A DNA stretch of 64,000 bases from Eledone cirrhosa. Lineage: Eukaryota. The stretch spans positions 299,336,001 to 299,400,000 of the forward strand of contig OZ024741.1 in assembly GCA_964016885.1 (NCBI GenBank). The letters are read 5' to 3'. Under the pieces are notes generated by a model. It ran no database searches. It was not told the DNA's origin and worked only from the letters and a program-made list of their open reading frames with translations. Below, one piece after another: positions 1-64,000 of the stretch (position 1 is the first letter of the stretch; the number at the start of each line of letters is the position of its first letter). The position numbers were made by a program, and so were the translations under genes.

Positions 1-55
1 ATATATATATATATACATATATATATGTGTATATATACATGTATGTGCATATACA

Positions 56-140
<85 letters not shown>

Positions 141-466
141 TTATTTATATATATATAATTAGAAACTGGAGTTAACACTATAATTTAATGAGCTCAAGGT
201 ATAGAATCCCACCTCTTATTACAGGGGATATGTGTTCAATTACCAGAGCGAAAGTGATGGAGAATACATATCAATTAAAAGAATAAATTAAAATGCACAA
301 ACCAACCTTTTATAACTATATACACCTGGACAAACTCTAATAAGCGAATGTTTCGCCATAAATGATGAAGATTCCCTACAGCAGAGGGCTTCTCAACAGG
401 TGTACAACACTATATTATATTATTATATTATTATTATTAATATATTATGTTATTTATATATATATA

Positions 467-532
<66 letters not shown>

Positions 533-608
533 CAAAGGAGGTGTGGCAAGGATCCAGATGTACCATAACGTACCTGAGTACTCAATACTCAGGGTAGTAG
601 AGTGGGTA

Positions 609-724
609 ATAGGTAAATATTTTACCCCGACGGCAGGGCTCAACCAGTTTCGACGGCTATTTCAGTCCAGAAATACCCGTGGAAACGGCTTCAGCTCTGC
701 CGTCGGGGTCAAACATTTTCCTAT
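609..724. repeat. GC-rich imperfect long hairpin (MITE-like)
   Basis: ATAGGTAAATATTTTACCCCGACGGCAGGGCT...AGCTCTGCCGTCGGGGTCAAACATTTTCCTAT; ~55-bp arms with scattered mismatches around a 6-nt loop, in a TA-rich context. Confidence 0.75.
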
Positions 725-860
725 ATACACACAGACACACATATATATATATATAATTAGAAATTAAAAATTATAAGCTTTCACCGTATTTCAGACTAAA
801 GACATTTCTAGCCTGATAGTGGGGTTAATAACCCTCGGAGAAATGGAAAAAGATGAGTGT

Positions 861-931
861 TGCCGTACATGGGAGTCGAACCAATATATTTGGTTATCCG
901 GACAACTGTGCTACCATTACACCAATACACA
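861..931 (-). ncRNA. tRNA-like sequence (copy in 291-bp unit)
   Basis: Reverse complement has A box TGGTGTAATGG and B box GGTTCGACTCC; several substitutions relative to the 1607 copy. Confidence 0.65.
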
Positions 932-1315
932 TCCCGTCTCCTTCCATTCGAATTAGAAGCTATGAACTTAGCAAGTGAATGATAAACAAGCAAATTATAA
1001 ATGTAAACATGTAAGTATGTTTTTGAAACGGTGCGCGAGTTTGAAAACTAGAAATTAGAAATTATAAGCTTTCACCGTATTTTAGACTAAAGAAATTTCT
1101 AGCCTGATAGTGGGGTTTATAACCCTCGGAGAAATGGAAAACGATGAGCGTTGCCGTACATGGGAGTCGAACCCACATCTTTGGTTATCCGGACCACTGT
1201 GATTCCATTAACATACCGTTTCAAAAACATACTTACATGTTTACATTTATAATTTGCTTGTTTATCATTCACTTGCTAAGTTCATAGCTTCTAATTCGAA
1301 TGGAAGGAGACGAGA

Positions 1316-1386
1316 TGTGTATTGGTGTAATGGTAGCACAGTGGTCCGGATAACCAAAGATGTGCGTTCGACTCCCATGTATGGCA
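1316..1386 (+). ncRNA. tRNA-like sequence (copy in 291-bp unit)
   Basis: A box TGGTGTAATGG, D stem GTGT/GCAC, T arm GTGCG-TTCGACT-CCCAT. Confidence 0.65.
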
Positions 1387-1606
1387 ACACTCATCTTTTT
1401 CCATTTCTCCGAGGGTTATAAAGCCCACTATCAGGCTAGAAATTTCTTTAGTCTAAAATACGGTGAAAGCTTATAATTTCTAATTTCTAATTTTCAAACT
1501 CGCGCACCGTTTCAAAAACATACTTACATGTTTACATTTATAATTTGCTTGTTTATCATTCACTTTCTAAGTTCATAGCTTCAAATTCGAAAGGAAGGAG
1601 ACGGGA

Positions 1607-1677
1607 TGTGTATTGGTGTAATGGTAGCACAGTGGTCCGGATAACCAACGATGTGGGTTCGACTCCCATGTACGGCA
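1607..1677 (+). ncRNA. tRNA-like cloverleaf (non-canonical, anticodon position GGA), followed by a T5 Pol III terminator
   Basis: D stem GTGT/GCAC; anticodon stem TGGT/ACCA with loop CCGGATA (C33 and T37 are non-canonical); T arm GTGGG-TTCGACT-CCCAT; acceptor only ~5 bp; TTTTT at 1687-1691. Confidence 0.7.
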
Positions 1678-1740
1678 ACACTCATCTTTTTCCATTTCTC
1701 CGAGGGTTATAAACCCCACTATCAGGCTAGAAATTTCTTT

Positions 1741-2979
1741 AGGAAGCAAGTGTTAGTGCCTCCTTAAGGAACGAACTGGCACGTATCCGGAACAAATGCA
1801 CCGACGCTAGAGACCGAGACACACACACCACACATTTCCTGGAAGTACTCAAACTGAACGGATACACGACATCCACCACAAACCGTGCCAGAAAGAACGG
1901 AGGACACCACACCCGAGGCACTAACACTTGCTTCCTGAAGCTCCCACACTTCAGTGAAGAAACAACAACAGCCATCCGCAGAGTTATCAGACGAGAGGGA
2001 CTAGATATCCAACTGGCCCACTCAGGTCCTTCTCTACGCAGACAGCTAACCAAAAGACACTCCACCAGACATGACAACTGCTGCAGACTAGCCAACTGCC
2101 CCATCAACTACACAGACCTGTGCCACCAGGCTTACCTCGTATACAGACTAGAGTGTGACAAATGCAGCAACTTCTACGTAGGTAGCACCACCAGACCACT
2201 TCACATAAGAATAAAAGAACACCTCAATACTAACGCTTCCTCATTTAAGAAACACCTAGTTAAATGCAAAAACACCGAAAAAACCATAACAGTTAGGATA
2301 GAAACCTCGGCAATCTTAGAATTAAGGAAGCACTAATTATAGATAAAACACAACCACCAATCAATAATAGACTAGAACTCAATATTTACCCCCCCACACA
2401 CACACACGCACACACACACACACGCGCTTACACCTCCACTTATTCTCTCTCACACATACACACACAAAACCAGTTCTAACACCAGATAACACCTATCCCC
2501 CACATTTACGAATAGACATATCTTCTCACACTCACACACACACACACTCACATACTTACACCTTCATGCATTCTCCCACACACTTAAACAGGCATGTATA
2601 AAAAAACAAAAAAAAAAAAACAAGAAAAAAAACAAAAAAAACAACAAACCCCTTTTAAAGGGAGACTACTCTTTATCCACCTAATTCTAACTCTTTGACA
2701 TTAGAGATAGAACAGATACTCTATACCATTTCCAGTCAGCATGACTTGGCAAGCTATTTAGAACACTGGTTTGAGACCTTTATTTCCCTCTGAAGAAGAG
2801 ATATTATCTCGAAAATTAAGGACTTTAAATAAATCTAAGGCAAAAGACTAATTGTCAACAATATCTTTTGCATTTGCATTCTTTATTCTATGTCCATACC
2901 TGCATTGTTTTGGCTTTATTATACATATACAAACGTTTATACCTCATTACACAATGCTTCAAGTGAACTATAACCTCCT

Positions 2980-2980
<1 letters not shown>
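1741..2980 (+). mobile_element. 5'-truncated Penelope-like element (RT thumb/linker + GIY-YIG endonuclease + 3' pseudo-LTR)
   Basis: Own translation from ~1742: ...LKLNGY...FLKLPHFSEE...CRLANCPINYTDLCHQAYLVYRLECDKCSNFYVGSTTRPLHIRIKEH; 3' region carries an HHR and ends at (TA)n; 3' end is homologous to 54965-55337. Confidence 0.88.
2787..2821 (+). ncRNA. minimal type I hammerhead ribozyme
   Basis: CCT-CTGAAGA-A-GAGAT(ATT)ATCTC-GAAA-AT-TA-AGG; stem I CCT/AGG; palindromic stem III AATT. Confidence 0.7.
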
Positions 2981-3035
<55 letters not shown>

Positions 3036-5294
3036 CGATGAAATACCAATGATAGTTGGAAAATCACTGACGAAGGACTAATTCTTTTCATATGTAAACC
3101 ATGTGCAACCACGCAGCACTCAATTCTTCTCATATTTTTATATATATATATATACTCGCTTTCACCATAAATCCAAAGTCACATTGTTAGATAAATGTGG
3201 AATCTATCACATAGATCTGGTACTCTTTGTATCAAACCCGGATTTGAATGTAGAATGCAAGTGACTTGACTAAACGCCATGAAACATGTCATTTAAAACT
3301 TAATCGCTATTACTGCTCTTATACATACTTATTTACATCAGATATTGTGAAAAGAAATGTTATTATCTTTGAATTTCTAACAATTCCACCTTTAAAACCT
3401 TGTCGCTTTATTCTTCCTTACGTCTCGAGCTATGTTTTATTTATTCAGGAATTTGAATATAAACATTCAGTTCAGGTCCGCTGTTCTTCTATGTCCAGCT
3501 AACCTCATAGAGTGCCTGTGTGATCCAAAGATGAATGATTTACATCGAAGTCCGACCATTGATAAATAACATCTAAATTTCCAACATATCTAACCTTTAA
3601 AGAAATATTTTTGCCTAATGAGTTCGGGTTTTTTGTATAAACGAAAACGACGCGATGATCACGAGTACGATGCATTTGTTTATAGATTTCTGTTCCATAA
3701 ACACAGCAAATGCCACCAACACCATCACTAACAGCAACAGCATACTCATCCACACACACACGAACACACACACACACACACCCACACACACACACTCACA
3801 CATACATACACATACATACACACACACACATATACACACACACACATACAAACACACACACACATAAACCATACGGTGATCATGCAATCTGTAATGTCAT
3901 TTCTTATACATGTCGGATATCTGAAGTGGTACAAAGAGTTTCGTAATAAAACTTAATGAAATGTCACAGAGAGTCACGATAGAAATAAATGATAAGTGGT
4001 TTAAGAACTCAACAATTGGACATTATTGGATGCAGTATACGAAATATATTATCTGCCAGTGAGTAATAATATCAACGGTTAGTTGCTATTATCTAAAATA
4101 TCGGAACGGTGATTGGTACAATCGTTAGAACGTTGGATGAAATGTTTTGCGACATTTAGTTATGACCCTTTATGGTCTACCTAATAATAGCACCTAAATC
4201 AAATCGACTTTTATGATAAGGGAGTTTGATATAATAACGTACCAGTGCAATACTGCGGTCCGTATAATTAAATTTCCGTTTTCCATACAGATTGTTGCTC
4301 TTGTGCCTAAATTAGAAAATGTATTTAAACAAATATAAAGGTAATGATTGGCAAATCAGTAGCATGCTGGTCAAAGTGTCTTAGTATTTAGTAGTCTCTT
4401 TGCGTTTTGTGTTCAAATCTCACCTCGGGCGATATTGATATTCAGTCTCTATGTATCAATCGAATAAATACTATTCAATTACTTCTTCTTCGTCTACTTA
4501 TTCCTGAGAGGGGCGTTGGGGCAGAGTCTTCAAACAGTTCTTTCGGTGTGTCCTGTCAGAAGCAACCGTCTCGAACTGATCTGACTAGATCCCCTTTTGG
4601 GGGGATGTCAGGACGCAATCTCAGGATACCCTCTTATGACAGGTCACAGGCCAATCGATACCCTCTTCTTAAAAATAAAGCGCCTCGGTGCTTACGCATA
4701 AGATCTTCATTTAAACGGGAAAATACCCATGAATAACACGACCAAATATTTTCTCCCACGTTTTTGTTAGAAATAATTAGTTTGACTCAAAATCATCCAG
4801 CTCCCTAAAAAATATCACAGAAACGAAAATAAAAACAACACAAGAAAAGACAGGGTTGATATGTTTGGAACCACTTTGAGCATAGTCTTGTTCTTGTGTA
4901 GCTAACTTATGGTTAAACAATAACAACTAACTGCAAAACTGTTAGATAAACAAATGCAGCGAGAAAAATGAATATCTAAGTGATGCAGTATCATAGAAAG
5001 TCATTGAATTTAAGCAAATTTTTTTAACTGCTCAAGTCCAAAAGTAACTGAACAGAAAATATGTTAGATACACCAGCATACTTTCATTTTCTTTCCAAAA
5101 TTGTCTTCTACGAAGAAATCACATCAGAATATAACTAGAAACATTATGGTATTATCCCGTTACTCCTGATGGAGTATCTTGGCCATGTTAAACTCAGCTG
5201 CATCCACCAGTCTCCAAGCCTAAAGCAGATTCCATCCAGAGAAGGGTAACAATTAACAGTTAAAATGTGAGAAAGAGATATAAAAGACAAATTG

Positions 5295-5433
5295 ACCACA
5301 GTATTATATTGGCATTTTTTATCGACCTCGAAATGATGATAGTTGACCTCGGTGGGACTTGAACTCAGAGAGCTGGAACGAATACCACAAAGCATTCTCT
5401 CCGACGTTTTAACGACTCTGCCAGTTCGCCGCC
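5295..5433 (-). mobile_element. tRNA-derived SINE, diverged copy
   Basis: ttatcgacctcg...agttgacctcggtgggacttgaactcaga matches the SINE consensus seen at 61495-61669. Confidence 0.65.
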
Positions 5434-5751
5434 CTTTGAAAGGTTATGAAATGTTATAAAATAGTGAATTCCTAATTAGGTAAAAGGTCAGCAATTTTCT
5501 CGGGAGAAGAAATTCGATTATATCGACGGCATGTTTTGACTGGTACAATAAAGTCATTTTTCAACTTAATATATGACATACACAAATAATAAATGTGGTA
5601 CATTTTCCCTTCATTCTTATTAGAAAGTTGTCATTCCTGAACATAGTAAATTGTATATATCCATATAGGTGTTTTCTACGTTACCATTAAGCTGCAGTAA
5701 AGAGAAAAAATGCTACCGAAAAGATAGAAGTTTAACCGTAGGACAGAGTAA

Positions 5752-5863
<112 letters not shown>

Positions 5864-6427
5864 AACGTGGGTGTATGTATTTATTAAATTTATAGGTGTT
5901 TGTATATGTGCATTGTGTATTCCGCTAGGAACAATAACGTTCCGTTAAATTCCAACCACATTATTATAAGAAAGCTGTCATAGACTTAAGTCTGAGACAA
6001 AAAGTCAGTTTATGTAGAACAATAGAGAAGACTTTTGAAGGATGGGTTAATCTTATAGTGATCTGTGACATTGTTGCGCTAAGACACTTAAGACATTGAT
6101 TGTTTCCAACGAAAGTTTATAATTAATTATTGACTACTGTCAGTTAAATATCCCACTTACGTCACTTCAATTTGACTTCATAGTTATATATTTGGTTCCT
6201 TTCGGCTATATTTACTTACATACACAGGTACATACATACATTAATACATACGTAGATACATACAAACATACATCTATTAGTTACATACATCCATGCATAT
6301 ATATATATATATATATATATACATGCACACACACGCACACTCATACAAACACATGGATGAGATATTATTAATTTCACATTTCACCATGGAAACTATCTAA
6401 GATTGGGCGTAGGGCATATCTAATAAT

Positions 6428-6557
6428 AATTGTTTCTACTTTTTGCACAAGGCCAGCAATTATCCCAGTGCATTACTGGTACTTTATTTTATCGACCCCG
6501 TAAAGATGAAAGGCAAAGTTAACCTCGGCGGGATTTGAACTCAGAATGGCAAGGACC

Positions 6558-6560
<3 letters not shown>
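6428..6560 (-). mobile_element. tRNA-derived SINE (5'-truncated)
   Basis: ttgtttctactttttgcacaaggccagc...ggtactttattttatcgaccccg...ggatttgaactcaga. Confidence 0.85.
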
Positions 6561-6614
<54 letters not shown>

Positions 6615-6631
6615 GCAGCAGCGGCAGCAAC

Positions 6632-6683
<52 letters not shown>
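6559..6683. repeat. compound (AAT)n(AGC)n(AGT)n microsatellite
   Basis: Seen directly. Confidence 0.95.
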
Positions 6684-7799
6684 ACAATGTTTACTGTATT
6701 TACCTCAAGGGTTGACATAAAGTATAACATTAAGGGCAGTACAGGACGGCACAGGACGGTACAAATGGGCATTTCTGCGTGTAAAATAACAAACTTTTAT
6801 ATATAAAAGCAAATATTGAAAACAAAGGTAACATTCCCCAATAGGGGTGAATCTTCCGATTGTCCCTCGTGGAGAAAGCCCACAAAAAGACACGGTCACC
6901 CTGACCGCTACATCATCTTAAATAACTTAAATAACTTAAATAAAATGTAATATCTTTAATTAGTCTAGAAAGTTCGAAATATATTCGAAAATATACAGCT
7001 GTGGAATATGATATGCAGACCAAGGGAAATATGGTAAACAGAACTTATGAAATACTCTACCTCAAGGGCGTTTTCTTTAATTAATCTCTTAAACATGTGT
7101 TGCTATACTATCTTAAATTGATATAGAACGTTAATTATAATAACTGACGTATGTCGAATTAGTGGAGATTTGCAGTTGACAGGATTCTGATGCGTGAAGC
7201 AAGGATTATGCAAACGATGTTGATTACGATGTAAATTTCTATACACAATTGCAAATCAAATTGATTGGTTTACAACAGGGAGAGTTGCTTCCAATTTTAA
7301 CTTAATTTTAAGAGATTATATATGAAGATGTATTAAATTAGCTGTGTAATGTTTCCTACGACTGATTATAGTAAATTTGGCTATTATAGTAAAATTTAGC
7401 TGACAAACAGTAACATAATATTACGTAAACTAGAATTAAGTCATGGTTTAGTATATTAGCATTTACAATATGAATTTACATAACACTGTATTAAATTACT
7501 ATGTATTTGAATATTCAATTTTCAAAATCATATATTTCTAGATTCTCATACAGAACAGGTCCATTTTGTATGTTTACGAAGGGATTCCATCACTAAGCAT
7601 TACTCCCAGCTCCCAGCGAATCTGTACGTTGCTAAATAAGTTTGATATAACGAAATATGTTCGGAGTTAACTCTGTTGTTTATTGAAGAGAAAAAGTAAT
7701 ATTGGTATTTCTTCCAGCCTTCTCTCTGTATATAATTTTATATGAAGCACTGGAAACTCGTTACATAGTGTCTCTTCACTGTAAAGGTCAACCAAAATA

Positions 7800-8340
7800 A
7801 TGGAAAGGGGACAAAATATTTTATACTTCAGTATGTGTATTTTCTGTCTGTCTTTCATAGGTATCGTTCTCTTTAGAGACATATGTACCGGAAACTGACT
7901 TGATCTTCTAAACCACCCACGAATAATTATTAGTTCAAGAGAATTTCAGTGAAAGCAATGTTGCTGCATTTAAAATCAGTAACGTGTTCAATCGTGTCTA
8001 GAATTAGAATTTTCTTGCTATGTTACTATAATATCAGTTTTATCTGTCTTCCTTTCCCTTCAATTGTCAAACAAAACTATTACAGCGTATACCTTAGATG
8101 GTCGTTTTGACTCACACACTACCTAAAGTGATGTAATCAACAGTGTGGCTATTTCTCTTGCACTTTCCATTCTATGCATTAATGCTTTACTTGTAACTTC
8201 TAACAATATATAATCCACAGCAAATAATTTCACTCTTTACACTTCGTTTCTATTTAACCCCGACAGTCAAAATGAACACAACACGTTGGAATTCCATCAA
8301 CACATATTCTGAAAATAAGCGCCTCAGATGCATAACAATA
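7800..8340 (+). pseudogene. highly decayed non-LTR (CR1/Jockey-group-like) reverse transcriptase fragment
   Basis: Remnants such as VAAFKISNVFNRV (cf. ALDISKAFDRV) and LDG...SVAISLALSILCINAL (cf. GSVLSPxLFxLxINDL), with stops and frameshifts. Confidence 0.5.
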
Positions 8341-8840
8341 TTTTAAAAGTAAATCACAAGATCGATCGATGGACCACCGTCGATTTCGATGAGGAGTATG
8401 CCCGATGTTGGGTAACGGAACTGCCTGACCGTAAAAGGAGCAAGTAAGTGGCTGAACGTGCTACACACATGAATACACTTAACGTAAATCTTCTTGAGAT
8501 TTATCGTGAGATAGTGTTCATTAAAACTACAGTCCAATGTCCATCTGATAGGCTTCCAAACAAGTATCGTCTACCCAATTTCACTCATAATACATGAGTC
8601 AACATGAGGAAGCTCTGGTGAAACAGAAAACGAATTACTGCGAAACTAATGCTCTCGCTATTAATATTTGTCAGAATTAATAACAGAACACACTCACTGT
8701 TTGATTGGTTTTCGCTTCTCGCTACTGTGTCTTTTATATCGGTAATCTAACTTACTCGGTCCTCAATGTTGCCATTGACTGACCGACGGTCAAAAATAAT
8801 ACAGATGCAATATAGACACAAACACATATATATAGTTTAT

Positions 8841-8879
8841 CATAAATCTTTCGTTGCACATCTACAACATCATCAGTGG
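8841..8879 (-). ncRNA. minimal type I hammerhead ribozyme
   Basis: Reverse complement CA-CTGATGA-T-GTTGTA(GATG)TGCAAC-GAAA-GATT-TA-TG. Confidence 0.7.
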
Positions 8880-9197
8880 TGCTATATTTTCCTCCTGTTG
8901 TATTGTATGTCTACGCCATTTTTATTCAGCAGTCTATATATTTATTTATTTATTTGCTTGTTTGTATATTTTATGTTGTCTTCTTTGCGCATGCGTTTGC
9001 GTGTGTGTATAGTGTTTTGTTTGCTGTGTGATGGGAGACTAGTGTGTGTTTATGTGCTTGTTATTGTGCTTGTGTATGTATTTATTTATTTATTTTATTT
9101 TATTTACTTATTTATACTTCTCTTAGGTCAGTGTTGTTTGTTTGGGTGTTGTTGTTATTCCATTCATTCTTTCTCTTTAGTCTTGGTCTTCTAATTT

Positions 9198-10280
9198 CTA
9201 TTTCCTGGCCTCTCTGATTTGCCTATCTACTGGGTCATTTCTACGTTTAGATATTATTCTAATTTCTATGTTGTCTATGTTACCCTCATGTTGTTGTCTA
9301 ACATGTTCGTATAGTACTGACCCGTTTTTTCGTCCTTTTAGTTCCCCCCAGTGTTGGTCTATCCTTTCACCTATGCTACGAGCTGTCTCACCTATGTATG
9401 TTGTTGTCATGTTTCTGCAAGTACCTTCTGTACATCTTATGCTATAGACTACGTTTCTAGTTTTACAGTTTATCCGGGGATTCACCTTACATATGATACA
9501 TTTCCTATTGGTACAGTGGGTTTTCTTAAAAGGGTAGGTTTTGCTGATAAGGGATTTTATGGTGGTTCCTGGCTTTTCTACCACCTTTATCTTTAAGTGG
9601 GTCTTTCTCAGGGCCTTTTTACACTGGTTAGCTAATTTCCCTCCAGGGGTAGCGTCCACAAACATGACACTCTGGTATCTCTGGTTGTCGTACCATGAGG
9701 TGGCTTTCCCTATCTTATGTCTAGCCCTATCTAAGCTATTCCATGATTTGCTCCTGTATAATGGGCAAATTCCTTTCATGTCCAGTTCTATGAGGGTCTT
9801 ATACTTCTCCATGGCTCCTTCGTATACTCTGACTCTGTCTCTTTGGTTGTAGCCAGAGAACTGCATGCGGTTGATGAAGTGTTGGATGTGTCTTTCCATT
9901 TCTGTTGGGTCGCATATGCGGGACACATTCTTCATCACTCGTACCAAATCTGCGATCAGAATATTAAACTTAGCACTACTCGACATTGCTGAGTTTTTGA
10001 GTATCAGGTATTTGGAGGCCATGGGTTTAGCATAGTGTGAGTGGAGAATTTGGGCTCTCTCGTCTATAGTGTTAATCCAGAGTTCTGTGTCTAATACAGG
10101 TAGTCTATTGTTAGGGTGTTTGGAAGGGAAGTCGATAGTTACAGTTATACTCTGGTGTACGGAATTAGCTATCTGCTGGATGCTTTCCATCGTGCTACGT
10201 TCTAAATCAAACTTGTTAGTGCTCTCTAGTGGGGGTGTTCTTATAACTATATTGATATCGTCTACATAACGAGAGTACAT
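9198..10280 (-). CDS. PLE polyprotein C-terminal part: RT palm/thumb + GIY-YIG endonuclease (partial, pseudogenised)
   Basis: YSRYVDD, RLPVLD, MQFSGY, CxxxxCxxC...C, VVYSIRC...YIGETARSIGERIDQH; upstream frame interrupted by TGA. Confidence 0.88.
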   Translation of the reverse strand: MYSRYVDDINIVIRTPPLESTNKFDLERSTMESIQQIANSVHQSITVTIDFPSKHPNNRLPVLDTELWINTIDERAQILHSHYAKPMASKYLILKNSAMSSSAKFNILIADLVRVMKNVSRICDPTEMERHIQHFINRMQFSGYNQRDRVRVYEGAMEKYKTLIELDMKGICPLYRSKSWNSLDRARHKIGKATSWYDNQRYQSVMFVDATPGGKLANQCKKALRKTHLKIKVVEKPGTTIKSLISKTYPFKKTHCTNRKCIICKVNPRINCKTRNVVYSIRCTEGTCRNMTTTYIGETARSIGERIDQHWGELKGRKNGSVLYEHVRQQHEGNIDNIEIRIISKRRNDPVDRQIREARK

Positions 10281-10511
10281 GATGAGGTCTATGGAGCTCT
10301 CATTAAGGAGATCTTTAAGTCTCCTTTCTCACCATACCATGAAAAGGTTGGCAACATCACCAGCTATGCTGACGCCGATGGCTGCTCCCTCATTTTGGGT
10401 GTAGATCTTCTCGTTGAACTTAAATATGTGGCCCTTTAGGGTAGTTTTGATACTAGCCCCTATTCCATGTGCGACCATTTTTCTTACACACATATATATT
10501 TATATATATAT

Positions 10512-10535
<24 letters not shown>

Positions 10536-10548
<13 letters not shown>

Positions 10549-10927
10549 CATGCTAAAACGATATATAGCAATTGGGAAATTACTAGTATTTTGTACATAT
10601 ATAAAGAACAATTATTATGTAAGTAAATATAAATACTTCTAGCTTTCTGGAAACAAAACATAGTATGCAACCAACGATCTTACTAAATACTATCAATCAC
10701 CAATTTTGGGTTTAGGTAATACGTGTCTTAAGACCATGATTTCTTTGTGTCTATATTGTATCTCTATTATTTTTGACCGTCGGTCAGTCAATGGCAACAT
10801 TGAGGACCGAGTAAGTTAGATTACCGATATAAAAGACACAGAAGCGAGAAGCGAGAACCAACCAAACAGTGAGTGTGTTCTGTTATTAATTCTGACAATA
10901 TTACACAAATATGACCCTCCCCAAGTA

Positions 10928-11011
<84 letters not shown>

Positions 11012-11043
11012 TATACATATATATGTGTGTGTGTGTGTGTGTG

Positions 11044-11076
<33 letters not shown>

Positions 11077-11377
11077 CTATATATACACACACACACACAT
11101 ATATATTTATATATACATATATGTGTATGTGTGTTTGTATATATATATTACATATAACATGCTAAAACGATATATAGCAATTGGGAAATTACTAGTATTT
11201 TGTACATATATAAAGAACAATTATTATGTAAGTAAATATAAATACTTCTAGGTGATAATATAGCCTTAGGCACTTTCTGAAAACAAAACATAGTATGCCA
11301 CCAACGATCTTACTAAATACTATCAATCACCAATTTTGGGTTTAGGTAATACGTGTCTTAAGACAATGATTTCTTTC
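10536..11377. repeat. ~210-bp direct duplication (10536-10745 / 11145-11377) bracketing an inverted PLE pseudo-LTR piece (10746-10930)
   Basis: ataacatgctaaaacgatat...cgtgtcttaagac.atgatttcttt occurs twice; the second copy has ~20 extra bp. Confidence 0.85.
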
Positions 11378-12531
11378 ATTGGTAAGGTGAGATCGTTTAA
11401 ATATATCTCACACTACGCAGAGTTATTAGTCATCTTCTTAGGTGTAAATTTTGAAATCTTCTCCATATGGTATAAACGATTAATAGAAGGACAGATATCA
11501 AAGTACAGGCCGTGTAATGAGCGCTAAAAATAGCAACGTACAGGTCTCATTAGGACAACTAATTTAATGTGATATATATATATATAGTCACTCCTTTTGT
11601 GTGCCATTTTTCAAGTCCGGCACTAAACAATCTCTCTGACCTTTTTTTCTTTACAAAAGCTACAACTTGGTTGAATTCTTTCCCAGATCTCGATTTTGTT
11701 CTTGTATGAATCATATCAACAAATCCTTAAAGAGAAAGTTAACTGCATCAGATTCACATATCTATAAAGCTAAATGTAACAGTCCTTTTTAATCTGACTA
11801 TAGTTATATACGTAGTAACTCATGCCCCCCCCCCCCCATTATAGACTGTTAACTTCCACAACTTCAATGTTGTCTATTTCCTTTTCACAGCTTCGAATAT
11901 ACTTGACAAATACGAAATGACGTACTCTTACACAATCGCCTACCGTTAAATACAGGCTGTCATGGCGAGTTTTACGAATGCTATAATCTATGGTTCGTAG
12001 CTGCAATATCAGTCAATAATATCGTATTCATATAATTACATTAAAGAAGACCATGATTTATGTAGTTTATAAGAATCTAGAAATGGCTTACAAGTAAGTG
12101 TATAAGTGGAAATATGCTGTCTGAAATTTATGAATAAGTAAATGTTCTTAAGATCTATGTAAGCCTAAGTATGCGCGAATATACATTTATACAAACAACC
12201 ACTTATTTACTTCTTACATGCATACACACATACAGATATACAAACGTGCATACATATATACATACATAGAAAAATGTATGCATATATATATGTATATTTA
12301 TAAATATATATATACTCCCAAATACACATATGTGTATCTATCTATCTGTCTATCTATCTATTTATCGATAGATAGATGGATAGATATACACAAACACACC
12401 CACATGCACACACACACACACATACGCATACATACACACACAAACACTGACACACACAATGACAGAAATACAGACACACACACATACACAGTCACACAAA
12501 TACACACACATATATATACATATATATATAT

Positions 12532-12795
12532 ATGACAAAAAGCTGTTTCACCGCCACTTTCGCCTAAATAGACGGAAAGCTACTTTCTCGATCCGCATCT
12601 CTGGACCCTGGAATCGGCTTCCAGAAGAAGTAATCAACTCGTCAAGCACGCAACAATTCAAGGAGAAATTGGACCTGTGTTGGACCACTATGTTTCGGAC
12701 TGTGTAGATGTTACCCCGCCCCACTCCTTACATGGCATCTGAAGCATCTATGTTTTAATTTCTGCCAAATATATTGAATTGAATTGAATTGAATA
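12532..12795 (+). mobile_element. CR1/L2-group LINE 3' end
   Basis: KLFHRHFRLNRRKATFSIRISGPWNRLPEEVINSSSTQQFKEKLD is the typical ORF2 C-terminus; (ATTGA)n tail. Confidence 0.8.
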
Positions 12796-12913
12796 TGTAT
12801 ATATATATTACACATTTTAATTTCGTACTGTTTAAGTGTTATTTGTTTAAATAGTTCAACCGTTTCATCTGGATGTATTACTGTGAATACTCAACAATAT
12901 ATTTTCATACAGA

Positions 12914-13006
12914 ATGATGTATTCCTATATAAATTGAAATCTAGCTGTGTTATAAGTCCTACAGTAATTAAGAAGAATACTAGTGATCATTTATACACAC
13001 ACATAC

Positions 13007-13086
<80 letters not shown>

Positions 13087-13173
13087 GTATGTGTGTGTAT
13101 AAATGATCACTAGTATTCTTCTTAATTACCGTAGGACTTATAACACAGCTAGATTTCAATTTATATAGGAATA

Positions 13174-13179
<6 letters not shown>
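12914..13179. repeat. near-perfect palindrome centred on (TA)n
   Basis: ~95-bp arms (one mismatch seen) around the TA tract; the ORF track shows the same peptide on both strands. Confidence 0.9.
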
Positions 13180-13237
<58 letters not shown>

Positions 13238-13379
13238 ATAGAGGTGTAACACACGAGTTATGATATATTGGTAAACGGAAAAGAAAATGCTGACAAATTG
13301 TTCACAGTGAAAACTAGTTTAATTAGGAATAAGTGAACATTAGTAATAGGATTGGTTAGTATTCAGTTTTGGTTTTAAG

Positions 13380-13415
13380 TTTTACCGGTTGCGCATTTCT
13401 AATGCTTTTCAAAAA
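13380..13415 (-). ncRNA. degenerate hammerhead ribozyme, U3-A8 core variant
   Basis: Reverse complement TTT-TTGAAAA-GCATT(AGA)AATGC-GCAA-CCGG-TA-AAA; GAAA is mutated to GCAA. Confidence 0.5.
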
Positions 13416-14029
13416 TAATTTTGAGATAGAGCGTCCGTGATGTTTGCTCTAATCTTATTAGTTTTGGAAATTCTACCTGTTTTTATGTGAAAAAAGTGGC
13501 TTCAGAGGTATTAAAATAAGTTCTGCGCCAATTCGTGTTGCAAAAATTCTTGTGGTTAAAACAATTTTGATTGGTCGGTAGAGGTCATGTGAATGTTAAA
13601 AATTGGAAAAAAACTGGAAAAAACTGGAAAAAAACTGGGAAAAAAAGTGCCGCTTGGTTCCTACACTATGAATCGACTTTTCAAACGTATTACACCTCCA
13701 AAAACCCGTTCATAAAAATAGGAAAACCCATAACCGAACCGCCCAACAACTTCGCAAACCCCCCAGCCACTAACAAACGAAGAAGGAAGCACCACACCGA
13801 AGATGAACTTCCCAACCTCGCTACCATAAGAAGGAACAAAAACCCTAGAAATCATCTTCCCCAGATTGACATTTACAACTTTCCCCCTTCAAGGAGACAC
13901 CATACCAAATCACTCAACTACTAAGCGGATGCCTCACCGTCAAACATAGGGAAAAGATACCACCACCATGATAGATGTAACAACTTCCCCGCTTCAAGGG
14001 GACAGCAAGGTAATTTCCATTTTCTCAAC

Positions 14030-14945
14030 TCTCGCTTCCACATATTAAGGTTAACTAAGTTACAGTTTAAGACAGTAAAAAGGGCGTCGTCACGATAAAT
14101 TCCACCGCAAAGTTGAGGAATTTTCCGATTTAAAGAATTGAAAATAAAGATTCCAATCAAGTCCGTCAATTGCGCTGAATCCGACGAACCCATTGTGATA
14201 TCAAAATTGTTGGAAGTGTCAGCTCTAGTCCAATATTCGTTGTTGAATACCAGGTTAGTTTTTTCTGCGGTGAGAATGATGAAAAGTTTATCTGTGGTAA
14301 TGTCAGAATATTTAAATGCAAAAGAGAGATCGTTGTTGAGGAGTGAAGGCGAAATAGAAGAATAGTAACTGGCAATGTCAAACTGAATACATTTTTGTTT
14401 GTTTCTATTATTCAGGTCATTGAACCAGTTAATTACATCATATGTACCAATCCATAAATTTAAGTTAGAAATAGAGCAATTAGAACGAACCTGTGGAATA
14501 ATTCTATCCAAGATGGATTTACTAACAACCCCCAGAATGGATTTAGAGAGGCGATTAGTCTAACAGGCAGTTCCGTTCGAAAATTACTTTTGTGATCCTT
14601 AAGATTTATCCTCGGAGTTCTTGGGAAGGATAGTTCGGTCTTTTTCTCGATGCCAAGTTTGGACATAATCTCAGAAGCTTCCAAGTTTATAGATTCCAGA
14701 TTCTCATGGTTAGTTTTACGATAATTCTTCCTTAGTTCCTTAAGGATAAGGTTATTATATTTATCTTTAGATACACCATATAAATTATTAGTTTTGTCGG
14801 AATGGACTAAGACTTTTATAGAAGAATTAAGGTCCGAAATCGTATTCCTGAGATTTATAAGGTGCTCCTGTCCTCTATAAGGGTTTCTCTTGAATTTAAG
14901 TCCTCTTATAATAATAGTTAATTCTTCCTCAAACTGCGCTAGGCA
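14030..14945 (-). pseudogene. PLE reverse transcriptase fragment (YRDD type, probably Hydra-like clade)
   Basis: SDKTNNLY, LKDHKSNF...PVRLI, FDIASYYSSI, FDITMGSSDSAQ, GIYRDD; frameshifted. Confidence 0.8.
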
Positions 14946-15119
14946 AGATTATTATATATTCTTATTATATTCTTTCTTCCTCTTCCTTACCTTTTCCTTC
15001 CCCCCCTTCCTTTCCTTTTTTTTCCAAATCTCATATATCCATCTTATTTTATTTTTCATATGTTGATTTAACACTTCACTGCTCGCAAGTTTTTTTAAAG
15101 CTTCATATCATGTCTCCCT

Positions 15120-15315
15120 ATTTTATCTGATGAGAACGCAAATATCACCCCACGATGATATGTGTCTTTTAAATGCGCATAATAAAATACATGGAACTCT
15201 TTTAACCATCTTTTGATTTTATATTATTTATACTCCAGTCCTATAAACTGTTGAGTGCTACTATCCGATATTTGCATTGCTTTATTGTGCTACAATAAAA
15301 CTCACCTCCTACATA
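15120..15315 (+). mobile_element. PLE-type 3' end with decayed HHR, related to 54515-54755
   Basis: ttttatCTGATGA...gtgtctt and the downstream tgttgagtgct...ctacatatata are shared with the 54.5-kb unit. Confidence 0.5.
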
Positions 15316-16261
15316 TATATACTTGATATATTTCGTTTGTAACCAAATGATATCTGTACTAAAATAAGTTATTCTCTGATATTACAATTTCTTGTTGTGT
15401 ATAGAATAGATAATTATCAATGGCATAAATATGTTGGTTAAGAAGATTAGTTTAGTTGAGATATTTCTTCTTGATATGTCTAAACATAAATGTAGGGGAA
15501 TTTTACATTTCGTAACCTGGTAAACATGTTCAGCATGTTATTGTGTACTAATTTCCTTTTATGTTGTATGCATTATGCAGATCATACAGATGGTGTGATA
15601 CATTAGTAAATGCACTGCATCACCTTGATAGACGCTGGAGTTATTGAAGATTACATATATGTTTAGTGTCACGAGAGATTTCAGATATGGTTCTCAAAAG
15701 AAGACTAGCTTCTCAGTTTAAGAATAACTGAAAGAAAATAAAAAAAAATGGACATCGCGCACCTTCATCATTTGATATGAGAATGTAAAGGGAGATGAAT
15801 AAATAAAAAAATAATAATAATTTGGCAATGATAATAATAATAACAACAACACATAACAACAACAAGAATAACAATAACAACATCAATGATAATGATAATG
15901 GTGATGATGATGATGATGATGAGGAGGATTATGGTGATAATGGTGATGAAGAGAATGAAGAAGACGATGATGATTAAGATTATCATAATGATTATGTTCA
16001 GGATAATGATGATGGTCATCGTCATGAAAATCGTTATACGATGTCAGTAATGCAATGTCGATGAGATAAGAATAGTTTCCATTTTCTCAGGATTAAGAAC
16101 GCACTGACATCGTTCAACCGTGCATCCTATTAAATGTTTAGTTAAATCACATATAAAAGGGAATTGAGTACTAGAAAAAAATCATTCTATATGTGACGTA
16201 CGTAACTCCGAGAGAATGGTTTTCTCTCTAATTCCAATGAGATCTGTTACAACAATAGAAA

Positions 16262-16442
16262 TAATTGTTTCTACTTTTGGCACAAGACCAGTAATTACCC
16301 AATACATTACTGGTACTTTATTTTATCAACCCCGTAAGGATGAAAGGCAAAGTTGACCTCGGCGGGATTTGAACTTAGAATGAAAAGGGCCGCAACTCAA
16401 TGCGTCAAAGCATGACGTCCGACCCTCTACCGATACTGCCAA
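16262..16442 (-). mobile_element. tRNA-derived SINE
   Basis: Near full-length match to the SINE consensus. Confidence 0.85.
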
Positions 16443-16531
16443 ATATGAGTATATATGTTGCTTCATGCTTGTTTGCAAACTAGATGGTGAATAACTCTAG
16501 ATTAAGAACATCGCACTGGTCTTTCAATCTA

Positions 16532-17726
16532 CGAGGGTGAGCTAGAAAGTTCATAGGGTGACTATGAAGGAGAGATGCTAGAGTTGTTAAACATTTCATT
16601 CATATATTTCAAATATTCATATTAATAACTACGTTGTTCTGTTCAGGTAAACTGATGAGTGACTGTTCAAAGAAGACTTCAATATTAAATAATAAATTGT
16701 AACGACTTCTCTTGAAAATAGACAAAATTGTGCATCGTGGTCTTATAATGTACCTGTAGAAAAAGGTTTTAGCCCCCAAGCATGTCTACGCTAAATTAAG
16801 GGATGACACCCCAGCTTTATTAAAAGTGCAAAAGTGGGCGGCTGAATTTAGGAGGATCAGGGAAAGTTTTGAATCTGACCCAAGGTGTGGACGGCCTGCA
16901 ACTGCCACCATCGAGGAAAGTATTGATCGTGTCTATCACATGGTGAAGGGGAGATGACAAGCTATTGACTATGAATCAAATAGCCAATGATATTAGCATA
17001 TCTGTGGAGAGAGGTCAGAATATCCTGCATAATGATCTTAACATGGCGAATGTTTCTGCTCGGTGAATGCTTCGTCGTCTGACACCTGATCAAATGAACA
17101 CCAAGTTGACGACATCATGGTAAACTCTGACATAGTTTGAGGTAGAATCAGTTAGTTTCATTTAAATAATTCTAACCTAGGATGAGTTTTGAGTTCACCT
17201 AGAATCAGAGACAAAGAGACAATTCATGAAGTGGAAACACTCCTCCTCAACGGCTCCAAAAAGGCGAAGGTAATTTCATCTGTAGAGAATGGTATGGTGT
17301 TTATTGACTAACATAAAAAAGGCCCCACTAGCAAAGCAGCGTTGTATGCCAAATTGCTGAGGTCGTTATAAAAGGCTATCGAGACCCAACACCCAGGAAA
17401 ACTCGTGAAAGGGGTATTGTTTCACCAAGAAAGTGCCCCAGCGCATACATCCTGGCTGATCATCCTCCCTGACTCTCATTTGTTCCCCAACATGAGAATA
17501 CACTTGGCTGGGAACAAGTATCGCAGTGATGATGAAATCATATCTGTTGTTCATGATTTGGTGACAAATAGGATAAAACTTTCGTCACTAATAAAATTCA
17601 AACACTGCAACTGTGATGGGGAAAATGTCTGGTCCGCAAGATGGACTGTGTTGAAATATAAACCAGATGTGGTCACATTCCATGACAAGATATTGGTCAC
17701 TCTATGAACGTTTCAGCCGACCCTCG
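16532..17726 (+). mobile_element. decayed mariner (Tc1/mariner) DNA transposon
   Basis: TA-flanked TIRs CGAGGGTGAGCTAGAAAGTTCATAG / CTATGAACGTTTCAGCCGACCCTCG; transposase remnants VQKWAAEF...DPRCGRP, VSAR*MLRRLTPDQ (WVPxxL), FHQESAPAH, PDSHLFP. Confidence 0.9.
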
Positions 17727-18088
17727 TATTTGTATAAAAGAATTCAAAGATAGTGTCTTGAAATTTGAGATTATATATTATATGAACTGATCATATATAT
17801 TATATGAACTGTCTATGGAAATAATAATGATAAATATATACTATTGTTGAACTCCATTGATATTTGCTGTTTTCATTTAAATAATCTTTACAATTATTTC
17901 TTATAACTCTTCTATCCTACTTATAATGGCGAACTTGGTCGTTTATCTATGTATCACAAAGCTCAGAAAGAGAGCAGAAACAAGACAGACGATTGATGAA
18001 TTCAGAACTTTGTATAAGAGTGATAGTGGGAGTTTCATAAGCATTGTAGAACACTAGCAGAAAAACCACCCTTCGGGTGGTTTTCCTC

Positions 18089-18442
18089 TAGCATGTGTAG
18101 TGTGTATATTGATATTATACGCAAGTATATATGCAAGTATATATGATACATCAAATAAACTCGTAATTGACAATATACACAGAAATTGAACGATGACTGT
18201 GTTACACTCTCTTATGTAATCAGTAACATAATCTATTATACATTAAAAAAAGACGATATTATATATCTCCTAGCATGTGCAGTGTGTATATTGATAGTAT
18301 ACGCAAGTATATATATGCATGTAGATATGATACATCAAATAGAATCATAATTGACACAGAAATTGAACGAAGACTGGGTTACACTGCCTTATGTAATCAG
18401 TAACGTAATTCCTGATACATAAAACAAAAGGATATTATATAT
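18089..18442. repeat. ~180-bp tandem duplication
   Basis: tagcatgtg.agtgtgtatattgata.tatacgcaag...gatattatata twice. Confidence 0.8.
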
Positions 18443-18558
18443 AAACTGTATTAGAAGAAAATTAGTGACAGAAATATATGAATATTTATTTAAACGATCG
18501 GTAATTGGAAGTGTTGACATTTGAAAAGTTTAAAGAAGTGAATCTTTAAATAAGTAAT

Positions 18559-18741
18559 TTTTTCTACTTTTGGCACAAGGCCACCAATTACACAGTACAT
18601 TACTGGTACTTTATTTTATCGACCCCGTAAGGATGAAAGGCAAAGTTAACCTCGGCGGCATTTGAACTCAGACCGTAAAGGGCCGTAACTCTTTGCTGCA
18701 AAGCATAGCGTCCTACCCTCTACCGATACTGCCAATCCACC
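18559..18741 (-). mobile_element. tRNA-derived SINE with 21-bp TSD
   Basis: TSD GTGAATCTTTAAATAAGTAAT at 18538-18558 and 18742-18762. Confidence 0.9.
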
Positions 18742-18847
18742 GTGAATCTTTAAATAAGTAATATTTTAAAATAAGTAATATTTAATGAACAGCCACGAAA
18801 TTTAGTAGATTCATTATGTAATATTCATTCATTATTTATTCAAAGTA

Positions 18848-19458
18848 AATTGGCAGTGTCGGTAGAGGGTTGGACGTCATGCTTTCTAGTATAGTTACGT
18901 CCCTTTACAGTCTGAGTTCAAATCACGCCGAGGTTAACTTTGCCTTTCGGGGTCGATAAAATAAAGCACGAGTAATGCACTATGTTAATTACTGGCCTTG
19001 TGCCTAAAGTAGAAACAATCATTATTATTAGCAAGGCGTTGGGTTGGCAGTATCGGTAGAGGGTCGGACGCCATACTTATCAGCATAGAGTTACGGCCCT
19101 TTACGGTCTGAGTTCAAATCCCACCGAGGTTAACTTTGCCTTTCATCCTTATGGGGTCGATAAAATAAAGTACCAGTAATGCCTGGGATAATTGCTGGCC
19201 TTGTGCCAAAAGTAGAAACAATATATTATTATTATCATTATGAGCAGTGGATTGGCCATATCAGTAGAGTGCCGGACGCCATGCTTTGCAGCATGAAGTA
19301 ATGGCCTTTTTACGTTCTGAGTTCAAATCCCGCCGAGGTTAACTTTGCCTTTCATCGTTTCGAGGTCGATAAAATATAGTACCAGTCACACACAGGGTTC
19401 GATTTTATCGACTTTCTCCTCCCCCCAAATTACTGGCCCTGTGCCTATATAAGAAACC
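18848..19458 (+). mobile_element. three head-to-tail tRNA-derived SINEs
   Basis: Copies at ~18848-19022, 19035-19222 and 19245-19458, each with ttggcagtatcggtagag...gagttcaaatcc and an (ATT)n-like tail. Confidence 0.88.
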
Positions 19459-19801
19459 ATTCTTATAACTATGATTAAGATGATGATGATGATGATGATT
19501 GTCATCATCATCATCATATCTGCATAAAATATGTATGTGAATTTCTTTGAATGAAAATACCACATTTATTCTATTTTCTAAAGTCTGAAATTTATAGATA
19601 ATTTCGCAGTTATTAGAAAGAGTACAACGCAAAACTGAAGTGACAAAAGAAAAGTAAAATGAAGGCAGCTCTCTCCCTTCACTACTCTCTCCTCTTTTTT
19701 CTCTCTCTTCATCCGTCTCTCTCTCTCTTTATATATATATACAGACATGCATACACACAGGCATACAGAGGGAGAGAGATAGAGATAGAGAGGGAGATAG
19801 T

Positions 19802-19835
<34 letters not shown>

Positions 19836-20705
19836 GAGAAAGAGAGACACCGTCCATATATATATATACATTTTGATGCAATTATATATGAAATTCAGCT
19901 CAATTTTCACTCATGTCTAGCTATTCAGCAGACGATTATTTTATATTACATTTAATTCATAAAATTAAAGGCAAATTCCATTATAGTGCGATAGATATCT
20001 CTTGCATCGCTGCAACTAAGAAATCGTCATCATATATTTCTGTTGATGTTTGCTAAAATCAAATTTTGTTTATAATCAAATATATAGTTATATTTCACAA
20101 AATTATTTTCCATTTCACTTTCCATCAAATATCTTTAACGAACAATTAACTTTACACTTTGAAAATTACTTTCCGTCTACAAATGATTCGTTATGGGTAG
20201 AATTAATGCACAATATTGAATTTTAATTGCAATTATAATAATTTCTTCTTTATCTTTGCCTCTCTTAATATAGCACGTTAATTATTTATTTCTGTTTCGT
20301 ACTTTAACTATCACAACAAATTACTCGGTTGCTTCGCTGTTGCTACGTATGACGATTTATAACGATTAACTACATTCATTTGTATGGGTAATCGGATATT
20401 TATATATATCTTGCGTGGATACAGTATGGCTGTTTTGTTGAGCAGGTTACTTCACGTATCTTTAGCATGTGCCATTTACCATAGCCTCGAATCCTTGTAA
20501 ATAATTATATGGTAGATGGAAACTGTTTGGAAGATTGCCGGTTGGGTTGTGCCTGTAAAATAAATGGCCAGTCTAGTTACACATCGTATCACGTGGAATG
20601 TATAATTCTTAGCCACTCACACGTTAATTTTATGATCAGGCTCTTCCATTTATCAAACAACTGGAAAACTCACCATCGACACCGATGGGGATCCATTCTT
20701 ATAGA

Positions 20706-20788
<83 letters not shown>

Positions 20789-20832
20789 GTATATATATAC
20801 ACACACACATATATATATATATATATACATAT

Positions 20833-21203
20833 ATAAATTAATAAAAATAATGAATAAAAACAAAGAAACAGTTCCTTATATTAAAAAAAATCATCATTTT
20901 ACGATCGTTTCTAGGATATATATGTTTGTGTTGGTATGTATATCATATAGATCTATGTAAAATTTTTACAAACTATCAGAGGGAATATACATACCTACCA
21001 ATAATATTTATTATTTCTGAAGACAGCATATATATGTGTAGGTATGTATATTCCCTCTGATAGTTTGTAAAAATTTTACATAGATCTATATGATATACAT
21101 ACCAACACAAACATATATATCCTAGAAACGATCGTAAAATGATGAATTTTTTAATATAACGGAACTGTTTCTTTGTTTTTATTCATTATTTTTATTAATT
21201 TAT
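20833..21203. repeat. fold-back inverted repeat next to (TA)n
   Basis: Arms 20833-20998 / 21038-21203 (~165 bp, few mismatches); the spacer contains a truncated CTGAAGA. Confidence 0.88.
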
Positions 21204-21366
21204 CTTGACTCTGTTTTCCTGTATTTTTCATCGGAAAAATTTTTTTGAATACATCTTCTCTTTTCATGATATTCGGATTACATTGAGTTCTTCATACGGA
21301 TTGGACACTACCGTACATTTTGGTAGATTTATCTACATATATACATATATATATATATATATATAA

Positions 21367-21438
<72 letters not shown>

Positions 21439-21504
21439 ATATATATATATAATATATATATATATATTACTATATATATATATATATATATATATATGTT
21501 ACTA

Positions 21505-21578
<74 letters not shown>

Positions 21579-21868
21579 TATGTATATACATATATATATA
21601 ATAACAGTGTTGCTATTATTGGGTATAAACGATACTTGAGGGTTTAAAGTTCGACGCAATGCGATTCACGCAGGGCTGATATATATATATTGAGAAGCAC
21701 ATTTCCTTACGTTTAAACATAAAAAAATTTAGATAGTAGTTTATATATATATTTAGAGGACTTTTTAAATTTCTGATTTCGTCAATTCACATCCTTGGGA
21801 TGAAGCTCTATCGGCTGAAACATGAGTTAGTTTAAAATCATATTGATAGTTTTGTGCTTCGTAATATT

Positions 21869-21946
<78 letters not shown>

Positions 21947-21959
21947 TATTCGTTCTGAG

Positions 21960-23540
21960 GCATTCATATATGGATATCAAGGAAACAAAAAAATCTTCCA
22001 CAACAGGTCTCACGGAACACGCCCTTATGCCATTTGGAGATCCTTTAAACTGGTATACACTTCTTAGCAGTACTCATAATTCATCGAAGACCTGCTGCAG
22101 AGTGAACAGTTAATCGTCTGTATTACGTCTGAGGTGAAAATCATACAATTCCTCAGTTGGTTTGGACTCGAAAATTACTATACAACCCTTTGCCAAACGC
22201 TTAGCGAAATCCTTATCAGCGAGGCTTCACAATAAGATTCATCTATAATTAGAGCGATCTCTATTGTTCTTCATTTCGAAAATGTGTACGATACTACCGA
22301 TTGTCATTGCTTTCGTGCATTTTCAGAGAACCAGGCCTCCGGCACAAACGAGTTAGCTGGAGCAAACCTTTTAACATCTCGCACTTAGATGTATCTCATT
22401 TACATCATAAGGTGTGATCGGATTTTAGAGATCAGCAAAATATTGTTTCCATGCCGAGAGGATGCACCGCTATTCAAGCGTGAGGGAGGACATTTTATAA
22501 CGAAACCGGGTGAAGATCTCCCCGAATATTTATTTGCTGATCTAAAGCTGAATTCCACACATCTTTTGACTTTGGACATCTTTAATGTGCGTGCTGTGAC
22601 CTTTTGCGTGTGCAAGAAGGAAGTCATATTTCGAAGCGAAGATTTATAAACTGCTTTCATTGATCGGATAGCAGCTTCAACCTCTTGATTGAATCAGATG
22701 GTTCTCCTTCCACCCGACAATACACACGCCTTCATCTGCATCATTTTAAGGCTGAAGCAGTAACTGTGGGAGCTGAGCAGTCTCCCCTCCATTTCAAATT
22801 TATTATCAGCCAGGACTTCCCAATTTATTCTGTAGGTCAAGTTGAGCTGAGCCTGCCATGTTTGCCGGCTTTCTTGACTTTCTTTGACTATAGTCCCTAT
22901 ACGAATGTATTTGTGTTCGGATAACTAATGCTAAGACAAAACTATTTAATGTGGGTGTTTGACGCCGGCAAGGGTGCATATTGTCGCTTCTCATGTTCAT
23001 AATCTTAATTCAGGATTGACGAGTCTGATGTGGCATTAAACCCGGCGAGTGTAGCATCATCGGAAGTGATTTGCGACACGTACTGGATAATTTTGCTGCG
23101 CAGCGTTACACGGAGGATAAAATCTGTGTTGCGAATAAGAGACACACATCTCAAGAAAGCTTGTGTAGTTCACTTTTCGGGAGCAAGTAGAATTCCAAGT
23201 CTCTTAGAGCAGCTTTTGCGAGACTGAATTAAATGCAAGAAATGCTGAAGCCAGTGGAACACTGCAAAATCCTTTCCTTCAGTCATCTCTTGATGGAAAG
23301 AGAGTAGGTGTAAATCCAAACTCGCCACTTGGTGTGGTGTTAGTGCTTAACTTTATTTAAGGTAATTAATATTGGATAATGAACGAAATAATATGCATGC
23401 GAATACAAACAGTCGAAATGAAGTTCTCTCGGAAGGCTTTATTGAGAAAATGTACGTAGCTCGGAGATTAAGGAATCGCCCCAGGTAGAACCGGCACCTC
23501 TCTGAATTGAGAGATCTCAGCACCAGTACAAAGAACATGC
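21960..23540 (-). pseudogene. decayed RTE-clade LINE ORF
   Basis: Remnants TYRINWEVLAD, EVEAAIRSMK, NRDRSNYR, LFTLQQVFDE, VYTSLKDL...RVP*DLLW; the distal boundary is uncertain. Confidence 0.7.
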
Positions 23541-23656
23541 AGCTAGAATGCTAAGAAGAATGCATACACACGCACACGCGCACACACACACATACACACA
23601 CACACACACACGCACACATACACACACACACTCGCTCTCTCACACAGTGACACATT

Positions 23657-23696
<40 letters not shown>

Positions 23697-25234
23697 ATCA
23701 TACATATATATATATAATATATATATATATATTTATTTATTCGTTTGTAATTATATATGCAATTTGAAATATTGGAATAAACACGCTGAAGCAATCAATT
23801 GTAATAGATGATGATGGATGTTTATGTTGGCCATTAACATCATTTAGTCGTAGACACAATCTATTGAACACAAGGCTCCTAAATTAAGTAAAAGAGATTG
23901 TGTGCTTTGGCTTCCAAATTCTAAGTCACAGTATATATTGAATTTTAATTTAGGCAAGGCTACCAAATTTTGAAGAAGGGCAAATATATTCATCAACTCC
24001 GGAAGGATGGTAGCTAAAGTTGACATCGGCGGAATGTAAACGGGGAATACAGAATCTACCAATTCTGCCCATCCACTACCCTCTAAGCCACAATAATCTT
24101 ACGAATGAGGCTTTGTCATAAATTGCTCGGAGGGTCTATATGTCGTCATTTGGCCTATTAGAAATATTTGTTGAACCTCTTTCGTATGTTACCTTATTTT
24201 CTTTACAAATTATTGGATATTGTTTTCTTACATATATTGTGTCTGGAAAACCCTTGATATGATGGTTGCTCTTGATACACCTGCCATTATATGCCTACTT
24301 GAATAGAGATGACCTGGAAAAGACTACCAAGCATCATGTCATGGCTGATTTCACGTTTAAGATACATGTTGATTTGCGCTGTAGTGTGATTACAAACTGC
24401 AAAATGATGGACAACGGTGATTCTTTTTAACTTTCATTGCGCGTATATTTGAGCAATATAAATTCATGGCTATATATTATACATTTATTTGTTTTATATA
24501 ACGATCATCTGTATATCTTCATAATACATATCGATTGCTCAATAAATCGGTTATTAGAGAGCTAAGAGATTTGGCTATGGACAGTGGTAATGGAATAGAA
24601 AACACGAAACACCCAGTGAGCATCCAATTTACGTTACCTGGACTCTCAACCCATAAATATGTTTAACATATCAAGAACTACAGAGAAGCCTTCTCACATT
24701 GGAAAAGAAAAACATGCCAAAATAGCAACTTATACTAGTTTAGCAAATGTCAATAGCGGACGTTTCCTTTTCTGTGATAAATGTTAAGAAATTGTTACAT
24801 TGCGAACATAACACTTAAGTAGAAGCTTCGAGTTTGATTAATTACAAAATGCTGCAATGAAATTGCACTCAAGATACCGAATATATATATAGAATATCAA
24901 TATGACGACGATAGAATTATCCGTTAAAATTCAAATTGAGCATGACTTGTACGAAGAAATATATGTTAGTAAGATAAGTGTGAAACGAAGTCTAAAGTAA
25001 ATATATATATACTAAAGTAAACAAATGCATTCATCGCCTTTAGAAGATACATATGTTAAATGAGGCAAATATTATAAACGTGTCATTATACCACTCTATT
25101 TAGTGATAATGAAATATATGGCGGAAAATGATATACCCAAGAGAAATTAAGTTCACAAGTCTACAAGTCAACAAAGAAAACATCATTATTCATGTAGCAT
25201 AACAATATATGCAGCGTACATATATAAATATATT

Positions 25235-25293
<59 letters not shown>

Positions 25294-25298
25294 GTGTG

Positions 25299-25340
<42 letters not shown>

Positions 25341-25984
25341 CATATGTGTGTATATATATATAAGGAAGGAGAGCGACAGAATAGAGATATATAAATATCA
25401 TTAAGCTATATTTATTTCAAAACCTCACTTGCGTCTTCCTATTCCTCTAAATGCAGCCCACTCATTACTTTTCACAAAGTCCACAAGTCGACAATGACAA
25501 GGACACAATTATATTCATATGTATGTATAGATAATACATTCCTAAATATACACACACACATACATGCACACACACACACACACACACATATGTATATATA
25601 TAATAGTAATAAAAGGACGAATTTCCAGTAAGTATACAGGTGAAGTATTAAGCAGTGTGTAATAATAATAGTAATAAAAATGACGAATTTTTATGTCTTC
25701 ATTGCGTTTTTTGAGTAGTGACGGGCGTTTCGCTATTAATCTGCTCAAGTTCGATTTGTATCGATCTAGCCCGACTCTGGAATCAAAAGCTCGTCGGACA
25801 TCTGTTGTGGGAATGATAGAAGTCCGACGAGCTACTCAATAAACGTAAGAAATACATAAACATTTGTTATTTTTATTACTATTAATATTACACTCGGCTT
25901 AATACTCGCCTCTATACTTACTGGAAACTACGCATCGAGTGCTCACTCTGGTAAACCAACAGTAACTGGATGTTACAATGTATC

Positions 25985-26512
25985 TTCCTGCTATTTCAAG
26001 CGTTAACCTAATATATTCCTTCCATCTACTGACCGATTGTGTTGTTATTTCTGTTTACCTTTTACATTATATCAACGCTTTCGTTGGATATTTTAATTGG
26101 ATTTTCACCCCGAAGCTGGATACCAACCTGAACCTCCAGCAGGGAATCTTTCGTATCATTGAAATTTTATTTGCTTCTTGCATTTAAATATTCCACGACT
26201 CTCTATCACTTTTCCTCTAGTAGTATCTTATTACACCACCTTCTTCTTGTCACCCGTCTATTTTTCACACCCACCCTAGTACCTTCAACATACCCAATCT
26301 TAAATCTTTTTTATGGACCTGTTATTTTTATCTAAAGACAGTTTTTTTACGGTTCCAACCCGCCCGTCCCTTCAATCTAACTTATTTCTCATTATTTCTT
26401 CTGATGATGGACTAGCGTCAGAAACGTCAAGACACTCTTCCTGCTAGTTGAAGCGTTAACCTCATATATCCCTTCCATATAATGTACCTATTGTGTTGTT
26501 ATTTCTGTTTAC

Positions 26513-26520
<8 letters not shown>
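25985..26520 (+). mobile_element. HHR-bearing retroelement 3' remnant with partial direct repeat
   Basis: 25985-26066 is repeated at 26436-26520; ends in (CA)n; a related inverted piece lies at 28684-28785. Confidence 0.65.
26397..26432 (+). ncRNA. minimal type I hammerhead ribozyme
   Basis: TCTT-CTGATGA-TG-GAC(TAGC)GTC-A-GAAA-CG-TC-AAGA; GUC cleavage triplet; palindromic ACGT. Confidence 0.75.
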
Positions 26521-26604
<84 letters not shown>

Positions 26605-26622
26605 ACACGCACACACACACAG

Positions 26623-26657
<35 letters not shown>

Positions 26658-28177
26658 CAGAGGTCATTTTGCTACGTATGTATACTCAATAATCTCACTT
26701 GCTAATTTGTTTTCCTCTAAGTATAGACCACTTAGTCTCCTTATAACTGCAACCTTTTTACGACTACCCCTTCCATTTTAATAAGTTCCCTTCTATGTTT
26801 TATAGAATATATAGATCTCAACATCTGTTATTTCCGTTTCATTTCACCGTTTGAATAAGATAATATCCGGTGAAACTTCGAATTCACTATCAATAAAATG
26901 ATAATAAGTAAAAGGTAACTATCTACATCCTCTCAATCATCTTTATATCCTCTCAAGCACTCTACCCAATTGACAAGCTTTCATTGAAATTAATAAATTT
27001 GTTGTTGTTGGTAACAATAATTCCTGTTAATTTCTCCGTCGGTTAGCAGTAACACACACATACACACATACGCACACATACACACAGGCGCACGCACAAA
27101 CACACTGACACCCCCCCCACACATATATATAAGTTTTAATCGACCAGACCCCACGACATTTCTGAGGTTTCTTTTGAGCCCACACATCAATAGACTTGTC
27201 TTATGTACGGTAAATATGAATGTTTGGTATCATTAACATTGCTGAGGCAACTTTCTATCATTCTCTCTCTTCTATCTCAGTTCTTTTGCCCTATTTTCTC
27301 AAGTTGTTATTAGTTTGGCACATATCTCACACGTATAGCCGGGCTTCCTAATAACCGAACTGATATCTTAGTTATATCTGTATTTCTTATTCCACAATGC
27401 TTCAATCAAACTACAGCACTTATATATATATATTTTCCTAGAGTGCTTAAAATTATTTGTGACTAATCCCGGTCTTTTAAAAAAAAAAGACCGCGATAAT
27501 ATTGTTATTTTGCTGAACTCCTTACATTTTGCAGAGTTTTTTCGGAATGTTTTTGACTGCTGTTTCTTGTAAATAGACATTCGTCTCATTCTGACGTCAC
27601 CAGCCATGTCTCTCCATGTGTGTTTATTTTCATAATTCCGCACGAGGTGAACTAGCCTGCTTTTAAATTCCCTTTTTGGCATATTTTGGCAGTTGTATTT
27701 TGGTTATCGTATAGAGCTCTACTGAGGAACGATTCCTACCGTGACTAATACCACTGAAAAGTTTCGTGAAATAGGCTTTTTAAGACTATATAGAGCATTT
27801 GTAGTTTTTCCAAATTGAAGGATGAGTATTTAAACTTTATTTTATTCTCAGTTAAGACTATTGGTTTTTTTCCCTGGATTTCACAAAATCTGTGGATACA
27901 ATCTCTGTCTTGATTTTTTTGAATTGAATTTGAATTATTTTCCAATATCTTACGTTAATTATTTTCCATTTTGACGTTATAGTCACTTATATATTATGAA
28001 ATACTTTTGGCTTCTTGTTCACATTAATTTCTACATTTTCATTTATATATATATATATATATTAATAAGAGGAATTCCAACTTTGTCTGATTTACTCGTT
28101 TTATTTAGAATCCTTTAAAATTTATAATGGTATTATAATGAAATAGTATGATAGAATATTAAATTCTAAGTGTTAAT

Positions 28178-28216
28178 TGAACAAGTACTTTCATGCTTTC
28201 GCAATCTTCAGGTTCA
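28178..28216 (-). ncRNA. minimal type I hammerhead ribozyme
   Basis: Reverse complement TGAAC-CTGAAGA-T-TGC(GAAA)GCA-T-GAAA-GTAC-TT-GTTCA; 5-bp stem I. Confidence 0.8.
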
Positions 28217-28295
28217 TAACATGTGGTGACAGTCAAGTTTGCAATTTTCAACTGCGAAAATTGAAAATTGCAAACTTGACTGTCACCACATATTA

Positions 28296-28334
28296 TGAAC
28301 CTGAAGATTGCGAAAGCATGAAAGTACTTGCTCA
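28296..28334 (+). ncRNA. minimal type I hammerhead ribozyme
   Basis: TGAAC-CTGAAGA-T-TGC(GAAA)GCA-T-GAAA-GTAC-TT-GCTCA (one stem I mismatch). Confidence 0.72.
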
Positions 28335-28488
28335 ATTAACACTTAGAATTTAATATTCTATCATACTATTTCATTATAATAGCATTATAAATTTTAAAGG
28401 ATTGTAAATAAAACGAGTAAATCAGACAAAGTTGGAATTCCTCTTATTAATATAATCTTCTATACACAATCATACACACCCGTGTATA

Positions 28489-28620
<132 letters not shown>

Positions 28621-28818
28621 TATGTGTGTGTGTATGTGTGTGTGTATATGGGTATGTGTGTGTGTGTGTGTCTGTGTGCGTGTGTAAAAAGTGAAAATAA
28701 ATAACAAAGCAAACGACACAATACATTGAAGGAATATACTAGTTTAACGCTTGAAATCGCAGGATAAAAGTCTTCACGTATCGGACACTCTGGTTACAAT
28801 CAGAGAGATAAAATCAGA

Positions 28819-29514
28819 GTGTATAGAGGAGCCAGAACCAAATGGGAAAACATGGTAAGTAATGACACAAATGGGACCTGCCCCTTGTACAGGAGCAAAT
28901 TTCGGAATAGAATAGAAAGAACTAGGAATAAGGCTAATAGAATAAACTCATGGTATGATAGCAATAAATACCAGAGTGTAATGTTCATCGATACAACCCC
29001 TAGAGGTGAATTAGCTTACAAATTTAGAAGGGCTCTAGATAAACATAAACTCAATATTAAGATAGTAGAAAGACCAGGTACCTCCGTAAAAACACTTATT
29101 AGCAAGACATACCCTTTTCAAAGACCCCTCTGTATAGATAAGAAATGTATAACCTGTAAATTAAGCCCCCATATTAACTGTAGAACTGGAAATGTAGTAT
29201 ATAGCATAAGATTTACTGAAGGACAATGTAGAGACAAAAATATAGTGTACATAGGTGAGACAGCTCGTAGTGTAGGGGAACGGATAAATGAACACTGGCG
29301 AGACCTTCAAGATAGTAAAGAATCATCTGTATTCTACCAACATGCTAAAATAGAACATAAGGGTAAATTAGAGAACATAGAAATAAAAATAGAATCTACA
29401 CACAGAAAAGACGCAATGTTTAGACAAATCACAGAGGCAATAAACATAAAAGAATTACAACCAAAATTAAATAGAAAACATGAGTGGAACAGCAACATCA
29501 CAACTTACAATTAA
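28819..29514 (+). CDS. PLE GIY-YIG endonuclease domain (upstream partial tandem copy)
   Basis: CIDKKCITC...C, VVYSI...YIGETARSVGERINEH, RQITEA...LNRKHEW. Confidence 0.85.
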   Translation: MYRGARTKWENMVSNDTNGTCPLYRSKFRNRIERTRNKANRINSWYDSNKYQSVMFIDTTPRGELAYKFRRALDKHKLNIKIVERPGTSVKTLISKTYPFQRPLCIDKKCITCKLSPHINCRTGNVVYSIRFTEGQCRDKNIVYIGETARSVGERINEHWRDLQDSKESSVFYQHAKIEHKGKLENIEIKIESTHRKDAMFRQITEAINIKELQPKLNRKHEWNSNITTYN

Positions 29515-29683
29515 GGACAAAATGAAAACACACACGCACATAGAACAAACAACCAACCTGTAACATGTAAATAAACAAATAAATAAACGAATATAAACAC
29601 ACACAGACACGCGGATGTTGCGCAAACAAAATGGCGTAGGACAGAACAAAGGAGAGGCACAAAAACAAAGAAAAGAATCCCCA

Positions 29684-29726
29684 GTCACTGAAGAGGTCAC
29701 AGATTCTGTGACGAAAGAACTTTGAC
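29684..29726 (+). ncRNA. minimal type I hammerhead ribozyme
   Basis: GTCA-CTGAAGA-G-GTCACA(GATTC)TGTGAC-GAAA-GAAC-TT-TGAC. Confidence 0.85.
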
Positions 29727-29854
29727 AATATATAAACAACCATCCGGTTGTGGAACCAACCAACCAACCAGAAATTTATAAATTCCTAAATTTATAAATT
29801 TATTATAATAAATTAAAGTGAAAACTACTGGTGCGTCTGTTTCTTATTGGCAAG

Positions 29855-32800
29855 ATGACCCTCCCAAAGTATAACAATATCGGTTTCAACACACGTTTTC
29901 AGATAAAGAATCTTGCTAAACAAATTCAGAAACGAAATATCGTAAGCCTTAGCCAGGCTAACAAGATACTGAAAACCACCATGTTCTGTTGTCTATGAAC
30001 AACAGTAACATCTCGACAACTACACTTCATAAAAGAATGTGCCTCGTCCCGAGTTTACACCAACACCATCAACACCGATGTAAGAAGATTACAACTCACC
30101 AAAAAGCAAGCAGATAGGCTAAAACGAACACTAATTCTAAACATAAAAAGAAGATCTATAGAGAATTAAGTCATCAAGAAAAACATAAGCATAACCTAAT
30201 ACGAGATATAACTAAGATCACCACACCAAGAGAAACACTAATATTTATAAGCCTTTTACGTCCTGAAGAACAGTACATTGCTGAAGAATGTGATAAGCAC
30301 TTTAACAAGAAACTAAAGTGGCTTAAGCAGATAAAACTAAATCAGGATACTGTAGAGAATACCAATAGATATCACGACAAAATTGACGGTATAAATATGG
30401 CCGACACCTCATTAACAGATGAGTTCAACAACAACAACACAAATATATACAGCAACACGGCAGTAGATCCTGATGAATTATCTGTATTACAACTACCGCC
30501 GAAATATGCGACATTCAAGAAGGTAAATATAATTAGTTGTTTGTCAGAAATAGAAAAATCATTTACAATATTGCGTTGGAGCCTCAAAAACAAAAACAAA
30601 AACAAAAGTAACAACATACGCACACACATATACAACACACATCCCAACAACAACAGACGCACAGACACAAACAACAATAACAACAACACACACATCAACA
30701 ATAATAACATACTCAGAAACAACAACAACAGACACGCAGACACAAACAACAATAACAACACACACGGAGACAACAACAACAACACACATCAACAACAACA
30801 ACAACAACACACACACATTCAATGCCTCTCACCACCACCACAATCTTAACAAACACACAGACACTGAAAACAAATAATGACAGTAGCACAGAAATAAGGG
30901 AAAGTAATAGGATTTAAAGGAGAAGGGAGACTTTGGACAAAGAACATAACCAAGACGAACACACAGACACACAAAATAGAGTAGATAATAACAATGAGCC
31001 AGTGAAAATTGACAGGAGTAATAACGAGAGACATAGAAACAACCATGAGGCTGTTGGTGGAAATAGAAACAACACAACTAACAATAACAATAGCACTACT
31101 ACACATAAAGCAGCAGCCTGGAACTCTACTTTTTATAATCCCTCCGATAAGTCGTTCGACCTGCGACGAGTCCACGCCACGACTTTACCATTTAACAAAC
31201 GCACGCAATTGCCTTCGCAGGTCGATGATCAAACAGAAGCACAATTTAGTATAGCTAGATCCGAACTTAGAAATATTATAGAACAGTATAGCAAGAAGCA
31301 TAATACAATGGACGCCCAGCAACTGGGAGAAATATCTGTAAATGGCTTGCGTAAGCTCATGCAGCGCTCGCGTAATGGAGAGATAGCATGCTTTCCAACA
31401 GACAAGTCTGGCAGAATGTCGGTTGACAGCCTGTCAAACTACATCCAGGCAATGCAACCCCACATAACTAACACAAGAGAGGTAAGACCGCAGGAGCATG
31501 AGGATAGAGAAAAAGCCCTCAATGCCCATATGGTGATGTGGACGAATATAATGCAGCCCAACAAAAGGACTGCCAACAACTTCCAGGCCTGGAACAATGA
31601 CGTGCCGGCGTTGTATGGGCTTCGAAAAGACCATAAAACGAGCAGTGACCCTGTCACGGGACCACCAACACGGCCAGTCTGAGGAGCTAACATTGCTAGT
31701 AACTACAGACTGCCCTACTTCCTCTCCCTGATGATACGCCCCATCATTGAAATGTCCCCAGATGTATGTGACAGCACAGAGGACCTCCTCAGCAGAATCG
31801 GCGAGAGTAACCGATCTAGGGACCTAACAAACTGCATAATAGGTAGTATGGATGTTGTGTCCCTGTATCCATCTATTGACGTGGATTTTGCTGTGGAGAA
31901 ATGCGTAGAAATGATCAGCGAGAGCAATGTTGAGTAATGTGGGATTGATACCAGTGAGCTGGGACTCCTACTTAAACTTACCTATAGTAATAATTATCTA
32001 GACACATATGACCTTAGCAACCTGGGCCCTACAAGACCAGCAAGAGGCAGACCACCTACCATTACCTCAATGGCCAAGAAAACCCACACAGATAGATGGA
32101 ACGGGTGGACCAGAGCCACACGAACACCCGAAAACCACGATGAACTGAAGAAAATGATTGCACATGTGGTAGGGGCCAGGATAAAATTAACCCTTAAGGA
32201 ACATATGTTCAAATTTAATGGAAAAACATATGCCCAAGAGGAAGGAGCAGCCATTGGTGTTAGCATTGCAGGCGATAAATCTAACTTATTCATGGTATCG
32301 TGGGACAGTAGACTTAAAATTAAACTTAAAGAACAATTAGAAGAGCCCTTAACACTGATAATGTACTCCCGCTACGTTGATGATATAAACATCGTAGTTA
32401 AAACACCCCCACTAGAGAACAGTCAGGAATTAGAGAAAAACACCATGGAAAGCATCCAGCAAATAGCTAACTCCATCCACCAGAGTATTAGAGTTACTAT
32501 AGACTACCCAAGTAAACACCCCGACCATCGATTACCTGTACTAGATACAGAGCTCTGGTTAGATACCATTAATAACAAAAAACAAATCCTCCATTCCCAT
32601 TATGCCAAACCCATGACTTCCAAATATCTGATCCACCGAAACTCAGCTGTTTCGGACCATACCAAAATCAACATACTGATTGCAGATTTGGTACGGGTGA
32701 TGAGAAACGTGTCCCACATATGCAACCCCGAAGAACTAGAGAGACACATACAACACTTCATCCACCGTATGCAGTTCTCTGGTTACAATCAGAGAGATAA

Positions 32801-33503
32801 AATCAGAGTGTATAGAGGAGCCAGAACCAAATGGGAAAAAAATGGTAAGTAATGACACAAATGGGACCTGCCCTTTGTATAGGAGCAAATTTTGGAATAG
32901 AATAGAAAGAACTAGGAATAAGGCTAATAGAATAAACTCATGGTATGATAGCAATAAATACCAGAGTCTAATGTTCATCGATACAACCCCTAGGGGTGAA
33001 TTAGCTTACAAATTTAGAAGGGCCCTAGATCAACATAAACTCAATATTAAGATAGTAGAAAGACCAGGTACCTCTGTAAAAACACTTATTAGCAAGACAT
33101 ACCCTTTTCAAAGAGCCCCCTGTATAGATAAGAAATGCATAACCTGTAAATTAAGCCCCCATATTAACTGTAAAACTAGAAATGTAGTATATAGCATAAG
33201 ATTTACTGCAGGACAATATAGAGACAAAATATAGTGTACATAGGCGAGCCAGCTCGTAGTGTAGGCGAACGGATAAATGAACACTGGCGAGACCTTCAAG
33301 ATAGTAAAGAATCATCTGTATTCTACCAACATGCTAAAATAGAACATAAGGGTAAATTAGAGAACATAGAAATAAAAATAGAATCTACACACATTAAAGA
33401 CGCAATGTTTAGACAAATCACAGAAGCAATAAACATAAAAGAATTACAACTAAAATTAAATAGAAAATATGTGTGGAACAGCAGCATCACAACTTACAAT
33501 TAA
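29855..33503 (+). pseudogene. PLE RT-GIY-YIG polyprotein, disrupted
   Basis: Putative ATG in the pseudo-LTR (29855); PTDKSGR, LYGLRKDHK, RPV, MDVVSLYPSI, QEEGAAIG, YVDD; in-frame stops at 31680 (TGA) and 31935 (TAA); frameshifts at ~32840 and ~33228. Confidence 0.9.
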
Positions 33504-33700
33504 GGACAAAATGAAAACACACATATACAACAAACAACCAACCTGTAACATGTAAATAAACAAATAAATAAACGAATATAAACACACACAGACACCCGGA
33601 TGTGACGCATGCGCAGACTGAACATACAACACACACACAGAAACAAAATGGAGTAGGACAGAACAAAGGAGAGACACACAAACAAAGAAAAGAATCCCCA

Positions 33701-33743
33701 GTCACTGAAGAGGTCACAGAATGTGTGACGAAAGAACTTTGAC
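33701..33743 (+). ncRNA. minimal type I hammerhead ribozyme
   Basis: GTCA-CTGAAGA-G-GTCACA(GAATG)TGTGAC-GAAA-GAAC-TT-TGAC. Confidence 0.85.
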
Positions 33744-35525
33744 AATATATAAACAACTATCTGGTTGTGGAACCAACCAACCAACCGGAAATTTATAAAT
33801 TCCTAAATTTATGAATTTATTACAATAAATTAAAATGAAAGCAATGGTGCGTGTGTTTCTTATTGGCAACATGACCCTCCCAAAGTATAACAATATCGGT
33901 TTCAACACACGTTTTCAGATAAAGAATCTTGCTAAACAAATTCAGAAACGAAATATATATATATATATATTCCATTAATTAACGCCCTAGATAAGTAATT
34001 TATTTCTCATCCACAAAAGAATGGCAATATAATTTGCCTACGGTGAAATTTAAACAGAGTAGACATTGAGTCCGCCTAAGTAAAATGTATTATGTTCGAA
34101 GCTCGAATGCTTCTGTCAATTCACTAGTATTCCTATTAGGTTTGCGAATATCTTTAATACTAATAGAAATCATTTGAAGTTAACAGGCAATTCTTTGGAA
34201 TTCGACAATCCACAGATGCTGACTATTGAACCATATTAATATTTCTGTTCTAATCAAGAAGAAATATGATTCAAATCATTCCTTTATATATATATACATT
34301 TTCAAAACAGTATTGTATGATCTGAAAGATATTCCGCTGCTAGATTTAGAAAACGTGTAAACACAAATTATTTCGCTCCCTCAGAGAAAGATTGTTTATT
34401 GTTATTTAGTACCAGGTTAGGGCAGTGGATGGGCAGTATGAATAGTGCGCCGGACAACATGCTTTGCAGCATCCTTACGGGATCGCTAAAACGAAGCATC
34501 AATAATGCACGCACCGGGGTCGATTTACTCGGCTTCCCCTACAAAAAAAACAAAAAAATTGATGGCCTTGTGCATACATCAGAAACCGTTATTTAGTACC
34601 AGGTCAACCTTATTGAGAACTATGATACACACACTCTACATATGACTTTCTCGTTTTTATCCAATGTCATTATTTTCAAGACACTAAAACGGTGTTTGAC
34701 AATGTCGCAGGAGCGTGCTGTTGAAAACCCTCTATGGTTGAACTGTGCATTTCATCCTTCCAGGGCCAATAAAATAAATTACTTGGTAATGTACTCCACA
34801 TTCCCTTAACAAAAAAATGCTGGCCTTGTGTCTAAATTTAAAAAAAAGTATTTAATATAGCAGGGCATAATTTAAAGAAATTCTGGATGCTATTACTTGC
34901 TATTCTAATGGCGACCCAAAGGTCTGTTTTAGGCCTGTCTTTAAAGAGTTTTCTTTCAAGATAGATATCTAACATTGGGAAGAATGGTTTAAGAAAATTG
35001 CCGATAGTAACATTTACATAAACCCCGAAAATACCTATAAAGCACAGCATTCCCCCTAATGCAATACACTTCATATATATCGGTGTATGCATAATAAATG
35101 TTAGAAAAGAAAAGAAAGACTATCATATCATTTTATTTATTCTTTTGAGTAAAATATAATTTGCTGGCCATACCTAAACGTTCGAGAAATTTTGTCTGGG
35201 AAATACATTAGTATTGCAGGCGATTTATGTTTGGGTTAAGATGTGGATGGCGTTAATATTGCAGCTGAATCATAGCACCATTGATTCTCAGCAACAGGCT
35301 GGGTATGAGGTCACTGCTGTTATGAAGTCAAACTTATCAATAAATGTTTATATACCTTCAATTTCCTATACAGATGGTTCTACTAAACATTGAATGTCTT
35401 ATGTATGTGTATGTCTGTCTGTGTGAGTACGTGTACGTATATATATGTGGGTATATATGCGTATATATATTTCTATAAATATATAAAATATATATATCAA
35501 TCTAACTCTCTGTCTGGGTCTCTCT

Positions 35526-35671
<146 letters not shown>

Positions 35672-36421
35672 ATATATATATGCATATCTTCTTGAAATAT
35701 GATTCTGTTTTCAATGTTTAGTTATAAGTTATAATATCGATGATCTACAAACAATAGTATACTACAATAAACTGCTTAGCACTATGTACTTAGCTATCTA
35801 CTGTATCTTATTTATTTCTGCCTAATTTTTTCAGACACAGGCATCATATATTTGGACATCTTGAGAGCGCCATGTAGTTTAAATAAAATGGTTTTGGCCG
35901 GATGATTCGTGGCTTGTGTTCTACAATGTGTCCATAGCTAAGGCGCATAATGGTTTAAGATTAAATACTACTGTGGTGCAAATTGAAGAGGTGAATTCTA
36001 TCATAGCCATACACACATACAGAAATAAGCAGACATACACACGCACATAGACAGAGATGGATTATAGACAAACCTAGAGAGAGCAGTCAAACCAAAATGG
36101 CATAATGTGTAATGTGCACTAACATATGAGGTGAGTGAAAATCCGAGATTGTTTAAACAAAAGCTCGAGGTGACTTAAATGCATACTCAGACGTATACCC
36201 CCCCCACACACACACACGTGTAATCCCACTATATTGTACGCGTGAAAGGATTCAGAGCATTTATATAATAAATTCACGTGTTTAGAAGGAATGTAATCAT
36301 TTTTATTTGACTTACGCGCGTGTCATCAATTTGTTTGTGTTTTAATCTTTGAAGTGCGCGCAGAATGAATAAAACTGTTGTACATTCTACTAAATTCTTG
36401 GTCACACACACACACACACGA

Positions 36422-36460
<39 letters not shown>

Positions 36461-37639
36461 AGTGAGTGTGTATGTGTGTGCGTGAGTGTGTATTACAATC
36501 CTCCTAAACTCACACACACATATATATATATACACCCATAGATAGTAAGATACGGTATTATTTTTATTAGAAGCAGCAACAGTCGAACTTTTATTTTAGC
36601 TAAAACACTTCGGATTATATATGGTACGAAATAATTCTCTTGGATGCCAAGATATTCTTCCCTCTAATATAATTTAAAAATAGAAGCTACTGTAAAACAA
36701 AACTTTCTATATACCTCGCTATTTGTAGGTAGGAAATAATCTCAAAACGGACAGATAAATATAGTTTGTTAATATATGTAAGGTATGATTAAGTGCTTGT
36801 GACCTGAAAAACAGAACAAGATCTATCAAAAATATGGTTTCTAAATATAAAATAATTTTATTTTTTGATCGAAACTTGAGACATTAATAATGATCTGAAA
36901 TTTCTCTATGTTTAGATGAAGTAGTTTATGAAGTATGAATATGGTATGAGTTTAAATTGTTAAGACACCGCATTCCAATGGATCGGCGGCCATATGCAGT
37001 GTCAATCAATCATCTTGACACAGTATAATTTTTACAGTTCAGAGTATCTTACTTTAGAATAAGCAAAATTAAGTGACATTGTTTCGTTAAAAGCGGAGTG
37101 TATGCAATTTAAGTGATTAATAGTTTTTAATTTCGTAGCAAGGTCAACATAATTTGGGAGTAGGGGAAAGTCAATTATGCCATGTCCAATTCTTTACTGG
37201 TACTTTATTTTCTCGACCGTAGAAGGATGGAAGCGAAGTTGACCTTTGTGGAATTTTAAACCAGAATGAAGAAGGAGGTAACGAAATAATGCAACACATT
37301 TCACCCGAAACAAGTAACACTTTTGCCAATCCTCCGCTCTAGTTGGAACAATGTTTTATTAGATTGTAATGTTGACGGTAAATTAGTAGCGTCGTTAGAA
37401 CGTCAGATAGAATACATTGCGGTATTCATTTTTGCTCTCTGCTTTCTGAGTTCAAATTCCTTTCAACCGATAACAAAGATACCAGTCTAGTACTGGGGTA
37501 AATCATTTTCCTCTATATCTCTTGCTGACTTTCTTATTTTCACCCCCTATCCTTCTCTCGAAGAAATCTGATGTATTCAGACCTTGAGAGAAGATGGTTT
37601 CCGTCAGCCTTGAAAGAAAGCCCCATAAATTCCTTACGT

Positions 37640-37671
37640 TAATACGGCAACCCCACGGGGTTGCCGTATTA
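37640..37671. repeat. perfect 15-bp-arm palindrome
   Basis: TAATACGGCAACCCC-AC-GGGGTTGCCGTATTA. Confidence 0.85.
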
Positions 37672-38209
37672 CTGGTCTACACTTACACACATAGATTCGA
37701 ATTTTAGAGTTTAGCCAAATCTTTCCGGATCAAATATACTTGAAACATAGAATATATCGAGGTGTTACTCGTTGAGACATCAGGCTACTGATCAATATTT
37801 CATTAATTGATGTATTATTGTAGGGCTCTATTAATGACGCTTGTTCAAATATTTGATCAACCAAAATACCTGCTTGTAAATTAACGAGCAAGGGGGTGAG
37901 CATTCTACATATATGTACTTTTTAACTTTAATTCTAAGGGACATTCAGCGTGACAAAGTGTGTGTCAAGGGTGGCCTACTCAATTGTAGATACGACACCT
38001 TTTTGTCAGCTTAAAGAGACGGAGCAACAAAACACAACACCTGAATTTAAGAAAATAAGAAAAATCGAAAATAAGAAAAATACTACATACAGGAATGTGA
38101 GCGTATATATATATATATATATAAAGTGTGAAAAAAAGAGAGAAAGAGAGAGAGAGAGAGAGAGTATGTGTGTGTGAGTGTGTGTGTGTGTGTGTGCATG
38201 AGAGAGAGA

Positions 38210-38254
<45 letters not shown>

Positions 38255-38295
38255 GAGTGTGTGAGAGAGAGTGAGAGAAAGAATGCTTCTACAGG

Positions 38296-38333
38296 ACTAG
38301 AACTGTTTCATTCGTATGAAATCATCAGGAGTG
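38296..38333 (-). ncRNA. hammerhead ribozyme-like motif
   Basis: Reverse complement ACTC-CTGATGA-T-TTC(ATAC)GAA-T-GAAA-CAGT-TC-TAGT; imperfect stem I. Confidence 0.55.
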
Positions 38334-38366
38334 CCTGACCTTTTCGTACGAATTAAAGTTTTAGTC

Positions 38367-38427
<61 letters not shown>

Positions 38428-38476
38428 AGTATGTATGTATACGTACATACATATGTGTATACAGACGTACAGTAGC

Positions 38477-38521
<45 letters not shown>

Positions 38522-38671
38522 CAGGCACACATATATATATGCACGTATCAGTTTACCGAACATTTATTATAATGTTCGATTTGTTCGTTTGTAAACAAAC
38601 GAACAGCCTGATTTACGCCGTACAGTGTTTAGACAACCACGTCGCCTTTTTGTTCAACACTGACACAGGAA

Positions 38672-38712
38672 CGATGTACTAGTTTCAAGCTTGTTAGCTA
38701 TCGTCAGCACCG
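38672..38712 (-). ncRNA. minimal type I hammerhead ribozyme
   Basis: Reverse complement CGGTG-CTGACGA-T-AGCT(AACA)AGCT-T-GAAA-CTAG-TA-CATCG. Confidence 0.82.
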
Positions 38713-38945
38713 TATACCTTTCTGCCAGATGGTTGAACGTCCGAAAATATATACTTTCCTTATGAAAATTAACGATGAGCAGCCTAATTTGCATATCGAG
38801 TGAGTTCAGTCGGCCAGGCGCACCGAAAACGATAAATGGAATAGAATGAAACGAAATTTCATTTCTCACTCTTAGTACGGCACTTACTTAAATGTAAGTA
38901 TGTATGTATACGTACATACATATATGTATACAGACGTACATTAGC

Positions 38946-38992
<47 letters not shown>

Positions 38993-39098
38993 CAGGCACA
39001 CATATATATATGCACGTATCAGTTTACAAACGAACAAAGCGAACATTATAATAAATATTCGGTAAACTGATACTTGCATATATATATATGTGTGCCTG

Positions 39099-39168
<70 letters not shown>

Positions 39169-39409
39169 TATATATGCTACTGTACGTATGTATACATATA
39201 TGTATGTACGTATACATACATACTTACATTTAAGTAAGTGCCGTACTAAGAGTGAGAAATGAAATTTCGTTTCATTCTATTCCATTTATCGTTTTTTGTG
39301 CGCCTGGCCGACTGAACTCACTCGATATGCAAATTAGGCTACTCAGCCGTTAATTTTCATAAGGAAAGTATATACTTTCGGACGTTCAACTATCTGGCTG
39401 AAAGGTATA

Positions 39410-39450
39410 CGGTGCTGACGATAGCTAACAAGCTTGAAACTAGTATATCG
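39410..39450 (+). ncRNA. minimal type I hammerhead ribozyme
   Basis: CGGTG-CTGACGA-T-AGCT(AACA)AGCT-T-GAAA-CTAG-TA-TATCG. Confidence 0.8.
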
Positions 39451-39599
39451 TTCCTGTGTTAGTGTTGAACAAAAAGGTGACGTGGTTGCCTAAACACTGT
39501 ACGGCGTAAATCAGGCTGTTCGTTTGCTTACAAACGAACAAATCGAACATTATAATAAATGTTCGGTAACTGATACGTGCATATATATATGTGTGCCTG

Positions 39600-39650
<51 letters not shown>

Positions 39651-39884
39651 GCTACTGTACTTCTGTATACATATATGTATGTACATATACATACATACTT
39701 ATATTTAAGTAAGTGCCGTTCTAAGAGTGAGAAATGGAATTTCGTTTCATTCTATTCCATTTATCGTTTTCGGTGCGCCTGGCCGACTGAACTCACTCGA
39801 TATGCAAATTAGGCTGCTCAGCCGTTAATTTTCATAAGGAAAGTATATACTTTCGGACGTTCAACCATCTGGCAGAAAGGTATA

Positions 39885-39925
39885 CGGTGCTGACGATAGC
39901 TAACAAGCTTGAAACTAGTACATCG
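39885..39925 (+). ncRNA. minimal type I hammerhead ribozyme
   Basis: CGGTG-CTGACGA-T-AGCT(AACA)AGCT-T-GAAA-CTAG-TA-CATCG; GUA triplet; palindromic ACTAGT. Confidence 0.82.
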
Positions 39926-40263
39926 TTCCTGTGTCAGTGTTGAACAAAGAGGTGACGTGGTTGCCTAAACACTGTACGGCGTAAATCAGATTGTTCGTTT
40001 GTTTACAAACGAACAAAGCGAACATTATAATAAATGTTCGCTAAACTGATACGTGCATATATATATGTGTGCCTGTATATATATATATATGTATACATGC
40101 TACTGTACGTCTGTATACATATATGTATGTACGTATATATACATACTTACATTTAAGTAAGTGCCCTACTAAGAGTGAGAAATGAAATTTCGTTTCATTC
40201 TATTCCATTTATATATATATATATATATATGAGAAAAACCACAAACCCTCCATCTCAACTCTA

Positions 40264-40299
40264 CTTTTGAAAAGCAGAAGAACTGCGAAACCGGTAAAG
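40264..40299 (+). ncRNA. minimal hammerhead ribozyme, U3-A8 core variant
   Basis: CTT-TTGAAAA-GCAG(AAGAA)CTGC-GAAA-CCGG-TA-AAG, within a ~200-bp unit between (TA)n tracts. Confidence 0.7.
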
Positions 40300-40435
40300 G
40301 AACCAAATAAATATATATTTATATCTAAAAAAAAAGACTCCGGTTGCATTTTCGATTTCATCTTTCTTCCTTATACTTTCACTCGTGTAGCACACCTCGT
40401 TTACTTTTCATTTTGTAAAAAACCCTCTCTTTCTA

Positions 40436-41321
<886 letters not shown>

Positions 41322-44300
41322 TAGTGTATACAGGTCTCAATAGTGAGTTCGTCAGTCCAATTCCCGGTGGTAAATTGTGTCCTTGTGCAAGACACTTTAT
41401 TTCACATTGCTCCACTCCACACAAATGGGTAAATAATTTGTACCTCTAATTGCCATAATCTCTGTGAGAACAGACGGAACACAACCAAGAAATTCATATG
41501 CATAAATATATTATACATACGTATGTATAGTAGATGTGTATTTGAATGCTTATAGCGTATGTTAATGTTTGTGTTTTAATGTGTTTACCTGTTATCTTAT
41601 CCCACCTATTTAAGTAGGCATATGAGAACGCAAGACGTTAGTGCTTTAGCATTTTTAGTTCATTGCACAAGAATAATGTATAGCTTATGTGCGTTTTGCG
41701 TATAAAACAGTTGCTGGAGTTTATTTACATACAATGTGCGTGTGAATTAACATGGACTAATTATCAGTAGTACTAACATAGTGTAATTCATTATATAAGC
41801 GTATATAAATGTATATACGATATATTTAGGAATAATAAATATACGTTTCGATTTCAATGCTTTAATTGTTGTCATGTCTTAGATTAAAACATTAACAGCA
41901 AGACATATATGCTTATTATACATAGAAATTCGGTGTATGCCTTCATATTCGCCTATAGTTTGAATCACGCTATGCCAGTGCTTTTGTTAATATATATCTC
42001 AAAGTAGTTACGCTAGTCTCATGCAAACTATATATCTGTTTCAGTCGCAATATTTGATTTAATTATGTTATTATAAACAAACCAAGTTATTTCGTTCGTG
42101 GTGCGACGGTTGTTTTGTTAACGAATATTCAAAGTTATTTTATTAGATATTCTCGCATCAAATAAAATTGCACTTAAGCTAGAGCTAATATGTTTATTCT
42201 TACCGACTAACTAGAATCAATTATAGAAAGATTAAAGAAAATTGTTACATCTGTTTGCATTTTGCTGGAAAATAATTGTTCATGGAAATTCATTTTTATT
42301 ATAACCGAAACACCTCCCACGGGGGTTATATCTTATTTACTATTCCACTGGAATATATGTAAAATTTCAAGACATGCAAAATGTTTCTGTACACACTACA
42401 CACACACATATGTTGAAATGATATTTTCCACGTTTTCATGTCATTTGGTAAAGTTAGATCTCACCGTATATCCATGGCAGGTACGAAGACAATGAGACAT
42501 TGTTCATCTCCGCACGGTTATGCTGCTTCGTTTCGGCTTTCATATTTCCTGATTTAAAAGTTTAGTTTCGTTTCAATCCGCCTCGGAAATGTGAATTAAC
42601 ATATGTTGGTTCTAGACGGAAATCGTTTCTTGTATTTGGGAAATTGCAGATTGATTTCGAGCCAATGAGAGAATAATCTTTTTTAACTGGACATAGCAGA
42701 CAAATAGAAACCTACAGTTTTAAAGAAGGAATATTACATTGGATAATATATTTGAATCAAGAATGAACAGTTACGACTCAAACACCATTTTTCCTACGTC
42801 TATCTCCTCAGTGTGGTACAGGCACAAAACAAAAACATCAATCGAAACCATTATCAGTGCCGACAGCAGCAGCGTCAAAACCACCACCGTCACCGTAAAA
42901 ATTAATTTTAAAATATTAGCTTTTCTTTTTATAGTCGTTTATTCTTTTATTTTTATTTTCGGATACAAAAGAAATTGTTTTATCACTTTTAGTTATATAA
43001 TTATTGATAGCGTTTCTATTAAAATCATTTTTATGCACATAAAACAATTATGTCCGCCTTCAATCTTGATTCCATACATAATCTTTTCATAACACAATTC
43101 CAACAGTTTCTCTTCGTACGCAACCTAACACCAACATGTCTTATTAGATTGGTTTCGAATAGTTCAATGTTCTACTTAAAAAAATATATATATATCGTCT
43201 ACGAATAAGACAGTTACCTGTTCTTAGTTGAAACTAATCTAAAGTGATTGTTTTATCAAGTTACTTTTCTTTGGGAAGATATATCATATGTCACTAGTAT
43301 GGCTTTCACGTAGCTACATATATCTTTGTTTGGCGTTCTGTTGGAGGTGGTGTAGTACATTATATAAATACACCGGTTTCTGACTGATATTTTATGTTAC
43401 TGGTCCCTTAAGGATAAAAGAAAGTTGACACTAGTGGGATTTGTACTAATAATGTACACGTTTCTAAATTTTAGCAACGTTGAAATGAACAGACAATTTT
43501 ATTCTTCTTTTGATTTTTATGCTGTGATTTTGGACATACATGTATGAGATGGCCTCTCATCCCCTGTGCCGAGCGGTTTCATATTGATGCGATCGGCGGA
43601 GCATTCTGTTCGTAAAATTAAATTACAAATGGCTGAGCATTCCACAGACACGTGGGCTTTTAGCGTAATTCTCAGGAGGATTCAATGTGACAGTGAATGG
43701 TAACGCTGACCAACTTTGAATTACAGTTACATCCCATTTTTTCTAGTTCTCATACATTCAGATAAAAACAATATTCCCTCCTTCTCTCTCTTTATTTCGT
43801 GCTGTCTCATTCTCACATACACAAACACACAACATGTGCACATATGTATATATAATATATTTGAAATGCTGATTATGAACTAGAAACCACCTCAATGAAT
43901 AATTAACGCGACGTGAATTGGAGACTTTTAAACTAGTGGAGCTCATATCCTCTCCAGGTCAGAACACAGGCAAATTCTTCAGGAGGAGAAGAGAGTGAGA
44001 GTGAGGGAAGTATAGAGAAATAATCAATCTACAACTGGAACTGGTACGTTTATTTATCAACTTCAAATGATTGAATGGCAAAGTTGCTGTCGAGAGGAAA
44101 ATATAGGAAGAAAAAATAAAATGATATCACAAAAATAATGATTTTGAGATTAGGTGTCTGTAGTGGAGAAGGTTAATTGATTAGTGTATAAATTAAACCA
44201 AATTGAAATTCCAAGCGGATAAGACTATAATACAGTGGTATGTGGTGAATATAAAATTCATAAAATAGCATGATGTGTTATATCTCTAAAATAATTACTA

Positions 44301-45888
44301 GTAATATAAGAATACAGTTAAGGATGGTGATAGAAATTATCAGGTAATAGTGGTTAAAAATAAAAAGTCTTAAAACTAGCGGGAAACTGAAAACAGTAAT
44401 TGTCTGAAATAAACTCAAGGTATACAGAACAATATATCAAAAGAAAAGAAAGGCGGGTATGGTAAATTTATAAGTGATAATAAAATACACGCTTGAAGGG
44501 ACAATACAATTGAAGAACAAGATATAAAGAGATTTCCAACCACTCCAAGGTAAAATGCCGTGGAAGTGGTGTAGTCGTAAAGTAAAGATTTTTTTGTAAG
44601 GCGGCGAATTGGCACAATTGGATATAATGCATCAAATTATTTGTTCCAGCTCCTTCCACTCTGAGTCCAAACATTACCGACGTCAAATTTGCAATTTATT
44701 CTTAACAGGTCGCTAAATAAAGTAATAGGTCAGAGCTGGAATCAATTAGTCATATCTGGGAAAAATTTACTTTTTAGTCCTTAAAAGAGAAGCGCTGAAT
44801 CAGGCTTATAATGTCTTAACTACGTTATATATCACTAGCGTGCTTCCACGACTTTATAAGGAAATACGGGTTTCTTCTTTCTTTTTCTCTCCTCTTATAT
44901 CTATCGCCTTATACTCTGTATTTTTCAGTACCTTTTCCAATTGCTCCTCCTTATGCATAATACTTCCACAATACTTGTGTTGGTTATCTGGCTACGCACA
45001 CCAAACCTGACATACCAAAATATCTTTTCTTGACATTTATTTATTCTACAAAGAAAGATTTTCTCTAGCTGCTTTACAAATATTAATTTATATCTAAATA
45101 TATAGTTTTGTTTTATATGATTTGCTTTATAGAGAAAAAATGAATACCTCTTGCAACCTTTCGTTACACTTATAACTTCTCAAGTGCGGTGGTTTGGCAC
45201 TGGGGTAATTGCTGGCCTTGAGCCAAACGTAGAAGCTTATAGATCCTCATTTCTTTTCATTGATATACGTCCATCTAAACTATATAACGTCTCCCAGCAT
45301 TCTAGAACTGAAACTAATTATAGATCTGATTAATTTGTAGACGTTTATTTTTCTCCATCGCATAGCAGTGGACACAGTAAGCTTGAATGGTAAAGAAGTT
45401 TGCATCGCAATCATTAGGCACTGGGTTCTATACCAGTACGTGGCATTTTGTGCAACTATCATTACCCAAAGTCTTAAATGGACCCAGAATGTTTGAGTGA
45501 AATTGAAGCTCTTTAGAAGCTCTTCGGATGGACGGTACCTGTAATTCAAAATGGTCGGCCTTGTCACACACAATGTTACGATAAATCTCCAAGAAAATGA
45601 CGTTAATGTTATTCGTGTCTGTGGATTGCTCAGCCACAAGTTAATTGATCCAACAAGTGGAACCCTCATACTTAAAACCGACATAGATCCATTCTATTTC
45701 ACGACACAGCATTCCTACTATATTTTATCTCATAATTTCTTCATTGATGTTCAGAATATTCTATTTCTGGAATAGACCATCCTATTTTAATTATAAATTC
45801 TATTAAATGTACCGAATAACTATGTTATTAGGAAATGATCGAATAGGATGAGGTATTAATATCTGCAAAGAATAAGTTTAATTTAATG

Positions 45889-46425
<537 letters not shown>

Positions 46426-46429
46426 TATA

Positions 46430-46485
<56 letters not shown>

Positions 46486-47599
46486 ATGTGTTGAGTTTCT
46501 CGTTATACTATAAATTCTAATAGACACGATTTTCCAGAAAACATTGTTTATATATTTATACTTCTATATATATAGTTTAATAAATGAACAGAGAACAAAA
46601 AACAGAGAGGCAGGACAAATGATATTGTTTTTAGTTTCAGACTTGAGAGAGGGGTGTGTGGTTTATGTATATATATATATATAATATGATGTTAAAGTAT
46701 CGTAAAGGAGGATAGAAAGAGGAGGTATAAAGATGTGCGATACAGGGTATTACATGCCAAAAGCGGGTGCATAAATGCTCGATGCTTGTGTTATCAGGCT
46801 TAAATATTAGAGAAACTTAATATTTAGTGTACAAGGATAAGCAGAGCGGTGGTAAGCAAAATGATTAATGAAAGAGTTACAACCCGTTAAAACATATCTT
46901 TATTAGGTTCTTACATATGGCTCTTCTGAGATAGATACAAAGGCAAAGTTTTTAATAAAATACCCTGTACGGGTAGAATAATACTTTAACATCAGAATAC
47001 ATTTTTAAGTATAGATAAATGCAGGAAAGGTGATTGTGATCTAAGGGAGGGAATTACCGGTGCTGTGTAAAGTTACTTGTCAAACTGATGACCGCTACCG
47101 GTATAGTAAGACATTTTATTTATTGTTAAAAAGAGTTAACGTAAGTAAGGTTTGACGACTCAATTTAATGAGGCGGTGTTAAGGTTTGAGTATAAGTTAT
47201 TAGTAGTCATTAAAGACTATACACAAATTTAACTAGTATAAAGTTGCAAGTTCAGTGTCAGCTTGAAGGCCTAGAAAGGCCAAGACACTTTGGGTGGAAT
47301 TTGTATAATTATAAGATCAGTTGACTAAGAAGTTGCTTGAGTATAAGCGGCGGTTCTGTAAAATTACCCAAAGATCAGTCTGGCAGTGTGGAAGAATATA
47401 GCGTGGTAAGCTCAGCTGAATATCTGCAGTACAGCTCTCTGGATGGAGAACAGAGGGTGGATGATGGTGTTGTTCCAAGTTGTTTAATGCTAAGTCCATC
47501 GCAGTAAGTCGAGCCAGGGTGTGGTGTTGGGAGTCTCAGGTGTTATGGTGCTTAAGTAGTTGCCGGAGTTCATCTATAGAAAGATTGTTGTAATCTATA

Positions 47600-48560
47600 G
47601 CCGCAATTTATGACAGTTTCAGCCCGACTATTAATGAGGTCCTGGGGTACTTGCACTATAGAGTATAGTTCTATTAGACAGAGTTGACAGCTCTTTTAAA
47701 AATTGTATAGTACTACTTGGTTCACAATTTCCAATAAGTGGTGAAGCTAATGTTAGAGTCATTTAGCTGGGTGATATAGTTAGCGAGAGACGTAGAGTAT
47801 CTAAGCTTCTTATTCCTAAAAGAGTGGAGGTGTGCTCGAAATCTGGTCTTGAATGACCCAGAGGTAGCTCCTATGTAACACTTAACAATATTATAACTAG
47901 TAACAGTACATCTATAGATAACGTTCTTAGTGAAGCAGTAGCCTCGGAGTGGAGAGTTTGTAGGCTCACGACAATTGCAATGTTTAATACGGTCAACTCT
48001 AAGGTGGTGAGTGTTGGTATTAATCGTAATGTTATTATTATTATCACCATCACCATAGCTACTATTGTAGGCATTATTATAGCTATAAAAACGCGAAGTG
48101 GTGCCATGCCCACCTCTCGTGCTATAGCGTCTTCTACAGCCGTTGTTAGAGCTTTTATGATTTCTAACCCTGTCGCCAGTCTCACTACTGGTGCTGCAGC
48201 AGTTAGTTTCTAGTGTGGTGCTATTGTATAAACCGCTGCTAATACTAGGATACCTATCCTGGTTACTACCATTGTTATCATGCGGGGCGAAAGAATTGCT
48301 AAGGTTAACTGAGTTGTCATATTCCCTAAAATTCTCATTACTAGGATGTTGTATACTAGTGAGTTTGTGGTGGTTACTTATTGCTATGAGGTAGGCTAGA
48401 TTAGGTGTAGTAGAATAGGAGATTTTTAGGTTATTCCCATTCAGGATTTTTCTGTATCTATGGTTAGGTGGAATGTTCTTCTCTAAGGTTTCGAAGAAGA
48501 TTCTAGATAAATTGGAGGCCACACTCTGAGGGTCCCTACGCTCAAACGGAACCAAAGGAC
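47600..48560 (-). pseudogene. PLE C-terminal thumb/linker + GIY-YIG (CxC linker, probably Hydra-like clade)
   Basis: LKISYSTTPNL, CNCREPTNSPLRGYC, VIYRCTV...YIGATSGSFKTRF; frameshifted CQLCLIE...INSRAE. Confidence 0.82.
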
Positions 48561-49050
48561 ATTACGGTGGCAGTTACGCGTAGGTCTGGGGTTACTACGG
48601 GCGTTGTTGCCGAGGTGGGTGTCCCTATCAGAGCTACAGGTTTGCTGTGTATGACTCCTGGGTCGTCCAATGTGAGTAGGATGTTCCTCAGACATTGTGT
48701 TATTTCTCTACTGACCCATTAGTCTTTTAATTGTTTATCCAGTTTTGTATTTGAATAGAGAGGTTTCCGTTCCAGAATAGAGAGGAAATTGCTCTCGGAC
48801 ATGCTTGTACGAGCCACGTATTTCGCACAGAAAATCCGATGAAAATTGCACAAAAAACACGATGCTGAACATCCCATTAAGATTCTGTCTTCGCAGACGT
48901 TGGTGAAATTTAAGGATGATCGATTTGAAAATGTATATACAGTGACACAAAACGGGCATAGGACCAGTTATTTTAGTCACGCTGTTTGTATAGCTCTCCG
49001 TCTGTTTGCCTCTCTCTTCCACTCTCACTCTCTCTATTTCACTCTCTCTC

Positions 49051-49097
<47 letters not shown>

Positions 49098-49981
49098 GTC
49101 CGCGCATTGCGTGGAGACTTAGCTGAGAATAGACTCCCTGATGACGCAATGAATTCTCGACAGTTAAATTACGTAACTGTCTTTATCCCATTGCAGAAAC
49201 TAATTAGTTGGAGTGAAAATTTAAGTAAGTAAGTAAACAATTTTTAAAAAAAATTTTTTAAAAGATTTTCTTATTTTACGTCTTTTATATATATATATAT
49301 ATACTTAGGGTTTGAAAAGGTTGTCGCCATTTCCCAACCTACATCCACTACCTTCCAGTATTCATGCCTGATGCTATATGGTAGCCCATTCCTTGTGCAT
49401 ATAATACTTTAAACCGAGTGTCCCAATACCTGTTCATCGCTTTCTCTTCCTAAGCTGCCTCCTCCATCAACATGTTAAATGTAGACTCTCTAAGAGTACC
49501 TTGATATAGTAGAATATTGTCCCAGGACCGTTCAGAGCATAATATGGGACGGGCGAGGTCGTAGTGGCAATGGAGTCGACAAGGATGTCTGATGAAGAGT
49601 GATAGTGATTATAGACATATAATTTTATTATGGAAATAGTCATGGGAATTTTAACTGGTCAGCGAGACGCAGATGATGAATGTGGATGTGCGTTTATAAG
49701 GGTGCTAGTGAAAAGCTTTATGGGATTGTTCGGATAGGGTAGTGGATGGAATATAAGTATATATACAATTATAGATGTACATAAATATACATACCTACAT
49801 GCCAACATATCTACATATACATAGATCTAAATTCACATATACTATATTTATAAAAGACATTCAAGGAAATATATATATAAAATATTAAACAAGTTATAAA
49901 ATATTTTAAATATGTATTATTACATATATATATTCTATGTATTATAAATATGTATTATATATATATATACTTATATATATT

Positions 49982-50037
<56 letters not shown>

Positions 50038-50176
50038 TATACATATATACATATACATATATGCATACATACGAATACAATATACTCGAATATAGGCGCA
50101 TACATACATAAACACATACAAATATACGTATATATATATTTATTATATATAATTCATTTTATATATAACTCATATG

Positions 50177-50292
50177 ATCTGAGTTCAAATCCCGCCGAGG
50201 TTAACTTTGCCTTTAATGTTTACGAGGTCAATAAAATAAAGTACCAGTAATGCACTGATTAATTGCTGGCCTTGTGCCAAAAGTAGAAACAA
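50177..50292 (+). mobile_element. tRNA-derived SINE (5'-truncated)
   Basis: tctgagttcaaatcccgccgaggttaac...gtagaaacaatt. Confidence 0.85.
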
Positions 50293-50429
50293 TTATATAT
50301 AATTAATTTTATTCATCTATCTATCTGTCTAACTACCCCCCCCCCCCACACACACACATACACACACACACATATATATAGATATATATATATATATATA
50401 TTTACACGCATATATATATATATGCTTGA

Positions 50430-50990
50430 CACAGAAATATCCTCTGAGCGTTTCCCATTGAAATTCACTTCTGCTTAAATATTTTGATGGAGGTTTCTGA
50501 ATATACCAACAAACGTATTAGGGCATCCTCGTTTTTCCCAATTCGACAATTTGCTTAATTGCAAAAGGAGAAGACTATTTGCATACTTCTTGTCCATGTC
50601 GTGACGACCTAAAACACTCCAGATGTCGTCGTTGTTGCCTACACGAGTACTAAAATCTCGTCTGAGTGTGGAATTGATGTTATATACCTTCGTAAATCTT
50701 GGTAAAAAAGCCGTGATTGATTCTGTCTACTACGCAAGATAGGGGCTACTCTGTGATGACAGTCATTAAACGTCTCCTTCAAAGAGGATCTCTAAAATGT
50801 CTAATTCGATCACTAATGCCTTGTGGCTGCTCCAGTCGTTTTGTGATCTCTGTCACGACAGCCAAACCTACTCATCCAATCCTTTCTCCCCATTTAGTTT
50901 CCCTTTCCAAAAGAATGTATAGCTAGCACCTCACGCCGATAGTTGTTCTTCCTCACTAAAACGAGTTTCAGGGAGTGCAGGTGCATCACC
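50430..50990 (-). pseudogene. decayed RTE-clade LINE apurinic-like endonuclease
   Basis: ETRFSEEEQL...SYTFFWKG, GISDRI, DFSTRVG...WSVLGRH. Confidence 0.75.
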
Positions 50991-51299
50991 ATTATACATA
51001 CATACATAAATACATAGAATAGATACATACACATACACTGATATATGTAGACACACGCGTACACACATGCGCACATACGTATGAACGTCCGTAAACACCT
51101 ATAAACATGCATACATATATATACATAAATATGTAAATAAATAAATGCATGCCTACACACAGGTATGCATACATACAGATATAGATGTGGATATAAGTGT
51201 TCCAATCCATAAATACATATATGGGAGAGGCGGGTGGGTGTGCGTGTGTGTGACATCTCACACCTATGCAGGTTTAGCTGGGATCCTCCAAGTTATATC

Positions 51300-51483
51300 T
51301 TGTTGGAGGTCTTGTGTAATTTAATGATAGGGACCCAGTCCAATCACCTCATTTTTACAGCTGAGTAAACTGGAGCAACGTGAAATAAAGTGTCTTGCTC
51401 AAGGAAACAACACATCACCCAGTCCGAGAATTGAACTCACAACCTTTCAATTGGAAGACCAATGCTCTAACCACTAAGCCATG
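51300..51483 (-). mobile_element. second SINE family (tRNA head + CORE/V-like domain)
   Basis: Reverse complement tggcttagtggttagagc (A box), gagttcaattc (B box), tccttgagcaagacactttatttcacgttgctccagt; partial copy at ~41345-41430 (+). Confidence 0.75.
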
Positions 51484-51864
51484 TATGTGTATGGGTATTG
51501 TGGTGGGGGTGGGGTGGCGAAGTTGCCAGTAAGTGGTGGTGGCGTCAATGGTGTAGTGTGAAACAGTAAAGAGTATGAAGCAATGTAGTTTACAATTGGA
51601 GAATTGAAGAATTAAAAAATTGGGTACGGTGAAGATTATCGCAATATACAATTGTAAAAGCTATGATGGTTGAATGAGTGAATGGTAGCGGGGTGGTGGT
51701 ATTGATGTTAAGTAGATATGTCAAATATAAGATATATCAATATAACGTATGCAGATATAAATATGATGGAGTTTATAAATTTTATGGAATTATATATGAT
51801 GATGATAATTTTGGTGGCGGGATGGTGTGGCAGTTAGTTGCAAATAGGGTTATAAGATATAATG

Positions 51865-51918
51865 TATGAGGTATGAGGTATGAGGTATAAGGTATAAGGT
51901 ATGAGGTATGAGGTATGA
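51865..51918. repeat. heptamer tandem repeat (TATGAGG)n
   Basis: Seen directly. Confidence 0.9.
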
Positions 51919-53021
51919 AATATAAAAGGGCTAAGGAAAAAAGAATTAGGAAGATGACAGAAATGACAAAATGATAGACTGGCAGAATGGAAGAAAAGAA
52001 ATAGAAAATTAGAAACAAATTATAGGATATATTAAAATAAAATTTTAAAATTGAACATTTCAATAATAATATGATATTGGATTATAAAAATAGAAGCATT
52101 ATAGAGTATAATGTATGGCAGTTGATGTATAGCGCACATGAGTAGTGAAATATATGAAACAGATTGAATTTGATGCTTGGACACCCATAGTTAGTGATGC
52201 GTAGTGGTTGCTAGCAGTTGCCGTCATATAGAGTCTAGATGGGGTGGGGTAGGTGTTTCTCCGATTTTTACACAATCCGGTACACATCGTTATCTGGTGG
52301 GTAATCCGTGAGTAAATATGGATAAATACGTTTGAAGTGACACATACATAATTATTTTTGTGTAAGCAGGAGGAGAGTTTTTCTCCCAAGATTTCAAGAT
52401 GTTGGTTGATGAGGAATTAGGAGACATAACATTTTGAGAAAACACCCTACACTGATAGAAAATGTACAGTATGCAAATTAAGCCCAGAAATTAACTGCAA
52501 AACTAGGAAAGATCGGAGGGTCAATGGAGGTATAGGAACACGACCTGCACCATAGGAGAAAGCGTAAATAAACACTGGTGATAACTCGAAGGTGGGAACA
52601 AATTCTTCAGTACTCCACCAACTTGCCAGAATGGAACATAGGTAAACACCAGAGAACATTGGGATAAAAATCATATCCCCACACAGAACAGATGCAATGC
52701 TCCGATAGATTACAGAAGCAACAAACATAAATGGACTACACTCAAAACTAAACTGAAAACATGAGTGGAATAACAAGAACATCACAACTAGTACCTAACG
52801 ACATACATATATACACACAAGAACCAAACTAATAAAAAAAAACACAGACTTACTCAAATAGAACAATCAACCGACTAGGGACAAGTAAATAAACGTATAA
52901 ATAAGTAAATAAACACACGCACCCGGATATAACGCATGCACAACCCATGTACACAGAACACAGCTCACAAAAACTATATGGTGTAGAATAGAAAAATAGA
53001 GAGACACAAGGTAACATATTA

Positions 53022-53064
53022 GTCACTGAGGATGTCACATAATTTGTGACGAAAGAGCTTTGAA
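53022..53064 (+). ncRNA. minimal type I hammerhead ribozyme
   Basis: GTCA-CTGAGGA-T-GTCACA(TAATT)TGTGAC-GAAA-GAGC-TT-TGAA. Confidence 0.75.
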
Positions 53065-54161
53065 AATAATCAAATAAACAACTATCCGCTTATTAAACTA
53101 ACCGACAGGGAGTTGACAAAATGAAGTGAAAGCAATCAGGTGCGTGTGTTTGTATACCTACACACACTTGCATACACACAGGTGCACACATACACACGAA
53201 CGCACACACATACACGCACACACATACACACACACACACACATATCTATATATATATATTTCGTTTGATTGTTGAAAGTGTGATGCAAATGGGACTTGCC
53301 CCATGTATAGGAGCAAACTTTGCAACAGAATAGAAAGGAATAGGAATAAGGCAAATAAAATAAACTCATGGTATGACAGCAATAAATACCAAAATGTAAT
53401 GTTGGTCAATATAACCCCTAAGCGAACTGGCGTACAGATTTAGAAGGGCCCTAGACAAGCTCAAATTAAATATTAAGATAGTTAAAAGACGAGGTATTCC
53501 CATAAAAACCCTACATAGTAAAACATACCCATTTCAAAGATCCCCTTGTACTGGGGAAATGCATAGTCTGCAAGCTAAGCCCGTAAATTAACTGCAAAAC
53601 TTGGAACGTAGTATATAATATAAGATGTACCGAGGGACAGTGTAGGAATAAGAACATAAGATACATAGGTGAAAGAATCAGTAGCATAGCAGAAAGCTTA
53701 AATGAACACAGGCGAGGAATCAATAATGGGGAAACTCATCAGTACTCCACCAACATGCCAAAATAGAACATAGGGGCACATTAGAGAACATAGAGATAAA
53801 AATGATATCCTAACACAGAAAAGATGCAATGCTCAGACAGATCACAGAAGCGAAAAAGATAAACGAACGCCAGCCAGAATTAAACAGAAAACATGAGGGG
53901 AATAACAATATGACAACTAGTATCTATGGAAAAATTGAAGACATGCAGACACACACAAAAACCAAACTAACAAAACAAATCAGACACACACAGATAGATC
54001 AAACAACCAACTGGTGACAAATAAACACATAAATAAATAAATAAAAATACACGCACAACCAGGCTGTAACGCATGCGCAAAATAACCACACAATATACAA
54101 CACACAAAAACATGATGGTATAGGACAGAATAAAGGAGGGAGACGCACACAAAAAAAACTA

Positions 54162-54204
54162 GTCACTGAGAAGGTGACAGAATACGTGATAAAAAAGCTT
54201 TGAC
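54162..54204 (+). ncRNA. degenerate hammerhead ribozyme
   Basis: GTCA-CTGAGAA-...-AAAA-AAGC-TT-TGAC; positional homolog of 29684 with core mutations. Confidence 0.5.
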
Positions 54205-54342
54205 AATACATAAACAACCATCCGGTTATCGAACTAACCAACCGGAAATGTATAATAAATTGAAGTGAAAACCCAATGTGCGTGTGTTTTTATTGGCAGC
54301 ATGACCCTCCCAGTGTATGGCAATGTATATATATATATATTT

Positions 54343-54755
54343 ATACGATATATTAACAAATGGAAATCATATTTATTTCATTTTACATATTTCAGGGACA
54401 CCAAGTTAAATTATGGTGCGCTTTCATCAGATAAAATATAATATAGATCAGTTTTATAAATAAATATTGACATACCCTTAAAGAATGCGATATTTTCTGT
54501 TGGAAGCTCCTGGATAAGGGTATGTCAATATTTATTTATAAAACTTATCTATATTATATTTTATCTGATGAAAGCACACCATAATTTGACTTGGTGTCCT
54601 TGAAATATGTATAATGAAATAAATATGGTTTTATAAATATAGTTTACATTTGTTAATATATCGTATATTTACTCCAATAATTTGTTGAGTGCTTTATATA
54701 AGTTATAAAAATATTTGCTTGTTGTATCCCAACAATTTAAATAGAACTTCTACAT
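54343..54755. repeat. fold-back HHR-containing unit between (TA)n tracts
   Basis: Arms 54343-54480 / 54515-54666; HHR-like CTGATGA-AAG.ACACCA...TGGTGT.CTT-GAAA at 54561-54615 (+) and 54381-54434 (-); stem I register unclear. Confidence 0.8.
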
Positions 54756-54899
54756 ATATATTTATATATATATATATATACATATCAAAATTAAATGTTT
54801 AGTTTAAAATTCACAATAGTCCCTTATAATCAAATTAGATCAAGGAAAAACCTGTTCTGAGCGCCTTTTATAACACAGCCAAGAGAGAAGAACACACAC

Positions 54900-54964
<65 letters not shown>

Positions 54965-54966
<2 letters not shown>

Positions 54967-55337
54967 TTTGTATTTGTAAAGCCAAAACAATGCAGGCATG
55001 GACATAGAATATAAATGCAAATGCAAAAGATATTGTTTACAATTAGTCTTTTACCTTAAATTTATTTAAATGTCCTTAATTTTCGAGATAATATCTCTTC
55101 TTCGGAGGGAAGTATAGCGGTTAAACCAGTGTTCTAAATAGCTTGCCAAACTATTTAGAACACTGGTTTAACCGCTTTACGGACATTTAAATAAATTTAA
55201 GGTAAAAGACTAATTGTCAACAATAACTTTTGCATTTGCATTTATATTCTATGTCCATACCTGCATTGCTTTGGGTTTACAAATACAAAAGTATATACCT
55301 CATTACACAATGCTTCAAGTGAACTATAACTTCCTCC
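54965..55337. mobile_element. inverted pair of PLE pseudo-LTR ends between (TA)n tracts (family of 1741-2980)
   Basis: Both arms match 2745-2980; the - arm keeps an HHR with a CCGAAGA core (55074-55108), while the + arm has lost it. Confidence 0.85.
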
Positions 55338-55417
<80 letters not shown>

Positions 55418-55819
55418 TCTCTCTTTAGTGTGTTATACATATATATATATTTATATATATATATATATATATATATTACTCTTTTACCTGTTTCAGCCAT
55501 CCGGCTGAGGCCATGCTGGGGCACCGCAAAAAAAATCTAACATACATAAGTGTGTTAGCCTGTGTATGTGTCTATGTGTGCGTGAGAATGTGTGAATGTT
55601 TATTTGCACGCGTGTGTATTTATATGTGAATGGAATTCCTGAAGATAGATTAGCAGTACTTAGAAATGCCGATATAATTAACTCAAGAAAGATGGTATCA
55701 TTTACATTTCCGATAAGTAAGAAACTAATTAAAGATATGACCAAGAAAACGAAAGATTAAACCCCGCATACAAAACGGATAAATGTCACTCATGTTTTAT
55801 CTGACATATAAACTATCCC

Positions 55820-55912
<93 letters not shown>

Positions 55913-55987
55913 CAATATTTATATACTATATATATATTTATATATATAAATTTATATTCAATATATATATATATATATATATATACA

Positions 55988-56111
<124 letters not shown>

Positions 56112-57303
56112 TATATGTATATATGTGTGTCTATGTGTGTGCGTGTGTGCATGTTTTGCAAAAACAAATTAAAATTTGTTTCCTTACAAGATATATTTCG
56201 TATTGTAGAACCTTATCTTCAGATATACATAATCTTCAAATATACCAAATGCTTTAATTTCCCCTTAAATGCTGCGAGTGAAACCCAGATCTGGGTTTAA
56301 TTAAGATATGCTTCATATCATAAATATGTTAAAGCTTTGTGCTGAATGCTTGAATTCGAATTATCTTTACACATATTATTATTATAATATAGAAGCAAAT
56401 TGACCTAAGGATTAAAGGTTTTCTTCGTCTTCACCAGGACCCTGGCGGGATTTCTCTCCGTGGCGTAAAGGACACGTGTCATTTACCTTAGCTTTGTGTC
56501 GCCCTATAGCTTGTGAGTGAAATTGGGTTGGCGGAAGCTGTCTCGAAGTTAGATGGATGGACTTTACCTATAATTCAAAGAAACTGCCAATCCATGTACC
56601 GTGTCACATTGAATTTTAATGATAATTACATTGTTTAACGATATGTTCCCTATATCCTAAAATATGAATCTTCTGAGAAACCGAAAGGGCTGTTATATGA
56701 TGACTCTGCTAGAAATACCAGCCGCATTTCCTTCATGAGAAATTTGGAGTTCAGAGTTGATATGGGGCTAAACAACAATACAAATTATCTGTATACTCTA
56801 TTATATAAATACGGCACTTCAGCATGAGCTCAACATTCATGACTAGAAGGAATAATGAAAATTCTAAAAATGTTTATACTATTTCTAAAACGACAAAAAT
56901 TAAAGTAATCAGTGCAAGCCATTTTGAAAAGAAAATCAAATTATATCAATTAAAGAAACAGAATATAGAAGTTTAAAATACTAATTTTATTTTATTAGAT
57001 ATTTACATGGAGCTGCAGGATAGCTGGCAAAATATATTACAGTTGCTGTGACTGTGTAAGCGACAGTTATATGTGCTTCAGTTATCAGCAAAATATTCGA
57101 TTAAATGTCTTTATATACGACAATCAACCATCTATTTGTTTCTGCTTGTCAAGTTTGTAATATGAATGATCCATCATACCGAAACTAGTTGTAAGATGAA
57201 CAAAACATCAAAACCCTCTTCCCGCCTCTCTCTCTCTCTTTCTCTCTCCCTCGCCCACTCTCTCTATCTTTCTTTCTCCCCCCTATCTCTCTTTCTATCT
57301 CTC

Positions 57304-57373
<70 letters not shown>

Positions 57374-60300
57374 TATGTACATACATATATACATATACAT
57401 ACATATATATATATATATATGCATACTTATATATGTATACATTCATACATACCCCCCACAGACATATATATATACATGCATATTCATATCAATCAATGAA
57501 TCTATTTATTTATCTATCAAACTATATCTATCTATCTATACATATATATATCTACCTATCTATCTCTGTCAATCTGTCTGTCTCTATAACCCGACACACG
57601 CCTCCGTGTGTATATGCCGTTTAACATCTTATTTCTCATTATGTATTCATTTACACATATTACTAAGTATACCCTCACCTACACACACTCACACATACAC
57701 ACGTGCACAAACACTCACACACATATACACACTCACAAACATATCATTATATGAATGAATTAGCGTCAGGTGTCTAGACGTGATTTCGAATCTCATAAGC
57801 TGCATTGATGCTCGTATACATCTGTGGATTATACTGTTGACCCTATTTTCTATAAAAGTTCCCTAGAAGAAAGTATACAAAGGGATATCTAGTTCTAACA
57901 ATATCTGCTAAAATCAACAGCCAGATTTGCCTACCGCGTTAAGAATTAAAATACATTAGAAAATATAGATTTAGATATACTATTTTTCTTTTATGCATAT
58001 TTTGGATAAAAAATTTCATATATCGTTGCATATACTTACAAAAACAGAGACATGAAAAACCTGGTAAGGGAGAGGATGAATGGGAGAACTATATTAAAAA
58101 TAGTAGAAATGGTCGTGAGGCAAATTCCTACACCATTAGCTGGGCAGTACACTTTAGCTACACCCCACAGAAAACACGAATTCGAAATTTTGTTCATACA
58201 ATGCGTAGTAGGACATCTGACTGATAAAATGACAAGTCAGCCAATCATATTGGTGGCCTCCCCACAGCATAGAGAAGGCGTTTCCCCGGAGTACGGCAAA
58301 GGAGACGCGCTGGAAAAGCAATTCCGGCTCGCGGGGCTCACACCTGTGGCTGGCCAGCTCAGCACCTATGGTGATGAGTAGGGTGGTAGCCCTAGGGCCG
58401 AGGACACCAGACGTCTCCACTAAGATAGCGAAACCATTGACAAGGAGAACAGCCCATTCAAGCATACTCCTCCCTGACGCTCCTTTCTAATGCCTCTACG
58501 TGGCAGGTTGACTTGTTAGAAATAATATTCAAATCTCCCTCAAATGGAAATTCAGCATCTTAAAACTGCATATTGGATTAATGCAGTACAAGATGAATTG
58601 TTTGTAAAAATGCCGACAGGTCATAGCAGATCATATTTTATTTTTATTATCTTGCAAAATACATGTCAGAATCTTAGGAATTATATGGGAATTGTAGTAA
58701 ATACTGAGATTGGAATTTAACTCCTCTATAGCTGTTGTTGTGCTTTAAACTTTTCTCATCTTTCTTTCGTTCTCACACACACTCAAACACACACACACAC
58801 ACACATTTACACACGAAGACACACACACACACACTCTCTCTCTCACACTCACTCCCCCACTTTCTCGCTCTCTCTCTTGAATTTGTTTTTTAAATATAAG
58901 TGACATTAGATACGTTTTTAATCCTGCCAAGGTTTACTCGCACTACATGGATGCTTAAATAAATAAATAAATACATATATTAGAACAGACTTGCTTTACA
59001 ATTATTTGGATGATGTCTGAATTAACCCTTCCATTTTACGAAAACTAAAACAAACTAAAAATTCTCAATAAAATGTTTAAACGTGAATGATTTTGACTGT
59101 CTCGTGTTTAATCATGACAGATAGAAAAAAAAAAAGAAACAGACAGAACCAACCACAAAATAAAAAAAAATAGAAACAATAAAATAAATTGAACAATAGC
59201 GAATAAGAGGAAATAAGAGAGCTTAGCTAAAGAAAGAATGGTTTTTTTAACGATGCAAAACGTGCAGTAATATAATTCTGTTCATAGCGACTAAAGATTA
59301 CAGAATATAGTAATATGGAATGAACATAAGAGATATGTAAGAACGCTATGCAACTGGAATGTTATTGTGGGTTCAGGATGAAATGTTCATTTATAGTTAG
59401 TTATAGGAAGCTACTAGAATAATACAAACTTTAGGAAGAGAAAGAGCTAATATTTGTAACAAACGCGAGAATCGCATCTTCAGAATGAAGGATTCCAATC
59501 TATGCTCTGGTTCCTTTAAATTCCTGATCAATTTTCATATATATATATTATTTATTTTATTTTATTTTCTATCCACTATACTGTGCAATCAAATTTATAC
59601 AATGACGGAAATGTTAAAAAAAAAGATAAAAACAAATTTAACTACCGAAAGGGGAAGGGGTAAAGAGGGGAAGATCTGTCTGTATAGGAAAGTAGATTAA
59701 ATGAGTGTAAATGTCATAAATGAGACGAAAATGCAGGAAAGTGCAAGAACTAGAGGGAAGTATCAAGGACTATTAGGCAACGGAAGAAAGTAAGAGGAGA
59801 GGGTGACAGACGTCACACCAAGTCGGAGCGGTGTAATTCAGATTTATATATTAAACAACAGAATACAGACATCTAGATTTAGTTTGAACTGCTGAATGTT
59901 AGTTATATCATATATAATAGTTAAACAGTGTTTTGCAAATGACAAATTGGGAATGGATACTGTAATTACTAAATCCCTCCCTATCTAAGACTCGATTGCT
60001 TGAAAGCTGAGTCAGTAAATATAAGACATCAATTTGAAAAAAAAGGGGAATTACCCCCCCCCCCCACACACACACACACATACACTTACTCACACGTACC
60101 AACATATTCATATAACTATAAATAGATATAGAGAAAATAGACAAGGCAGCCTGTCAAGGAAGTAAATTTTATTTTATTTCGTCTAAAATCGAAAGTGCAC
60201 GTGCCATTAAATATTATTTTCTATTAAATGATAGATAAACTACAATTAGATAGTAAAATCATAGTTACATCCTTACACAATCTTGTTTAAAACAGAAATT

Positions 60301-61494
60301 AAAACATTCTTTTGAATTTTTACACCTTTATTTTACCTGTGTATACACACACCGTGAACCCCATTTATATAAATATTATCTATGGATGAAATAAGGAATA
60401 TATATATTAATACGGAGTGAAGTATTTGTAGGTGAGGGGCTATAACTGACGAAATACTAATACACAACTGGTATGATATCGATCATAGGTGGATGAAATC
60501 AAAATTTAATTCGGGCAATTTTTGAATACAAAAATGTAGAGGAAACGTTGTGCACTTCCTGCTACTCCACCTCACATTTAACTGTTATAAAAATATATTG
60601 ATTTTGTAATTTTAGTAGCATTTAATTTGTTTTAAGTAGATTCCATTTGCAGGCTACGTGCACGATTCTCACTGCAACATAGCAAGGAAAAATCTAAAAA
60701 TGTTATCTATTCGTAAAAACACATTAATTATCCTTTTGTATAGTGGCATTTTAACACGGAATTCGATATTTAATCGTGTAGTTTACGTAGGCGTTCTTTA
60801 ACAATTCAGTTTCATTTCCTGGCAATCATGAAACGAAAATACATGAGTTTGTATTTTCTGATTTCATGGAGTAACGTCACATTTGTTCTCTTATAATCTG
60901 TTATATTTTTAGCCGGAATATGAACAACTAGTGAAATATTTTATCGAATGTTAATTGAGCTTCACTCATAACTGTAATATAAAAGATGTAAGGCGTCCGT
61001 TTCAATTTAGTTAATAATCTCCTTCTATCTACAAATATTTCGTGATGAATACATATTGAAAGGAAGTATCTCACACATTTTTATTTAATTATCTTATAAC
61101 CGTTCATCATGCCCGAGGCTATTTACCTGCTTTGATCTTCCAGCTCCAGTTTGCTGTTTCTAAGAATTATTAACCAATAGATTTGCTTCGATATTTCCAT
61201 TGCCCACAAGTAAAAATCAAACAAATAAACTGCCTCAATATAAATACCTATAGGAACTAACTAAAATCATGATAAAGGCACTGCTAATATATATTTCTAC
61301 TTCATTCAATTAGCCAAACAGTTAGCGTTGGATTGAAATCCTTTCACAAGCAGATCCTAGAATATGAGACGCAGATAGAGTCTTTACATGGTCACTTATC
61401 CTGCCAGAAATAACAGTAACCTTCCTGAAATCATATCCTCTCGTATTCAAGAGGAATACGATGTGATAATGAAGCATTATTAACATTAATTCCA

Positions 61495-61669
61495 GGGCGG
61501 TGGATTGGCAGTATCTTTAGAGGGTCGGACGTCATGCTTTCCAGCATAGTTACGATCTGAGTTCAAATCCCGCCGAGGTTGACTTTGCCTTTCCTCCTTA
61601 CGGGGTCGATAAAATAAAGTACCAGTAATGCACTGGGTAATTGCTGGCCTTGTGCCTAAAGTAGAAACA
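61495..61669 (+). mobile_element. full-length tRNA-derived SINE with 19-bp TSD
   Basis: TSD ATTATTAACATTAATTCCA at 61476-61494 and 61670-61688. Confidence 0.92.
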
Positions 61670-62930
61670 ATTATTAACATTAATTCCAAAAATAAAAACA
61701 CAAATATCATGAAATATTTTATCCTGAGTTAGTCTGATTAGGGCAAAACTAGGACCAAAAGAAAGACGACACCAACGACAACAGAAATGACAACAACAAT
61801 AACCTCAACAAAATTATCAACATAAACCAACAATAAAAGCAACAACAACAATTGAACAATGAATTACTCAGTCAAACTGTCTCTTCAGGCCCCACACCTG
61901 TTAGCTTTAGATTACAAGTAAATAAAGATGAATAAAATAATCTTGTTCTAAATTCTAGATTGATGAAACATATAAGACATTACTTGACTAATATCATGCA
62001 AGTAACTAGTAATTTGATATAACTGATCATTTGTTTGATCCGTCATGTCCACACTATTTGCGCTGGAAATATATTCGTTATGTAAGACATGAAACATAGT
62101 GTAATCGTCTTCATAGAATAATGATTTCGATAAAGGGAAGTTTAACGATCTCATTAACTGAGGAACCACTTGGGAGTAAACTAACCTATTAAATAGTTAA
62201 ACTTGCAAGATATTCCTTTAGGAAATAATTCTTTGGAATGAAGACTAATATTCACAGTCAGACTTAAATTCAAATGAATAACAAGAATTCATGATTACAA
62301 TAATAAATAGCCCAATTATATTAGCTGGAAAATGACAAAAAATGATAACAGGAAATTTATCTCATACACTTATTAAATAATATTTTGAAGAGCCATATTT
62401 GATTGGAAACTGATTCATGGTTTTGAAGTGACTTGTTACAAAGTACAATCGTCGAGATATTAAGATATTTTAATGTCGTGCAATATGAGAGCTGCCCAGT
62501 TGAAATAACATATACGATATAGATAATAAAGTTAATATAGACAGCAAAATATATTAAAAACGTAAATCAATATAAATAATATTTTTTTGGTGATTCCCAA
62601 CAATGATGCCAATATATTTTGTATAAATATTGAATGGCTAACCGTAATGGATACAAACAAATAATAGTAGTATATCAACAAACACAAATTTAGACGATTC
62701 GTAAAGAGAATGATATATTATTTCAATATTATCCTGCTAGTAATTCATTTTTACACACCAGGAGATTTGTATTTGAAGTAAATAGCCGCGTGTCTACGGT
62801 TTCGTTCTTCGTGTCTAGAATACTGGGCCTAATTACATTTATTTAAATATCTGTACGATCATATGATATTTTGCTAAGTATCGACATTTCATGTTTAGTT
62901 TTCGTTTCATATTCTATTATTAGAAGGAAA

Positions 62931-63054
62931 CCTTTATGGTCTGAGTTAAAATCCCGCTGAGGTTAACTTTGCCATTCATCCTTACGGGGTCGATAAAATA
63001 AAGTACCATTAATACACTGGGATAATTGCTGGCCTCGTGCCAAAAGTAGAAACA
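62931..63054 (+). mobile_element. 5'-truncated SINE with 15-bp TSD
   Basis: TSD ATTATTAGAAGGAAA at 62916-62930 and 63055-63069. Confidence 0.88.
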
Positions 63055-64000
63055 ATTATTAGAAGGAAATATGTCCTCTTGTCTAAAGTCTTCTGATGGA
63101 TGCAGTTTATCTCGCCCACTCTAGGAATGAAAAGGAGCCGATCGTAATTAACTAAGTTACTGATGAATGCACATCATGCAAAATATACTAGAATTTTCAG
63201 TTAACTCTTAGATAGTGTTTGATATAAATAGCGTCTGACTGTAACTCACTATGTAAGGAGAATGGCACTAATGATTGTCTACGAAGTTATTCTTTGTTAA
63301 AGATTTGATATCTTTACATGCAGCGTTCCATACACCTTACCCAATTACCGTGATGAGTGATATCAGGCTGGGCAGAGGAATGGATTTAGCTCACTTAAAC
63401 GTTGGGAATAGCAATAGTCATATAATGCACGTCCTTCTTTCGACTATCACCAACACCGTATGGACGCAAGGACATTTCGGGAAATGTTGTATGGAATACC
63501 GTTTGGGTCTGCGCCACATTATGATTTCGCTTTCTTCACACATACCTCAGATTATTTGGTTGTAAGACTATAAAAGAGACACTTGATCTTAGGTAACTCA
63601 CTACCGTGTGCGTGTCAGGACGTCCTGTTGTGGATTCTATTAGATGCTTTATAAATGGCATCAATATATTCAACAGATATATTTTAAATTGTTCATATAT
63701 GTACAAGAAGGAAGACCCAAACAGCTATCCTTTGTCTCACAGCCTACAGCATGCCAAAGTACACGCTGTGAAATGTCTCCTTCAAGTATTCAATCGAGTT
63801 GCACAAACTGTTTTTGATATTTCTCTTGTATTTTTGGCTAATGTTCTAGAGTAAAAATCAATTTGCAAGTCAACTAAAATGGGGCTAAAATTGATTAACG
63901 GTTTAGGTAATAATTCTGGCAAACAAGAGTGTTATTCCAAGATACTTTCAGCACTGAAACGTATTCCTATATCTATCAAAATGTTATTGTCGCTCATAGT

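Follow-up and report, generated by a model that had tools for sequence, protein, structure and literature searches.

A dispersed 291-bp repeat of Eledone cirrhosa with a tRNA-like module, no detected ribozyme and insertion ends that point to mobilisation by Penelope-like elements

Eledone cirrhosa harbours a family of 291-bp repeats that carry a tRNA-like module but no recognizable ribozyme and that, judging from the ends of their insertions, were very probably mobilised by the machinery of Penelope-like elements (PLEs). We consider it likely that the unit is copied by a PLE RT from one RNA, probably a unit-length circle and likely methylated by the host at A58. The finding resides in the repeat family and in the record preserved in its insertion ends, whereas the fusion of one copy with a PLE matters little. 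That copy is located in a 64,000-nt stretch of contig OZ024741.1 (assembly GCA_964016885.1, positions 299,336,001 to 299,400,000, forward strand), hereafter the window, to which all positions refer unless given in unit coordinates.

The repeat unit is 291 bp long, as originally predicted, with the reference unit at 1215-1505. The copy in the window consists of two partial tandems arranged head to head between (TA)n and a 5'-truncated PLE (Table 1). Its earlier description as tandem-inverted-tandem captured the minus and plus arms extending from (AT)n, but the layout is that of two head-to-head partial tandems; the start in (TA)n was correctly recognized, as the left (AT)n run abuts the minus arm. 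The outward end of the minus arm is the 'short' end of the family (unit 270/277), and the plus arm falls ~105 nt short of the usual tail end at unit 51. A58 is passed twice by each arm, and the minority allele 133C is found in all four units.

Table 1. Features of the repeat copy and the adjoining PLE in the window.
Feature	Position	Strand	Evidence
(AT)n target microsatellite, left flank	741-755	none	sequence
Inverted arm, 1.57 units, unit 277/278 to 114	756-1210 (start 755/756)	-	unit alignment
tRNA-like module, A58 at 876	864-928	-	Rfam tRNA, 17.2 bits
5'-truncated tRNA-like module, A58 at 1167	1155-1210	-	Rfam tRNA, 16.2 bits
4-nt insert at head-to-head junction of the two arms	1211-1214	none	sequence
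Forward arm, 1.81 units, unit 1 to 237	1215-1742	+	unit alignment
tRNA-like module, A58 at 1371, followed by T5 at 1396-1400	1316-1384	+	Rfam tRNA, 24 bits
tRNA-like module, A58 at 1662, followed by T5 at 1687-1691	1610-1674	+	Rfam tRNA, 31.4 bits
Inverted piece of PLE ORF, 22 nt, reverse complement of 1915-1936	1741-1762	-	comparison with other PLE copies
5'-truncated PLE: GIY-YIG endonuclease end of ORF and pLTR	1765-2981	+	Pfam GIY-YIG, E 1e-4
Minimal type I hammerhead motif in PLE pLTR (CUGAAGA core at 2790, GAAA at 2811)	2787-2821	+	motif scan; outside the repeat
PLE 40-nt 'tail' between two fixed 3' ends	2942-2981	+	pLTR end positions
(TA)n target microsatellite, right flank	2982-3032	none	sequence

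Several other repeats are present in the window. At 531-735 lies another element inserted head to head into (TA)n, which possesses a short end and a tail of ~79 nt and recurs close to many copies of the 291-bp unit; it contains a hammerhead-like 3' half (GAAAC...GUC) and is probably another PLE pLTR or retrozyme. A 257-nt segment between TA runs is found at 156-412, a weak match to which adjoins another PLE copy (L044). Tandem repeats with periods of ~196-209 (SINE-like sequence) and 475 (TA-embedded) are located at 18,849-19,386 and 39,125-40,212, respectively.

A genome-wide search with the 291-bp unit returned 2,071 candidates. A 23-mer of the 291-bp subfamily has 1,527 exact matches genome-wide (control, 0) and a T-arm 17-mer common to the sister subfamilies has 2,404 (control, 0), both counts including the array described below. 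The unit is thus a multi-locus one, which removes the possibility, raised with the original prediction, that it is confined to a single site, and it is non-autonomous, as had been proposed, and has no ORF. The first 100 listed of the 1,527 matches, corresponding to 77 loci, all on C1, constitute the sample analysed below. Sister subfamilies have units of 259, 271 and ~247 nt, with identities of 83-93% among themselves and with the 291-bp unit. They have kept the D and T arms, the long stalk under the tRNA and T5. Also retained are a helix round the short end, in which a compensatory change is seen, and a short motif of TCGC type that follows each of the two ends at 5-10 nt. A small non-coding unit in dispersed tandem copies is what is expected of a retrozyme. 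The 271-nt subfamily also forms a ~10-unit tandem array (C4:61,009,648-61,012,411).

A much larger array of the 291-bp unit, ~276 kb in a single orientation and organised over part of its length into a higher-order repeat of 13 units, is located on C28 (~19,440,624-19,716,547) and was sampled (L059, L060, L178-L181, L185-L191) rather than read throughout. At its 5' end, which borders (TA)n, the array begins at unit 106, approximately where the tRNA starts; at its 3' end, which borders non-TA sequence, it terminates at unit 182, the first T of T5. Two array alleles, found in 259/276 and 262/276 array units, occur together in none of 190 dispersed units, and the array was rejected as the template of the sampled dispersed copies. 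The other subfamilies share the allele of the dispersed units at site 220, suggesting that the array is derived.

Some variation within the family probably has origins other than reverse transcription. The 8-nt palindrome at unit 225-232 (e.g. 1439-1446 in the window) is strongly prone to T>G change. This change, T230>G (20/195 units versus a 0.23% background, mostly discordant within insertions), was considered as an RT or ligation-site error; given that the mirror base of the palindrome is also raised, more weakly (A227>C, 7/196), it is read instead as a likely DNA-level mutation hot spot. Similarly, G127>T (10/83 units) was discarded as a dimethyl-G footprint, being confined to one haplotype background and concordant in 2/3 multi-unit loci, and is more likely a minor allele. 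At L058 (C3:113.82 Mb), a 5.4-unit arm shows an A-B-A-B pattern with two identical units, that is, local duplication after insertion.

The module in each unit has A/B-box-like arms, a short acceptor and T5 downstream, all as originally predicted, and a D arm that presumably resembles that of tRNA-Gln. Of the four copies in the window, only that at 1610-1674, predicted to sit on top of a long stalk, exceeds the gathering threshold of the Rfam tRNA model (29 bits). The internal cloverleaf that had been proposed is backed by the Rfam match and by the consensus fold of five subfamily monomers, a cloverleaf on a long stalk, but not by the minimum-free-energy fold of a single copy, which is not a cloverleaf and is no better than shuffles (z -1.33). 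In the same vein, the abnormal anticodon loop CCGGATA was correctly read in the window copy but represents a minority allele of the subfamily, C at unit 133 being found in 14/88 units. The module does not appear to be a functional tRNA gene: ARAGORN called no tRNA in the window repeat, the acceptor is short and the anticodon loop differs among subfamilies.

No ribozyme family was matched by Rfam in the unit, although the same search overlooked the minimal hammerhead of the adjacent PLE, and no hammerhead core (CUGANGA or its swapped form) is conserved on either strand across the five subfamily monomers. Both results agree with the lack of a canonical hammerhead stated in the original prediction. 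A hidden hammerhead at unit 232-262, including a version in which stem II encloses the tRNA, was rejected, its core not being kept across subfamilies. The two functions that had been offered for the tRNA fold instead fared less well. A role as a simple Pol III promoter is hard to reconcile with the position of T5, which is 3' of the tRNA and 5' of both RT start sites: were Pol III to terminate at T5 (unit 182-186), neither start site would be included in the RNA; read-through, or transcription by Pol II, would then be required, and we found no promoter capable of reading through T5. As for an RNase P processing site, the 5' ends of the insertions show no pile-up there.

PLE-mediated mobilisation is indicated by the 3' ends of the insertions. 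Of 129 arms at the 77 loci, 91 end at exactly one of three positions, unit 51 (60 arms), 277 (23) or 270 (8). Overlapping duplicate loci, arms below 88% identity and 8 arms with non-standard 3' ends were left out of the analysis. Two-armed insertions are present at 41 of the 77 loci and, in all 41, one tail-class end (37-54) is paired with one short-class end (246-279), the tail between the two fixed ends measuring 65-72 nt. The outer flanks are TA-rich in 135/154 cases in the same sample. Partial tandem and inverted 5'-truncated arms, two fixed 3' ends and a (TA)n target are together what mobilisation by a PLE is expected to leave, and the adjacent PLE family follows the same rule of one tail and one short end, with a 40-nt tail. 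Tandem and inverted arrangements with a one-sided tail have been described for PLE insertions (PMC8557442, in part), and an in vitro study (PMC11167929, in part) reports two internal RT start sites and extension of both target strands, which accounts for the one-sided tail. Two such start sites would explain why the repeat has two fixed ends, one of each per pair. Fold-back of the first cDNA was rejected as the general origin of the short arm, since several short arms outreach their partners, among them those at L003, L004, L144, L153, L165 and L166.

The 5'-truncated PLE of the window belongs to a family with the hallmarks of PLEs. A PLE search of the genome yielded 18,496 candidates, and the full-length relatives of the window element encode an intact ~860-aa ORF with RT and C-terminal GIY-YIG domains; to these are added the pLTR with its hammerhead motif, which was not detected by Rfam at 2787-2821, and the tail. 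In this family, two sites separated by 40 nt (-12 and +28/29 relative to the ATG) account for 32/36 pLTR ends, and the six loci with both outward ends at fixed sites have one of each in all cases. BLAST of the 291-bp unit against full-length copies of this adjacent family gave no match. The PLE endonuclease carries a CCHH-like pattern, which the accessible text of PMC8557442 describes as lacking in Hydra. Head-to-head pLTR pieces of the same family at 54,959-55,342 of the window form a seventh pair, with one tail end and one non-standard end. At L053 and L054 (C4:233.39 Mb; C2:200.83 Mb), near-identical full-length PLEs with intact ~860-aa ORFs are arranged in tandem and head to head and, by their sequences, appear to form a very young subfamily.

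Whereas the 3' ends of the repeat resemble those of PLEs, its 5' ends point to the tRNA-like module; neither the two fixed 3' ends nor the stop described here had been noted in the original prediction. The 5' ends of 44/121 arms fall at unit 158-165, a 23-fold hazard, next to A58 (unit 157), and the edge is hard: five arms end exactly at 158 and a single one within 143-157. Given that the 14 other AT/TA starts at unit 166-245 account for 4 stops altogether and that 16/27 single-armed copies stop at the hot spot, TA microhomology alone is insufficient to explain the 158-165 stop. A second cluster of 5' ends, at unit 128-136 in the anticodon arm, comprises 8/42 arm passes, part of which may reflect TA microhomology. 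Conversely, 33/34 arm passes continue beyond the tRNA 5' end, so that the alternative in which copies start at that end, as in an ordinary SINE, does not hold; together with the internal 3' ends, this confirms the prediction that the repeat is not such an element, the tRNA being internal and a SINE tail missing.

Whether an arm stops beside A58 varies with the pass and with its partner. On the first pass, 43/81 arms stop there, as opposed to 3/24 on later passes (p=4e-4), the later-pass set being pooled from the unbiased 77-locus sample and 26 top-hit loci; L020 and L058 were left out of the pass counts because of post-insertion duplication. The difference is not accounted for by the site-31 haplotype (p=0.24). 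Where both arms of a pair reach 165, both stop in 7 cases, both pass in 10 and one pair is mixed (17/18 concordant, p=2.5e-4). Subfamily alleles are likewise concordant within insertions, at site 31 in 36/38 pairs and at site 97 in 17/17, compared with ~50% expected. It is fairly probable that one molecule was read repeatedly, or that the template was a circle; the 18/121 arms longer than one unit and the rarity of later-pass stops lend support to the circular or multimeric template originally proposed. Repair could nevertheless couple the two arms, given the short palindromes at unit 162-168: near-symmetric junctions were seen in 11/34 simple two-armed insertions, with 3 at other palindromes, and palindromic junctions are a known feature of PLEs (PMC3846280, in part). 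Divergence within insertions (3.7-4.2%) is close to that between insertions (4.3%), indicating that post-insertion decay dominates.

The nature of the block is suggested by its position. In the accessible text of 10.1101/202747, m1A is described as truncating cDNA, and T-loop motifs of the GUUCRA type in long RNAs as targets of methylation by TRMT6/61A; we think it likely that methylation is what blocks the RT at A58. Genome-wide, 54 substitutions are found at A58, compared with 23 (p=5e-4) and 35 (p=0.056) at two control adenines, but the share of T among these substitutions equals that of the A163 control and a mismatch at A58 is present in only 1/102 read-through units (unit 262-281 being left out of the mismatch counts). 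Misincorporation at A58 is thus weak and counts against the methylation reading. When a subfamily devoid of A58 was sought as a control, 54 scattered variants were found but no subfamily with such a pattern.

Considering these observations, we infer that the PLE RT and endonuclease act in trans on the tRNA-bearing strand, that one molecule, probably a circle, serves as template for both arms and for successive units, and that m1A58 probably forms the block. The PLE endonuclease would cut the (TA)n target, whereupon RNA of the tRNA strand would be reverse-transcribed from both DNA ends, with priming at the 'tail' site (unit ~51) for one and at the 'short' site (unit ~270/277) for the other, and the two cDNAs would be joined head to head. 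With A58 methylated, both arms would stop at 158 and be trimmed by a few nt to microhomology; with A58 unmethylated, the RT could circle the template more than once, giving rise to partial tandems. Our best guess for the formation of the circle, based on general knowledge, is that RNase P or Z might cleave beside the tRNA, with the conserved stalk splinting the ends and a host ligase joining them. A more far-reaching picture, in which the repeat is a ribozyme-less retrozyme, a parasitic circle that combines a tRNA mimic with host tRNA processing, is copied repeatedly round by a PLE RT dimer into the two ends of a single break and leaves the m1A58 state of every individual template molecule recorded in the genome, is tentative and, in our estimation, more doubtful than the preceding one.

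Other readings of the insertion ends differ in what they make of the template. If a linear monomer were cut in the T loop, its 5' end would coincide with the 158 edge, so that arms copied from linear templates would stop at 158-165, ligated circles would be read through and PLE-mediated mobilisation would proceed without any need for methylation. This would explain the hard edge, the concordance of paired arms and the low hazard on later passes equally well, and the near absence of misincorporation at A58 even speaks for it; we nevertheless regard it as unlikely, since no ribozyme was found for cleavage at this point and the edge coincides exactly with the RT-stop position of m1A58 in a GUUCRA T loop (10.1101/202747, in part). 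Somewhat less probable still appears a template without a circle, either a linear multimer transcribed from tandem copies or an array, or like monomers connected by RT template jumping. Autonomous PLEs do occur, and are transcribed, as tandems (PMC11167929, in part), L054 contains three PLEs in a row and the ~276-kb array of the unit exists; furthermore, a multimer with one shared modification state, or RT jumping between like monomers, would also fit the data. However, the array haplotype is absent from the dispersed units, independent modification of each unit predicts ~50% stops at each pass rather than the proportion observed on later passes, and 5' ends show no fixed pile-up except at A58 and the smaller one at 128-136. 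By contrast, that the repeat is an ordinary tRNA-derived SINE or satellite, its tandem and inverted forms resulting from DNA repair, is very improbable: the A/B-box-like arms, T5 and the satellite-like array are in its favour, but there are no starts at the tRNA 5' end and no tail, whereas the two internal fixed 3' ends, the invariable pairing of tail and short ends and the arms exceeding one unit all contradict it.

The fusion with the PLE is a one-off event, incidental to the family. The join had been placed at 1740/1741 without a spacer; instead, comparison with other PLE copies reveals that 22 nt of the PLE ORF in inverted orientation, and then 2 additional nt, precede the colinear PLE, which starts at 1765. 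The repeat arm reaches 1742, 2 nt being common to it and the inverted piece, and across the join the end of the repeat agrees with the inverted PLE at 5/6 nt, the mismatch keeping the base of the repeat. A 21-mer spanning the join has one match in the 3.0-Gb genome with one mismatch allowed, and PLE-fused arms are found neither in the other 76-77 sampled loci nor in 25 top-hit loci. None of the public contigs examined bridges 1742-1765; such contigs, the source runs of which may be the assembly's own sample, contain inversions joined near unit 158-175 as well as ends at unit 51, 270 and 277 that adjoin TA sequence.

The join had been taken as evidence of template switching, for which a single event genome-wide is ill suited, a later PLE insertion fitting at least as well. 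We lean slightly towards the latter, an insertion of the PLE at the TA run of the repeat with loss of ~105 nt: the retention of the repeat's base in the near-match is as expected if repeat DNA primed on PLE RNA, which slightly favours later insertion over one-step switching. Somewhat less probable is a single event in which the RT copied PLE RNA, snapped back, producing the inverted piece, and switched to repeat RNA at unit 237. In its favour, the composite retains a short end contributed by the repeat and a tail end contributed by the PLE, the 105 nt lacking from the repeat are absent 3' of the PLE, and the two parts are about equally diverged, by ~2% (21/983 in the repeat and 10/536 in the PLE within the window), although equal divergence fits co-insertion as well as two close events. 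Yet this scenario needs two extra switches and does not sit easily with the primed pattern at the join or with the absence of other fused arms. It bears solely on the junction and does not conflict with the explanation preferred for the family.

Among the openly accessible papers listed by full-text searches, we found no description of a tRNA-bearing, ribozyme-free PLE passenger or of genomic truncation at A58 in one. The stop beside A58 is a built-in marker of the template strand, pointing to the tRNA-bearing one, which argues against the antisense self-priming raised in PMC3846280 (in part). From the same marker it can be told whether two arms, or successive units, derive from the same molecule, making the PLE mechanism directly testable. 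With tRNA-derived SINEs, the repeat shares the A/B boxes, but it has no 5' tRNA head, 3' tail or fixed 5' start, and its copies are circularly permuted partial tandems with inversions.

Among known systems, a tandem unit with an internal module of Pol III type is also seen in the SINE-like hammerhead elements of schistosomes, Sm-alpha and Sj-alpha. The schistosome elements, as described in the accessible text of PMC6765202, share this module with the 291-bp unit but carry an active hammerhead that frees monomers, whereas the 291-bp unit has none and T5 directly follows its tRNA. Non-autonomous PLEs of Chlamys, such as MRC1, are similar in forming multicopy head-to-tail insertions with a microsatellite bias, and the canonical hammerhead is mostly absent from their clade (PMC8557442, in part). 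However, they share 3' sequence with their autonomous partner, whereas none was found in common between the 291-bp unit and the adjacent PLE, and the accessible text of PMC8557442 mentions no tRNA module such as that of our repeat. PLEs with a C-terminal EN, for instance Poseidon PAc, display two internal RT starts, a one-sided tail, extension of both target strands and AT-rich targets, all as in the present family, but the 291-bp unit has no ORF and its tail is 65-72 nt rather than 30-40 nt (PMC11167929, in part).

The closest resemblance is to the non-LTR retrozymes of animals, non-coding units of similar size that occur as partial tandems, monomers and long arrays, with described circles of ~170-400 nt and a proposed mobilisation by PLEs via circular RNA (PMC7229834; 10.64898/2026.07.22.740005; both in part). 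In the accessible text of these two studies, the link between retrozymes and PLEs is argued from co-occurrence, shared hammerheads and pLTR homology, whereas here the insertion ends themselves were analysed. Unlike non-LTR retrozymes, the 291-bp family has no detected type I hammerhead in any subfamily and no detected homology to a pLTR, but carries a tRNA module instead, suggesting that elements of this sort can dispense with the hammerhead and that a tRNA mimic can replace it.
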